Below, piece after piece: positions 1 through 64,000 of a stretch of 64,000 nucleotides of DNA. The stretch is from Anthoceros angustus (Eukaryota; Plantae; Anthocerotophyta): the NCBI GenBank assembly GCA_010909165.1, contig MU008165.1, forward strand, positions 186,001 to 250,000, given 5' to 3'. The first letter of the stretch is position 1. Each line of letters begins with the position of its first letter. A model generated the notes under the pieces. It was given only the letters and a program-made list of their open reading frames with translations, searched no databases and was not told the origin of the DNA. The translations under genes and the position numbers were made by a program.

Positions 1-728
1 GACGAGAGTGGGAAGGAAAGCAGATGAGAAGCTGGCAGAGGGCCGTGCAGGTGCAGGGGTAGCGGCAGCAGATACCTTGCGTGATGTGAGCCATGTCCAG
101 GAGATCGGCAATGCTGCAGCAGGGCCCTGGTCAGTATGGCCATAAGTGTCACGGACTGAACAGCAAGCCATGCCAGCACAGAGAGAGAGCACTTGCAGTC
201 AGTCAGGAGATGGTGGCGCACTTGGACTTCCACTGCTATCTGTCAGAGGTAGGCGTGGCTGCTAGCCGAGGGTCAAACTTCAAACTCCTCGAATGCATAT
301 GTGAAGATGTGAGGTGGGCGTTGCAGAGTTTTACCGTGTCCTCTTTTGCACCGGCCTCGCCGTTCACCTTCGTCTGTAAAATATTCTTCTATGAGTACAA
401 CACGGGGAGGCTCCTCCTCGTGAAGAGGAGGCAGTACAGATTAGGTGCTGAACACAACAGAGACAAGTAAACTTCACACACATCCCAAGTAAGGAGTGAT
501 GCGTTCAACGCCCCGGCTGGAGTGAAAAGGAAGCAGCAGGAGCAGCATTACAGATAATTCACAGCTCCAGCGGGCCGGTTCACATCCCAAGCCGACTGTA
601 GAGGTGATATTTGAGACACACCCAGGTATTCGCCCAAGAGGGATTCCTGCGTCGGTGAACCATCATTGGCATCTGACGGGGGACGAGTGTGAAACTGGTT
701 GTCGAGATATACATACAGTACTGGCTCT

Positions 729-3057
729 CTAAGTGAAGTCCCTATTCGTCAGAATGAAGGGTCCAATCATGGTCCAAACTGCCACAAACAACAGCTGTTG
801 AGAGCAAGCACATTGGTAGGTGGGATTGAACATGGATAGACAAGACAGCCAGATAGCCCCAAATCGTACATAAGTGCGTCGAAATGACTTACTGTAAAGC
901 AATGCAGCGAGCCACTCGTTCACAATTTTCACCCACACGCTAGCCCACCCAACGTCAATGCTCCACCTGTTCCACCGTGATTGGTTAGTTGCTTGGATAA
1001 CTGCACCGACGGGACGGGCTTCACGATATCCACATAAGGACCACCCACTTACTTGTGGATTGTTTGATTCAGATCCCAGCCGATGAACAGCATCGCAAAG
1101 TACATGGCGCCCATCGCAAAAACAAAATGGAAAAAACCATACCCGTATGGAACTCCGTCAATTTTCTCCTCGGTGTTCCTAAACTGTAAAAAGTGCAAGA
1201 TACTGTTAGCGCCAGCACACTCACCTATTTACTCAAGACAAGACAAGGGTTAATGCTCACTTTGAATGACTTGGAATCAATGCCAGTCGAGTAGGTCGAC
1301 ATGATGATAGCCATAAAAGCAAGACCAAAACTCTGAAAAACCGGCACCGACACAGGCAAGTATGCAGGAAGTTAGTTATAACAATCAACGGCCCCTTACA
1401 CAATAAAGCCGACCTTGCTTGCCACAGTGCAGGTGCAACAAGAAAAACAGAGGTCGCTGAACTCACAAATATTGTCACTAAATCACCCCTCCCAGTCTGT
1501 CTTGGTCTGGTGTTACAAGTCACACTTGCTGGTTCACTGGAGAGTTACAGATGCGTATTAATCTAGGTATTCGGCCAACGCAAAACTTAAGACACCCTGG
1601 GGGAAGCCCTAACCCAAGAATGCATTCTTGCTTTGTTTACCTCATTATTGCCGAATAGCAGAGAAATACGATGTACAGAGACACCAACGCGGAAGTCAGG
1701 AGGCCCGCATTGACCTGAGAGGACACACAAAGAACTCTCAGGCTCGTCACGACTGCTTCAACGACAAACCAGTTCTTTCAACCAGTACAACAGTTCAGAA
1801 GGAGCTCAAACCAATACAGAGACAAATGAGCCCAAGATCAAGCTCACCTTTGAATGTAAAGAAATGAGCGTCATCGCCAGCACAAGGATAAGAGTCCAGG
1901 TGACAAAGAAAATGTTTGTCCCACAAGAAGGCCGTGGAGCAAACCATATGTACATAATCACAATGCCCAAAATTGATACGCCGTAGCTCAGGAATGACAC
2001 AATCACCATCGGTAAACGACTGCAACAATGAGCAAAAGTCATATAAGAGTTGTCTCCAACACAGGACATGAACAACAATGCGAACAGAGTTCAATTTTTT
2101 ACCAGCGACGCTCATTCTTCTCTGATAACCAATGTTCATTCCACCAATATATGAAGTTTACCAGACTCAGAAGCTGGATAACAAGGAAGATTCTGCATGG
2201 ATCACCGAGCATCAGTGCTGTGCCTTGAAAAACTATGCTGCTTCAACTTGGGATAGCATGAAAGACTTAGCTACCAATGCCAACAAATGAGAGTTGTCCA
2301 TGGCTTTCAAACTCACCCAGCACCAAATCTTGCAATTTCACCTGCACATCAAAAGAAGGAAGTCTTAAGAGCAGCTCAATCGGGGCAGACCGTCAATTCA
2401 ACAGCAGTAAGGAAGTAAAAGCATTCCAGATTTCTGTGAGGGTTGCAGCATCCTGACCATAGAGTTGTACGGCCGCAGATGGTATAAAGAATGGCACGAC
2501 CATAAAAATGATCCAAAGCAGACTTTTGACAGGCCAGAAACCAGAATGCCAGGCATCTCTGGGATCATCCGTCTGTTTTGTACCGACTGTTGTTAGATAC
2601 ATAACAGCGTAGAATGCCTTCAATGGGGTCAAGAGAAAAACACGATTTGAACTAAAAAAAAGGAGGTGGCCTGGCAGAGCAGAGCCTAAAGTGACACAAA
2701 GATAGGTTCCAGGGAGTCAGAGCGTAAGCATGGAATGACACAGAAAGGATACAAAGCAACCCATGCTAACACGGAGAACTCCCTCCGTGCCTAGACAATC
2801 GTGGCCTCCTCCACATCCTTTCAGATCTGCGATCAAACAAATAGGTCCTTATCCGTCCAAAGTGTTCTGAACTGATGTGCGTTTGTGTTACAGCGACACC
2901 ACTTACAGTGAATGCCTTCCAGGGCCTTTTGGCTGTAATCCCGGACCATCCACGCGATGATCACTGTCAACAGGAATATGATCCCATAAAGATACCGTGC
3001 CACCATCGAACCAGGCCCATGGCATGTCTGGCATAAGCATCCAGTTGCCCGACACAT
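729..3057 (-). CDS. SERINC: Serine incorporator (SERINC/TMS membrane protein), multi-exon
   Basis: Exons joined at GT-AG junctions give MCRATGCLCQTCHGPGSMVARYLYGIIFLL..., DCLGTEGVLRVSMGCF, DPRDAWHSGFWPVK, GEIARFGAG, GVPYGYGFFHFVFAMGAMYFAMLFIGW, WVKIVNEWLA and WTMIGPFILTNRDFT*. These match plant Serinc proteins (MEE55-like group). ATG at 3057, TAG at 729. Confidence 0.93.
2618..2752 (-). other. U12-type (minor spliceosome) GT-AG intron in SERINC
   Basis: Donor GTATCCTTT directly after ...ATG GGT TGC TTT. Branch-like CTCTTGAC lies just upstream of the acceptor ...TTGAAG|GCA TTC TAC. Splicing restores the frame GCF|AFYAVMYL. Confidence 0.85.
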
Positions 3058-4733
3058 TTTTCTATTACAGTGGGAAAAAAATCTCAGCAGGAAATAGTGA
3101 CGACCCCCTCCAATGCAAGGTCAAGCCGCAAAAGTGCCCCTGGCATTGTGAAGCCTGCAATTTTGCACTCGAATCCTCATTTTGACCCCGAACAGTTCGC
3201 GGATCTGGTATTTGGTGCTCAACCTTCCCGATTCCTAGGCGATTCCTGCCAAACTTGCGCCCAGACCTTTTGCCTCCAAAACACAATGCCTCCCGCTCCT
3301 AACCTCAGCGCAAAACTGCAAAACGAGAATGATTGAGCTCAACCTGAAGTTGTGCTGCCCGGAGGTGCATAATCCATTACTTTCACCAAAAACTCCGAGG
3401 AAGAGGAAAGCACAGGCCTCCCTAATTTCCACAACTCCCGGGGATGAACGTTTGCAAACCATCCGGTCACAAGCTACTAAAAGGGAGAAGGTTGCACGAG
3501 GAGAGCAGGTGCAAACGAGCCCAAAAAACGTGATTTCCAACAGGCACGGAATTAAAAACAGCAACGTTCCTGAACAGGAGAGAAGCTATGGGATTCTTCA
3601 GTACCTCAAAGACGTCTTCAAATCACGAGAACAACAGATCCACTCCGTCTCTCACTTCGCATCCACTCCAACGCCTCAAACCACAGCCAAAATCGATCTC
3701 CACAAATTATTTTCCCAAGGCCAGGAACAAACTGCTCCACACAGAGTGCCGCAACTCCAAATCGAAGACCTGCTGCTCAAAAAATTCCTCACGAGTCGCA
3801 AAGAGCTCTCCCGCAGATACAGCGTCCTGGTCATGAAATTCCTGCGCTCTGAAATGCTGATTTATCAAAGCAAGCTGCCGTCCGCACAATCAGGAAAACA
3901 GAAGCGCTCGAGCAACCAGCGCGCAGAGCTGCTGCAACAGAAGAGAGGAAAGACGCAGGCGGGGCGACGCGAGTGAAAATTGGGCCGCAGCGTGATTCAG
4001 GGCATCGCCCGAGGCCGAAGGCGCGCCTCGGATTCCCGCAGCAAGGCAGCAGGCATGCAATGCGCGGTTGTCACCTAGTTTGGCTTTTTCACTTTCTTTC
4101 ACGGCGTCACGCCACAGTTACGGTTATCTGCAGCTGACAAGGGACTGCCCAGCCAGCTCACGCCTGGGCTGGGCACGCCGCCCGGGTGGAAATTACCACA
4201 CGTGCGACTTCAATTACATAACTCGACAATACGCATCTTTGCATCTTAACAGCAATAACGCACACACCTAAAGAATAATGACTGCCTAGCCTCCCTCGAA
4301 CGGAGTAATCACTATAAAAGCCCGTTACCTGTTTTCTTCAAGAAACCCTAATGGCAGGGGACAACCGGGCCCCAGCCCCGAGAACTGGGACCCAGACAGG
4401 ACGACAGCCTGCAGCCGATACTTGACTTGACCTGATGAGGAGAGGCCAAATAGATTTGGACGGGTTGCAGACTTTTCACACCATGAAGACGATGACAGAG
4501 GTTTATTAACAAGCTACTTGGACTGAGGGCTCAGCTTCACTAACTTCCGTTGGCAGGTGAAACTCGCCTCTGCACACATAGACGGAAGCGAAGGTAATGA
4601 GACGGCAGTGACCTTCCTTCCCCACCGGGGGCCACCAGGAGCAACACAGAGTATGCATAGCACCAAGCCAGCTCCATAAGCTTCAGCACGAGTGTAAATA
4701 ATAAGTCCAGGGGCATGAGGCAAACGAGTGATC

Positions 4734-7700
4734 TCACGCTGTTCTTTCCGCCAGACCCTTCAGGAATCTGGAAGGGCCAACCTGCAAGTCAAAGCACTGG
4801 GTTGGTCAGACACATATTGAATGGGCGCGGAAGAATGTTTGGATGGGTTATGCTCCTCAGCAGACCTTGATGTGGTGCGGAAGTATCTTCACGTCGAAAG
4901 GCGTGTAGAGCCAGGCTTCGGATGAGTAGGTCATAAGGTTCTCCAGTCTGCTAGTGTAGACGTCTGCGTATCTCTGAACGTTGTATGAAAATGATGATTC
5001 CTTGCCTGTGTCGGTTAGAAAGGTCGATCCGAAGTAAGCATTGAACATAGACTTCATGGCCAGTCTTGATACTTGGCGTTCGTGTCTCAATGCCGTGAGG
5101 AGGCCGGATTCGCCTGTGATGGAGGCACCCTGATTCTGCAGACTATGATACTTCCCAAGGAGCTCTTGCACGATGTGATATTTTGCCTGCAAGGAACAGT
5201 AAGGGACAAGGATAAAGGATTTCAAGGGGCTGCAGTGGACCAGACAGGAAAGGGCTAACTTGCATCATGCATCCCATGAGAAGCGGACGGCACTTGGGGC
5301 CCGGCAGAGTACCTGTTGGAATCGATATTCGTTCTTGTTTTGGGTCTCTATCTCCCTCTGCCCGGTCCGAAAGGATTATGGAATACAATACGTCAAAGAC
5401 CCAACGAGACATTCCCCTAACAACCCAACGAAACTTGACATGGCTATGACGAGGAAGACAAAAAACAAGAAACATGGCTATTCACATGAGCTGAAATCAC
5501 CACACATGAATCAGTGAGAGGGAGTAGGTACAGCACCTCTAGTTCTCGGATTATGGCTGCCGTTCGCCACCCAGCTTTCAGAGGTCCTCTCAGATCGCTG
5601 TAGAGATGGTCTCCGAAATACAGAACCTGAAACGTTATGAAGAAAACTTTCTTCTCATTGGTCCAGAGAAAGGAACAACAGTTGGGGTCAATAAGCGCAC
5701 GTATAAGGTGGCATTACCCTACAACTTTAGAACAGAAGAGTACCTCAGGACCTCTCCACTTCGTGATTTCAAGAAAGTTCCGCAGGCAGCCATGATAGTA
5801 GACACTGTGCGGTTGAAACTGATCAACTCTTTTGAATGTCAGAATGTCTTTACTTGAGTTATAGTACCTGCATAAGGGAAATGCACACTTCTTGGATAAA
5901 CACTTCTCAGCAGTTTGAATTAATCCTATAGAGAGCAAACTACCTGAATGGACGCTCAGACGTGTAAAAATTTGGTTTGTCAGCCAAGGCGATGACAACA
6001 TCAAACAGTGCCCTCCATGTCTCCCCGTCACGCCCATCCTCCTACTCGACAAAGCCACAACATTAGTTGCGCCATGCATGATAGGCTTGCCACAATCTGA
6101 AGGTGGATCTGTCATGCATCGAAGCTAGTAGGTCAGAATGTGACAGGATTCACCTGGAACAGAAACCTCATGCCTCCATCTACAAATGGAAAGGGAGAGT
6201 TAGTCAAGATAAAAAGCTTCTTGCCCCTCTCCTTCAAGCCTTTAAGCATCTCCACAACTGCTCCCTGTAAACCTTGGAAACCGTCAACTTAGTTCCAAAC
6301 TTGCATTTCAGCGCACTTGATACACATGGCAGACCTCCAAACACGGGGATCAGAATTGTATACGTACGTTTTTCACAAGATACTTTGCCGGATCCCGTAG
6401 AACCTCCTGGTGCATCAGACCACTGTGATGGACAAAGCTAATGCAACGTTTCACATCCTCATACACGTAAGCTGAGTCGAATTCCATCCCTTGATCCACG
6501 AAATGCTGGATAACATCTGATATAAGGCACGCCTACAGGACCAACAACCCAGTAAGTTTGGGCAGCATCACCTAACCTGTACACATCTCCCTTGAATGAG
6601 CGAAACAGCAGAAACCCCCCGAAGCAACCAATGTAGCTCGAAACCCACCTCACTGAGACAAAACAGGTCCATTAATGCAACGAGGTTGGGCATGTGTTCA
6701 TTGTTTATATACTTCCCCCCGTACGCATCCTCTATTTCTGCTCGAGTCATCTATAACAGGCATGGCAGCGATTTGGTTTCCATCAGGCCGAACAGGATAT
6801 ACAACCAAATTCTGACATAGCAAATGCAGGATGCGAAAAGCTCTTACCCGGCGGCGGCCAAAGAAGCATCCAGCTGGCTCAACATAATGGAAAAAGTCAA
6901 GCTTCAGTAGAAAGCCCTTCTTCTTATCATAGAACAGGCCTCTTATTGGGAACCCTGCGTCATACTCAAATTTCAAGCAGCTTGCTGGGTATTTGTACTG
7001 TGAATTCACCACCACACACAGAACAACCGACGTCCAGTATGAAAAAGAATGGCGTTGAAAATAGCCCTTGGAACGGTCTCAAAAGCATCAAGTGCTTAAA
7101 TGAATGTAGCATCCAACGAAAGGGGCCAGAGACTGAGCACACCTCCTTGACAAGGTGCTCTTTGGCCAAATCATAGATCAGCGGTTGCAAGTTCTGGGTG
7201 TAGTGGGCCAAAGTGTAATCGTAATCAAAGCCATAAACACCAATACGATCCAGTCTGAGATTGTGATTTGCATATACTCCTGCAACCAAAAAAGATGCAG
7301 ATTCAAAAAAACATGGCCAGAGAAGTTTAGCCCTCAAGAAAAAGTGTCCTCCACTTGTCCTACTAGAAGGTTGGATAAAGCACCTACCGTTGGGATCCAT
7401 TTTCGGCAAACCATGCAATGCTGAAGGAATATGCTCGAAGCATTTCCTAGCAGCTTCAAACTCCCTTTTCAGCTTCCTTGTAGGGTCATCAGTTTCACCA
7501 GTTGAGGCATCTCCATTCAAAGTCAGTCCATCAGACGTTGAAGAAGACATATCCCTCAGAATGTGAGCAGGACACTTGCCACTTTTGCCCTGTTGGAATC
7601 TCGACAGAGAGCAGTTGTAGCAAATATCATCCGTCGTCACAGAGAAGTCTGGACTCATCGATTCACCCTGCATGTCAACAGCTGAGCCAGAGGTGGCAAG

Positions 7701-8312
7701 TTTCTCCCCACTATCCAACCTCACAACATCAGAAGCTGTGGAATAGGAGCAATGGCCAGTGGACGACGATGCTGGTCGAGCCAGGGTACTTCCATGCAGC
7801 TGGCGAAGGTGCACCGAACCAACCAACCGCTGAAAGCGCCTGCCAACAGTGGCAGGCATGGCAGAGGATGAGGAGCATGTCCCTGTATCCGACTCAAAGC
7901 CATCGAATCGAGCCTCGCCACACTGCACCTATAAGCACAAAGCAAGCGATCAGCGTTCCATTTCTAGTGGACTGTCAGGCTACAAACTCCTCGCATCATG
8001 GACAGTGCAAACTATCCTTTCACCAAAGGTCCAACCATGCAACAACAACTACTACCATTGTGCGCCAGGCAACGCATTTGGCTTTCCAAAATCCATCAAC
8101 GAATCTCCGCTTACGAATGGTCCTCCTTCAGTTCTATCAGACAGCAAGCATCCAAAAAAATTGCATCTCACCGAATTCTCTTCATCCTGCGGCACTGCCG
8201 TCGCTATCTCCTTCTTCACCAAACTCAGAATAGGAAGATGCTCAGCAATGCGGCTGCGTGCGTTTTCCAAATTCCTCAACAAGCTGCTCAACTGTGCAAC
8301 ACGGTAGCGCAT
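4734..8312 (-). CDS. HAD-superfamily 5'-nucleotidase (NT5DC/NT5C2-like) with long N-terminal extension, multi-exon
   Basis: HAD motif I in [14 protein letters not shown]; also [71 protein letters not shown] and FGSTFLTD...[12 protein letters not shown]. First exon 8312-~8172 (ENS|gtgag) joins in frame to the acceptor at 7929. Last exon 4781-4734 reads [15 protein letters not shown]. Confidence 0.9.
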
Positions 8313-9064
8313 TGTGCCGGAGCAAATCCCCCCGGCCTCAGCACATCAAAATCCTCAAAATGCCTCTCCGATTCTCACCACCGCTCCACGCTGATCAATC
8401 ACACGGCCCCGGCTTTTGCTGCTACAAACGCAGGTCTCTCCGGTGCACAGTCTGTTGGTCTCTCCGGAGCACAATCTGTTCCTACAATTTTGCAGTCCCT
8501 ACGCCTACAAGTCTCGATTCTGCTACATAATCGGCCGGGGATTGCGAAAGACATGCTCTCTCACAAATTCGTTCAAATACCGTGCTCCGTTGAGATTCCG
8601 TTGCGATTCACCTCAGCAAGTCAAGAACCGCACGATCGGATTGCTTGGCGCTCCGCCTGCTCCAGACTGCCAGGGTTGCAGACGGTGCGCACACCGCCGT
8701 CTTCAGGCGCGCTTGGTGCTGCTTTCCCGCCACAGCAGGCGCAAAGGACGACAACGGGAGAAAGATGCGGGCCACTTATCCCGAACTCGCGGTATGAAAG
8801 CAGGGTTTTCCAGTCCCAGTCCAAGTTGTAGTGGAGGAGAGTACATAAAGCTGGTGGAGTCACGAGCATGTTGGATGTATGTTTGTACCAGTTGCCAGGA
8901 ACCTGCCTGTTCTGAGGACCACTCTCCTCTCAGACAAGTACATCAGGTTGTTGAGATGACGTGAGACCTGACAAAGGAGAGACCCAACAGGGAAAGCAAG
9001 ATCCACAGACCGGATGGCAAAGCTGTAGTCACTTTCAAGAGGAATCGGAAGCACAGGCAGTCCA

Positions 9065-11692
9065 TCAGGATTGTTCTGTGCCTACTCCACCAGCGAGCTT
9101 GTGGACGAGAGCAGCAACACGCTGGGCTAGCAAATCAGCATCCTGCTGCTCACTAGCTTCTGCGTACACGCGAACTATGTCCTCTGTTCCAGATGGTCGA
9201 ACGAAGGCACGCCCCGCAGGATACCTTGCTGGATTGGATAGCAGCAGAAACTGCTCAGATGGATGAAAGATATGACATACTGTTAGAATCATATTGTAGA
9301 ATGAGGGAGCTCACCAACTTCCATGTCGATGGCATCTTGCAGTCCAGAAGGGAAGGCAACTCGTGTCTCGGCATCTGTAGTTGTAATTGAAGCACGGTTT
9401 GCAACCTTCACCTGAACCACAAAGAAGGTGAGTATGGTTTAAGGTTGCGTCATGATGTCACCCTCGGACAGTGACTACCTTTGATTGCCTGCTTGGCAGA
9501 TCGATGTACTCCTTATCCCAGTCCTGTACAGACCAGTTTCTGTGTAGAAGGATAGCCTCGACCATCAGCAATCCACTTATAGCATCACCCACTGCCTGAT
9601 TTACCACCTGACTGACTGACAATAGTCTTTGAATGGCTTGATGCTTTTCTGTACCGAAGTTTGATGTAAGAAGTGATAGAAGCATTGAGTATCAATTCAC
9701 AGAAAAGACGGATCCCAATCACACACCTTCAAATTCACACACAAGTAAACAGTTGCCAACTCTTTGGGCATGCGAAGTGCACCTTGGCTGAGTGCTCCGG
9801 ATGTCTTTAGCCACTCCAACAACCTGTCTTTGAATAAAATTGTGCCATGTCCATTTGCCTCAAAGTATATGCCAACATCATATTCAGCTGCTTTCTCGTG
9901 CAGATGCTTCACTCCAGTTTTCGTGAGAGCAACTTCTACACCAACATTATGCTTCAGATATCTCGTGGAAGCTCCATTGGCATAAGCAGTTTGCACTACA
10001 CCCAGTTTTGCATATCCATAGTCGGGGAGAAGAAACACTCCCACCCCGGAAGATTTCTCACTGGAGAGCTTTTGGAGCTCGTCCTTGATGAAGGAAGCAA
10101 ACAAAGTTAATATCTTGTCTCCATCCAACATGTGCATACTTGGGGCTCCCTGCGGAGAGCTCGTCAAGTAGAAATAAACCAATCGATCAGCATCTCCATC
10201 TAGTGATGCACACCTGTGGAGAATCAAAACAGGAACTCATCACCCCGACAACCGCTGTGATAAGCTCAAACCAAAAACCATGGATTTGCTGTCAAAATGC
10301 CACTGATCCAACATAAACCACACTGGCATAGGCGTTCAAATTCCTTGCTCAGAACATGCATTCAAACGACATTGAAATGAATGCCCATCATCCCCACAAC
10401 ACAAACCTGATTCCGATGTCCTCTGGACTCCCAAACCCACGAGGAGCTGCCTTCTCCTTTTGCACGAAATCGGCTCCAACGCCCTCGTTCAAGCTGCCCT
10501 CCCCTTCCATCCCTGAATTTCGAACCTCCAAACTAATCTTCGTCAGAAATCTTTGCAGATCGCCCAGTTTAAGAGCCCCAACACCATTCGCTCCATCCAC
10601 AATAGGGCCCACATGCACCACATCAGCGATCCCCGAAGTCCCCAATTCCACCAGATATCTGCAAGGATGACAGCAAACTGTAGGCCTTGGAGTAAATGGG
10701 TTGCAATCGAATGTCATTTGCCTTCCATTCTCTCGGGCAGGGCGCTCACCCCATGCCACAAGAGGAGGCAACAATCACCTGAAGCCATCCACCAGTTGAG
10801 TGAAGTAAGCTGCCTCTGAGCTATCCCGGCCCTGATTCCTGGTGCGAACCATCCAATGAAGCTGAGGGGTCGCAAGGACCCCCATATCCTCAGCCACACA
10901 ACCTGCAACTGCTTCCACACCCTGCATCACAAAACAGGAAACAAAACCAATCAGAAAACAAACACTCCTTTTGCCTCCTCCAGACACGCGCGCACACAAA
11001 TCAGATGTCCTACAAGAACGTGCCTGTTGCATCTGCATCTGAGAGCTTGTATCATACTTGAATTGCTGCGGCAACCAGTGCCTGCCCACTGGGTCTGGTA
11101 TCTCTGGCAACAAGAACTCTCCCACCAGCATCCCTTCCTCCCCGAATTCCTTCACTCCTCACAATCTGCTCCACAACCTGAAACCAACACAACTCCAACC
11201 TAAGTCCAACAAAACCGATCCACCTCCTCCTCCTCCTCCTCCTCTACTACATCTCCATCACCTTCTCATGCCTCACCTGTAGCACACATTCCCCGTCCCC
11301 TGCATTGGCCAATGCATCTGCGTACCCTTCCCACTCCATCACAAGCATGCCTCCTTCAGGATCCGCCAGCTTGATCCCATTATCCGGCAACGGATTGTGT
11401 GAAGCCGTCACTACCAACCCCGTCACCTGCCTGGTACAAAGAGACCGCAAAGCAGCCAGAACTCCACATCTGAACACTGTGGACATGAGGTGCGATCCAT
11501 CTGCCCGAAACCCAGCCGTTCCATACGAGAACTTCAAGCCTGCAACATCAAATCACATCACCACAAGCTCATGCTCCCTTCCACACCCGTCTTCTTCCAC
11601 CGATCCAAGCTCCACCAAAGCTCGGGAAACTGACCTTCAGGAAAAGGAAAGCGAGAAGCCACTTCAGCGAAATGGGTTCTGTCCAGAACCAT
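9065..11692 (-). CDS. AGM1: Phosphoacetylglucosamine mutase (PGM3/AGM1/DRT101), multi-exon
   Basis: Exon 1 [20 protein letters not shown] (11692-11635), then [12 protein letters not shown], phosphoserine loop VTASHNP, metal loop [31 protein letters not shown] and C-terminal [19 protein letters not shown]. Confidence 0.96.
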
Positions 11693-12018
11693 GTCCGCCG
11701 GCTGCAACGAGGGAGCAACTCCGAGGTCGGGCAACCCAGCCACCATGTCCCCAGATTTGCCACCCGCCTGCGACCGGATCCCGGCAGCCACAGAGAGGGC
11801 ACGGCTAGAACGGGCAGGCCGGGAACGGCCAACCAAACCCACACATAGCTGAGCCCACCGGATCGGAGCCCGAGCCGGATCGTGCCGAGGAGGAGGATGC
11901 CAATATCGGAGCCCGCCTCGGTGGAGCCCAAAACAGAACATGAGCCTTCCTTCCGCTCAGGTCAAATTCCAGGCCACGCTTGACCTTCCTGGCTGGTCCG
12001 GTCGGCGCTGCGGCAGCG

Positions 12019-13353
12019 ATGACTCTGTTCCACTTCCTCAACTGCGCTGCCCTCACCTTCGGCCCGCACGCCGTCTACTACAAGGCCACGCCGCTGTGAG
12101 TATTTCTCTTGGCGGCGCCTGTCGTGATTTTGCCTGTCACGTGATCTACCTTGGCGGCTGCCTGCTGATCGTGGATGGAAAAGGCTATGCTTGCCAGGCT
12201 CTGTGGGTGGTTGCCTTGCAGCTGCAACCGAGCTCATTGTTTGCTGCTGGCAGGTCGGAGTTGGATACGGTGGGCATATGCGCGAAGACAGCCTTCGTGT
12301 GCTTAGCCACCACTCTCATCAAGGTGAATCGATCACTGATGACTGATGCAATGCAATGCCTTGAAATGCTATGCCATCCAGTGCAGCCTTGTGGAAGTCT
12401 TGTTGCCATGATCGAGGCTGAAACGTCTTCTGCTGTCTTGCAGCTTGGTTGCATAGCAACCTTTTTGCAGATTCCAGATAATGACAACTTCCAGCCTTAC
12501 CAGGTGAGCCCAGTGCATCTCCTTCCTAGTCAGGCGACGGAACTGTCATCCTCTTGGATACTGGTTGCCATCTCTCCTGCTTGTCTGATCCAGCAGGTCC
12601 GGGTCGTTTTCCTCGCAGGAGTTTCTGAAAGCGGTGATCGGGCTTCTGGATGCAGGAGGCCTCTACTTCGCACTCACCCGCCTGACTTGCCGGGGCATCA
12701 ACAAGAGTGACAAGTTCCAAGCCGTTGGCCTCGGTAAGCCTTCTGTCTCACTCGTTTCGCACCTCTGCTACGATCTGCAGTTTCTTATGTCAAACATGTC
12801 ATCGTCTGTGATGGCACAGGATGGGCATTTGCAGATTCACTGCTGCACCGCCTCTTGCCCCTGTGGGTTGGAGCAAGGGGCATGGAGTTCACATGGGACT
12901 ACCTGCTGCAGGGCATTGAGTCAAACGCTGCACTGGTACACCCATCTTCCACTTCTGCACAACCTCACCTCACCTTACCCCAGCACTTCTCACACCTCAC
13001 AACATCACCTCGCACTTGTGCTTGGCTGCAGATCTTCACCGTCTCCCTTGCAGCCCTGGAGTACCTTGTGTCATTACGCAAGAGGAAGCCCCCGACGCTC
13101 GTGCCGATCATCTACGCATGTGCTGCTATCCTTGCAACCATGCCCACCACTACAAGGTCGGATTAGCATGCATCCAAATTCTCCTGCAATCTGCACACGT
13201 CTTTCATTCTGCTTTCTCACTCTCCTTGTGGAATGCATCAGCTACCTCCGCCTAGGGCTTGGATGGGATATGTCACACATAGTTGGGTTCGAAGTTGGTG
13301 CTTCCATCGCCATGGCCTTGATCACGTGGAGACTAGTAGTGGCTTGTCAATGA
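12019..13353 (+). CDS. TMEM147: Transmembrane protein 147 (BOS/nicalin-NOMO complex subunit), multi-exon
   Basis: N-terminus MTLFHFLNCAALTFGPHAVYYKATPL; internal GLGWAFADSLLHRLLPLWVGARGMEFTWDYLLQGIESN; ends ...ASIAMALITWRLVVACQ*. These match the TMEM147 family. Confidence 0.92.
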
Positions 13354-14429
13354 CAAGGAGTTTAACTTGCCAAGATGCTTTCTCCGAATGTTTTGATCAC
13401 CGTCTCCTAGCGGAATTATTGCGGTTTTCGTATTGTTCACTTGTGCGTATGTTCCTATGGGAATATTATCGGTATACGCGTACATGCCCCCCGCCTTTCC
13501 TGTATTTCGGTCGAAATCCCTTTCAGTTTTCTGCATTCAAAGATTCGCTGCCGGAATTCGAACCTGGATTGCTCGGGTAAGAGTCGTGTACGAAATCGTC
13601 TGGACTAAGACGAAGCCTCATCTCATCTACAGCACATTCCAAACTGTTTTGATTCAAAAACGTCGCGTTTTATTGCCACGCTAGTTCCTCATTACTTTCA
13701 TAGCACGGCTCCGGCAAGCCTCGATAGAAGAGTTCATACAGCAGAAGGAGGGGGAAGCTGCAGAGACGTTCACACGAATTATGGGAGTGGTTCTTCGTGC
13801 AGTCAGCCTGACCGGGCCGCTGAGGAGCCGTATGAATCTCTTGAGCACTGTGAATGCGTCGGACAGTCAGAGGCAGGACGGATTGAGACGCTTCACCGCT
13901 CAACACGCGTGAGACATTACTTCACGCTGCTCCGGGAGGACAGTCGAGCACATCGTCACGCGCCACATTCCAAGCTCCTTTCCCGCTCGACCTACTAGTG
14001 GCACTATATAACCTCGTCCATATCCGCAGTTCTTCAATCTCCTCATTTCTCTTTTTCTTCTGCTTCCACTCTTCTGCCTCCGCTACTCTCCCTGCTCCGT
14101 GCTTGTTTTGTTCCCTCTGCAGCTCCTTCCGACGAGCTCTCGGGGATCCGGCTCTTTCTTCACGAGCGTTGACATATCCGGCCGCCGGCTCGTCGAGCTC
14201 CTGCGGATCCGACGTCCTCCCAGCCGCCATGGCCACATTTTCGGCACCTGCACCCGTAAGGGCAACACTCGTTTTGCCACTCCGGGTGCAAGCGTCGGGA
14301 ATGCCGCATGGATAGCTGTGCCGCCCTCAGCACCTCCAGCCACTTCCGATTGCATGTTCAGCATCCGGCTGAGCCTTTTGAATCCAATTTCCTCTTCCGC
14401 AGGAAGAAAGAAGCTGTTTTTGTTGTTGT

Positions 14430-15055
14430 GGTTGTTTCTCCCTTCTGCTGCCTCTGTTAACGTCGTGTTTCTCCCTTCTACTGCCTCTGTTAACGTCGTG
14501 TTTCTCCCTTCTGCTGCCTCTGTGAACGTCGTGTTTCTCCCTTCTGCCGCGTCTGCTAACGTCGTGATTCCCTTCTGCTGCCTCTGCCAACTTCGTGTTT
14601 CTCCCTTCTGCTACCTCGGTGAACGTCGTGTTTCTTCCTTCTGCTGCCTCTGCTAAAATCGTGTTTCTCCCTTCTGCTGCCTCTGCTAACGTCGTGTTTC
14701 TCCCTTCTGCTGCCTCTGCTAACGTCGTTGTGGTGTCCCTGTTTCCTGCTGCCTCTGCTAACGTCGTTGTGGTGTCCCTGTTTCCTGCTGCCTCCGCTAA
14801 CGTCGTTGTGGTGTCCCTGTTTCCTGCTGCCTCCGCTAACGTCGTTGTGGTGTCCCTGTTTCCTGCTGCCTCCGCTAACGTCGTTGTGGTGTCCCTGTTT
14901 CCTGCTGCCTCCGCTAACGTCGTTGTGGTGTCTCTGTTTCCTGCTGCCTCTGCCAACGTCGTTGTGGTGTCCCTGTTTCCTGCTGCCTCTTCTACGTCGT
15001 TGTGGTGTCCCTGTCTCCTGCTGCCTCTGCTAACGTCGTTGTGATGTCCCTGTTT
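14430..15055. repeat. Compound tandem array: ~9 x 33-bp units followed by ~8.5 x 39-bp related units
   Basis: Unit 1 AACGTCGTGTTTCTCCCTTCTGCTGCCTCTGCT (~14430-14720). Unit 2 AACGTCGTTGTGGTGTCCCTGTTTCCTGCTGCCTCCGCT (~14720-15055). Both are read directly from the sequence. Confidence 0.95.
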
Positions 15056-15748
15056 CTGTATGTGGTGTGTGCGTGTGTTAATGTGGTTATTGTTTTCTAT
15101 TAGTTGTTTTGCTTGTTCTTGTGGTCGTTGCTGTGTGCCTTCCTGGCAGGCAGTGATGTCACCCTAACCCTCGGATGATGACCCTCGGATCACAGACATA
15201 CCTCGCGGCTCCAACCTGGACCTGCAACTCGAGGTTTGCGCCCCTTCCCGTGTTTCCTCCCTTATGCAGAGTCCTCTATTCTCAGGAGCGTGTAGTCTAG
15301 CGTACTGCCAGCAATCCGCAACCTTAGTCGTTCCACTTCGATCGCAAACCCCTTCAAAGACAATACACGTTGCTTCGCCGTTTCCTGCCTTCTAGGGTTT
15401 TCAAGCCTAAATCTTGGGGTCCACCTCAAAAGGATTTGGGCCGGTGACCTGCCCGCCCGGTCTTTTTTTACCAGTCTCAATGTCCAACCTTCATGTAAAC
15501 ACAGCATAGAGTTGTCTACAGATCACTCCAGATCTCAGTGCGGGATTTCGATTTATATTTTAAAATATCTACAAATTTTTGTAGTCCATATATACTTTGA
15601 AATATCATGTGAACTGAAAGTCTCCGAGTCTCCGAGTTCAGTATATGTCACAGGGTAGATACAGTTACATACCTGTAAAGGTGCTGCTTTCACGCCTAGA
15701 CCTCTGAATGAGGAGATATGCTCCAGCACCAGCTCTCTTGGAGCTTCC

Positions 15749-17814
15749 ATGCGAAGCGCAATGCAGGCATTCCCAAGCTTGGCAGCTGAGTATGTGGTTG
15801 CCAGACTGCCTGACTGCAGACCTGGTGTCAGAAAATTCGGGAAACCCGTGGCTTCGCGGGCACCGAAGCAACCTCTGCATAGCTGCTTTGTAAAATGGGC
15901 AGAGGGGACGACAACTTCCCACAGCTGTGGTAAAGGACGAAGCCAATGGGTTCGAGCCAGCGCTGAATCTGCCAGCGTGAGCAGTGGGTTTCAGCAGCAG
16001 CCTGAAGACATTGTAATTGTAGGAGCGGGAATTTGTGGGCTTGCCACAGCGCTTGCTCTTCACAAGTAAGTTTGATCAACTGTGTTGCAACCGGCTCCAT
16101 GCTTCAGTATGTGGACTATCTCAACTTCCTTAGCGGCAGCCAGCTTCCCATTGTGACAGCCGGTTATGGAGCTTCCGAGGGAATGCTGGGATGGAGTTCT
16201 GATTGTTGCCTGTGGGCTTCGGTATGGATGCTGATGAGCCAGGTGATGTGCGGTGGCTGGTGCAGATTGGGCATAAGATGTGTGGTCCTGGAGCAAAGGC
16301 CGTCGTTGGGAAGAGAAGGCACCAGCATCACTCTGTGGGGAAACGGGTGGCGTGCTCTTGACGTACTGGGGGTTGGCGATGGCATTCGGGACCGGTTCAC
16401 GCTGCTCGAAGGGTTGGTGCAGGGAGGCATGAAGATCGACTGGATTGAATTGGGTTCCTTGATGGCCTCTTTCTGCTTTCTGGTAAACTGTGTCAATTGT
16501 TTGCGCAGTGTGCAATTCTTGAACGCTAGAGGCAGGGTCTTGAAGGAGTTGAAGTATGCGGATGCGAGCAACGGGTGAGCGGGCATTCCTGTCACTCTGA
16601 CTGTGTCATCTTCAGCACTTCAGCTGGATGCACAACCTGTACCTGTTCCTGCTGTGTGTGCTGATGGGATGTCTGAATGGCATCGTCTCGGGTGTGGGTG
16701 TGCAGACCGCATGAGGTGCGCAATGTGGAACGAAGGGAGCTTCTCAGTGCCCTTGCTGCAGGACTACCCGCTGGGACCATTCGTACCAGCTCCAAAGTGG
16801 TGTCAATCGAGCAGAAGTCAGAAGGCTGCACCCAAGTGGAGCTGGAAGATGGTTCTCGGCTGAGTACCAAGGTTTTCATCCCTTCATCAACCATGCTGCT
16901 GAAAGCGCCATGTTCCAAGGGGCCTGGGCTGACCCTTCTCGCTCTGCAGGTTCTACTGGGATGTGATGGTGCAAATTCAGTTGTTGGCAAATGGATGAAG
17001 CTGGGTGAAACCAAGTTTGTGGGTCAAGGTGCCATCCGTGGCCTGGCTGCGTATCCAGACGGCCACAAGGCGGATAACACGATGCGGGTGCTCCTTGCCC
17101 CAGGGGTTCGAGTAGGTTACATACCCAACAACGCAAAGCAAGTGTACTGGTTCATCTGCTTCGATCTTCCCGATGGAGGTAGGCCACATCCCTTCCCCAA
17201 CCTCGTCCATTCTCAACTACTGCATCCTCATTGCACAGTCTCACGAACCTTGAACTGTTCCAGAACTCAAGATCACAGACCCCAGTCTCATCAGACAGGA
17301 GGCTCTCACACGGCTCCAGGGCTTCCCAAGCTATGCCACCGAGGCCGTGCATCTCACAGCATCAGAGAACCTGGCTCGCAGTTCGCTGCGGGACCGATGG
17401 ACATTCCCGTACCGGTCGCAGGTGATCAACGGTGTCACGGTGGCCGGAGATGCTGCCCACCCGATGACACCCAACCTAGGGCAAGGAGGGTGCTGTGCTC
17501 TGGAGGACAGTGTCATCCTGGCCAGACAGATTCACCGGGCCTTTACCTCCACGGATTCTTCACCTGCTAGCATAGCAGACTCCTTGGAAAGCTTCTCGAG
17601 ACAGAGGTGGCGGAGGAAGTTTCCCCTCGTCCTCAGATCCTACGTGATGGGGCTTTTCTTGCAATCGGACTTTCCACCAATCTCCTTCGTTAGGGACAAT
17701 GTGGCCATCCCCTTGGTGTACCCAGATCTGGTCACCAGCCCTGCAGTCTTCGATTGTGGACAGCTTCCTGTGACTGCCCCAGGCAGCGCCATTGCTGCCG
17801 GTGGCTCTCTGTGA
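15749..17814 (+). CDS. FAD-dependent monooxygenase (plant MO1/CTF2-like aromatic hydroxylase), probable plastid transit peptide, multi-exon
   Basis: GxGxxG fold IVIVGAGICGLATALALHK; then LEQRPSLGREGTSITLWGNGWRALDVLGVGD, DG motif LLGCDGANSVV and GD motif VTVAGDAAHPMTPNLGQGGCCALED. There is an ~80-aa Ser/Arg-rich N-terminal extension. Confidence 0.93.
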
Positions 17815-18102
17815 AGATGAGACTTGTGGCAGCTGCTCCAATGAACTTGACACTTCAAATCCCCAATTGTTCCCGACCACCAATATTGGCAGGTTCCGAT
17901 CGCTTTGCCCATGTTAAACATGTCGGATGGCTTCACCCATGTTGGCAAGTTCCGATGAGTGGTCTGCAAACATTCCCGGGGTTAGCAGCCCCAGTTGTGG
18001 GTCAGCCTGTAAGGATATATAAGGGCTAGCCTAAGAGCTTGCAGAACACACTACCTTTTCTGTTTTTTGTGCTGTGAACTTGTGGAGAGTTAAGGGTCGA
18101 AA

Positions 18103-19040
18103 ACTAGTCCACTATTTCTTTCTTCGGCTCGGGCTCGGCGTACCTGCACATAAAGCTTCGGCAGTTGAGTTGGACGAGTAGCAGCAAGTTTAGCAGGAAA
18201 GTGCTACTCTTGCGATTCCTTGTTCTCCTTGATTGGCAATGGAATGACCAGTGGCCTTGCATATGGCAAGGAAGTGCACCAGGGAAAGCATTGAGAATAT
18301 GCTCCTACACACATGTATACAAAGTAGAGGGCATAATGGTGCCTTTGTTGATATGGTGGTGTTGTGGTCATATCATAGAACAATGCTGTATCGCAAGGCC
18401 ACCGTTGTGCCTTCTATTTTGTATACATGTGTGTATGATCAGGGAAAGCCACTTTGCGAAACAAGCCACTCCACCTTCATAGTGCTCTTTTCCTTCATGA
18501 GGAGCATGAATTCCTCTTCCATCACGGTAGGTAGGTATGCCATAGCTCCTTTCATTTTCGTATTTTTCAGTAAATCATTAAAGTATTTCAGCTGGACTGG
18601 TAGCTGGACTGATCGCCTGCTTTCTGTTGTAAAGGGAGCCGGGTAAAGGGAGCCGGGCAGATACACGAGTATCCAAGCTCTGCTTCCAAGGGCAGGACAG
18701 GAAACAAGTCCAGCAACGTCCTTCCAGTTCCAGGTGAAGAACAGCATGCATTGGGATCTACCAGGTGATTAGTGTAAGAGAGAAACTAATCTAGAATAAG
18801 AAGAGCGCCCTTGAGTTTCACACCATTTCCGTATCATCGCCCTCCGGCACGATGGTGAGGAGAAGCCTGGAGGGCTTGTCGATGCCCAGCAGCTCGAAGA
18901 TGGCAGAGATGGCGAAGCGGTCATCTCACATTCCTACTGAACGTTGCATGGCCACGATGGAAAGCATATTCTATGTACATATGTGTCCGGTAAAGACAAA
19001 TCACAACGCCAGAGAATCAGAATGCACTACGGTAGTAAGC
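18103..19040. repeat. Dispersed direct repeat, copy A (immediately upstream of the P450)
   Basis: Aligns by eye with 21164-22273 and 24213-24387, e.g. GCAGGAAAGTGCTACTCTTGCGATTCCTT...CCTTGCATATGGCAAGG and ACAAGTCCAGCAACGTCCTTCCAGTTCCAGGTGAAGAAC. Confidence 0.9.
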
Positions 19041-19116
19041 TGCTCCGGGAGGCTTGTTGGATGTAGGGGCGGGGCATCTTCGTCCTCGTCTTCCTCTTCC
19101 TCTTCCTCTGCCGGGA

Positions 19117-21162
19117 ATGGGAGCTCCCACAGTCACTTTGAGCAGGACTGTGTCCAGAATGGATTCTGCTTTGGAGAAGCCATGGTTGTGGGAATCGAAC
19201 GGATGGTTCGTGTTGCAGGTAGCAATCACGTTTGCTGTGCTGCTGGTGGGCGCCAAGCTGGTGGAATTTGTGGTGGGCGCGCTGAAGAGCCGGCGATGGC
19301 AGATGCAGGTGAAAGCCAAACTGGAGGCGCAGGGCTATCACGTGCTGCCCTGCACTCCTCTGGTGGGCAATGCCTTCGACATTGCCAGGATTACCAGGGC
19401 AGCTCTCTCCAAGGGACCCCTGGATTCCATCACGCACTGCATCGCAGACCGGCTCTCGCCTCCCCAGTGCCTGTGGTTGCGGAATTTCGGTAGGCTGTCA
19501 CACAAATCCCGAAATGCAATGTTGCTGCTTTGCGTGCAGTGCACTGCCAGGAATGTGGAGATGTTGCAGGGCCCCGGGTGGTGTACTGGCTGGGAAGCGT
19601 GCCTCATGTCCCGGTCCTAGACCCGGAGATGGTGCGGGAGATTTTCTTCGCCTCTCGTGAAGTGAATGGCAAGGCAGAGATTAGTCGGAAACTGTTGAAG
19701 GAAATACTGGGACGAGGAATTGTCACGGCCAATGGGCAAGACTGGCATGAGCAGCGGCTGGTTGTGGGACCGGCATTTCACGCTGACGCTCTCAAGGTAG
19801 GCAAGCACACGGGGACCTGCAATCTTGCTTGCAAGCTGGTGTCAGCAAGCTGTCTGGTATCTGCAGCTGTGCATGATTCAAGATGGAGTGCAGGAAATGG
19901 TGAAGGACATGGCCCAAACTGGGGAGCAGCTGGTGGAGAGGTTTGACGAGCTGGTGAGCAAGGCAGAAGCGAAGAATGAGCCTGCGGAAGTTGAGCTGAC
20001 GCAGCACCTGGCCTGGGCCACAGGGGACATCATCGCCCGCACTGCGTTCGGAGGCAGCTACGACATGGGGAAGCAAGCCTTCGCAAACCTGGCCGAGCTC
20101 ATGAACATTTCAGTCGCCAACTTCAAGTTTGAGCTCATCCCTGGCTACAAGTATGTCCACCTCCCAGCCCACACTTGCTCCATCACTGTGAGTGAAGATT
20201 ATTGCAAGCTTCCTTCTTGCTGCATCACTGTGAGTGAACAACATGATCGGGACCTCCTGCAGGTGGCTGCCGGTGCCTGCCAACCGGAGGTTATGGAAGC
20301 TGCGGAAAATGGTGAGCTCGTCCCTGCTGCACATCATCGAGCAGCGGAGGAAGAGCGCAGCCCACGGCCCTCCGAGTCCTCACCCCTACGGCACTGACCT
20401 ACTGGGCCTGATGCTGGCTGCCGCCGGGGATCAGGGGAAGTTCGACAACCAGCTGCTGGTAGACGAGTGCAAGACATTCTTCGCGGCCGGGCAGGAGACC
20501 ACCTCCATCTTGCTCACCTGGGCCATCCTCCTGCTGGCCCTCCACCCCGACTGGCAGCAGCTGGTCCGGGACGAGGCCACGGAGGTCTGCCAGGGCGCCG
20601 TTCCAACCAGCCCTGAAGCTCTCAACAGACTGAAGAACGTGAGTCACGCCTCCTGGCAACAACCCTGGACATGAATTCTTGCGAGCTTTATTCCATGCCT
20701 CACTCGCAGTGCCTGCTGGGCATGCAGCTCGGCATGGTGATCAACGAGGCGCTGCGGCTCTACACCCCGGCGCCCAACATCGTGCGAGGGCTGTTTGCGG
20801 ACAACACCCGGATCGGAGACGTAGTGTTCCCGGCAGGAGTGTCCTTGTGGATTCCGCTCCACCTCCTGCACAGAGACAAGGCCGTGTGGGGAGCGGATGC
20901 GGACGAGTTCAAGCCGGAAAGGTTCGCCAACGGGACTGCCAACGCCTGCAAACATCCTACAAGCTTCGCTCCCTTCTCTAACGGCCACAGAAAATGCCTG
21001 GGCGGATCGTTCGCGCTCATCGAGGCCAAGCTCATACTGGCCGCCCTGCTCCAACACTTCTCCTTCCAAGTGTCCCCCAACTACAAGCACGCCCCTGCCG
21101 CAGTCATGACTCTCAGAGCCCAGTTCGGCGTGCCTGTCCTTGTGCAAAGACACAAGGCCTGA
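19117..21162 (+). CDS. Cytochrome P450, CYP72 clan (CYP709/715/735/749-like), 5 exons
   Basis: N-terminal TM helix; GIVTANGQDWHEQRLVVGPAFH; I-helix ECKTFFAAGQETT; ExxR in NEALRLY; FKPERF; heme loop FSNGHRKCLG. Start could alternatively be MDSALE at ~19159. Confidence 0.93.
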
Positions 21163-21163
21163 A

Positions 21164-22273
21164 TCAAGCTTCAGCAGTTGAGAAGGACGAGTAGTAGCAA
21201 GTGTAGCAGGAAAGTGCTACTCTTGCGATTCCTTTTTCTCCTTGATTGGCAAAGGAATGACCAGTGGCCTTGCATATGGCAAGGAAGTGCACCAGGGAAA
21301 GCATTGAGAATATGCTCCTCCACACATGTATGCAAAGGAGAGGCCATAATGGTGCCTTTGTCAATATGGTGTTGTTGTGGTCATATGATAGAACAATGCT
21401 ATATTGCAAGAGCACCATTGTGCCTTCTATTTTGTATACATGGATGTATGATAGGGAAAGCCACTTTGCGAAACAAGCCACTCCACCTTCATAGTGCTCT
21501 TTTCCTTCATGAGGAGCATGAATTCCTCCTCCACCACGTTAGGTAGGTATGCCATAGCTCCTTTCATTTTCGTATTTTTCAGTAAATCATATTTCAGCTG
21601 GACTGGTAGCAGATATTGTTGTCGACACTTGTTGCACTTGGCTATGGATCGCTCGACAACTTGTTGCACTTGGCTATGGATCGCCTGCTTTCTGCATGTT
21701 GTAACAGGAAATGTGTGAGAAAGAAGAAGTTGGGCTTCAAAATATCAAACACACTTGTATGTGGCATGCACAATGAAGGTCTTTTAGGCTGATTTCCACA
21801 TGGAGCTATCCGTCAAAACATTCTGACACTGTTGCACTCCTGCACCACCGGCTTGATATGGCACATGTTTCCAGTTGGTAACCCACTTGGATTTCATACA
21901 TATAGTGGGAGCCGTGCAGATACACGGCTATCTAAGCTATGCTTCCAAGGGCAGGACAGAAAACAAGTCCAGCAACGTCCTTCCAGTTCCAGGTGAAGAA
22001 CGACATGCATTGGGATCTACCGTGGTTAGTGTAAGAGAGAAACTAATATAGAATAAGAATAGTGCCCTTGAGTTTCACACCTTTTCCATGTCATCGCCTC
22101 CAGCAGATGGTGAGGAAGCCCGAGGGCTGTCGATCAAGATGGCAGAGATGGCGGTGGGACATCTCACATTCGCCGAATGTTGCATGGCCACGATGGAAAA
22201 ATATATTCTATGTACATGTGTCCAGAAAGACAAATCACAATGCCAAAGAATCAAAATGGACTACTAGAGTAAG
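21164..22273. repeat. Dispersed direct repeat, copy B (starts 1-2 nt after the P450 stop codon)
   Basis: Same sequence as copy A but lacking the first ~50 bp and carrying ~250-300 bp extra around 21610-21900. Confidence 0.9.
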
Positions 22274-23449
22274 TTGATAATAATTAAAAGATTAAGCAAT
22301 TAATTCAAAGTACACCTAGTAAAGAAAGTATATCATAGATGAGGCTCATGTAAGAAGAAAAAAATTAGATATTGATTTCTTTTTAACTCGTTATTCCATT
22401 ACTTTGTAGCCATATAAAGAATCCATTCTTACATCACACATGTTCTTAGAGCTAATTCTAAAGTGTGATAACTACCTCTCAGGTCTTAGAGCTAGTTCTA
22501 GAACCCATGCTCTTAGAGCTAGTTCTAGAATGTGATACCCACCGCCCATCTATCTCTAAGGATTCGATACCTTGCTTCCCGCAATCCTCTTGAGAGCTCT
22601 CAATAAAGTGTCAAAGTTCTCCGACAACTTCCTCACCTCTATCAATTTTCGTGATCAAGTCATCTTCGTTGTTGATCAATATAGAGGTTATCCACCAACT
22701 GCATCCCTCAATTTCACATCATTAACAAACCTAGGATCACCAGTTCAACCATTGATGCACCATTGCCTTGCATCCGCGAGAGTCATAGCTTCAATCGAAC
22801 CGTAGTAGAACATCTTTCAACCTTCTATCAAGCTCCAATTTTACCGTTGTCTAAAATTGTCGCGTTTTCTGCATGGCTCGCATAATGGAACGCTCAAGGA
22901 GGAGCTTGGACTTCACCGCACTTGATCACTTTCATCACGCTTGTCTTCCGAGCCTCCGTCGTGTCTTCACATACTTCATGGCCAGCCGCACTAGTCGCTT
23001 CGCTCTCCTCCACGGGCAAGTTGGAGTACTAACGCATGTCCTCATACATTTGTCCTACTAGAATGGCCTTGAGGAGATTCTCGTGTTTTGTCGTCAATCT
23101 TGAGCGTGAGCCACTCCACCTCCCAATGGAATCGCAATGCATGTATCCATGTCGGATGTGTGCACCTTTGTATGGCCTTCCTTGAAACTTGTGGAAATGA
23201 AGTATGCATTGAAGAGTTTCGGAGCGTATAAAAGTTGGCCATTATTGTGACATAGTGTCGGATTCATTGGATGAGGATGCCATAGCCCTTATATGCCTCA
23301 CCCGTTATGAGAAAGTAGGAAAATTAGGAATCGTTGGGAAACCGCAAACAAATTTAAACTTTTGATTTTAATTAAAGACATACATTTGTGCATTCAACTT
23401 AAGTAAGGATAGAAAGTAGTATAGTAAATCAGTAGAAGAGCTTCAATTA

Positions 23450-23705
23450 TAACTTCTTTTGTACAACCTACTCACATATATAGAGAAGAGAATTAAACCG
23501 CTTTGTACGACCTACTCACATATATAGAGAAGAGAATGAAACATAAAAGATTTAAAAAATTTGTTCGCCGTGACTCACATATTTAGAGAAGAGAATTAAA
23601 CATTCACCATATTCCAAGGACAATTGTCCTGCTTTTCTCCTACGGTCAAGATTACAAATTCTTTTGTACTACTTACTCACATATAGAGAAGAGAATTAAA
23701 CATTT
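23450..23705. repeat. Four dispersed copies of a ~35-45 bp AT-rich unit
   Basis: (CTTTTGTACAACCT)ACTCACATATATAGAGAAGAGAATTAAAC variants at ~23456, ~23501, ~23570 and ~23661. Confidence 0.8.
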
Positions 23706-24212
23706 ATCGTATTCCGAGAAAATTTATCCTCCATCTTTGGTTTGACCATAAACCCATAAACCAACCCACATGGGTTTAACCACAAACCCAAAAACTAAAC
23801 ATATATATATACATGGGCCAAGTTGAAAATATATTATGATTTCAATGATTTTGTTTTTGCGCAAATTGATTTTGATCTTCCCAACTGGGTGGATGGGCAG
23901 CTCGTTTGCTTGAATATGCAGATGGGTCATGGTACCGCGTTTTGGAGGTGAGCTTACAGAAGTCTGTGTTCTGAAAGCGCACTCGTCACACATTTGGATC
24001 ATTCGTCTCCAACCCTCTTGTACTTTGCATGACTACTTCATGTACGAGGATGAATGTCACTGATGGGACTACAAGATCTTCTATCGAGCACGAAGGGACC
24101 TCTATTGACCACGAAGCAGCTGGGTTTTTTTTCATTTATTTCATAGAAGTTACGCTGTAACAATAATATATAGAAAGGGAGCAGATGAGAAAAGGACCGT
24201 CAATATGATGTT

Positions 24213-24387
24213 ACTAGTCCACTACTACTAGTTCTTTCTTCTGCTAGGGCTCGCCGTACCTCCACATCAAGCTTCAGCAATTGAGAAGGACGAGTAGTAG
24301 CAAGTGTAGCAGGAAAGTGCTACTCTTGCGATTCCTTTTTCTCCTTGATTGGCAAAGGAATCACCAATGGCCTTGCATATGGCAAGG
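24213..24387. repeat. Partial third copy (5' part) of the P450-flanking repeat
   Basis: ACTAGTCCACTA...GGGCTCGCCGTACCT...AAGCTTCAGCAATTGAGAAGGACGAGTAG...GCATATGGCAAGG matches copies A and B. Confidence 0.85.
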
Positions 24388-25554
24388 CTTTGCATTTTTC
24401 TTTTGGAACTCGTTGGGAGTTCAAAGATAACCAATTGGGCACTTTTGTGTACAGGCCAACAAAAATGAAGAGTCCTCTTGGGCATCACGTAGGAGTGAAG
24501 GACGACCAGGATGACATATTGAATGCTCAAGAATGGTTGGTGATGTCATTGGGCATAGAGTTGACATTCATTCGGATGGGCTGTATGTTCTTTCCCAAAC
24601 CTTCTTTCTGTGGCTGATAATGTAAATCCACAAGATACTAGAAACCTCACTTTAGTATGAAGATTGTCTCACTTGTATTACATGTCCTTCGATTCTAGAG
24701 GTGTGACATACTCTTTGTGATTGTAGAGATTTGCAGTTCCCTCATCACCCCAATGAAACTGTGCAGGCAGAGGCCCACTATGGCTGCAACGAAGTAAGTC
24801 ACCAAGAACTTTAGCTACATGGATAAATTATGGCTTGGTACTAGAAGGGTGCAAGATTTTGTTGATCAAGTTTGTGGAATATGTCATGTGTGGTGTATGT
24901 GCTTTCATTTGCAGAGGGTGAAGTACTTCCTTTATTCAGGCCATTTTTCCATTGATGGGCTCAAGATGTCAAAGTCTCTCAAGAACTTTATCACCATAAA
25001 GAGGTCTTTTGCTCAGGCACTGCTATGTATATTTTTCTTTGTTTTAACTTTTCCTGGTCCGATTCGTGTACGCTTTTCTTGTGCACTGGCTCAACCTCAG
25101 CCACGAAGGATGAATGATGTGCTGGAATTCAGAAAATGAAGCTATATGCGTCTAGAATGTGCTTCTTCAATCCCTTCTTCACAAGAAGAAGAATAAATTT
25201 ATTTAAGTCCACTAAGGACGGATTTCCGTCATGGGACTTGGTACTTAACAACTTGTACCATGATGTGCCTAAGCTACTTGCACCAAGGGTATCCACTCCC
25301 TTTACGCACCCCATCTAAGTACCGATCTAAGCGCAGGATGCTTAATAGCTAAGTTCCTATAAATGTGTGTCCATTTGGCCTAAGCCATTTGGACACACAT
25401 TCCTAGCAAGCCTAATAAGTTTCTTAGCATCCAAGCTTACTAATTGTGCCCCTGCTGATAGCTTCTTTGCTACATTGTTACTTTCAGTCTGTTCTCTCCA
25501 CTTTTGTGGCTTCACAGGTTGGTATTATATATAGGCCTTGAAGAAGAGAACAAT

Positions 25555-25625
25555 GGAAAGACTTTATATAAGAAAAGAGATGGAAAAACCCATCTACCCC
25601 ACAAGGAAAAGGGGAACAACCAACC
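25555..25625 (-). mobile_element. Short 3'-end fragment of the same non-LTR retrotransposon family found at 42.9, 44.5 and 52.4 kb
   Basis: AAAAGAGATGGAAAAACCCATCTACCCCACAAGGAAAAGGGGAACAACC resembles AAAAGAGATGGAAAAACCCATCCACCCCAAAACGAAGGGGAAAAACCC at 42885. Confidence 0.5.
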
Positions 25626-25880
25626 AAGGGTGAAGAAGTACACTCCAAGGTAACTAAGCTTTCTGTTCATAATGCAATCATGGGATAAGGTGTGTTAGCG
25701 AGACAAGCTTCCAACAGAATATAAAATCTATTGAAGCTATTGACTTGGCCTTGACCTCATTTTTGCACTTCCGAGCAGCCTATGAATTCCAAAGACGCTG
25801 CATTGGATGAAGCCAAGGTACCGAATCTGGCGGCATGGTGACATCGAGCTGGACGAGTACAAGAGGGCCCTGACAGAGTC

Positions 25881-28328
25881 GTGAATATGGCGCTGCCGTT
25901 GCAGCCAGGGCCGCGGGCTGGGCTGCCCGACTCGGGCAACCGAGCGATGAAGCAGCACAGGTCACTGCAAGCTGGTGGGTTGCAGCCGAGCAGGCCAGGG
26001 CCGCTTTCCCACGGAGCCTGGGACTCTCAGGCACGCCCTTCCGCAGTCCGGGCGGGGAAGGGGAGTCCAGGCCACCCTGATTTCAGGTACAAGACTTCCA
26101 GGGACGAGCTGCGGCCGAGGGGCGCGGGCAAGCCCTTGTGGGTGCATTCCCAGCTGGCTGCAAGGGGGGCCGGGGTGGAGGGCTTCGGTTCGGGGAGTGG
26201 GGTTTTGGTGGAAAGATTGAGCAGGCGGCCTGAGGAAGGAGAGCTGGTTGATGCTGTTGGGGAGCTGGACCGACTTGTGAAGCAGGGTTGTGTGATAAGC
26301 GAGTCTCTGTTGTACCGGGTGCTGAAGAGGTGCGTGGCAGAGAAGTCTTTCGTGCTTGGCAGGCGTGTGCATGACCTTTCTTTGAGATGTGGGTACGAGG
26401 GGAACGCGTTCTTGGCTAACCATATTATAGGTATGTATGCCGCTCATGGAAAACTGGAAGAAGCGAAGCGTGTGTTTGCCACCGTCGCTGTGCCCAATGT
26501 CTACATGTGGTCTTCCATTATTTTGGCGTATGCTCGACATGGGCTGCCGGCAGAGGCTATAGGGCTGTATCGTAGAATGCGGGAGTCGACTGTCCAGGCA
26601 GATGACCACATATTTGTGGCAGTTCTCAAGGCTTGTGCTGGTGCATCGGATCTGGCTGCAGGGAAGGAGGTTCATGGTGATGTTGTGGAGAGTGGGACTC
26701 GGGTAGGTGTATTTGTTGGCAACGCTCTGGTGGATATGTATGCCAAGTGCGGGAGCTTGGAAGATGCCTGCCGGCTGTTCGAAGGTATGACATCTAGAGA
26801 TGTGGTGACGTGGACTGCCTTGATCACAGGATATGCACAGCAGGGGATGTGGCAAGAAGCTCTTGATCTGTATGCACGTATGCAGGTGGATGGTATGACT
26901 CCTGGAAATCATTATACTTTTGCCTGTCTCCTCCGAGCTTGTGCTGGGGCTGGAGCACTGCACCAAGGCAAGCAGCTGCATGCACAGATTGAGCGAAGAG
27001 GACTGGAATCTGATCTTGTTGTTGGGAACTGCCTCGTGGACATGTATGCAAAATGTGGAAGTCTAGTGGATGCTCGTAGAGTTTTTGACAGATTGCCCGC
27101 AAGGGATGTGGTGACATGGACATCCATGGTGGCAGGGTACGCTCAGAATGGACTTGCGCAAGAAGCTCTTGATCTGTATACGAGTATGCAACAACAGGGT
27201 GTAACTCCTGCCAATCAGGTCACATTCGTGTGCCTCCTTCAGGCATGCGCTAGTGTAGGGGCCGTGCTTCAGGGTAAGCAGTTACATGTGCAGATAGAGG
27301 AAAAGGGACTAGGAGATGATTTGCTCGTCGGCAATGGCTTGGTTGACATGTATGTTAAATGTGGGAGGCTGGAGGATGCTCGCAGGGTTTTTGAGAGGCT
27401 TCCTACACGTGATGCAGTGACATGGAGTGCTCTGCTCAATGGCTATGCAGAACATGGTGATGCTCTGTCTGCAATGAAATGTTTTGAAGAGATGTGCGAG
27501 CAGGGTTTTGAGCCTACTGAGACGATTTTTATTTGTCTGCTTGTGGCATGCAGTCATGCAGGCCTGGTAAGCGAGGGCCAGGATTATTTTAGGATAATGG
27601 TGGAGGAGTATGGCATTGTGCCCACTGATTACCACTACAACTGCATGGTTGATCTTCTTGGGCGGTCAGGCTGTCTGGACGAGGCAGAGACCTTTCTGCA
27701 GACTAAGCCATTTGATGACCATTCTGTAGCGTGGAGATCATTGCTTAGTGCCTGCTATAGTCATGGTGATGCAGAGCGTGCCAGCCGATGTTTCCAGCAT
27801 CTTGTGGAACTGGAACCTGACAATGCAACAGCTTATGTCCTGATGGGCAACATATATGCAGATGCTGGTAGGTATGAGGATCTAGACCGCGTAGAGAACC
27901 TGAGAAAGGCTGCAGGTGCTTGGAAGAAGTCCGCAAGGGCATGCATCGAGGTGAAGAACAAGGTGCACCAATTTTGTGTGGGAGAGACGAGGTGCGATTT
28001 TCCGGCAATGCTTAGCAATCTTGATGTGAGCGCGATGGAGGAAGGAGGCTCTATGCCACAAACAGGTCTGTTGCTCAAGGCTGTCCCTGATCAGGAGAAG
28101 GAAGATGTCTTGTGCGGGCATGCGGAGATCCTGGCCTTGGCATATGGTCTCCTGAACACCCCAGATGGCACACCTTTGCTGATTACCAAAAATCTGCGCA
28201 TGTGCAATGACTGCCACAGTAGCTCCAAGACCTTGTCACGGCTTGAGAAGAGAGAGATCATTATCAGAGATGCCCACCAAGTACACCATTTCTCAGATGG
28301 GTCTTGTTCATGTCGAGATCATCATTGA
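25881..28328 (+). CDS. Intronless PLS-class PPR protein with E1/E2 and a DYW:KP (DRH-like) deaminase domain; candidate organellar RNA-editing factor
   Basis: 815-aa ORF with ~14 L/S/P motifs (e.g. VFVGNALVDMYAKCGSLEDA, DVVTWTALITGYAQ), P2-L2-S2, E1 and E2. It continues WKKSARACIEV...LCGHAEILALAYGLLNTPDGTPLLITKNLRMCNDCH...HHFSDGSCSCRDHH*. Confidence 0.97.
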   Translation: MNMALPLQPGPRAGLPDSGNRAMKQHRSLQAGGLQPSRPGPLSHGAWDSQARPSAVRAGKGSPGHPDFRYKTSRDELRPRGAGKPLWVHSQLAARGAGVEGFGSGSGVLVERLSRRPEEGELVDAVGELDRLVKQGCVISESLLYRVLKRCVAEKSFVLGRRVHDLSLRCGYEGNAFLANHIIGMYAAHGKLEEAKRVFATVAVPNVYMWSSIILAYARHGLPAEAIGLYRRMRESTVQADDHIFVAVLKACAGASDLAAGKEVHGDVVESGTRVGVFVGNALVDMYAKCGSLEDACRLFEGMTSRDVVTWTALITGYAQQGMWQEALDLYARMQVDGMTPGNHYTFACLLRACAGAGALHQGKQLHAQIERRGLESDLVVGNCLVDMYAKCGSLVDARRVFDRLPARDVVTWTSMVAGYAQNGLAQEALDLYTSMQQQGVTPANQVTFVCLLQACASVGAVLQGKQLHVQIEEKGLGDDLLVGNGLVDMYVKCGRLEDARRVFERLPTRDAVTWSALLNGYAEHGDALSAMKCFEEMCEQGFEPTETIFICLLVACSHAGLVSEGQDYFRIMVEEYGIVPTDYHYNCMVDLLGRSGCLDEAETFLQTKPFDDHSVAWRSLLSACYSHGDAERASRCFQHLVELEPDNATAYVLMGNIYADAGRYEDLDRVENLRKAAGAWKKSARACIEVKNKVHQFCVGETRCDFPAMLSNLDVSAMEEGGSMPQTGLLLKAVPDQEKEDVLCGHAEILALAYGLLNTPDGTPLLITKNLRMCNDCHSSSKTLSRLEKREIIIRDAHQVHHFSDGSCSCRDHH

Positions 28329-29609
28329 TGGATGTCTTGAAGATCAATTTTCTTAGTTCTTCTCTTGGCGGGTTTTATGGAGTATGTGGCCTGCCAGCTT
28401 GCCTCCTTTTTCTAGTGATAGTTGTGAGGGAGGTTTAACCTGCAGCTTGCTCAACATATACCATACATCCTTTCAGTGGTGCACTGTTGACGCAGTCTTT
28501 TCTTGTCATCTGTTCTTGCTGAGCAGTTCACTGCAGTGCGTGCTCCTCAGATCTCACATTTTGGCCAGGCATTTTAGCTGTCCTGCATGTCAAATGTGTT
28601 TGGAGATGAGAGACAAGTCCCTCAACCCTGTTAGTTTCTAATGTGATAGGATCTATCATAAGCCTGCAACCTTGAGGCTGAGCCACTCTGAAAAATATTG
28701 CAGGTAGACTATTCCACTGGTTTGTTGCTTCAGTAGCTGGTGATTGACGTATGAGAGGAGGTCAAATGAAGTCGGGTGAGGGGAGAAGGGGCAAGGAGTT
28801 TTGGAATGGCACTTCGATGGAAGTTTCTAGGCTGAACCTGGTAGCATGTGTCGAGCTGTGCAGAGGTCTGGGGCCCTTTAACTCCTGAATTCTGATGAAA
28901 AGATAATGGCATCCTATCTCATGCAGAACCTTGGTTCCAGAAGTTCAGTATGTCGGCATGGCCTTCTTCAAGTTTTTGCTTAAGACCATGAGCAGGAACA
29001 TGATCATCACGGTACCAGCAATGACTGACCACAGCTACTTGAATTTGCAACAGCAACAAACAGAAGCACTTGCTGTTGGTCTTGGCCAAAAATTTGAAGA
29101 AGAGTGCGAAGACAATCAGTCACATGATTTTTCCTGCAAGGTGGAAGGTTGTGTACAACTCTATTCCTGTGACTGCAGTTTTCTTGTCGCTAGGTGGGTG
29201 GGTGGATGGAATGAGACATCAGGCCTGTCGTGTCCACGTTATACTGATTTTGTGGTAAACGTTGACAGGAAGGACACGAAGCAGCGGAAGTTTCTCCAGA
29301 CTATGTACTTGGCTGCTACATTTAATATGTGTCGTATATGCTTCTGTGTGCTTTGATACAAAGTTCCATGGAGCCTTGTCTCTGATGTCTTATTTCTGGA
29401 CAGTTATGGACTTCCTGTCTCGGATGTGCTTATTTCGGGACAGTGATGGACTACCTGTCTCTGACTTCCTTATTTAGGAATAATGGTGGACCTACAGTGG
29501 GATTCCAGTTTTCGAGCACATGATGCCTCGTCATCAACTTGGAGCGGTTGGGCGACTTCTACCTTCCTCACACTCATCCCCGCCTTGATTCTTTTGCAGG
29601 GAGCAGGAA

Positions 29610-29985
29610 GTGGTATGCCGCTCGGCAACTCGCTGTTGCTGACAGCTGCAAGACTGTTGTTGTGTGTAATGCGGGTCCACATCTCATCCCATGCGTTTTT
29701 GCCGAAATGCATGAAAGTAAGTTCTGGACTGTTGGTTGCACCTCTGTCTATGCAGCCATGTTGATCTTTTTAAAACATTTTTACCTTCATGTTGCAGTTA
29801 CGAGAAATAGTTTTGCTGAAATGCATGAAAGTATGTCCTGGACTGTCGGTTGTACCTCTGTCTATGCAGCCGTTTTGATCTGTTCAAACTATTTTCATGT
29901 TCATGTTGCAGGTACGAGAAACGTTTCACGTCCGAGTGGAGCATCTGACAAAAACATGGCGCAACGATTCGATTCGACTTTGTAG
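29610..29985 (+). other. Unidentified spliced coding relic with a duplicated intron plus 33-nt micro-exon
   Basis: Two 81-nt GT-AG introns (29717-29797 and 29831-29911) that are copies of each other flank a 33-nt exon. The reading frame stays open to TAG at 29985. Confidence 0.4.
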
Positions 29986-30561
29986 TGTCTTGCCCTGCCC
30001 CTAGCAAACGGAGCGTCGAGGTCGTCCTGTTAACAAAACAAAAACCTAATTTAAATGGTGAACTTTGACCTATCTCGTCCGTGAGCATGGGAAAGAACAA
30101 ATGTTTGATAGGACTCCAGCACCCTTACAGTCTTAACCCTTTCTGATCGTAATATTATTGCCCGGGCCGCCGGCCAGTAATTTTTCAGTGATTTGTAAAT
30201 GCACGGTCGTTTCGAGTCGGCTCTGTCCATGTGTGGTTAACCAAGCCCCTTGACGAGTTACGGCGACGCAACACATGGAGCCTATGCCGTCGTCTCGCGT
30301 GGTTGCCTGTCTTCGGGCTAGGCCCTGCGTCTCCTTCGTCTCCCCACCAGGAAGCAGCTAGCTGTGGGAGTGTGTAAGATGCACGCCAGGCGCGGCATCT
30401 GCGATTTTGTGTTGCCCTCAGATCTGCGGGAAACGAAAGGAGGAGCGGCGGGAAGCAGGCAAGACAAAGAGACAGCAGTGGCAGCAGCAGTAGCAGCAGG
30501 AAGAGCAGTGCGGATCTGGATCCAGGCTGCCCGCTGCTAGGGTTGGCTGTGGCTGGGCCAG

Positions 30562-31851
30562 ATGGTTAAGTTAACGATGATCGCTCGTGTAACGGACGGC
30601 CTCCCCTTGGCGGAGGGATTAGATGATGGCAGGACGGAGAGGGACTGGGATGTTTACAAGCAGCAGGCGAAATCCGTGTTTAAGAAGCTGTCGCAGGGCG
30701 CGCATGAGCCTTCCCGCATGTCTGTAGAGACGGGACCGTATTTCTTCCAGTATCCTCTTAGCCTAGGGTAGTAGAGCTGGTTTGGTTGTGTGTGCCAAGG
30801 ATTGAGGCATTGGTGTGGATTCTGGAAAATGCATGCTCGTGGTAGGGTTTGGTGGAGGATTCGTTGGCAGCTCCATGTGGTTCGGATAGGCGGTCGAACA
30901 TAAATTATATTCTGGAGAGTTTCCTGTTTGCCTTGACTGATATTTTCCAGCTACATCATCGAGGGTGGCGTTTGTTATCTTACATTATGTGAACGAGCTT
31001 ATCCTAAGAAGCTGGCTTTTCAGTACCTCGAGGACCTGCAGAAAGAGTTCGAGAAGGTGAACAGGTCGCAAATAGAGACAGTTGCTAGGCCGTATGCGTT
31101 TGTGAAGTTTGGTGAGTATCTTGTCACTTGCACTCAGAGTTCGTGCCATTTCTCTAAAGTTGATACGGCACTGACTGCTGGCTATGCCGTTGACAGTAAA
31201 GTTGCATGCGGTGTTGTGTCTTGCTTCCCTTCTATGGATTGTCGAGCACGGCTAGTTCTGTGTGTTACATCATGACTGTTCAGGACAATGTTGTGGAAGT
31301 TCTCAGGTTTTGTTTGTGGCTGCAGACACCTTCATTCAAAAAACACGGAAGCTGTATCAGGATACTCGAACACAAAGGAACCTTTCTAAGCTAAACGATG
31401 ATCTGTTCGAGGTTCAGCAGATTATGACACGAAACATCCAAGAAGTGCTCGGTATTGGGGACAGGCTTGACCGTAAGTATCAGCGAACAGCAATGACTCC
31501 CCTTATACTTTTAGCCAAGACTTGTTGCTGCATTGGATTTCACATGCCCGGAGAAGGTTGTCCTTCACCAACAACCACAGCGACTTACAGTTTATGAGGC
31601 TCTTTGCAGAGGCGACTCAGAAGTCAAACAGATTAACGAGCGAGTCTCGCCTGTATGTCACCAAGGCGAAGGACCTGAATAGACAGGTAACTGCTACTGC
31701 TGCACCTCGGCATTTCCAACAATCTTTGCGGACCTTTGGTCTCACCGTTTTCATGTGTATGCAGGCATTGATCAAGAAGTGGGCACCAGTGGCCATTGTT
31801 GTCGGCATCGTTCTCCTCATGCTTTTTGCGAGGAGATACTTGTGGGGTTAG
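30562..31851 (+). CDS. SEC22: R-SNARE SEC22 (longin + SNARE + TM), multi-exon
   Basis: [24 protein letters not shown]...[35 protein letters not shown]; [52 protein letters not shown]; C-terminal [19 protein letters not shown]. Confidence 0.97.
30750..30950 (+). other. U12-type GT-AG intron (SEC22 intron 1)
   Basis: Donor GTATCCTCT; branch-like CCTTGAC at 30931-30937, with its A 14 nt before the acceptor TTTTCCAG. Splicing restores FH|YII. Confidence 0.8.
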
Positions 31852-32727
31852 CCCGAATAAACGGCAGTTATCGTTAGACAGTGAGCTTGTTCAGTCGTCG
31901 TGTACTAGACCCCGTTGTCGCACTTACCCTGAATTAACTTCGTCCAAACTGGATTCCCAATTACTCTATTAGGTATATGGTTAGGATTCACCTAAACAAT
32001 TTTCTGTTGAAGGTGGCGGTAACGGCCTGGAGGTCGGCTGAACCCAAACTGGAAGGTGAGAGCGCCTTCACATCTCCTTCCTTCGATCGTCATGGGCCCT
32101 CCTTTGCTGCAGTACCATCCGCCCAAGGACCCGACACTTGTGAAGGGCAATCCGAGATTCATCACCCTCTATTCCACGACGGTATCGCGTCCCTTCCCTT
32201 CACATTCTGCGTCCAATATGGGAAGATGTTGCTCACAAAAATTGCATCCTCTTCCAGTTTCTGTCCCCCGAGAGGGAAGATTATCCAGGGCCGAAGCCAG
32301 GGTTGGGCTACTACAGGGCCCGATGGCACCGAAAGCCATTTGATTTCCCCTTCGGAACCACGCTGTACAGGTTAGATAATTCCTCGTCTCACATTGTGAA
32401 GAAGCTTCCTTCTGCCTGCCACAGCCCACAAAGAATGCAAATTACGCGATGTCTCATCTCCTTCAGCTTGCCCTTCCTGCAGCGAGACCTTCTCCAAGCC
32501 TGCAGCAGAGAGATCAGGCATCTCACCTCATAAATGGAGGTGCCCAAAGGTGAGGGAGGCCAAGCCTGGAGTCACACAGGTGGCCCAGTACATGTCCACA
32601 TACGGCGATATGAATCTGCTGAGATCCAAGGTGGGTGAGGTTGTGAGGCAAGAAATCTAATGAAGAATCTGAGAGGAAAGGACCTAGTGGTTTGATGGAG
32701 GTGACCCTGTGCCTGTGATGGAAGTAG

Positions 32728-33813
32728 ATGCCGATGGTGGATAGTGGCCATGGAGGATTCGGCTCCGGTTTCAAGTTTCCGCCTGATCAGAAGATTGATG
32801 ATTTTGGGGTTCCTATCCCAAGGGTGAGACCCAAGGACCCTGTGATTCCCAAGCCTGTCACTGGACATTATGAGGAGGTTGTCAGACAGGCTCCTGAACG
32901 TTCCTGGTAATTCTCATTTCATCACACCTGCGGTATGCAATGTTGTTCCAGAGAAGCAGTGAACTGCAAGTGCTGATTCGTGATGTCACTTTTCCTGGCA
33001 GGTTGGATAACACGCAACGGTGTATGCCCTCTATGTTGGATGTAAGCCTTGACCTGTGTTCTAGCCCCGTTTGATTATCTTTTCACACATTGCACCTTGA
33101 GAGTGTGTTGCCCTCTGTCCATGCAGCCGAAGTCGATGAGATACCACATGCCAGGCCACCCTCTTTTCATGCCAGGCAGAGAACCGGCTCCCAAGAAGAA
33201 TCTGGAATATCTCAAGCGTGACCTGTACACAGGCCGCCATTGCTTCTCCGACTATGCAGGCATCAAGAAGAGGGTACACTTTTGCGCCGGAGCCTGTGAA
33301 AGTTGTGCAGGGAACACAAGACATTGGTCTACTCACCGTGTGGTGCCTGTGCCCTAGGTGGAGGACGAAGCAAAGCAGGGATTGTGGCCAAAGAAAGAGC
33401 AGCCCAAGGTGTACGTGCGTGGGAAAGAAAACTATAGGGGCAAGTCATGCCCGATTAAGACTGCAGATGACTGTGTGGTAAGTGGAATTGTGAATCACAA
33501 AGCGCAGTTGTGCAAGGATGCTCGGTTGCCCATCTGCAAACTGCTGTTGTTCACACAGGTATTGCGGGGAGTCAAGGGATTCTTCAGTGCAGGGACAAAC
33601 GACACCATTTCGGAGAATGGATTAGTAAGTTACAACTGACCGTAAGAGACATCCGACAATGTGCAGTGGTCAATGCAAAGAGTTCGCAGTACTGACCCAG
33701 TTTGCATCCAGAACAACGCCGAGAGATACTTCGCTGAAGTACGGCCGCTGGAGGGAACTCTGCTCAGTATGAAGGGCTCCAGAGGAATCAAATCCAACTG
33801 GATTCCTCACTGA
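32728..33813 (+). CDS. Uncharacterised small multi-exon protein
   Basis: Consecutive GT-AG junctions keep one frame: ...EVVRQAPERSW|LDNTQRCMPSMLD|PKSMRYHMPGHPLFMPGREPAPKKNLEYLKRDLYTGRHCF...KKR|VEDEAKQGLWPKKEQPK|VLRGVKGFFSAG... A last exon may be ...NNAERYFAEVRPLEGTLLSMKGSRGIKSNWIPH*. A tiny upstream exon at 32534 (MEVPK) is possible. The 3' junctions are uncertain. Confidence 0.55.
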
Positions 33814-34185
33814 GGGACCTATTTCAACATTTACTCGCCGTGTTCCATCTTCGAATGCAAGCAGCGGAGCTGCAAGCAAGTATGCACAGCCTTCACTGTT
33901 TGGGAAGACCCATTGTAAGGATACCCTGTTGCTAGAAACCTACAATGGGCCACTTTTGTTTGTGAGGCAGCTACTTCCTCAGAAGGCAACTTACTCAGAA
34001 GGAAATACTCCTGCCTGCTGTCCTACGCACGAGCAGCAGGCAACCACGGATGTAACACTAGAATTTCTTGGACGGGATGCAGAGTATTGGGGACATCCGG
34101 CGAAGCGGGCGTAAGCCCCAAAGTCCGAAGGCACTTGTAATAATCTACAGTGGCTGCTGCAGTGAGAGAAGGCAGCACAAATTCC

Positions 34186-35010
34186 TCACACAGGAGAGGC
34201 GTGATGAGCACATATGAACCACTCTCCATTCTGCTTCTCGAAGATGTTGGTGGCCACCTGTCTCCCCCAGCTGCTGCCTTGGGATCGTACCATTTCGACG
34301 CATGTCAAGTAGCCCAGCCCGCCCTTGATATGCACTTGAATGTCTTGCAGGTCGAATCTCAGAGGACCCAGCAGCACCAAGCTCCAGCTTTTCACCACCA
34401 TGTCGTAGCCAGTAATGCAGGCCGACCCTGGGTGCACGCAGAACACTGTGTCTGCGTTTAGCCACACTCTCTTCATCAATTCCATGTCCGCTTGAGCAAA
34501 TGCCTCGTAAAACATGGCATTGGTGGCAAGTACCGCAGCCACTTCGTTTTCGTGCAATCGTCTGATCTTGTCACGCAGCACGGCTGCTTGCTCGTAGTTC
34601 TCATACTTGATCGCCGAATGCAACGCCGCTTGAAGTGCCAGGAGATCGTCGTCGGGGTAGCCTTCCTGTGCCTCGATTTTGCCCAATGCACTACAGACTC
34701 TTCTCAGGCCTTTCCTCGCACCCGTGTCCCTGCTAGCTGTGCTGCAGTAGATGCAGTAGCCGCATCAGCTCCATCTCGTCACACCAAATCCACGACCCAG
34801 CAACCAAGATGCAGCAACTTGCATACCTGTGCGGAAACACTTGCAAGCGGGAGGAGAAGACGAAGCAAAGGACATTGCTGAAGGAGATTGCCGTGGGGAA
34901 AGGATTTGCATTTGCTTGCTGCTGCTTGGCAGCAGACGAGCACGGGCGTAATCTTCCTTCCCAGCCGCTGCCACCATGGGCCCGTAGATCCTCACAGCGC
35001 CCTCCGCCAT
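34186..35010 (-). CDS. UVR-domain + SnoaL/NTF2-like protein (At3g09250/SKIP8-like), probable plastid targeting
   Basis: UVR motif LQAALHSAIKYENYEQAAVLRDKIRRL, followed by the SnoaL-like ATNAMFYEAFAQADMELMKRVW...CVHPGSACITGY...W...ATNIFEKQNGEWFICAHHASPV*. Confidence 0.85.
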
Positions 35011-35281
35011 GGCCACTATCTCAAAGGCTAGGTGGATGAATTGCTTTGCATCCAACTTCCTGTTTCCACCATTCCTGGTTAGGGTTAGGGCTTTTCGCAT
35101 CTTGGAGATGAGGATTGCAAGAAACAGATGATGCTTCGAGGCTGGATGCGAGATCGGATCGAAGGTCGTGTTTTTACAGCAACAAGGATCGTGTTTTTAC
35201 AGCAACAAGGATGCAGTTGGTACAGGGATGAGGAGTATAGATCTGGACGAGCGTTCTTTCCTTTGACGGAGCTCTGCGAAA

Positions 35282-36226
35282 ATGGCTATGGCTTCAGGCG
35301 TTTTATCGTCTCCTGGAGGCTTCAGCCTGATCTCGGGGAAGCCCTTACTGGATGGAAGAAGGAGAAGGACGTGGAGCAGGGAAGGCCCGTGGAGGGCGTC
35401 GATGCAGGAGGGGCGGGCAAAGGTGGCTGCGTTTTGCTCAAGGGGAACGATGCTTGAGGATGAAGGCCTGGTTGTTGAGGGAAACCCTGTGGTGAGCCGG
35501 AGGATAGCCACGGCACTGGCAGGATTGCTGCTCTCTAGCACAGCACAAATGTCTCGGGCTGAGCAGGTGGACGATGCCGATGCTGGGCCCTTGAGCTTGG
35601 AACGGTACGACGATGAGAGGGAAGGGTTTACGCTGCTCCGGCCCGCGGACTGGAACAAGGCAAGTGTTCAACACCGACGGGAGCTCAGTCTTGGTTGGAA
35701 GTCGGATTGAGAGAGACAGATCTTGACGTTGAATGCATCAGGTGGAGAAGGCAGGAGCCACTCTGCTGTTCGAGGACCCGGTGACTAGGAGCAACACAGT
35801 GGGCGTGGTGGTGAATCCAGTGCGAATTGCCTCTTTGAAGGATTTCGGAACGCCGGATCAGGTGGCCGAGAGGCTCATACAAGCGGAGAAGAAGAAGGTT
35901 AGGCAGCCTGGAAGTCCGGGTTGTGGCAGGGTGTAGGATTTGGGATGGAGCCTGATGCTGCGTGATGGATGTTCCAGGAAAGCACGAACGACGCCAAGCT
36001 TGTCCGCGTGGGGGAGAGGGACGCCAACGGCAGACCTCTGTACGAGGTGGAGTACTCGCTGGACAGCTCTAGAGGGCAGAAACGGGTGCTGTCGGCTGTT
36101 ACCATAGCCGCCAGGAAGCTCTACATCCTCAACGTCTCCTACAACGAGGCGCCTTCCAATCCGATCCCTCAGGACTTGGCTGTGTCTTTGCAGCGGATCG
36201 TGAACTCTTTCAATCTGCTCATTTGA
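35282..36226 (+). CDS. PPD2: PsbP domain-containing protein 2, thylakoid lumen, 3 exons
   Basis: Bipartite transit peptide with twin-Arg SRRIA...; then LERYDDEREGFTLLRPADWNK|VEKAGATLLFED...GVVVNPVRIASLKDFGTP...LIQAEKKK|ESTNDAK...YEVEYSLDSSRG...KLYILNV. Intron 1 is GC-AG. Confidence 0.92.
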
Positions 36227-36327
36227 GCGCATGTTGTGATTGTTGGGTGATTTCGCCTCGAATGGCAGTTTCAGAGATTAAAACCAAAGCACATCCAAGA
36301 ATCAGGGTTTGTGGAAATTAGGTTGCG

Positions 36328-37192
36328 ATGGCGGGCAGAGGCGCGGGGGCCACTTACGCAGTTGCAAGTGCAGATTTGTCATCCAAGGCGGGTCCTCCTG
36401 TCCTGCTTTCCCCTGATGGCACCAGGCTGGACGGCCGAGCACCCAGGGAGTGCCGCACAGCCTGTGAGAAACTGCATTCTAGGGTTGTGTGATTTCCTTC
36501 TGTTGCCTTCCGAATTGCTGCAACACAGCGTCGATCTGTTTCAGATTGTCTGATGGAGATCGGTTTGATGGGCAGTTATGCAGGTAGGAGCGGTGAGTGG
36601 AGCTGCGGGATCGGGATATGTGGAGCTCGGGGAGACGAAGGTGATTGTGTCTGTGTTCGGCCCGAGGGAGAGCAAGAAGGCGCAGGCGTTCAGCGACCAG
36701 GGCCGGTTGAACTGTGCTGTTGAGTGCACTTCCTTTGCCACTTCTACTAGGGGAAAGGCGAGCCAGGACAAAGAGCTCTCGAGTCTGTTGCACAAAGCGC
36801 TGGAGGGGGCCGTGCAGGTGCACACGTTTCCGAAGACCACGGTGGATGTGTTTGCGTTGATTCTGCAGTCGGGAGGTGGCGAATTGCCTGCACTCATTTC
36901 CTGCGCCTCCCTGGCCTTGGCGGATGCTGGCATTGGTATGAATGACCTGGTGACGGCCGTCTCGGCGAGCTGCGTGGGGCAACAGCTGCTACTGGATTCT
37001 ACGGCGCAAGAGGAGAGGTGGGAGGATGGTGGCATGACTCTGGCTTACATGCCCTCGCGAAACGAGATCACGTATTTCCATCTTACAGGGGAATGGAGCG
37101 GCCAGAGGGCATCAGAGTCGATGGAACTATGCCTGGATGCCTGCAGGAAGCTGGCTGGAGTCTTGACGGTTTGCCTGAAAGAGAGCGAGTAA
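36328..37192 (+). CDS. RRP41L: Exosome RNase PH-like subunit RRP41L/MTR3, 2 exons
   Basis: Exon 1 MAGRGAG...RLDGRAPRECRTA; exon 2 FMQVGAVSGAAGSGYVELGETKVIVSVFGPRESKKA...LHKALEGAV...FPKTTVDVFALILQSGG...CASLALADAGI. Confidence 0.93.
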
Positions 37193-39588
37193 CTATTTGG
37201 CTCACTGAGGACTGTTTTTGCGAACTTCATTTGTCTCCGATCGGGGTTCAATCGTTAGGCCAGCATTCGGACTCGCTGTTTGTCCAGAAATGGAAGCTTG
37301 GAAAGGAAGTTGTAGCGACCAGGAGCACGGAAAACCGAACCCAAGGAAGTACCAGCGGCATGTGCATGTGCAGGGCATTAGAAATGCTTAGGATTCCCTT
37401 CATAGCTTGCAAGTCTCGAGAGTCATTTGGCTCACGCTCATTGTTAGCCTCCATGGCTTTGTTCTATCGGCCTGAGGCACAGTTCCTTGAACTCTTCATT
37501 CACGTTTTCCTCCTTGCTGGGGTTAGTTTCCATGGCCTCTGTTACGAGCTCGTCCGGTTCATTATTCACATTCCCCCTTCAAAGACATCAGACTGTACGC
37601 TTTTGAGCTTGTCACTCCTTTATTCGATTTCACTCTCAGTCGTCGCCGACAAGATGGGCACACAGGCGCCGTGGAGGAAACTACTTCTGAACTCCATGGA
37701 TAGCAACGCCCACTTGAAGCACAGCAAGTGGTTTCAGCTGGTATATCCGGGCAACTTCCTTCACCATCTCTTCTCTATACGGAAGCATCTGCGCACCCTG
37801 CTAACGTGTGGTTTGATGATTTGAGATCTTGTGGTTTGATGATGTGAGATCAGGCCACTGTTAGGCCGGATGGAAAGCCTGCCAACCGAACTGTGGTGTT
37901 CAGGTGTGTCACGGATTGTGAGAGTGATCATGTTGAGGTAGTGGGTATCTTTGTCGCTGCAACGGCCCTATTGATGTAGAAATCCGGCTGAAATGTAGAG
38001 GGTTCGTAGACGGCACCGATAAGCTACAATTCACCACAGATTCCCGAACCGCGAAGGTAAGAAAGTCCCATCCCCAATCCCTCGTCACTTGCACCGTCAG
38101 GAGCTTTACTCTGTGGCTGGGTCATTTGCTATTCCACCCACAAACTCGGTATTTTTCAGGTAGACCAAATTAAGGCTCACAACTACGGTGAGGTATGCTC
38201 CTGCAACCGGGACCACAAACACGTTTCTTTGGAATTCTCTGCCACTACCGCTGACACCGGGGCCTCCAGATATGTTGGTACTTCACAGATTCTTGGGAAC
38301 AGTTTCGTCTCCTCGGTGTGCTTGATATCATCGACAGCACAACAACCGACCCCACAAGGATTTCGGTACTTCCTGTCGCTCTCCTGAACTGAACATCTGA
38401 TACGTCTGGAGCAATCTCTAACTTTTTTGAAGTGTTAGATTGCGAGTGCATGCTGCTCTCAAACTGCATGAATGTTCTTTGACGACATGCAGCTGCGGGA
38501 AAAAGTCTGGTTCGAAAGCTCGCCGAAATCCAGATCTCAGTTTGCAGGTCCACACCCCAGGCTACCCTGGATAGAGAGCAGTCCTGGCCCAGAAGTTCAA
38601 TCCGACCAAGGGCCGTTAGATACATTTTGTCTCGTCACTCTGGAACCAGAGGAGGTACATATGTGACTTACTTTGTTGTCACTGCTACCTATTAATATCT
38701 TGTCCATGGCTAAAACTGCTGGCACTGCTCCTGTATTTTGCAGGTTGACTACCTGCATTTGAAGGAGAACAAGAGGGTCGTCTACAGTAGGTTAGTACAA
38801 GGAGTTGATCAGAGTGTGAACTGGAAGGACGAGAGTGTGAATCCCTGACATCTTCCAGTTGACATAGCTGTGATGGGCGGCCTGGAGAACTTGTCTTTGC
38901 CCGCTTGGTTTGAAACGACGTCTCATGGAAGCCGGAGGTGTCATACTGCGTCATGGTGTAGGGTTTTGAGAATCGTTCTTTTGACTGATTTGCGGTGCTT
39001 TCCATCAGTGTAAACCCTTGGAAGGCTAATGTTCTATTTGCTACACTGTAGGGGCCTTCGAGCATGTGGACTGTGTAGCACAATTTTGAACCTTTGGAAT
39101 CGCATTGTGTTAGGCACATTTGTTGAAAATCGTGACGGAGCATGCATCTTTTACTCCACAAGGTGACCCGAGAAACTGCTTGCAAACTGGATGACAAGCT
39201 GCAAATCGTTCCGTTTTATCGGTAACAACCTTTTCCTCTTCACGCTTCTTTCTGTGCTGCAGCAGACTCTAGTAATTCAAAGATCAAGAAACACCAGCAC
39301 AGAGATTTGTTGAATTAATAACAAATGTGATGTCATGTCGGCCAGGTATGCTGATACCGTGGCAGCCTGGTTTGCCTTCTTTACCCACCTTACAGTGGAA
39401 TACAAGCTACATTGGATAGACATACTAGGTAGTATGTACTACTTGGGTGCAGGTTTCCTTCCAAATTTAGGTAACGGCATATGTTACCGAAGGGGTACTA
39501 CGTATCTACAAATTCTAGAATACAAATTTGGCCGGTTTCCAAACAATTTTTGCTGGGCTAAATTGGGAAAGAATCCAATCCACTTTGG

Positions 39589-41878
39589 TTACCTGGGAGG
39601 TTGTCGTCGACTGGTTGGCGAGTCTATCGATCCTGATTCGACACCCACAGGCGAGTCCACCGACATGGAGATACTGCGAGACTCATAGGACACAGAGCCC
39701 GAGGACGAGGTGTCCAAGGAGTCCTCCAATGTGCCTGCATCGGAGCCACTGAAAGGCTGAGATAGTTCCATGGAGTCCTCCACATTAGGTGGGCTCCCTG
39801 GTAGGGCTAATGTTTTTGCGTCGACAACGTGTGCTACGATAACAGTGATATCGTCCAGCTTTCCTCCTGCAGAGATGTGTCGCGTATGTCAGCAGGCAAT
39901 ATGAGCGACATAACTGCAACAGCAAAGAGGCTTCAACGATACCAGTCAGCTTCTGTCCCAGGATCTTCTTCCAGAACGGCACGTCGATCCCCTGCGCAAC
40001 ATTTGCTAAGTGAGACGAACAACTACAGATGACAGGATGCCATGGGTATGGAGATGGGAAATAGGGCTAGGGTTAGGGTTAGCCGGCAGCGAACCTGGGC
40101 AATTGCTTCCCGGGTGTACGGAGACTCATATTTTTCGTCCCTGGAATGCCTGTAGGCAAGTGATGCTAGAGCCATGGCTGTGGGTAACAGCAGGTGGTGT
40201 CAGGATAGGACGTAGGCAGCTAACACAGAAGAGCTGAAGACTCTGGTTCGTGCTGGCTCGTGATGTGGAGTGCAAATTACCAGTGGTCTGAGCAGAGTCT
40301 TTGTCTTTGCCAGAAGACCTGTTGACAAAGTATTCGATGTCTCGATCGTAGACATTGTCGAACAGCCCATCTGATCCCAGCACAATCGTGTCCCCTTGTC
40401 TTGCGGGAAGATGGTATACCTGGCATTCATGAACATTGCGTGTCACAATTTTCAGTCGGTAAACACGCCGGCCGCAGTCACAGACAAAACCACCAAGGAG
40501 GGCCCACATACCGCAGCATCGGCGGCTGATTGAGCACCAGCAGCAGAGCTGAACTGGTAGGGACAATCGAAATAGTGCTGTTGTGGTGCTGTCCCAAACA
40601 CCACGCGGCCTGCCGGCATCCACACAAACATCTTTCAACAGTGACAGGCCGAAAAGCATGACAGCATCAACACACAGCACATAACCAGAACACCAGTGGA
40701 GAAATACGGACGCACCATCGCGGACTACTCGAAGCCCACAATCCCCCAAATTTGCTATGTGCAGCGTTCCCTTTTTTTCAAGGGCAGCCACACAACTGCA
40801 TGCCACAAGAAATTCAGCACCAATCTTGGAACGAGAACAGATGAAGCACATCTGTCCTGTCTACTCACACTGTTGCCGCACCAATCGACTTGGTAGCTTG
40901 ATGCGCCTTCCGGAGCAGAGCCCTTGGGTCTCTGGCATCCTGAAGCCAGACCACACTAGACCCATTTCAGCAAGGCCATCACTGCCTATCTGCACCACCC
41001 TCCGGAGCCCATGACGATCTGCCAGAAAGTAACCCACCTGTCCAGATGCCAGCAACTCCGACGCATGTGCCACAAACTCCCTGGAGAACAGGGCCGGATC
41101 AACGTTCTCCTCGGCCCACCTGGCATCCATCCCACGCCTTGTCAAAACCTCGATTCAAGATTCAACCCGACGCCAGCAGCAGCGCAACCCAGTTCAGTAA
41201 CCACCGAAAACTGACCCGGACACACCATCAGCCACGCCAATAACACCACCCCCACAATCGCTCACAAAGTAAGCGTCCTCCCCACCCTTCTCCACCTGCC
41301 CAGAGACAAAAATAAATCCAAACCGCGAGAACCCGTCAGAACCCAATTCCACATCCACGCCATGGTCACTCACATTCACAACAAAGAAAAAACGTATCCG
41401 CTCGGGCACACCTTCTTCGGATGCGGAATCACTTCAACACCCACCGCCAGCGCAAGCTCCACCCTGCACGCCTCCCTCGTCTCGTGTCAGCCAAACACGA
41501 AAAACCCACCACACCAAACACAAAACCCACCACGACGCGCCTCCCTGCTGCAACAAAGACACAGTATTCCCACGACCCAACATCCCCGACACCGCAAATC
41601 CGACCCCACCTCAGAGCGCCCACCGCAGCATCACTCTCCAGCGCCAGCGCAGCGCTGGGCCGCAGCCTCCTGCGACGCCGCTGCCCCGATCCCCCGGCCA
41701 ATCGCAGCATATGGGGCCGCAACAGAAACACCCCGCAAGAGCAATCCACAGACGCAGACCGCTCAGCCCGCGGGCGGCCCGGCCTGCCGGCCCCCATCCT
41801 ACCCTCCTCCGATCCCTGCTCGCCCGCAGCGCCCTGCACCCAAGCCGCGGCAGCAGCAGCAGCGCGGTCAGCCGCCAT
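39589..41878 (-). CDS. PBCP: PP2C/PPTC7-type phosphatase, PBCP (photosystem II core phosphatase)-like, multi-exon, with a Ser-rich C-terminal tail
   Basis: VIPHPKK|VEKGGEDAYFV...GVADGVSG|WAEENVDPALFSRE; ANLGDCGLRVVR; QQHYFDCPYQ; IVLGSDGLFDNV; YESPYTREAIAQ|GIDVPFWKKILGQKLT|GGKLDDITVIVAHVV. The WKKILGQKLTGGKLDD segment matches remembered PBCP (At2g30170). The start codon is tentative. Confidence 0.85.
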
Positions 41879-42869
41879 GCCACAATTTCCCCGATGCCAC
41901 CCTCGCACCGGCTACCGCCATTCAGGCACCACCACCTGCTTCCGCCGCTGCTGCTGCCTCTTCCGCTCCAGCGCCGAGGCCTCTACCGGAGAGGCCATAG
42001 CCAAAGCTCCACCAGACGGAACTCGACTGACACGATCACCTTGGGCTGCAGCTGGAGCTGCTGCTCCCAATCCCGGGCGCGCCGTGGCTCCATTCGCGGC
42101 CCGGGACGTGTCAGAGGCGAGGAAGAATGAAGGGAAAGGGCCAGAGCCGGCGGCCATGGCCTCGGAGCCTGCTTGTGCCGGCGCTTGCTGCGCAAGCCCC
42201 GCGCGGAGGCACTGCAGGCGGGCGCAAGGAGGGAAGCCAATGGGGGGGGAACCGGGCTCTTTGAATAATCACAGCTGTGTGGCCCCGCATGTTCCCAGCC
42301 GCAAACCCGGGCCCGCTTTCGCCGTTTCAACCAATTTTTTGGGCCCCGGCAGGAACCTCGGGGTTCGGATCGTGAACGTGCTGTAGCTGGAGCTACAACA
42401 CCTGCTATACCTGCTGCACCTGCACCTTTCGTACACTCCTCCCTTTACATCATCTCCACACTGTACCCTTGCTCCTCTGCCCGCTTCCAACCAACCCAGA
42501 TCCGACACATTGGCTCTGCACACGCCTCCTTCACATTACTCAATCCTTATTCATCGTTCCGTGCAGATTTTTGTCCGAAGCCCCTGCAGCATGGATTGCC
42601 ATGCCTCAATATCATACTAACTTGCAATCTAGGCCACAGTGCATGGATGCATGGTAGATATACTCTTGATACATGTGCTCGATTATTTATAATCCTCGAC
42701 TGGAACCCCAAGGATGTGGGGTAATTTTGTACGTATGTCACGGGTGATGAAAGCATCTCTAGAATTTTATATTTGTTGTTTGTGGCAGTCCTTAAAGGTC
42801 ATTTCTCCATGGAAACTATAAAAACTCATATGTACTTTACTTGAGTAGATATTCTATATAGAAGAAAAG

Positions 42870-43480
42870 AAGACTTCATTATAAAAAGAGATGGAAAAAC
42901 CCATCCACCCCAAAACGAAGGGGAAAAACCCAACGTAGGGCACCATGCTAGTGGCACTAGCCTCACGATCACGCATTTCAAAACTACCAACCGTCCGAAG
43001 AACTTCGTAGTCGGGGATGTGAAAAGGGCTACTACCACCAGTGTCGAGCTGCATCCCCACGCTCGTTGTCGGAGCTGCATCCCCACGCTCGTTGTCGTTC
43101 TGTACACGCGATGGCCAACGCCCTCACGATCACGCATTTCAAAACTACCAACCGTCCGAAGAACTTCGTAGTCGGGGATGTGAAAAGGGCTCTACCACCA
43201 GTGTCGGAGCTGCATCCCCACGCTCGTTGTCGGAGCTGCATCCCCACGCTCGTTGTCGTTCTGTACACTGCGATGGCCAACGCCCTCTGCAGAGCAATGA
43301 AAACCTCCTCACGGAAGAAAGCAACAATACAAGAAAGGGGAGGCTAAGGTCATTCTTGCGGCTGTGATAAGCCTTGGTGGAGGCCTTGACAAACTTAGAG
43401 AAATCCTTGCCATGCCTCCATGAGTCTCAATGGCAAGGGGACGTAAGGTGTGGCCATCCGTTCTATATAGAAGTGACAAA
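42870..43480 (-). mobile_element. 3' fragment of a CRE-like (restriction-like endonuclease) non-LTR retrotransposon, with internal sub-duplications
   Basis: Encodes ...PLAIETHGGM... and is homologous to 44495-44935 and 52340-52790. It contains ~26-28 bp GTCGGAGCTGCATCCCCACGCTCGTT repeats. Confidence 0.6.
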
Positions 43481-44494
43481 CGGATAAGGAGCAAAGTACA
43501 TAAAAGACAACGTAATTTGCTGGGCTCTTAGGAGCTATTTTCAAACTGGAGTTGTTGTCATGCTAAGAGCATTGCTCAGTTTCAACTTTCAACTCTAGAA
43601 GTTTGTACTATTTTCCTTTGCTCTTCTCTTCTACCAACATGTCTTGATCTATTTTTCTCTTCTTGCCAATATGTATTGATATTCTTTTCTCTTCTTGCCA
43701 ATATGTCTTGATCTGCTTTTCTCTTCTTATATCTTACTCTATTTTCCTCTCACTCAGATTCTCGAGTTGAGAGAACTTGCATCTTGCTTGTCTGCTTGTG
43801 CCGGCGCTTGCTGCGTGCCCCGCGCGGAGGCACTGCAGGCGGGCGCAAGGAGGGAAGCCAATGGGGGAACCGGCTCTTTGAATAATCACAGCTGTGTGGC
43901 CCCGCATGTTCCCAGCCGCAAACCCGGGCCCGCTTTCGCCGTTTCAACCAATTTTTTGGGCCCCGGCAGGAACCTCGGGGTTCGGATCGTGAACGTGCTG
44001 TAGCTGGAGCTACAACACCTGCTATACCTGCTGCACCTGCACCTTTCGTACACTCCTCCCTTTACATCATCTCCACACTGTACCCTTGCTCCTCTGCCCG
44101 CTTCCAACCAACCCAGATCCGACACATTGGCTCTGCACACGCCTCCTTCACATTACTCAATCCTTATTCATCGTTCCGTGCAGATTTTTTGTCCGAAGCC
44201 CCCTGCAGCATGGATTGCCATGCCCTCAATATCATACTAACTTGCAATCTAGGCCACAGTGCATGGATGCATGGTAGATATACTCTTGATACATGTGCTC
44301 GATTATTTATAATCCTCGACTGGAACCCCAAGGATGTGGGGTAATTTTTGTACGTATGTCACGGGTGATGAAAGCATCTCTAGAATTTTATATTTGTTGT
44401 TTGTGGCAGTCCTTAAAGGTCATTTCTCCATGGAAACTATAAAAACTCATATGTACTTTACTTGAGTAGATATTCTATATAGAAGAAAAAGAAG

Positions 44495-44966
44495 ACTTCA
44501 TTATAAAAAAGAGATGGGAAAAACCCATCCACCCCAAAAACGAAGGGGGAAAAACCCAACGTAGGGCACCATGCTAGTGGCACTAGCCCTCACGATCACG
44601 CATTTCAAAACTACCAACCGTCCGAAGAACTTCGTAGTCGGGGATGTGAAAAGGGCTACTTACCACCAGTGTCGGAGCTGCATCCCCCACGCTCGTTGTC
44701 GGAGCTGCATCCCCCACGCTCGTTGTCGTTCTGTACACTGCGATGGCCAACGCCCTCTGCAGAGCAATGAAAACCCTCCGCCGGAAGAAAGCAACAATAC
44801 AAGAAAGGGGGAGGCCAAGGTCATTCTTGCGGCTGTGATAAGCCTTGGTGGAGGCCTTGACAAACCTAGAGAAATCCTTGCCCATGCCTCCATGAGTCTC
44901 AATGGCAAGGGGGACGAAGGTGTGGCCATCCGTTCTATATAGAAGTGACAAACGGATAAGGAGCAA
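44495..44966 (-). mobile_element. 3' fragment of a CRE-like non-LTR retrotransposon (second copy, inside the tandem duplication)
   Basis: ORF 44583-44966 reads GHTFVPLAIETHGGMGKDFSRFVK...FFRRRVFIALQRALAIAVY, typical of the C-terminal end of RLE-type non-LTR ORFs. Confidence 0.65.
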
Positions 44967-45965
44967 AGTACATAAAAGACAACGTAATTTGCTGGGCTCT
45001 TAGGAGCTATTTTCAAACTGGAGTTGTTGTCATGCTAAGAGCATTGCTCGCCAACTTTCAACTCTAGAAGTTTGTACTATTTTCCTTTGCTCTTCTCTTC
45101 TACCAACATGTCTTGATCTATTTTTCTCTTCTTGCCAATATGTATTGATATTCTTTTCTCTTCTTGCCAATATGTCTTGATCTGCTTTTCTCTTCTTATA
45201 TCTTACTCTATTTTTCTCCTCTTCAGCCTGTATCTCTGAGTTGAGAGAACTTGCATCTTGCTTGTCTGCTTGTGATAGGAACATAGCCTCTTCACTTTTA
45301 ATTTGTAATTGCGCGCTTCTACTCATGAGCTTGGTTGTCTTGTTCATTGCTCCCAATCACGGACATTGTGATAGATGGTTACATTAATAAGATGTAAGCC
45401 ATGTAAAAATATAAATAGAAATAGGGTGTTTTTAATAGGATTAATACTCAGATAACAAGACGATGTGTCAAACGTGGCCGCAGCCGTAATCGGGCCATGA
45501 CCGGATAAGGTTTACCTTGATATGACGTAGCAACCCTAGTTGGCGACGAGGGACTAAGTGCCACTTAACTGCAATAAGTAACCCAAGGCTAGAATAAATA
45601 AGGGGGCCAGGGGAAATAAAGACACGATTGTCAGCTGCAAGAATTTTGTCTGTTTCAACTCGCATCAGAGCTAATCCAAGCTGTGCGGGTTTGGATAGAG
45701 CCATCCGAAGTGAAAAGGTCGGTGTGACAATGCAAATGTGGCATGGAGAGTCTTGAAATGCATGTGCATTCAGGACCAGTAGGCGCAAATAGAAACATCA
45801 TTTGCTTAAAATCTTTGCATACTTGTGGATGTGTGGAGTGCCAAATCCGATGTCCGTACTCCTGGCGACTTGTCTTAGGCTTGTTTTGTTTTGGGTCAGC
45901 ATCGTTAAGAGGATAGGGAAGAGTTAGCCAATAAGGTCAGGCATGATTGCACTAGTGTGCAATCC

Positions 45966-46760
45966 TTAGACTAGGTCTGTCCGGCGAGTCCGACGGTGGT
46001 CTCCGGCGTAGGTCTGACGTGGTCTGCCCGGCGAGGTCTGATGGTGGTCTGCCCGGCGTAGGTCTGGATGGGTGGTCTGCCCGCGAGGTTCGATGGGTGG
46101 TTGCCCGTAGGTCTGGGTCTCCCAGGTCGATGGGTGGTCTGCCCGGGTGAAGTCAGGTGGTCTGCCGGCAGGGTCTGATGGTGGTCTGCCCGCGTAGGTC
46201 GGATGGGTGGTCTGCCCGGCAGGGTTCGATGGTGGTCTGGGCCGAGGTCCGGCGGGTGGTCTGCCCGGCGTAGGGACGGAAAGGGTCTGCCCGGCGAGGT
46301 CGGGAGGGTCTGCCTGCGGTGGTCTGACGGAGGTCTGCCCGTAGGTCTGATGGGTCTGCCCGGGTACGGGTGGTCTGCTCCGGCGAGGTCTGATGGGTGG
46401 TCTGCCCGCGAGGTCTGATGGTGGTCTGCCCGGCGAGGTCTGACGGGTGGTCTGCCCGCGAGGTCGATGGGTGGTCTGCCCGCGAGGGTCACGGGTGGTC
46501 TGCCCGGAGGGTCTGAGGGTGGTCTGCCCGCGTAGGTCTGATGGTGGTCTGCCCGGGCAGGGTCGATGGGTGGTCTGCCGTAGGTCTCGACGGGTGGTCT
46601 GCCCGCGGGCGGGTGGTCTGCCCGCGAGGTCTGACGAGGTCTGCCCGCGAGGTCGAGGGAGGGTCTGCCTGGTAGGTCCGACGGGAGGGTCTGCCCGGCG
46701 AGGTCCGGCGGAGTGGTCTGCCTTGAGAGGTCCGGCGGGTGGTTTAGTTTGGTGGGCATC
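45966..46760. repeat. GC-rich degenerate minisatellite (core GGTGGTCTGCCCG)
   Basis: The core recurs roughly 30 times with variable spacers. Both minus-strand frames stay open as Pro/Arg-rich repeats (GRPPSDLAGQTT). Confidence 0.9.
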
Positions 46761-48628
46761 GCCTGTATGGATCATCGCTTATGGGAAGCTGCAAGAAGTC
46801 CGGCTGTGATGAGCTGTCCCCGTTACCACGACCTAGTTAGGGTACATACATATGGTGGTTACATACATACATAGGCGGGTTAGGTTAGGTATGGGGAGTA
46901 TATAGGAAGGCCTCGGCGCCCAAGACGGCAGACTATCCCGGGTACTATCTTCGCGCCCGTGTGCTCTTGCCTTCGTGTGCTCGAGGCGCGAGTGAGTTCC
47001 TACGCCACCGCAAGGTGATTAATTGGTGGTAGAGGGATGTGTTGAGCTCGCGTGACGAGCTCCGCCAACACGCTTGATGGGTGTAGACTGGGACGGACTG
47101 AGCTGTGGGAGGTGCTCGCGGTGAATTCTGTGCGAGACTAACCTTGGAGGCCGAACGGAGGCGTGGAGTTGCAGGCGAAGTCACCGCAACGTGAAGGCCT
47201 GAGGGATTAGGAGGCGCTTTGGGTGACTCGGGCGGAAGCAATCCTTGGAGGCCGGAACGGAGGTCGGAGTTGCAGGCCGCAAGTCACTTCCGTAACGGAA
47301 GGGCCTGAGGGATTAGAGGTGCTGGGGGGTGACTCGGGCGAAGCCATCCTTGGAGGCCGGGAATGGAGGCCGGGGTTGCAGTCGCAGCTACTTACTCCGC
47401 AACGTGAAGGCACGGAAGGCAAAGGCGGCTGGTGAATACATCGGGCGTGTTGGTGTTGTGACTACCACCGGTGATGAATAAGAGAGGAGGGTCGCGGCGG
47501 CGGTGTAAAGGAGGTGGAGTTAGCCGGATGTAGTTGAGGAGCGCGGGGAGAGTACGAGATCGATGGAGGAACGCGGCCGCTAAACTGCTCCGGTAATCGG
47601 AGAAACCCGGGTGGGGTTTGGGAAGGTCCGGTACGCGCTGCCCGTCCGACGAGTGGAGGGGCACACCTTAGGTTGTGAGCCACGACCCAACATGATGAAG
47701 TCCGCTCGAGTAGGGTCAGAGCTCAGTGCATAATAAGCACGAGACCATTCCGTGGAACGAACCCTTACTAACGACACGGATTGTGCGCCCACCGTCACAA
47801 GAAAAGTCGCGCCTACGTGGATGCCGTACGAAGTGCATGTTGACTTGGTTTTGCGAATCGTGGATGATCTAAGAAAAGTGGTATCTAACCAAGGTTGATC
47901 AGCTAGCGCAAATATGTCGCTAACAAAATCGCAGTAGTCCGAGGCAATTTCATGGTGATCAAGATGCCAATCGGGCACGCCTACAACGACACGGATTGTG
48001 CGCTACCGTCACAAGAAAAGTCGCGCCCAGATGCCGCACGGCGAAGTATGTTGACTTGGTTTTGCGCGAATCTGGTGGATGATCTAAGAAAAGTGGTATC
48101 TAACCAAGGTTGATCAGGCTAGCCTGCAAATATGTCGCGAACAAAATCGGCAGAGTCTGAGGCAATTTCATGGTGATCGAAGATGTCAATTGGCACGGTT
48201 CACAATCAGAATCACATCTAAGAGGCGCCAACGATTGTGGTTCCCGACGATCACCTTAGGCCAACAACACTACTCCCACTAGAATGTAACAAAGTAGGTG
48301 GATTTCCTCACCCTTACCGTGACACTATTTTCTTGTGGGCTGCTGTGATGGATACCATTAGAGGGAAGTTGGCCCAAGCAGAGTTTGAACCATGGACAAA
48401 TCCTAGTGACACACCTACGAATTCCTCTGTCAAGAACTTGAGTTCACACTCACTTTGAGTCTGGACAAAAGGCAAAGCTCAGTTGTAAACGAATCTGCCT
48501 AAACCCTAATACCGATCAACTAGTGGGATCAACACCAGCACCCATGGTGTGTGATAGGTATCGAAACCAGCACCTATGTTACTCATAGGTTACACCAGCA
48601 TTCACCATGGCAGCTAGCCATCGTCACA
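45966..48628 (-). mobile_element. Possible degenerate LTR-retrotransposon 5' part (LTR ~48628-48237, PBS-like TGGCGCC, GC-rich internal region)
   Basis: On the minus strand TGTGACG...CCACA is followed 5 nt later by TGGCGCC. The downstream region has ~120-bp (47160-47410) and ~215-bp (47770-48200) tandem duplications. No RT or integrase motif was seen. Confidence 0.3.
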
Positions 48629-49149
48629 CATACCAACACCCATGGTCACTAATGGGTAACCAATTGCTCACATCTGGGAGCATCTCGGAAGAATTTATTT
48701 TTCCATGACGAAGAAGACGATCAAGATGATGTCTATTTATTTCGCTAAAAAATATGTCATGTATTAAAGAAGTAGCCCATGGTAGATTCAAAAGTCTCAA
48801 ACCTTGAGGAGTTTCTTGTTGAATTCAAGTCTGTGAAATTGCCAGGAAGGGCGAGATGCTTCAAATAACTTATCGCCATAGTGAACAGCTAAGTGAGGAT
48901 AATAAAAGTATCAAAAACAATAAATCGGATCCTTTACTCCATTTTTTTGCAGTTGGTGCTTGACAAATACATAGATGAAATCAAACTACCTACACGTTCA
49001 CAACTTGCCTACAAATGCACCTGATCGCACAAAGATCAGCAACCATAAGCTCATGAAACTCCACTACCAAGTTCAAGAAGCTATCATAAGCTCAAGAAGC
49101 TACACCACCAAGTTCATAGCTAGACCAAGAAGATACAATAATTTTCAGA

Positions 49150-52100
49150 GCATGCAGATAGACATCTAGCCCAACCATCTAACAGAGCCTGCAATCACAC
49201 ACACCACTCACTATTAGGATTGCTCAAGGTTATGCATTCACATTTTTTGGTCTAACACACAAGGATGTTCATGTCAAGGATCAAGCACACAAGGCTGTTC
49301 ATGTCAAGGATCAAGCTCAAACATACACAAAAAAAATTTTAGAGCATGAAGACAAACATCTAGACCAAGCATCTAACATGGCCCCCAATCACACACACTA
49401 CTCATTGCTAGGACTGCTCAAGGCCATGCATTCACATGCTCATGTCAAGGATCAAGCACTCAAGGCTGTTCATGTCAAGTATCAAGCTCAAACACATTAT
49501 AAAAAATATTTTACAACAACCAACCAACTGAAACAAGAAAATGACCCACCTGACGCTTCTCCACGCTCTACTTAAAGAAATCCATGGTTTCCATCCTCCT
49601 TTACCAATCCTATGATGCCCACCTCCTTTTCAGGAATACGCTTTTTCTCACACTCCTTGACAGGCATGTCCTCCTGCTCTTGCTCCCTACCAGCATCACC
49701 CTGTCTCACCTCCTTGTCGCTATCCTCAGAGTCTCAAGAAACAAGCTCAACCAAAGCCCTCTTACCTTTCCCCTTGCTTTGTGACCTCGTCACAGGGCCT
49801 TGTGAATCAGGGGTCTCCTCCTGCTAGACATGCATTTTCTGCTCCTTCTCCCCTTCGCGACACTTCTTCTTCTCTTCCTTCAAGGCTTTCCTCCTATTTG
49901 TTTCCTATTTGAAGGCTAACCAGATCATAGCCTTGTGCATTTTTTTCTCCACAAGGATGCCCAAGGCCATCAACCTCGGGATCTTTTGGCCACCACCACT
50001 AGCTTGCTTACCATATATATGGAGGATCAGGTCATCGATGTTCCACCACTCCTTGAGATCCTTTCCACTCGTAAGCCTCGCTGGCCGTTCCTGTTGCCCC
50101 AAACTAGAGGTCAAACACGTACTGGCCTCCCACTGCCTCCTTCAGCCGTTGTTGAAGCTTGCTGTCATGAACGTTCACTCCTTCGTTCGGGCCCTTCGTT
50201 TTGCATCCTGATGCCGTGCTAGAGCGCGAGGTTTAAAGGATCAAGTAGCCTTTGTGCAAGCATTTGTGGAGTTCCACTATCCTTGTTATGTCTAGGTTCG
50301 GCAAAAGGTTTGTTTTTGCTTCCTTGTTGGTCCTTTATGTCAGATTGAGTCTTCATCACTAACGTAAACATCATGGTTATGTAGGAACTATCCGTGCCTT
50401 GAAGTTTCTCAACAGTCCTTTACATCTGTTGTTGATTTTAAGCCCTATCTTTCGGGTATGCTTTGTTTTGTATTCAATATCAATTGTGTTGTTTGTCTTA
50501 ACACTTTTGTTTGCTGCTTATGTTGACTGTATGCTTGAATGTTGACTGCTGCCTCTTTAGTTGCTGATTGTATTTTTATATGCAGACTGTTGTTTCAATG
50601 CTTAATGTATGGCTCTTGTAACTGACTGTATGGTGAGTTTTTTTTCTCATATCTCTTATGTTGTGTCTTAACCGTATCAGGTCATGAAAGAGATTGGTAA
50701 GTTGTGGTCATATGTTGAAAAATAACTGTATTGACCGTTGACTACTTAAAAACTGCCTGTTTGCTCGACATGTGACTGTTTGTTTGCAAACTAACTGGTT
50801 TGCTTTTGTGCGTTGACAGTATTCTTGAACGTGATTGTATGACTCTTATATGTTGACTGTATGATTGTGTGATATTTATTATTCTATTGCTGATTATTTG
50901 TTGACTATATTTATTACTCATGTCAGTCGTTTTGTAGTGTGAATTATGTTGGTTCTATACTCTCATTGTTTGCTGATGCTTGATCATTTGTAGGAAACCG
51001 ATTAATTTGTTTTGTATGTAGGTAATTTATAAAGATTTGTTCTTAGTGAATGCATACTATATGCTTGAATGTTGACTACTGCCTGCTTGATTGTTGGCTG
51101 TATTTTGACATGTTCATTGTTTGTTTGATTGTTGATTGTATAGCTCTTGTAACTAACTATATGGTGACTTTACTTTCAATATCACTTGTGTTGTGTCTTA
51201 ACCTTATCAATCCATGAAAGAGACTATCAATTTGTGGTCGTATGTTGAAAATGACTGCATAGATCGCTGACTCCTTACATGCTGACTGCTCGAATGTTGA
51301 CTCTATGCTTGACATTTGACTGTTTATTTGTAAACTGACTGATTTGCTCTGTATGCTTACGCTATTCTTGAACATGATAGTATAGCTCTTGTATGTTGAC
51401 TGTATGACTGTGTGCTATTTATTATTTTGTCGCTAACTGTTTCATGACTTTATTTATTACTTATGTCAATAGTTTTATAGTATGAATTATGCCGGCTCTA
51501 TGCTCTCATTGTTTGGTGACAATATGATCATTTGTAGGACACTGATGTGTTCTGTATGAAGTTAATGTTTATTTTTTTTATTAAAAATTGACTAATTGCT
51601 AGAAATAAATTTGTGCATCTTGTGCTAATTATTGTGTGTTGTTAATGTGTGATAGAGGATGGATGCTGATTGTTGTTTATTATTACTTATGTCATAGTTT
51701 TATAGTATGAATTATGCCGCTCTATGCTCTCATTGTTTGGTGACAATATGATCATTGTAGGACATGATGTTCGTAGATGAAGTTAATGTTTATTTTTTTT
51801 ATTAAAAATTGACTAATTGCTAGAAATAAATTTGTGCATCTTGTGCTAATTATTGTGTGTTGTTAATGTGTGATAGAGGATGGATGCTGATTGTTGTTTA
51901 TTTTGTTAACGTCTGTTGTTACAATTTATTATTACTTATGGGTTAATGGTTTTGATTGTGGTCTATATTGAATGCTAATTACTAGCTGAATGTATAATGC
52001 TTGCTGGTTACTTTAGTTGTGTTAGAGTGTTCATAAGTGATTGCATGCTTAATTTGTTGTAAATTGTCCTTGAAGACAATATCTGACAAATTTCTTTTCG
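49150..52100. repeat. AT-rich, internally duplicated TE-like non-coding tract with a decayed charged ORF (~49580-50220, minus strand)
   Basis: Duplications at ~49150-49510, ~50500-51000 vs ~51050-51560, and ~51450-51680 vs ~51680-51910. Recurrent TGTTGACTGTATG motifs. Stop-interrupted Lys/Glu-rich minus frame. Confidence 0.6.
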
Positions 52101-52339
52101 GTGTAGCAGAGTTACATCTTATCTGGTTTGCTTCATTCGTTGACTCGGATGGGGAAACATGCTATTTATTTCTGTTTTTGTCTGTTGGTATTTTAGAATT
52201 CTTTTTTTAAAATTATTTTTGTTAATTTTCTGGTTGTAGGGACAGTTGGTGCGGTGGTTACCGTCTGAGAGTTTAGGAGAGCATTGTAGTTGTTTTTTGA
52301 TTGTTATTGTGTATTGCATCGTGAAAGGAATTGTTTCAG

Positions 52340-53900
52340 ATAGGGGAAAAGAAGACTTTATTATAAAAAAGAGATGGGAAAAACCCATCCACCCCAAAAA
52401 CAAAGGGGGAAAAACCCAACAAAGGGCACAATGCCAGGAGGACTAGCCCTCACGATCACGTATTTCAAAACCACTAACTCAAGAACTTCGAGTCGGGGAT
52501 GTGAAAAGACCTACTTACCACCTGGTGGTCAGCAAGTCAGATCCCCGGGCCACATTATTCCCCAGACACCCGTGACAGGCTAATGCCCTCCGGCAGAGCG
52601 ATGGAAACTCTCTGTCGGATGAAAGCAACAATTCAAGAAAGGGGGAGGGCAACCCCATTCTTGCGGCTTCTGATACACTTGGCATGCAAGCCTTGACGAA
52701 CTCCCAGAGAAATCCTCGCCCATATCTTGCGGAGTCCCAATGCAATGGCAAGGTGATGAAGGCATGGCCATCCCAAAGACAGTGGAGAGTACTTGTGGAC
52801 CTTAGTCACACGCATCCTCTCGCCTAAACCTCGAGGGTTAAGAATAACATGTTCTGTGGACACTATCCCAAGTGACCTGCTATAACTCACATCAAGAATC
52901 AACTTGATCCCCGTGTCAAAAATAGATCTCCGCTTCTAAGCGAAACCCCTTTTGACAGGGTGGGCGGGGTGGCGCTCCTCAATGGAAATGGAACCCGCCT
53001 TCCTAAAGTAATAGAATATGATTGCCTGGACACACAAGATAGCGAAATATGCTACCCACCTGGGACATGCAGCCAAGTGCGTCCCAAAGTCATCAAGAGG
53101 GGCCCCACAGCTACAAGTTAAAAGAGAGCAAGCCAGAGGTTGGACCAAGCCAAGGCGAAAACGCATCGAGGTGGAAAAAGTTGTAGGTGCAGAACGCTCA
53201 ATACCGGGTCGAGCTGCCAAGAACCCGCCCCTTCCCCAAGCAAGCGAGAGAGCCGAGTAAGTCGTTTCAGAGGGACGCTTGAAGCCCCCGGAGCCCAACC
53301 TCGGGAAGCTGAGAAAACGACATGATGGCGGTACTTGAGGATAAAGAGTCCCTAGCTAATCTTAGTGAGAGGCCTGCATGGGAAAAGTCCTCCTCAACGC
53401 CCGCGATAAAAGCCTCTGTGATATGTGAATGCCGAATTAAGAAACGGAGGACAAGATGGGGCAGAGAGCCCAGCCCTACAGGACATGAAGTGAGGCCTCC
53501 GTGGGCAGCAGCTGGTGCCCCAAAAGCGGCGGAAGAACGCCCGCCGCCATAGATCCCCGCCGACACTCGAAGATGCTTGGGCCGATGATGTCGCCTAAAA
53601 CTCCGTGATAAGCACGCTTGTCAAAATTCCTTAGGCTAGACAAGAAAATCAAGCAGGGCAACCATTCGATGGTACCGGCCGAGGATATGGAATGTCGAAA
53701 ATTAAAGCGGAATTATTTCAAATTCAACATGTAGGTATTTGTTTCTTCTAATCCTCCCATGAAGATTTTTATCAAGGCCAAGCAGCAGCAGGCGTCATTT
53801 GACCGAGTACTAGCTCTGCCCCGGACCGCCACTGAGTTTGCCACGCCAGTCCCGACCGAAGCAGTGGACCGTGCCTTTTTATGACACCTTGTCATTAAAT
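52340..53900 (-). mobile_element. Degenerate CRE-like non-LTR retrotransposon (C-terminal zinc knuckle + restriction-like endonuclease region)
   Basis: Frameshifted RLTRLSRLLGEGAGSWQ / FSTSMRFRLGLVQP...TCSCGAPLDDFGTHLAACPR, a C-x-C...H...C knuckle. It is followed by ...LILDVS...RMRVTKVHKY, and its 3' end is shared with 42.9 and 44.5 kb. Confidence 0.65.
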
Positions 53901-54474
53901 ATAATAAAGATAAATAAATAATTTATAAATAATAATATAAAAATTGCAGTGCAGTCCATGATTGCAGCAGATCAAAGCGTCCATGATAAGATGTCCATGT
54001 GTCCATAATAATATAAGTTCTTGACATAAAATTTTATAGCAATTTATTAATTTTAAACCGAACTTTTATAGAACCTCGTCCCCAAGGGTAATAGGGGACC
54101 GAGGGTGGGGACCGAGGGGACTTGAAGAACCTCCGTCCCATGTTTTTTAACACACGGAGTCGACCCAATCGAGCTTGGGGATTTGTCAAAATGATGCTCG
54201 TGACGTGTTCTTTGTTTTGTAAGGTAACTATGTTTTTGTTTAGTATGGATTTGTGCCTGCAATATTTTTCAATATTTAAGTTCTAATTTAGAATTGTAGA
54301 TGCCTCCAAAGAAGAATGTTGGGAAGCCCCCACTTGGTAAATCAAAGAGGACAAAGCCCTTAGGTCACATGTTGGTAGAGCCTCACATGAGAAAGAGGGT
54401 TATGTCCGCATACAAACATGTCATGGGGAAGTGCCATAGCGATGATGATGTTGTGGATGGTGTGATGGTTAACC

Positions 54475-56626
54475 GCAAGGATACTTATTTAGTCCCTCTG
54501 TCTGTTCCAAAGCCTCCAAGACATTATTCAAGCGCAGAAGAGAAGAGAGATCAAGGAACCTATTTTGGTGGAGGGTTCTTTGAAAGAGATCATTAATTAA
54601 ATTCTTGTGTCTAGGTGAGGTTTTTCATTTTTGTTGCATACTGACATAACTTCTAGTGATGATCCGATGGTTGTCTGCTTATTGAGGCTTGCTTGCGTAA
54701 TTGCGCCTCTCGCATGCAAGACCTCTTGTATTTTGTGCATGTTTTTGTTGTTAACTTTACTTGGTGTGGTGAAAAGTGCCGTGCATACCATCGCATGTGC
54801 ACCAAAGGTTCGTGAAGGGGAGGAATTACACAACCTTATGATTGCTGACTTCAGCTTTTCCAAGGACTCGGGGTTTAGGGTTTGAGAGCATTCTATATCT
54901 TATTTGTTTGCATCTTCTAATTCTTTTCTTATTTTAATTGTACCAACTGAGTGGGAACCTGCCTCAAAGCAATGTAGACCTGTAATCTTCCATTCTTTCT
55001 TTGTGTATTTTTTATCCCTCGTACATAGTGTTTTGATCCATGTTCTTCAACATCGACACAATTTTTCTATAACATTGGTCCATGTTAAGGTTGTCTTTTG
55101 TAGCAAATTCCCGTTTCTCTATAATAAAAAAAATTTGGAATTTTTTACCAATTTTTGTTCAAAATGTGAAAAGATCATCTCTAGAAAATTTATAAACCCT
55201 TAAGAAACGGTAGAGCCATTACTACATGGATAGTTGGGAGAAAGTTCACACTTTGTACACACCGGGACAGCATTTGCTTCAAGTGTGACAAAAGATAGAC
55301 TTTGCGAAAGAGGATTGGGTGAGTTGCTTTGTAGCAAAGCTGCAGAGTTGAGGGGCGACTTTGAATGACACCTCACTTCCCACTAAATAGGAGGTGAGCC
55401 CATCTTCCTTCCACCACAAAGTCTGCTGCTTCAAAATGGGTAAGGACTTGATCACATGCCTGTGATCAGTGTGTTGCACAAAAGGAATTCTTAAACATAG
55501 AGTTTAAGCATAATGCTTAGTTCACAAACGGGTCAAAGCAAGGATACTTATTTAGTCCTCTCGTCTGCTCCAAAGCCTCCAAGACATTATTCAAGCCTTG
55601 AGAAGAGAAGAGAGATCAAGGAACCTATTTTGGTGGAGGGTTCTTTGAAAGAGATCATTAATTAAATTCTTGTGTCTAGGTGAGGTTTTTCATTTTTGTT
55701 GCATACTGACATAACTTCTAGTGATGATCCGATGGTTGTCCAAGCTATTGAGGCTTGCTTGCAGAATGGTACTCTCTGTCAGGCAAGACCTCTTGTATTT
55801 TTTGTGCATGTTTTTGTTGTTAACTTTACTTGGTGTGGTGAAAAGTGCAGCCGTGCATACTACTGCATGTGCAGATTCAGTGTTCGTGAAGGGGAGGAAT
55901 TACACAACCTTATGATTGCTGACTTCAGCTTTTCCAAGGACTCGGGGTTTAGGGTTTGAGAGCATTCTATATCTTATTTGTTTGCATCTTCTAATTCTTT
56001 TCTTATTTTAATTGTACCAACTGAGTGGGAACCTGCCTCAAAGCAATGTAGACCTGTAATCTTCCATTCTTTCTTTGTGTATTTTTTATCCCTCGTACAT
56101 AGTGTTTTGATCCATGTTCTTCAACACTGTACACAATTTTTCTATAACATTGGTCCATGTTAAGGTTGTCTTTTGTAGCAAATTCTGCTCTCTATAATAA
56201 AAAAAATTTGAATTTTTTTACCAATTTTTTTGTTCAAAACGTGAAAAGATCTTCTAGAAAATTTATAAACCCCTTAAGAAACGAGAGCCATTACTACATG
56301 GATATTGGGAGATAAGTCTACACTTTGTACACACTGATTAGCATTTGCTTCAAGTGTGACAAAAAGATAGACTTTGCGAAAAGAGGATTGGGTGAGTTGC
56401 AGCGCCTTTGTAGCAGCAACTGCAGAGTTGAGGGACGACTTTGGACAGACACCTCACTTCCCACTAAATAGGAGGTGAGCCCATCTTCTTCCGACCACAA
56501 AGTCTGTTCAAAATGGGTGCAAGGGACTTGATACTGTGCACGCAGTACAGTGTGAAGCTGCACAAAAAAGGAATTCCAAAACATAGAGTTTAAGCATAAT
56601 GCTTAGTTCACAAACGGGTCAGCAAG
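54475..56626. repeat. Direct tandem duplication of a ~1.07 kb unit (54475-55537 / 55538-56621) with GCAAG microhomology
   Basis: Both halves begin GCAAGGATACTTATTTAGTCC...CCAAAGCCTCCAAGACATTATTCAAG and end GCTTAGTTCACAAACGGGTC. Differences are dominated by small indels. Confidence 0.9.
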
Positions 56627-58497
56627 TGATATGACCAACTCGAGCATTGAGAGCAAGAATAGTTAGCCAAAGGATAGCCACGATGAAGTCACAAAACGAA
56701 ACACAAGTAGATTGGCATGAAAGCATGCCTCAGAGCATCCAAAGTACAACTTGTGGACCCGCAAGGGCCACCTTATCACCTATCCCCTCATCATCTATCC
56801 CCTGCGCTGCTCACATGGGGACACACCTCCCTATTCTGGTTTCCCGTAATCAGCAAAAGATCTCTTCTAAGCACATTTATATGTGTCCACTTAACAGTAT
56901 TCATCCGATGGTTATGGTTTTTAGTGCGTTGGAAAGGCCGTTTGGACTAAGGCCTTATTTTAGGATTGGCTGCTTGCTCATTTCATAGGACTAGCCTTGC
57001 ATTGCTGTGCAATAGGACAAAGTATGCCAAATTGTGGCTTGGTGGGTTGTGCACTTGCAATTCCGATCTTTATTAGTGCGAAACTGACATGTGGTGTTAC
57101 ATGGCCATATTTAACCCCAAAGCGCTGAACGAGTTGATCCCCTCATTTTTTTCAATATAACAATTAATTAAATAAAATAGTTTGTACAAGCGCTCTCGAC
57201 CACAAAGATGAGGATGCTTTCCTCTACCAATTCATGTGCTGAGAAAAACTCTCCACTAAGACAAGCTTCCATGACAAATTCGCGACAACAACTTCGGGAA
57301 TACATGGGTTCGCACCCGACAAACTTTCAGGAGTACGGGTCCATGCCAAAAACACCCTATGTACTGAAGTCCCTTCAACGAAATCGGCGCGTCTTGGAGC
57401 AGCGAGGACTCAACTCTTCTACCTTGTGGCTCTTTAGAGCTTTTTTGGAGACAAACAACGAGTCACAAATTCCCCTCCCCCATGTACCCGCCCCCTTTGA
57501 GAAGACTGAAATTGAATACATACCTTGGTACATACATACTTCCTAGGTATGCACTACCGGGGCTTAAAAGCATAGAATAATAAAGCACAAGCGTGGAGAG
57601 GACACCCATGACGCGAGTCTTGAAGGGGCGCGCGGGAGGCCGGCGCAAGCCAGCGCGTGTGCGAAGGCGACGTGCCGAGGGACCTGGCTCCGCCGTGGCA
57701 GCCACTGTGCGCCACCTCGCAGGTCCGCTTTCACACCTTGGGATGATGTGGCCGCCGGGTCTTCTCATCTTTATAGCTCTCGGCGCGTCCAGGGACAGAT
57801 TGCGCTGCCTTTCGTCCAGTCCCGCCTTGGAATTTCACTCTCCGCTAGAATCGCCCCGCTCCCTTCGCCTCCACCCCTCGCCTCCCCTCGGCTCCCGCCT
57901 CATCCACATCCCGCCCCAGCACAATTCACCGCCATCCCCCGTTCAGGCTGTGTGTGTGGATTTTTGTTACCAGCTTTTCTACACGCACGGTAGGATTTTG
58001 TCGTTCTTTACGCGTTCTCTTGTTTTTCCACTAGTGAAGCAACCTGTTGCACAAAACCATCCATCTCCGTCCGTCTCCCGTACTCCTGGAGTGGTGTGAG
58101 CTTTGCCATCTTGGCTTCCAGGTGTTTGCTAATTCGACTCTCTTTGAGAAGAGGAAGTAGGTAGCGGTGAGATCAATTCCTACATTGCAACCGTCAGTCA
58201 AGTTTTGGTCATTCTCACGTCTCCACAGATAGATTGCTACAGGAGATCCCCCTGTTTGGAAGGATTTCGAAAAACAGAGATACAGTACTTGTCGGAAGTT
58301 GGAGTTTTGTTCCAATTGTGTGTGTTTGTACATAGCTCAATTGGCACAGGTTTTTGAAAAATTCACATTCTCACATCGGAGCAGAACGGCAGTGCGGCAG
58401 GGAGTGGCGTGCTATTGGCGGGATGAATCTGGGACGTTGCAGGATGTGAAAAGGGTCCGGAGTCGAGGCAATTGAGGGAATCCGGGCGAGCATCATC

Positions 58498-60683
58498 ATG
58501 TCTGGTGGCAGGGACAGGGACAGCGCTTCCGTGCCTTTACTGCGGAATGGTTATGCTGGGCGCAGAACTCTTGCTTTCCAGCCCTTTGGGGCTGAGGAGG
58601 AGGAGGAGAGGGCGTACGAGAAGTCTGAGCAAATTGATGTCGCGGCGTATGATAAGGATGGGGCGGAGGATGAGAGTGCAGACTTTTTGCCTAAGTTTTC
58701 CTGGAAAAAACTCTGGATCTACACGGGGCCAGGGTTTCTCATGAGCATTGCTTACCTTGATCCCGGAAACATTGAAAGTGATTTGCAGGTTGGAGCTCAG
58801 GCCGGGTATACATTGCTATGGCTTTTGATGTGGGCCACGGTGATGGGGCTGCTGATTCAATTGCTTGCAGCTAGGCTTGGGGTTGCTACGGGTCGTCATC
58901 TTGCCGAGCTGTGTAGAGACGAATATCCTGTGTGGGCCAGGTTAGTGCTATGGTTGTTGACGGAGTTTGCCATCATCGGGGCAGACATCCAGGAGGTGAT
59001 CGGCAGTGCTATCGCATTTCGTATATTGTCCAATGGGAGGATACCTCTTTGGGCAGGTGTGCTCATCACTGGAATCGATGGGTAAGCTTCTCAATGTTCT
59101 GATCAACTGGTCTGTATCCAGCGCTGTGGCTCAGGGATCAGGAACAGGACGGTAACGTTGTGCTGTTCACCTGTGTGCAGATTTTTGTTTCTGTTTCTGG
59201 AGAGCTTTGGGGTGAGGAAGCTGGAAGCTCTGTTTGGGGCTTTTATCTCCGTTATGGCCGTTTCCTTTGCTTGGATGTTCTTCGAAGCCACGCCTGATGC
59301 GGGGGCGACCATCTCGGGTGAGCAAAGCTTTATAGAGTTTCTGGGGATGGCTCTTTTAATGGAACCTAGTGCTTGAATGACCGTCATCTGCGTATCGGAG
59401 AGTACTTGCAGTTGAAAGAAAAACGCCTTGCCTGACGAGCCTTGGATATGCAGGTCTCATCATCCCAAGAATTCCAGGCCAAGCTTTGGACAAAGCAGTG
59501 GGCATTGTAGGGGCAGTCATCATGCCCCATAACATCTTCCTGCACTCTGCTTTGGTGCAGTCACGGTCCATTGACTCGAGTAAGAAGAGCAGAGTCCGAG
59601 ACGCCCTCAGATACTACTCCATCGAGTCCTCCATCGCGCTCTTTATATCGTTTATTATCAACGTGTTCATCATGGCAGTGTTTGCCAAAGGTTTCTATGG
59701 GAAAAAGGAGGCCGATTCGATTGGCCTTCTGAACGCTGGTACCAATCATGTGCCTACGCTGTCGTTACCCTATTTAGCTGTACACCCTGCCATGGAGCCT
59801 GCTCTAGGACTGATAGTTGTTTTGTTGACTTGCTTGAAGGTGAATACCTACAACGGGAGTACGGTGGTGGATTTTTTCCCATTCTCTACATATGGGCTAT
59901 CGGGCTATTGGCAGCAGGTCAAAGCAGCACGATGACTGGTACCTACACAGGGCAGTTTGTCATGGCGGGGTTTTTGAACCTTAAAGTGAAGAAGTGGATC
60001 CGTGTTTTCATCACCAGGAGTGTGGCCATCATCCCAACAATCCTCGTTGCTCTGCTTTTTGACAACTCAGAGAATGAGCTGGACCTTGTAAATGAGTGGC
60101 TCAACGTGTTACAGTCTGTCCAACTGCCATTTGCCTTGATTCCTCTTCTCGTCCTTGTTGCCAACGAAAGAATCATGGGAGTGTTTGCAATCGGGACGAT
60201 CACTAAGGTAAGAGAGCCCTCTTCTCCATGTGAAATTGCATCATACTTTGTCTTCAGTCAACTTGACTACAAAGTTTTAGTGTCCCTGCAATTTACATAT
60301 TGAATAACGTGCAGGTGGTCGCTTGGTTCATTGCGCTTCTTGTGCTACTGATCAATGCCTATCTACTAGTTGCCTTCTTCCTGATCGAGAGGGTCGACAC
60401 ACCATTTGTGATTGCCCTGCTCCTCTTGGGCACTGTCGCATATGTGGCTTTCATCTTGTACTTGATACTTCAGCCGGTGGTAAAGGACGGTGGCTGGAAG
60501 TTTCTGAGTTGCAAGGCCCCCTTTCCAGGGTTAGTGCTCCCTCTCCCTCTCTTTGTCAGCTACCCCTCTATTGCAGCTCGATCGTCGTGAGAGTCCCTGC
60601 TCTCAAATCTCTCGCATTCTTGCAGGGACAAGTTAAGCAGTGCGGGTCACGAGACAACGTTCGACTTGCCAACTGCCTCCTAG
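58498..60683 (+). CDS. NRAMP: NRAMP divalent metal transporter (NRAMP2/3/4-like), multi-exon
   Basis: [21 protein letters not shown] (DPGN motif); GRHLAELCR; [12 protein letters not shown]; [19 protein letters not shown] (MPH motif); [22 protein letters not shown]; [12 protein letters not shown]. Last exon [19 protein letters not shown] ends at 60683. Confidence 0.96.
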
Positions 60684-61121
60684 GGGCCGCCCTCTACAAT
60701 CACATCTACTCATCACATACCCTATTCCACGGTACCAACTGCCAAGTAACCGCTGAGGTACAGTAAAACGTGTAGATCGATTAGAAACGACGATTCAGAT
60801 TGAGGCAGCCCATCTCGATCTGAATACCACTTGGATGCGGTACCAACTTGGGTCGGGGGTCAGCTGGGTCAGTTGTACTGTTGCCCACCTGATTCTTTTT
60901 CCCCGTTAAAGCTGGAATCCGGACGTGCGAGATGTGTGTACAGTGCTGCTATTATTGAAGCGAAAATACTATTCCTGTTATGCTACGTGTGTAGTACAAC
61001 ACTACATATCACCACTTATTGAGGTAGTAGTCCGAAGCACTAGCTCACTTTGAAGTATTTTTTGAATAATAACATAACCAAAACAAGCAACACAAGCATA
61101 TCATATTCAGACTTTAGCAAC

Positions 61122-62011
61122 CCAAAGGCTAAATCTCACCGAAAGATTATTGCCCGCTTATCGAATATCGAAGCGCGTGCCAATGTTGTAGCGTAGTGCC
61201 CGGCTACCGGCCACAAGGCTAAGGACTGGCCACTTGGCAACCTGCCATTCTTGCAGGATGGTTGCTGGGACCAACCATCCATTTCCCATTTCCGTGACAA
61301 ATCTCTTGGTGACTTTCCTGGAGACAGAGTTCACAAACTGTAGGACAACTTAGCAGGCGGGAAGCCATAAAATGAAATAGGCAACCATGCATTTTGGATA
61401 CCTTCCTTCGTCCACTGCCAGGTCCTTGTTCTGGGCCTCCAATCTGGATGCACGAAGGATTCGTTACTGCTTGCCGCCGTTCATCTGGTCGATATGAACA
61501 GTGGACAGTAACTGATTCACAGGCCTGTGTTCTGGTCATACGTTGTCGAGGTGTGCCAGACATTTTCCAAGAGCGCACTCTCACCATTTAGGTTGGAAAC
61601 CAAATGTTAAACTCTTCCCCTACAACAAAATCAGGCAGTCTCTCCCACGGAATGTATGTAAGCTTCACTTCCTGCTTGGTCTAGAAAATTTCCCCCGAAT
61701 GGCTACAATTCAACTAAAATCCTCTTTGCAAAATGGGCCAGCTACAGCTTGCTGCAGGCCTTCAAACCCTGAGACCTGTTCGGGCAGCATTGCTGGAGTT
61801 TCAAACTATACGGAATGTTCAAATGGGAGGCAGCCTAAGCACCTCATCAGTCTGATTCATCATTTTGGAATTGTTGCACAAGCCGTAACGGGCAGTGCAG
61901 AGGAAAACCAGCCCGTAGCCTGGGGCCGGTAGCCGGGCCCTATGGGACAAGGTTGGCACCGCGAGTCGATAAGCTAGTATTAATCTTTCGTCGGTGAGAT
62001 TTAGCCCTTGG
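61122..62011. mobile_element. Non-autonomous TIR DNA transposon (MULE/Pack-MULE-like), 890 bp
   Basis: ~110-bp imperfect inverted termini (CCAAAGGCTAAATCTCACCGA...GCCCGGCTACCGGCC... versus the reverse complement of ~61905-62011). Flanks CTTTAGCAAC (61112-61121) and CCTTAGCAAC (62012-62021) form a 10-bp TSD with one mismatch. Confidence 0.8.
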
Positions 62012-63481
62012 CCTTAGCAACATTAAAGCCGTTTAGGTGAGAAGATTTATACTCAATTATCAAATTGTGAAAATGATAGGTTATCCAGTTGGCGAGGATG
62101 ACTAGTCGTTGAGGGAGTGAATCGTTCATTCGTCTTCGGCAGGGCGGCTGGAGCTCGGAGCTTGGGCGCCTGGTTGGCAGGTAGTGATTTCTTCCTGGTT
62201 GCTGGTAGTGATCTTTTCCAGCGTGAGGTCTTGATCCGAGTGATGTCTGTGCGGAGCACTTGCATTAGTCTGAGAGCGGCCTTTGTGTGGAAGTCATTGC
62301 GCTTTGAAAAGGTTGAGAGGGAGCAGACTGTCCTGCATGTCAAGCCTCAGCTGCCATGGTGCTTCCTAGACGGCCCTGCCGTCCTCCTTCTGCTTCGGCT
62401 AAGACTTCTGCTGCAGTTAGATGGCGCAGATCCTTCAACCTCGTGTCTTGACGTTTGGTTCCGTTTTCAGGTGTGGGAAGATGCAAATGTAGGTTCCAAG
62501 GGGCCCGCCCTTCATGGCCCGCAGGCTGACTTGGGGCTCGCTGCTTTGGCAGGGGCTTCTGTGGGTCTCCGCATACGTCTTTGTGGCGCTGATTGCAGCA
62601 TTTCCTGGGTTGTACAGGGCGGTAATCGTCTTTCTCGGATGAGTGGGATCTCCTCCTGCCCTCTCCTACAGAATTTGGGTTGTGTCTCGTTGTACTTCTG
62701 ACGGGATGCAGTGCTGACGACCCGACTCTGAGAGAACCTGGATCCACGACACGGGCACCTGAAGGCGTTGCTGTTTTCTGTTGTTTGTTCTCCTCTTGGG
62801 AGGAGAATGAAATTGTGCTCAGTTTGAAACTCTCTTGACTTGTACAGTACAACGCAGCAGCATTTTCGGAGTTTTGGTGCACTTGAGTAACATAACTACT
62901 TAATCAATTATGATGGTGAGAGGGCATCAAACAATCAGGTAGACAGCTTGGATAAATTTTGTCCCTGGTACTGCAATGTTGGATCGAGAAAAGATCACGT
63001 TTGTGCTACGCCAGGAAACATACCACGGGCTTGAACGGAAGTTTGGCAGGTGTCCATGCACCCATTTGCATCTATCATACAGAGAGATCACGAAATCAGG
63101 CTTCCAATTACCAGCCAGTCTCACCTGATCCCTACGCCTCCATACTGTCGTTGGACATCTGTCCAGTTAGAACATCAAAAGGATAGATTTGACAAAAGAT
63201 GAGCCAGTTCACGTACTCTTTTGAGAGTTAGAAAAAAATCAAATTGGAAGGTAGTCCAGGATACAGACAAGGATACAGAACCAGTTCCGTACTTGAAGTC
63301 CGCCATCAAGTGAAAAGAGACTGCATCCAATGCCAGTTACAAGTGTGAGCTCACATCTGTTTGCAACAACGTTTTGTAAGGATACAAGCAACAGCAGTGA
63401 AGCCATTTCTCCAGACGTATCTCCTTCGAGGAACATGTTTGCCGCAGAACGCAAGGCCAGCTGACACGGGGGTGGAGGCTT

Positions 63482-64000
63482 TTAGTCCTGTTCTTGCTTG
63501 ATCCATTCCCTACTTTTATGGTGACCAGAATACCGACTCTGATGATATTTGGAATCCAGCTCCCTGTCCACAGTACCTTCCCACCTGTCTTCTCTCCTCA
63601 CAGAGTTATGATGTTGGTAACTGCTTCTTCCCGGTGATCTGCTGCACTGTTGTTCAGGGTGTCTGGTCTTGTCTGTGCGATGTCTATTAGCACTTTCATA
63701 ATTCTCAAATCGAGAAGGATCATAGGCTGTGCTATCACGGCTTCGGCTCTGCGTGCCATGCCGACTTTTCTGGGATCCAAGGTCACCATCTCTGGTCTCA
63801 ACTGTCTGTGCCATATATTTTCCAGTATCATGTCTGCTACATTGAGAGAAACTCCTATCCCGGTGTGGCCTTGAATCAATTGGCTCCTGTGTCAAAGTCT
63901 CAGCCTTAGGTTCTTGCTGAACTCTTTGAGAGAAAGTCCTATCCCGGTGTGGCCTTGAGTCAATTGGCTCTTGTGTCAAAGTTTCAGCCTTAGGTTCTTG
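63482..64000 (-). CDS. Possible 3' part of an uncharacterised Arg/Ser/Asp-rich protein running off the window, with 84-bp (28-aa) coding repeats
   Basis: Open minus frame from the window edge to TAA at 63482. The repeat QEPKAETLTQEPIDSRPHRDR(T/S)FSQ is present about twice at 63850-64000. No family was recognised. Confidence 0.4.
   Translation of the reverse strand, partial: QEPKAETLTQEPIDSRPHRDRTFSQRVQQEPKAETLTQEPIDSRPHRDRSFSQCSRHDTGKYMAQTVETRDGDLGSQKSRHGTQSRSRDSTAYDPSRFENYESANRHRTDKTRHPEQQCSRSPGRSSYQHHNSVRREDRWEGTVDRELDSKYHQSRYSGHHKSREWIKQEQD

Follow-up and report, generated by a model that had tools for sequence, protein, structure and literature searches.

An intact PPR-DYW:KP gene of Anthoceros angustus with isoleucine after the catalytic glutamate

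Hornwort DYW:KP proteins and related deaminases

To our knowledge, no proteins other than those of the DYW:KP class are candidates for carrying out U-to-C RNA editing enzymatically. Published work already describes this family with its subtypes and connects it with U-to-C editing: PMC9478123, PMC11845758 and PMC11332814 define the DYW:KP domain, report U-to-C activity for the designer proteins KP2, KP3 and KP6 and show that Lys88 is needed. DRH and GRP endings define two hornwort subgroups, and tracheophyte KP proteins group separately (PMC9478123). Designer KP proteins cannot edit U to C without Lys88, and activity has so far been demonstrated for no natural DYW:KP protein (PMC11845758). The gene that we describe here, from the hornwort Anthoceros angustus, is an ordinary member of this family save at position 68 of its domain.

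The closest known system is the hornwort DRH-type DYW:KP protein (Gerke 2020 and Gutmann 2020, via PMC9478123), which is the basis of the designer KP1. Our protein has in common with it a domain of 133 residues, the KxAxA box, HAE, Lys88, CxxCH, CSC, a tail ending in His and the PLS-E1-E2-DYW layout, and like the DRH type it is nested among rows ending GDRH in a tree of DYW domains. Unlike the DRH type, it has Ser for Pro2 of the box (also found in the relative P0012), RDHH for GDRH at the tail (a change paralleled in P0014 and P0149) and Ile for Lys68, which occurs in 0/72 other KP-like domains. With the GRP-type hornwort DYW:KP proteins and the designers KP2 and KP3, which edit U to C in E. 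coli and HEK293T (PMC9478123), it shares membership of the KP clade, the active-site motifs except at position 68, and Lys88; unlike that type, it lies outside the GGRP rows, which form a starred clade of their own (support 100/97).

The DYW:PG proteins (OTP86, structures 7o4e/7o4f; consPPR-DYW, 9kfx; DYW1, 7w86; PPR56) have the fold, the zinc ligands and the catalytic Glu in common with our protein, as well as a Lys at position 88 (K915 of OTP86). They differ from it by the PG box, HSE, three extra residues, Phe119 and the DYW tail, and they deaminate C. More remote is the cytidine deaminase of Bacillus subtilis, in which Arg56, a basic residue directly after the catalytic Glu, offsets the zinc-thiolate charge. 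Structures with substitutions of Arg56 (1ux0, 1uwz, 1ux1) are among the remote fold matches of our model. Unlike our protein, this enzyme acts on a free nucleoside, uses three Cys ligands and has no PPR tract, and the two are ~13% identical.

As a catalogue entry the gene adds little, because hornwort genomes hold very many similar ones. Its value lies in a natural substitution at a site that is basic in ~99% of DYW domains and important by mutagenesis of C-to-U enzymes. Ile68 bears on whether U-to-C editing, like deamination, depends on charge compensation at the zinc site.

Gene structure, PPR array and predicted RNA target

The locus carries an uninterrupted open reading frame of 815 codons on the + strand (25881-28328, from the ORF listing). 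The first ATG (25887) is flanked by A at -3 and G at +4, a further ATG is found at 25947, and the stop codon TGA (28326-28328) follows directly after CSCRDHH. Searched against Pfam, the product of the whole reading frame matched PPR (1.7e-68), E_motif (6.5e-14) and DYW_deaminase (2e-33, residues 723-814), and in translation the opposite strand of 27870-28328 is packed with stops. This is the only PPR gene in the 64-kb window, by which we mean the whole stretch of DNA that was analysed (64,000 nucleotides). On one side its neighbour is an exon encoding part of a class I cysteinyl-tRNA synthetase, and on the other side lie further split genes. Because it is placed between that exon and the other split genes, the gene is nuclear. 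The locus is an intact nuclear PLS-class PPR gene whose C-terminal DYW:KP domain belongs to the hornwort DRH/GRP lineage. A scan for sigma-70 promoters and terminators was set aside as irrelevant for a eukaryotic nuclear gene. The parts of the gene are as follows.

25887..28328, + strand: intronless CDS of a PLS-class PPR-DYW:KP protein, 813 aa from the first ATG (ORF and Pfam)
25887..26048, + strand: leader, putative organelle transit peptide (composition)
26049..26165, + strand: degenerate PDF-type (OSB-like) module, C-terminal two thirds only (custom profile)
26301..27722, + strand: 14 PPR motifs, namely L1-S1, three P1-L1-S1 triplets and P2-L2-S2 (manual segmentation)
27723-27824, + strand: E1 PPR-like motif, code RN (Pfam E_motif 6.5e-14 for E1 and E2 together)
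27825-27926, + strand: E2 PPR-like motif, code VK (segmentation)
27927..28325, + strand: DYW:KP deaminase-like domain, 133 residues, DRH-like, ending RDHH (Pfam, profiles, tree and fold)

The 138-140 residues ahead of the PPR array gave no match in Pfam. They are abundant in G, R, L, A, P and S and contain few acidic residues, and the leader is possibly an organelle transit peptide, as its composition suggests. Residues 57-95 scored 29.2 bits on a profile of the PDFKHK module, built from the N-terminal modules of other PLS-PPR proteins, compared with a maximum of 2.1 bits in 500 shuffles. The presence of this PDF-type module indicates that the coding region begins upstream of it.

The PPR array spans residues 141-614; its motifs follow the PLS order and are each 31, 35 or 36 residues long. 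The protein has the layout of a PLS-class editing factor, in which P, L and S motifs alternate and are followed by P2-L2-S2-E1-E2-DYW. The fifth and last residues of the motifs read, in order, YN, NN, SD, VG, ND, TN, AD, ND, TN, VD, ND, ST, IT and NH. Applying the usual code to the P and S motifs, with S2 set at -4, we predict an upstream RNA element 5'-nYGnUAnUAnURnY-3', the last base of which would lie 4 nt before the target. The code of the S2 motif, NH, is unusual, and we counted it against the reading of the gene as a working editing factor that is set out below.

We also weighed whether a PLS triplet had recently been duplicated within the gene and rejected this: the two triplets share 68% identity at the protein level, and their DNA differs at many positions. 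We take the likeness of the two triplets to be ordinary similarity between PLS repeats.

Word-indexed searches with the query and with its relative P0001, together with an exhaustive representative search, found no orthologue. Of the sampled relatives, the nearest shares 66% identity with the query in the domain and 60% over the full length. The PPR codes of the seven nearest relatives are every one unlike those of the query, and thus none of the seven is a functional orthologue. The exact protein, taken from three possible starts, is absent from the searched sequence collection.

Class and integrity of the DYW domain

The initial annotation had placed a DYW:KP domain at 27870-28328. This feature is real and forms the C-terminus of the reading frame, but its start at 27870 falls inside E2, and the DYW domain proper runs from 27927. 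The motifs reported there, KSARACIEV, HAEILA, MCNDCH and CSCRDHH, are all read exactly in the translation, where the elements of the active site are located as follows.

27927-27953, + strand: KSARACIEV (translation)
27927..27941, + strand: K1-S2-A3-R4-A5, the KPAxA box with Ser for Pro2 (alignment)
28119-28136, + strand: HAEILA (codons H65 cat, A66 gcg, E67 gag, I68 atc)
28119..28130, + strand: H65-A66-E67-I68, that is zinc ligand, KP-type Ala, catalytic Glu and the unusual Ile (codons)
28188..28190, + strand: Lys88 (AAA) in TKNLRMC (K in 59/59 KP-like domains)
28200-28217, + strand: MCNDCH (translation)
28203..28217, + strand: C93-N-D-C96-H97, the CxxCH zinc signature (family-invariant)
28305..28325, + strand: C127-S-C129-R-D-H-H, the CxC pair of the second zinc and the tail (C127 and C129 invariant)

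To which class does the domain belong? DYW domains were gathered by word-indexed searches and an exhaustive representative search, and 218 full-domain ones were aligned. The non-HSE set was taken as KP-like and the HSE set as PG-like, and a profile was built from each with 15 sequences held out. The query scored 192.9 bits on the KP profile and 151.6 bits on the PG profile, a difference of +41.3 for KP. By the same measure (KP minus PG profile), held-out KP domains ranged from +8 to +55 and held-out PG domains from -66 to -8. A maximum-likelihood tree of 60 KP-like and 40 PG-like domains (IQ-TREE, LG+C20; supports are ultrafast bootstrap/SH-aLRT, the bootstrap being not fully converged) separated KP from PG (97/86) and placed the query within a 43-row KP clade (99/94), on a terminal branch of 0.29 against a median of 0.27. 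Profile test and tree thus agree on membership of DYW:KP, as the initial annotation had proposed: set against both classes, the query groups with KP and not with DYW:PG.

Several features of the domain can be compared with the two classes directly. At position 66 the query has Ala; KP-like domains have Ala in 42/59 cases and Cys in 13/59, and the PG-like set, being defined by Ser at this position, gives no independent count there. K1, A3 and A5 of the KPAxA box are present, with Pro2 replaced by Ser. With 133 residues, the domain is without the three-residue stretch (xHP) of the 136-residue PG type, and the segment between positions 14 and 40 measures 26 residues in the query and in most KP rows, compared with 29 in 148 PG rows. 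The C-terminal triplet is DHH, not DYW.

The finer assignment of the domain to the DRH subtype is less firm. The nearest rows in the tree end GDRH, GDAH or GDHH, and the query falls among rows of the DRH and GRP types, in a 20-row group of GDRH and GGRP rows that has weak support (84/48); its own tail, however, is DHH and not DRH. Most of the relatives come from Logan assemblies, and their hornwort origin is presumed.

In an AlphaFold2 model built from a 30-sequence alignment (mean pLDDT 80), the deaminase core exceeded a pLDDT of 89 and the gating region (residues 23-50) stayed below 50. When this model was submitted to Foldseek, the first matches were 9kfx, 7o4f, 7o4e and 7w86 (E from 7e-13 to 1e-7), and a sequence search of solved structures retrieved the synthetic PPR-DYW 9kfx (3e-38), DYW1 (7w86) and OTP86 (7o4e).

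Is the domain decaying? H65, E67, K88, C93, C96, H97, C127 and C129 are all kept, and the lysines ahead of the KPAxA box are intact as well. In a 42-row KP clade, position 68 is the one column conserved at >=90% where the query differs, and many of its relatives differ at more such columns; that position 68 is the sole departure speaks against decay. In a 23-row DRH/GRP group, the query departs from the >=90% columns at six positions, five of them conservative (Val/Ile/Leu or Thr/Ser), a count that is the third highest in the group and makes it no outlier. The picture suggested by these comparisons is of a constrained domain with a single unusual change in its active site.

The initial annotation had singled out three deviations in the domain: Ser2, the DHH tail and the replacement of Lys68 by Ile. 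Two of them dissolve into family variation. (i) Position 2 is occupied by Pro in 45 of 59 KP-like domains, by Ala in 6 and by Ser in 2, and P0012, the closest full-length relative (60% identity), reads RSA at the box. Pro is thus typical at this position and not obligatory. (ii) The DHH tail occurs also in P0149 (GDHH) and in P0014 (RDHH, with an identical CSCRDHH), and the last triplet of KP proteins is variable (PMC11845758). By these comparisons, Ser2 and the DHH tail are ordinary variation of the family. The third deviation, Ile for Lys68, is outside the variation that we saw.

Isoleucine 68 and the possible activity of the protein

A basic residue, Lys or Arg, occupies position 68 in 72/72 KP-like and 203/206 PG-like domains, 275/278 overall; the query has Ile there. 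The three non-basic exceptions are all of PG type; one of them, P0127, is without Lys88 and Cys93, and another, P0156, has an aberrant tail. The codon of Ile68, ATC, would need two or more nucleotide changes to become a codon for Lys or Arg, and Ile68 is therefore not a single-base (assembly) error. Position 68 is also distinct from the U-to-C lysine, which is Lys88 of TKNLRMC and is present.

In a profile-to-PDB alignment, position 68 corresponds to Arg895 of OTP86 (HSER), to the Lys of 9kfx (HSEK) and to an Arg of DYW1. OTP86 R895 hydrogen-bonds the zinc ligand C920 and offsets the charge of the active site, bonds D872 in the active state and has been likened to Arg56 of Bacillus subtilis cytidine deaminase; the R895A mutant is inactive and also poorly soluble (PMC7611903). 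In PPR56, editing falls from 56% to 18% when the K of HSEK is merely exchanged for R (PMC9508816). Judged by the alignment, Ile68 loses the side chain equivalent to the one that bonds the zinc ligand and offsets charge in OTP86.

What does the protein do? We hold it most likely, with moderate confidence, that the gene encodes a functional organellar editing factor of the U-to-C class that acts at a specific site and whose catalysis is weakened by Ile68; we would expect catalysis to be reduced, not abolished. The protein would enter the plastid or the mitochondrion, as its homology suggests. Its 14 PPR motifs, with E1 and E2, would bind one RNA site carrying the predicted upstream element, and the C-terminal zinc-dependent domain would then turn the target U into C via the Lys88-dependent mechanism shown for designer KP proteins. 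That editing runs from U to C we infer by analogy.

Alternatively, Ile68 may abolish activity, as suggested by the Lys or Arg in 275/278 domains, the inactive OTP86 R895A and the reduced editing in PPR56 K to R. The domain would then be dead or nearly so, and the protein would serve as an RNA-binding or stabilising factor, or would be a redundant paralogue starting to decay. In the former case, a deaminase could possibly be supplied in trans, as for E-type PPR proteins with DYW1 or MEF8. We regard this alternative as doubtful, though it deserves serious attention. In its favour, besides the near-invariance of position 68, two of the three exceptions there (P0127 and P0156) are degenerate further, R895 bonds the zinc ligand C920, the PPR56 change costs a threefold drop in editing, and ATC is not an assembly error of one base. 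Moreover, the hornwort family is very large, PPR genes making up ~7.9% of Anthoceros angustus genes (PMC7027989), so redundancy is plausible. On the other hand, the other conserved residues are all kept, with 68 the sole departure from the >=90% columns, and the reading frame is intact. R895A is, besides, poorly soluble, so that its inactivity is partly an effect on stability.

A further point against a dead domain comes from the wider deaminase fold: in TadA and the APOBECs, which are His/Cys/Cys deaminases, a hydrophobic residue naturally follows the catalytic Glu. A basic residue is thus no requirement of the fold, and this keeps the reading of the gene as an active editing factor ahead. 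The same comparison allows a third, unlikely interpretation, in which Ile68 is tolerated or even adaptive: the protein would be a natural example of a DYW:KP enzyme that can do without the Lys or Arg used for charge compensation, and its HAE-I would resemble TadA and the APOBECs. If this were true, residue 68 would be dispensable for the U-to-C reaction, or would tune its direction or turnover, and Ile68 would be a natural lead for the engineering of U-to-C base editors.

Less probable again is that C-to-U deamination is the main activity of the enzyme, or that it works bidirectionally. The designer KP6 edits both ways in human cells, and E64G, L113V and F133H, single changes towards the 133-residue KP consensus, each made it C-to-U (PMC11845758); the query has Gly64 and His133. 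However, Cys6, Ala116 and Val119, which moved KP6 towards U-to-C and are likewise changes towards the 133-residue KP consensus (PMC11845758), are present as well, Lys88 is kept, and the query scores 41 bits higher on the KP than on the PG profile. In addition, Gly64 is the commonest residue at its position in KP-like domains (48/59), and His133, found in 15/59 overall, is nevertheless the usual C-terminal residue of hornwort DRH-type rows. As far as these counts reach, direction-shifting residues are common among KP-like domains and do not mark out this gene.

Finally, that a canonical DYW:PG C-to-U editor has been misread as KP is so improbable that it can be dismissed: the query shares the fold and the zinc motifs with that class and nothing more, profile test and tree both refute the identity, and the domain reads HAE, not HSE, and KSA, not xPG, with 133 residues, not 136, Val119, not Phe, and a tail other than DYW.

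Degenerate PDF-type module in the leader

The N-terminal leader of the PPR protein, which precedes the 14 PPR motifs, contains a PDF-type (OSB-like) module in degenerate form:
26049-26165 (+): degenerate PDF-type (OSB-like) module, residues 57-95 of the PPR ORF, detected by profile score

When scored with a profile of the PDFKHK modules of other PLS-PPR proteins, residues 57-95 reached 29.2 bits, against a maximum of 2.1 bits for shuffled sequences. The part reading R..K..P.PDF[KR][HY]K...PxWV..LA is retained and the LWxEFFxDPSQWWDN half is missing. Full modules occur in two relatives, P0007 (DRH tail) and P0010 (GRP tail).

Specificity residues nearest the edited base

27627-27722 (+): S2 motif, code NH (last residue His)

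At the fifth and last positions, read as RNA-base specificity, the S2 motif carries NH, whereas the code is ND in five of its seven closest relatives; the E1 code is RN rather than the TN of most relatives. Thus, the two motifs closest to the edited base bear unusual specificity residues.

Genes and reading frames around the PPR gene

24819-25139 (+): ORF fragment matching PF01406, the catalytic domain of class I cysteinyl-tRNA synthetases (7.9e-08)
30562-30771 (+): short ORF, SEC22-type candidate (recognition only)
25962-26981 (−): 339-codon antisense ORF overlapping the PPR gene in its 5' portion

The cysteinyl-tRNA synthetase fragment, which contains a KMSKS-type motif, probably represents one exon of a nuclear split gene directly upstream of the PPR gene. 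The short ORF had zero Pfam matches; to us it resembles exon 1 of a SEC22-type longin-domain gene. We regard the antisense ORF not as a gene but as a side effect of the high G+C content of the coding strand.

The Logan contig L001, which carries P0012, the closest full-length relative, holds another gene of this class:
L001:3371-5902 (−): second PLS-PPR gene, E motif present

The two genes lie tail to tail, separated by ~470 bp, and PPR genes are thus clustered in the genome of P0012.
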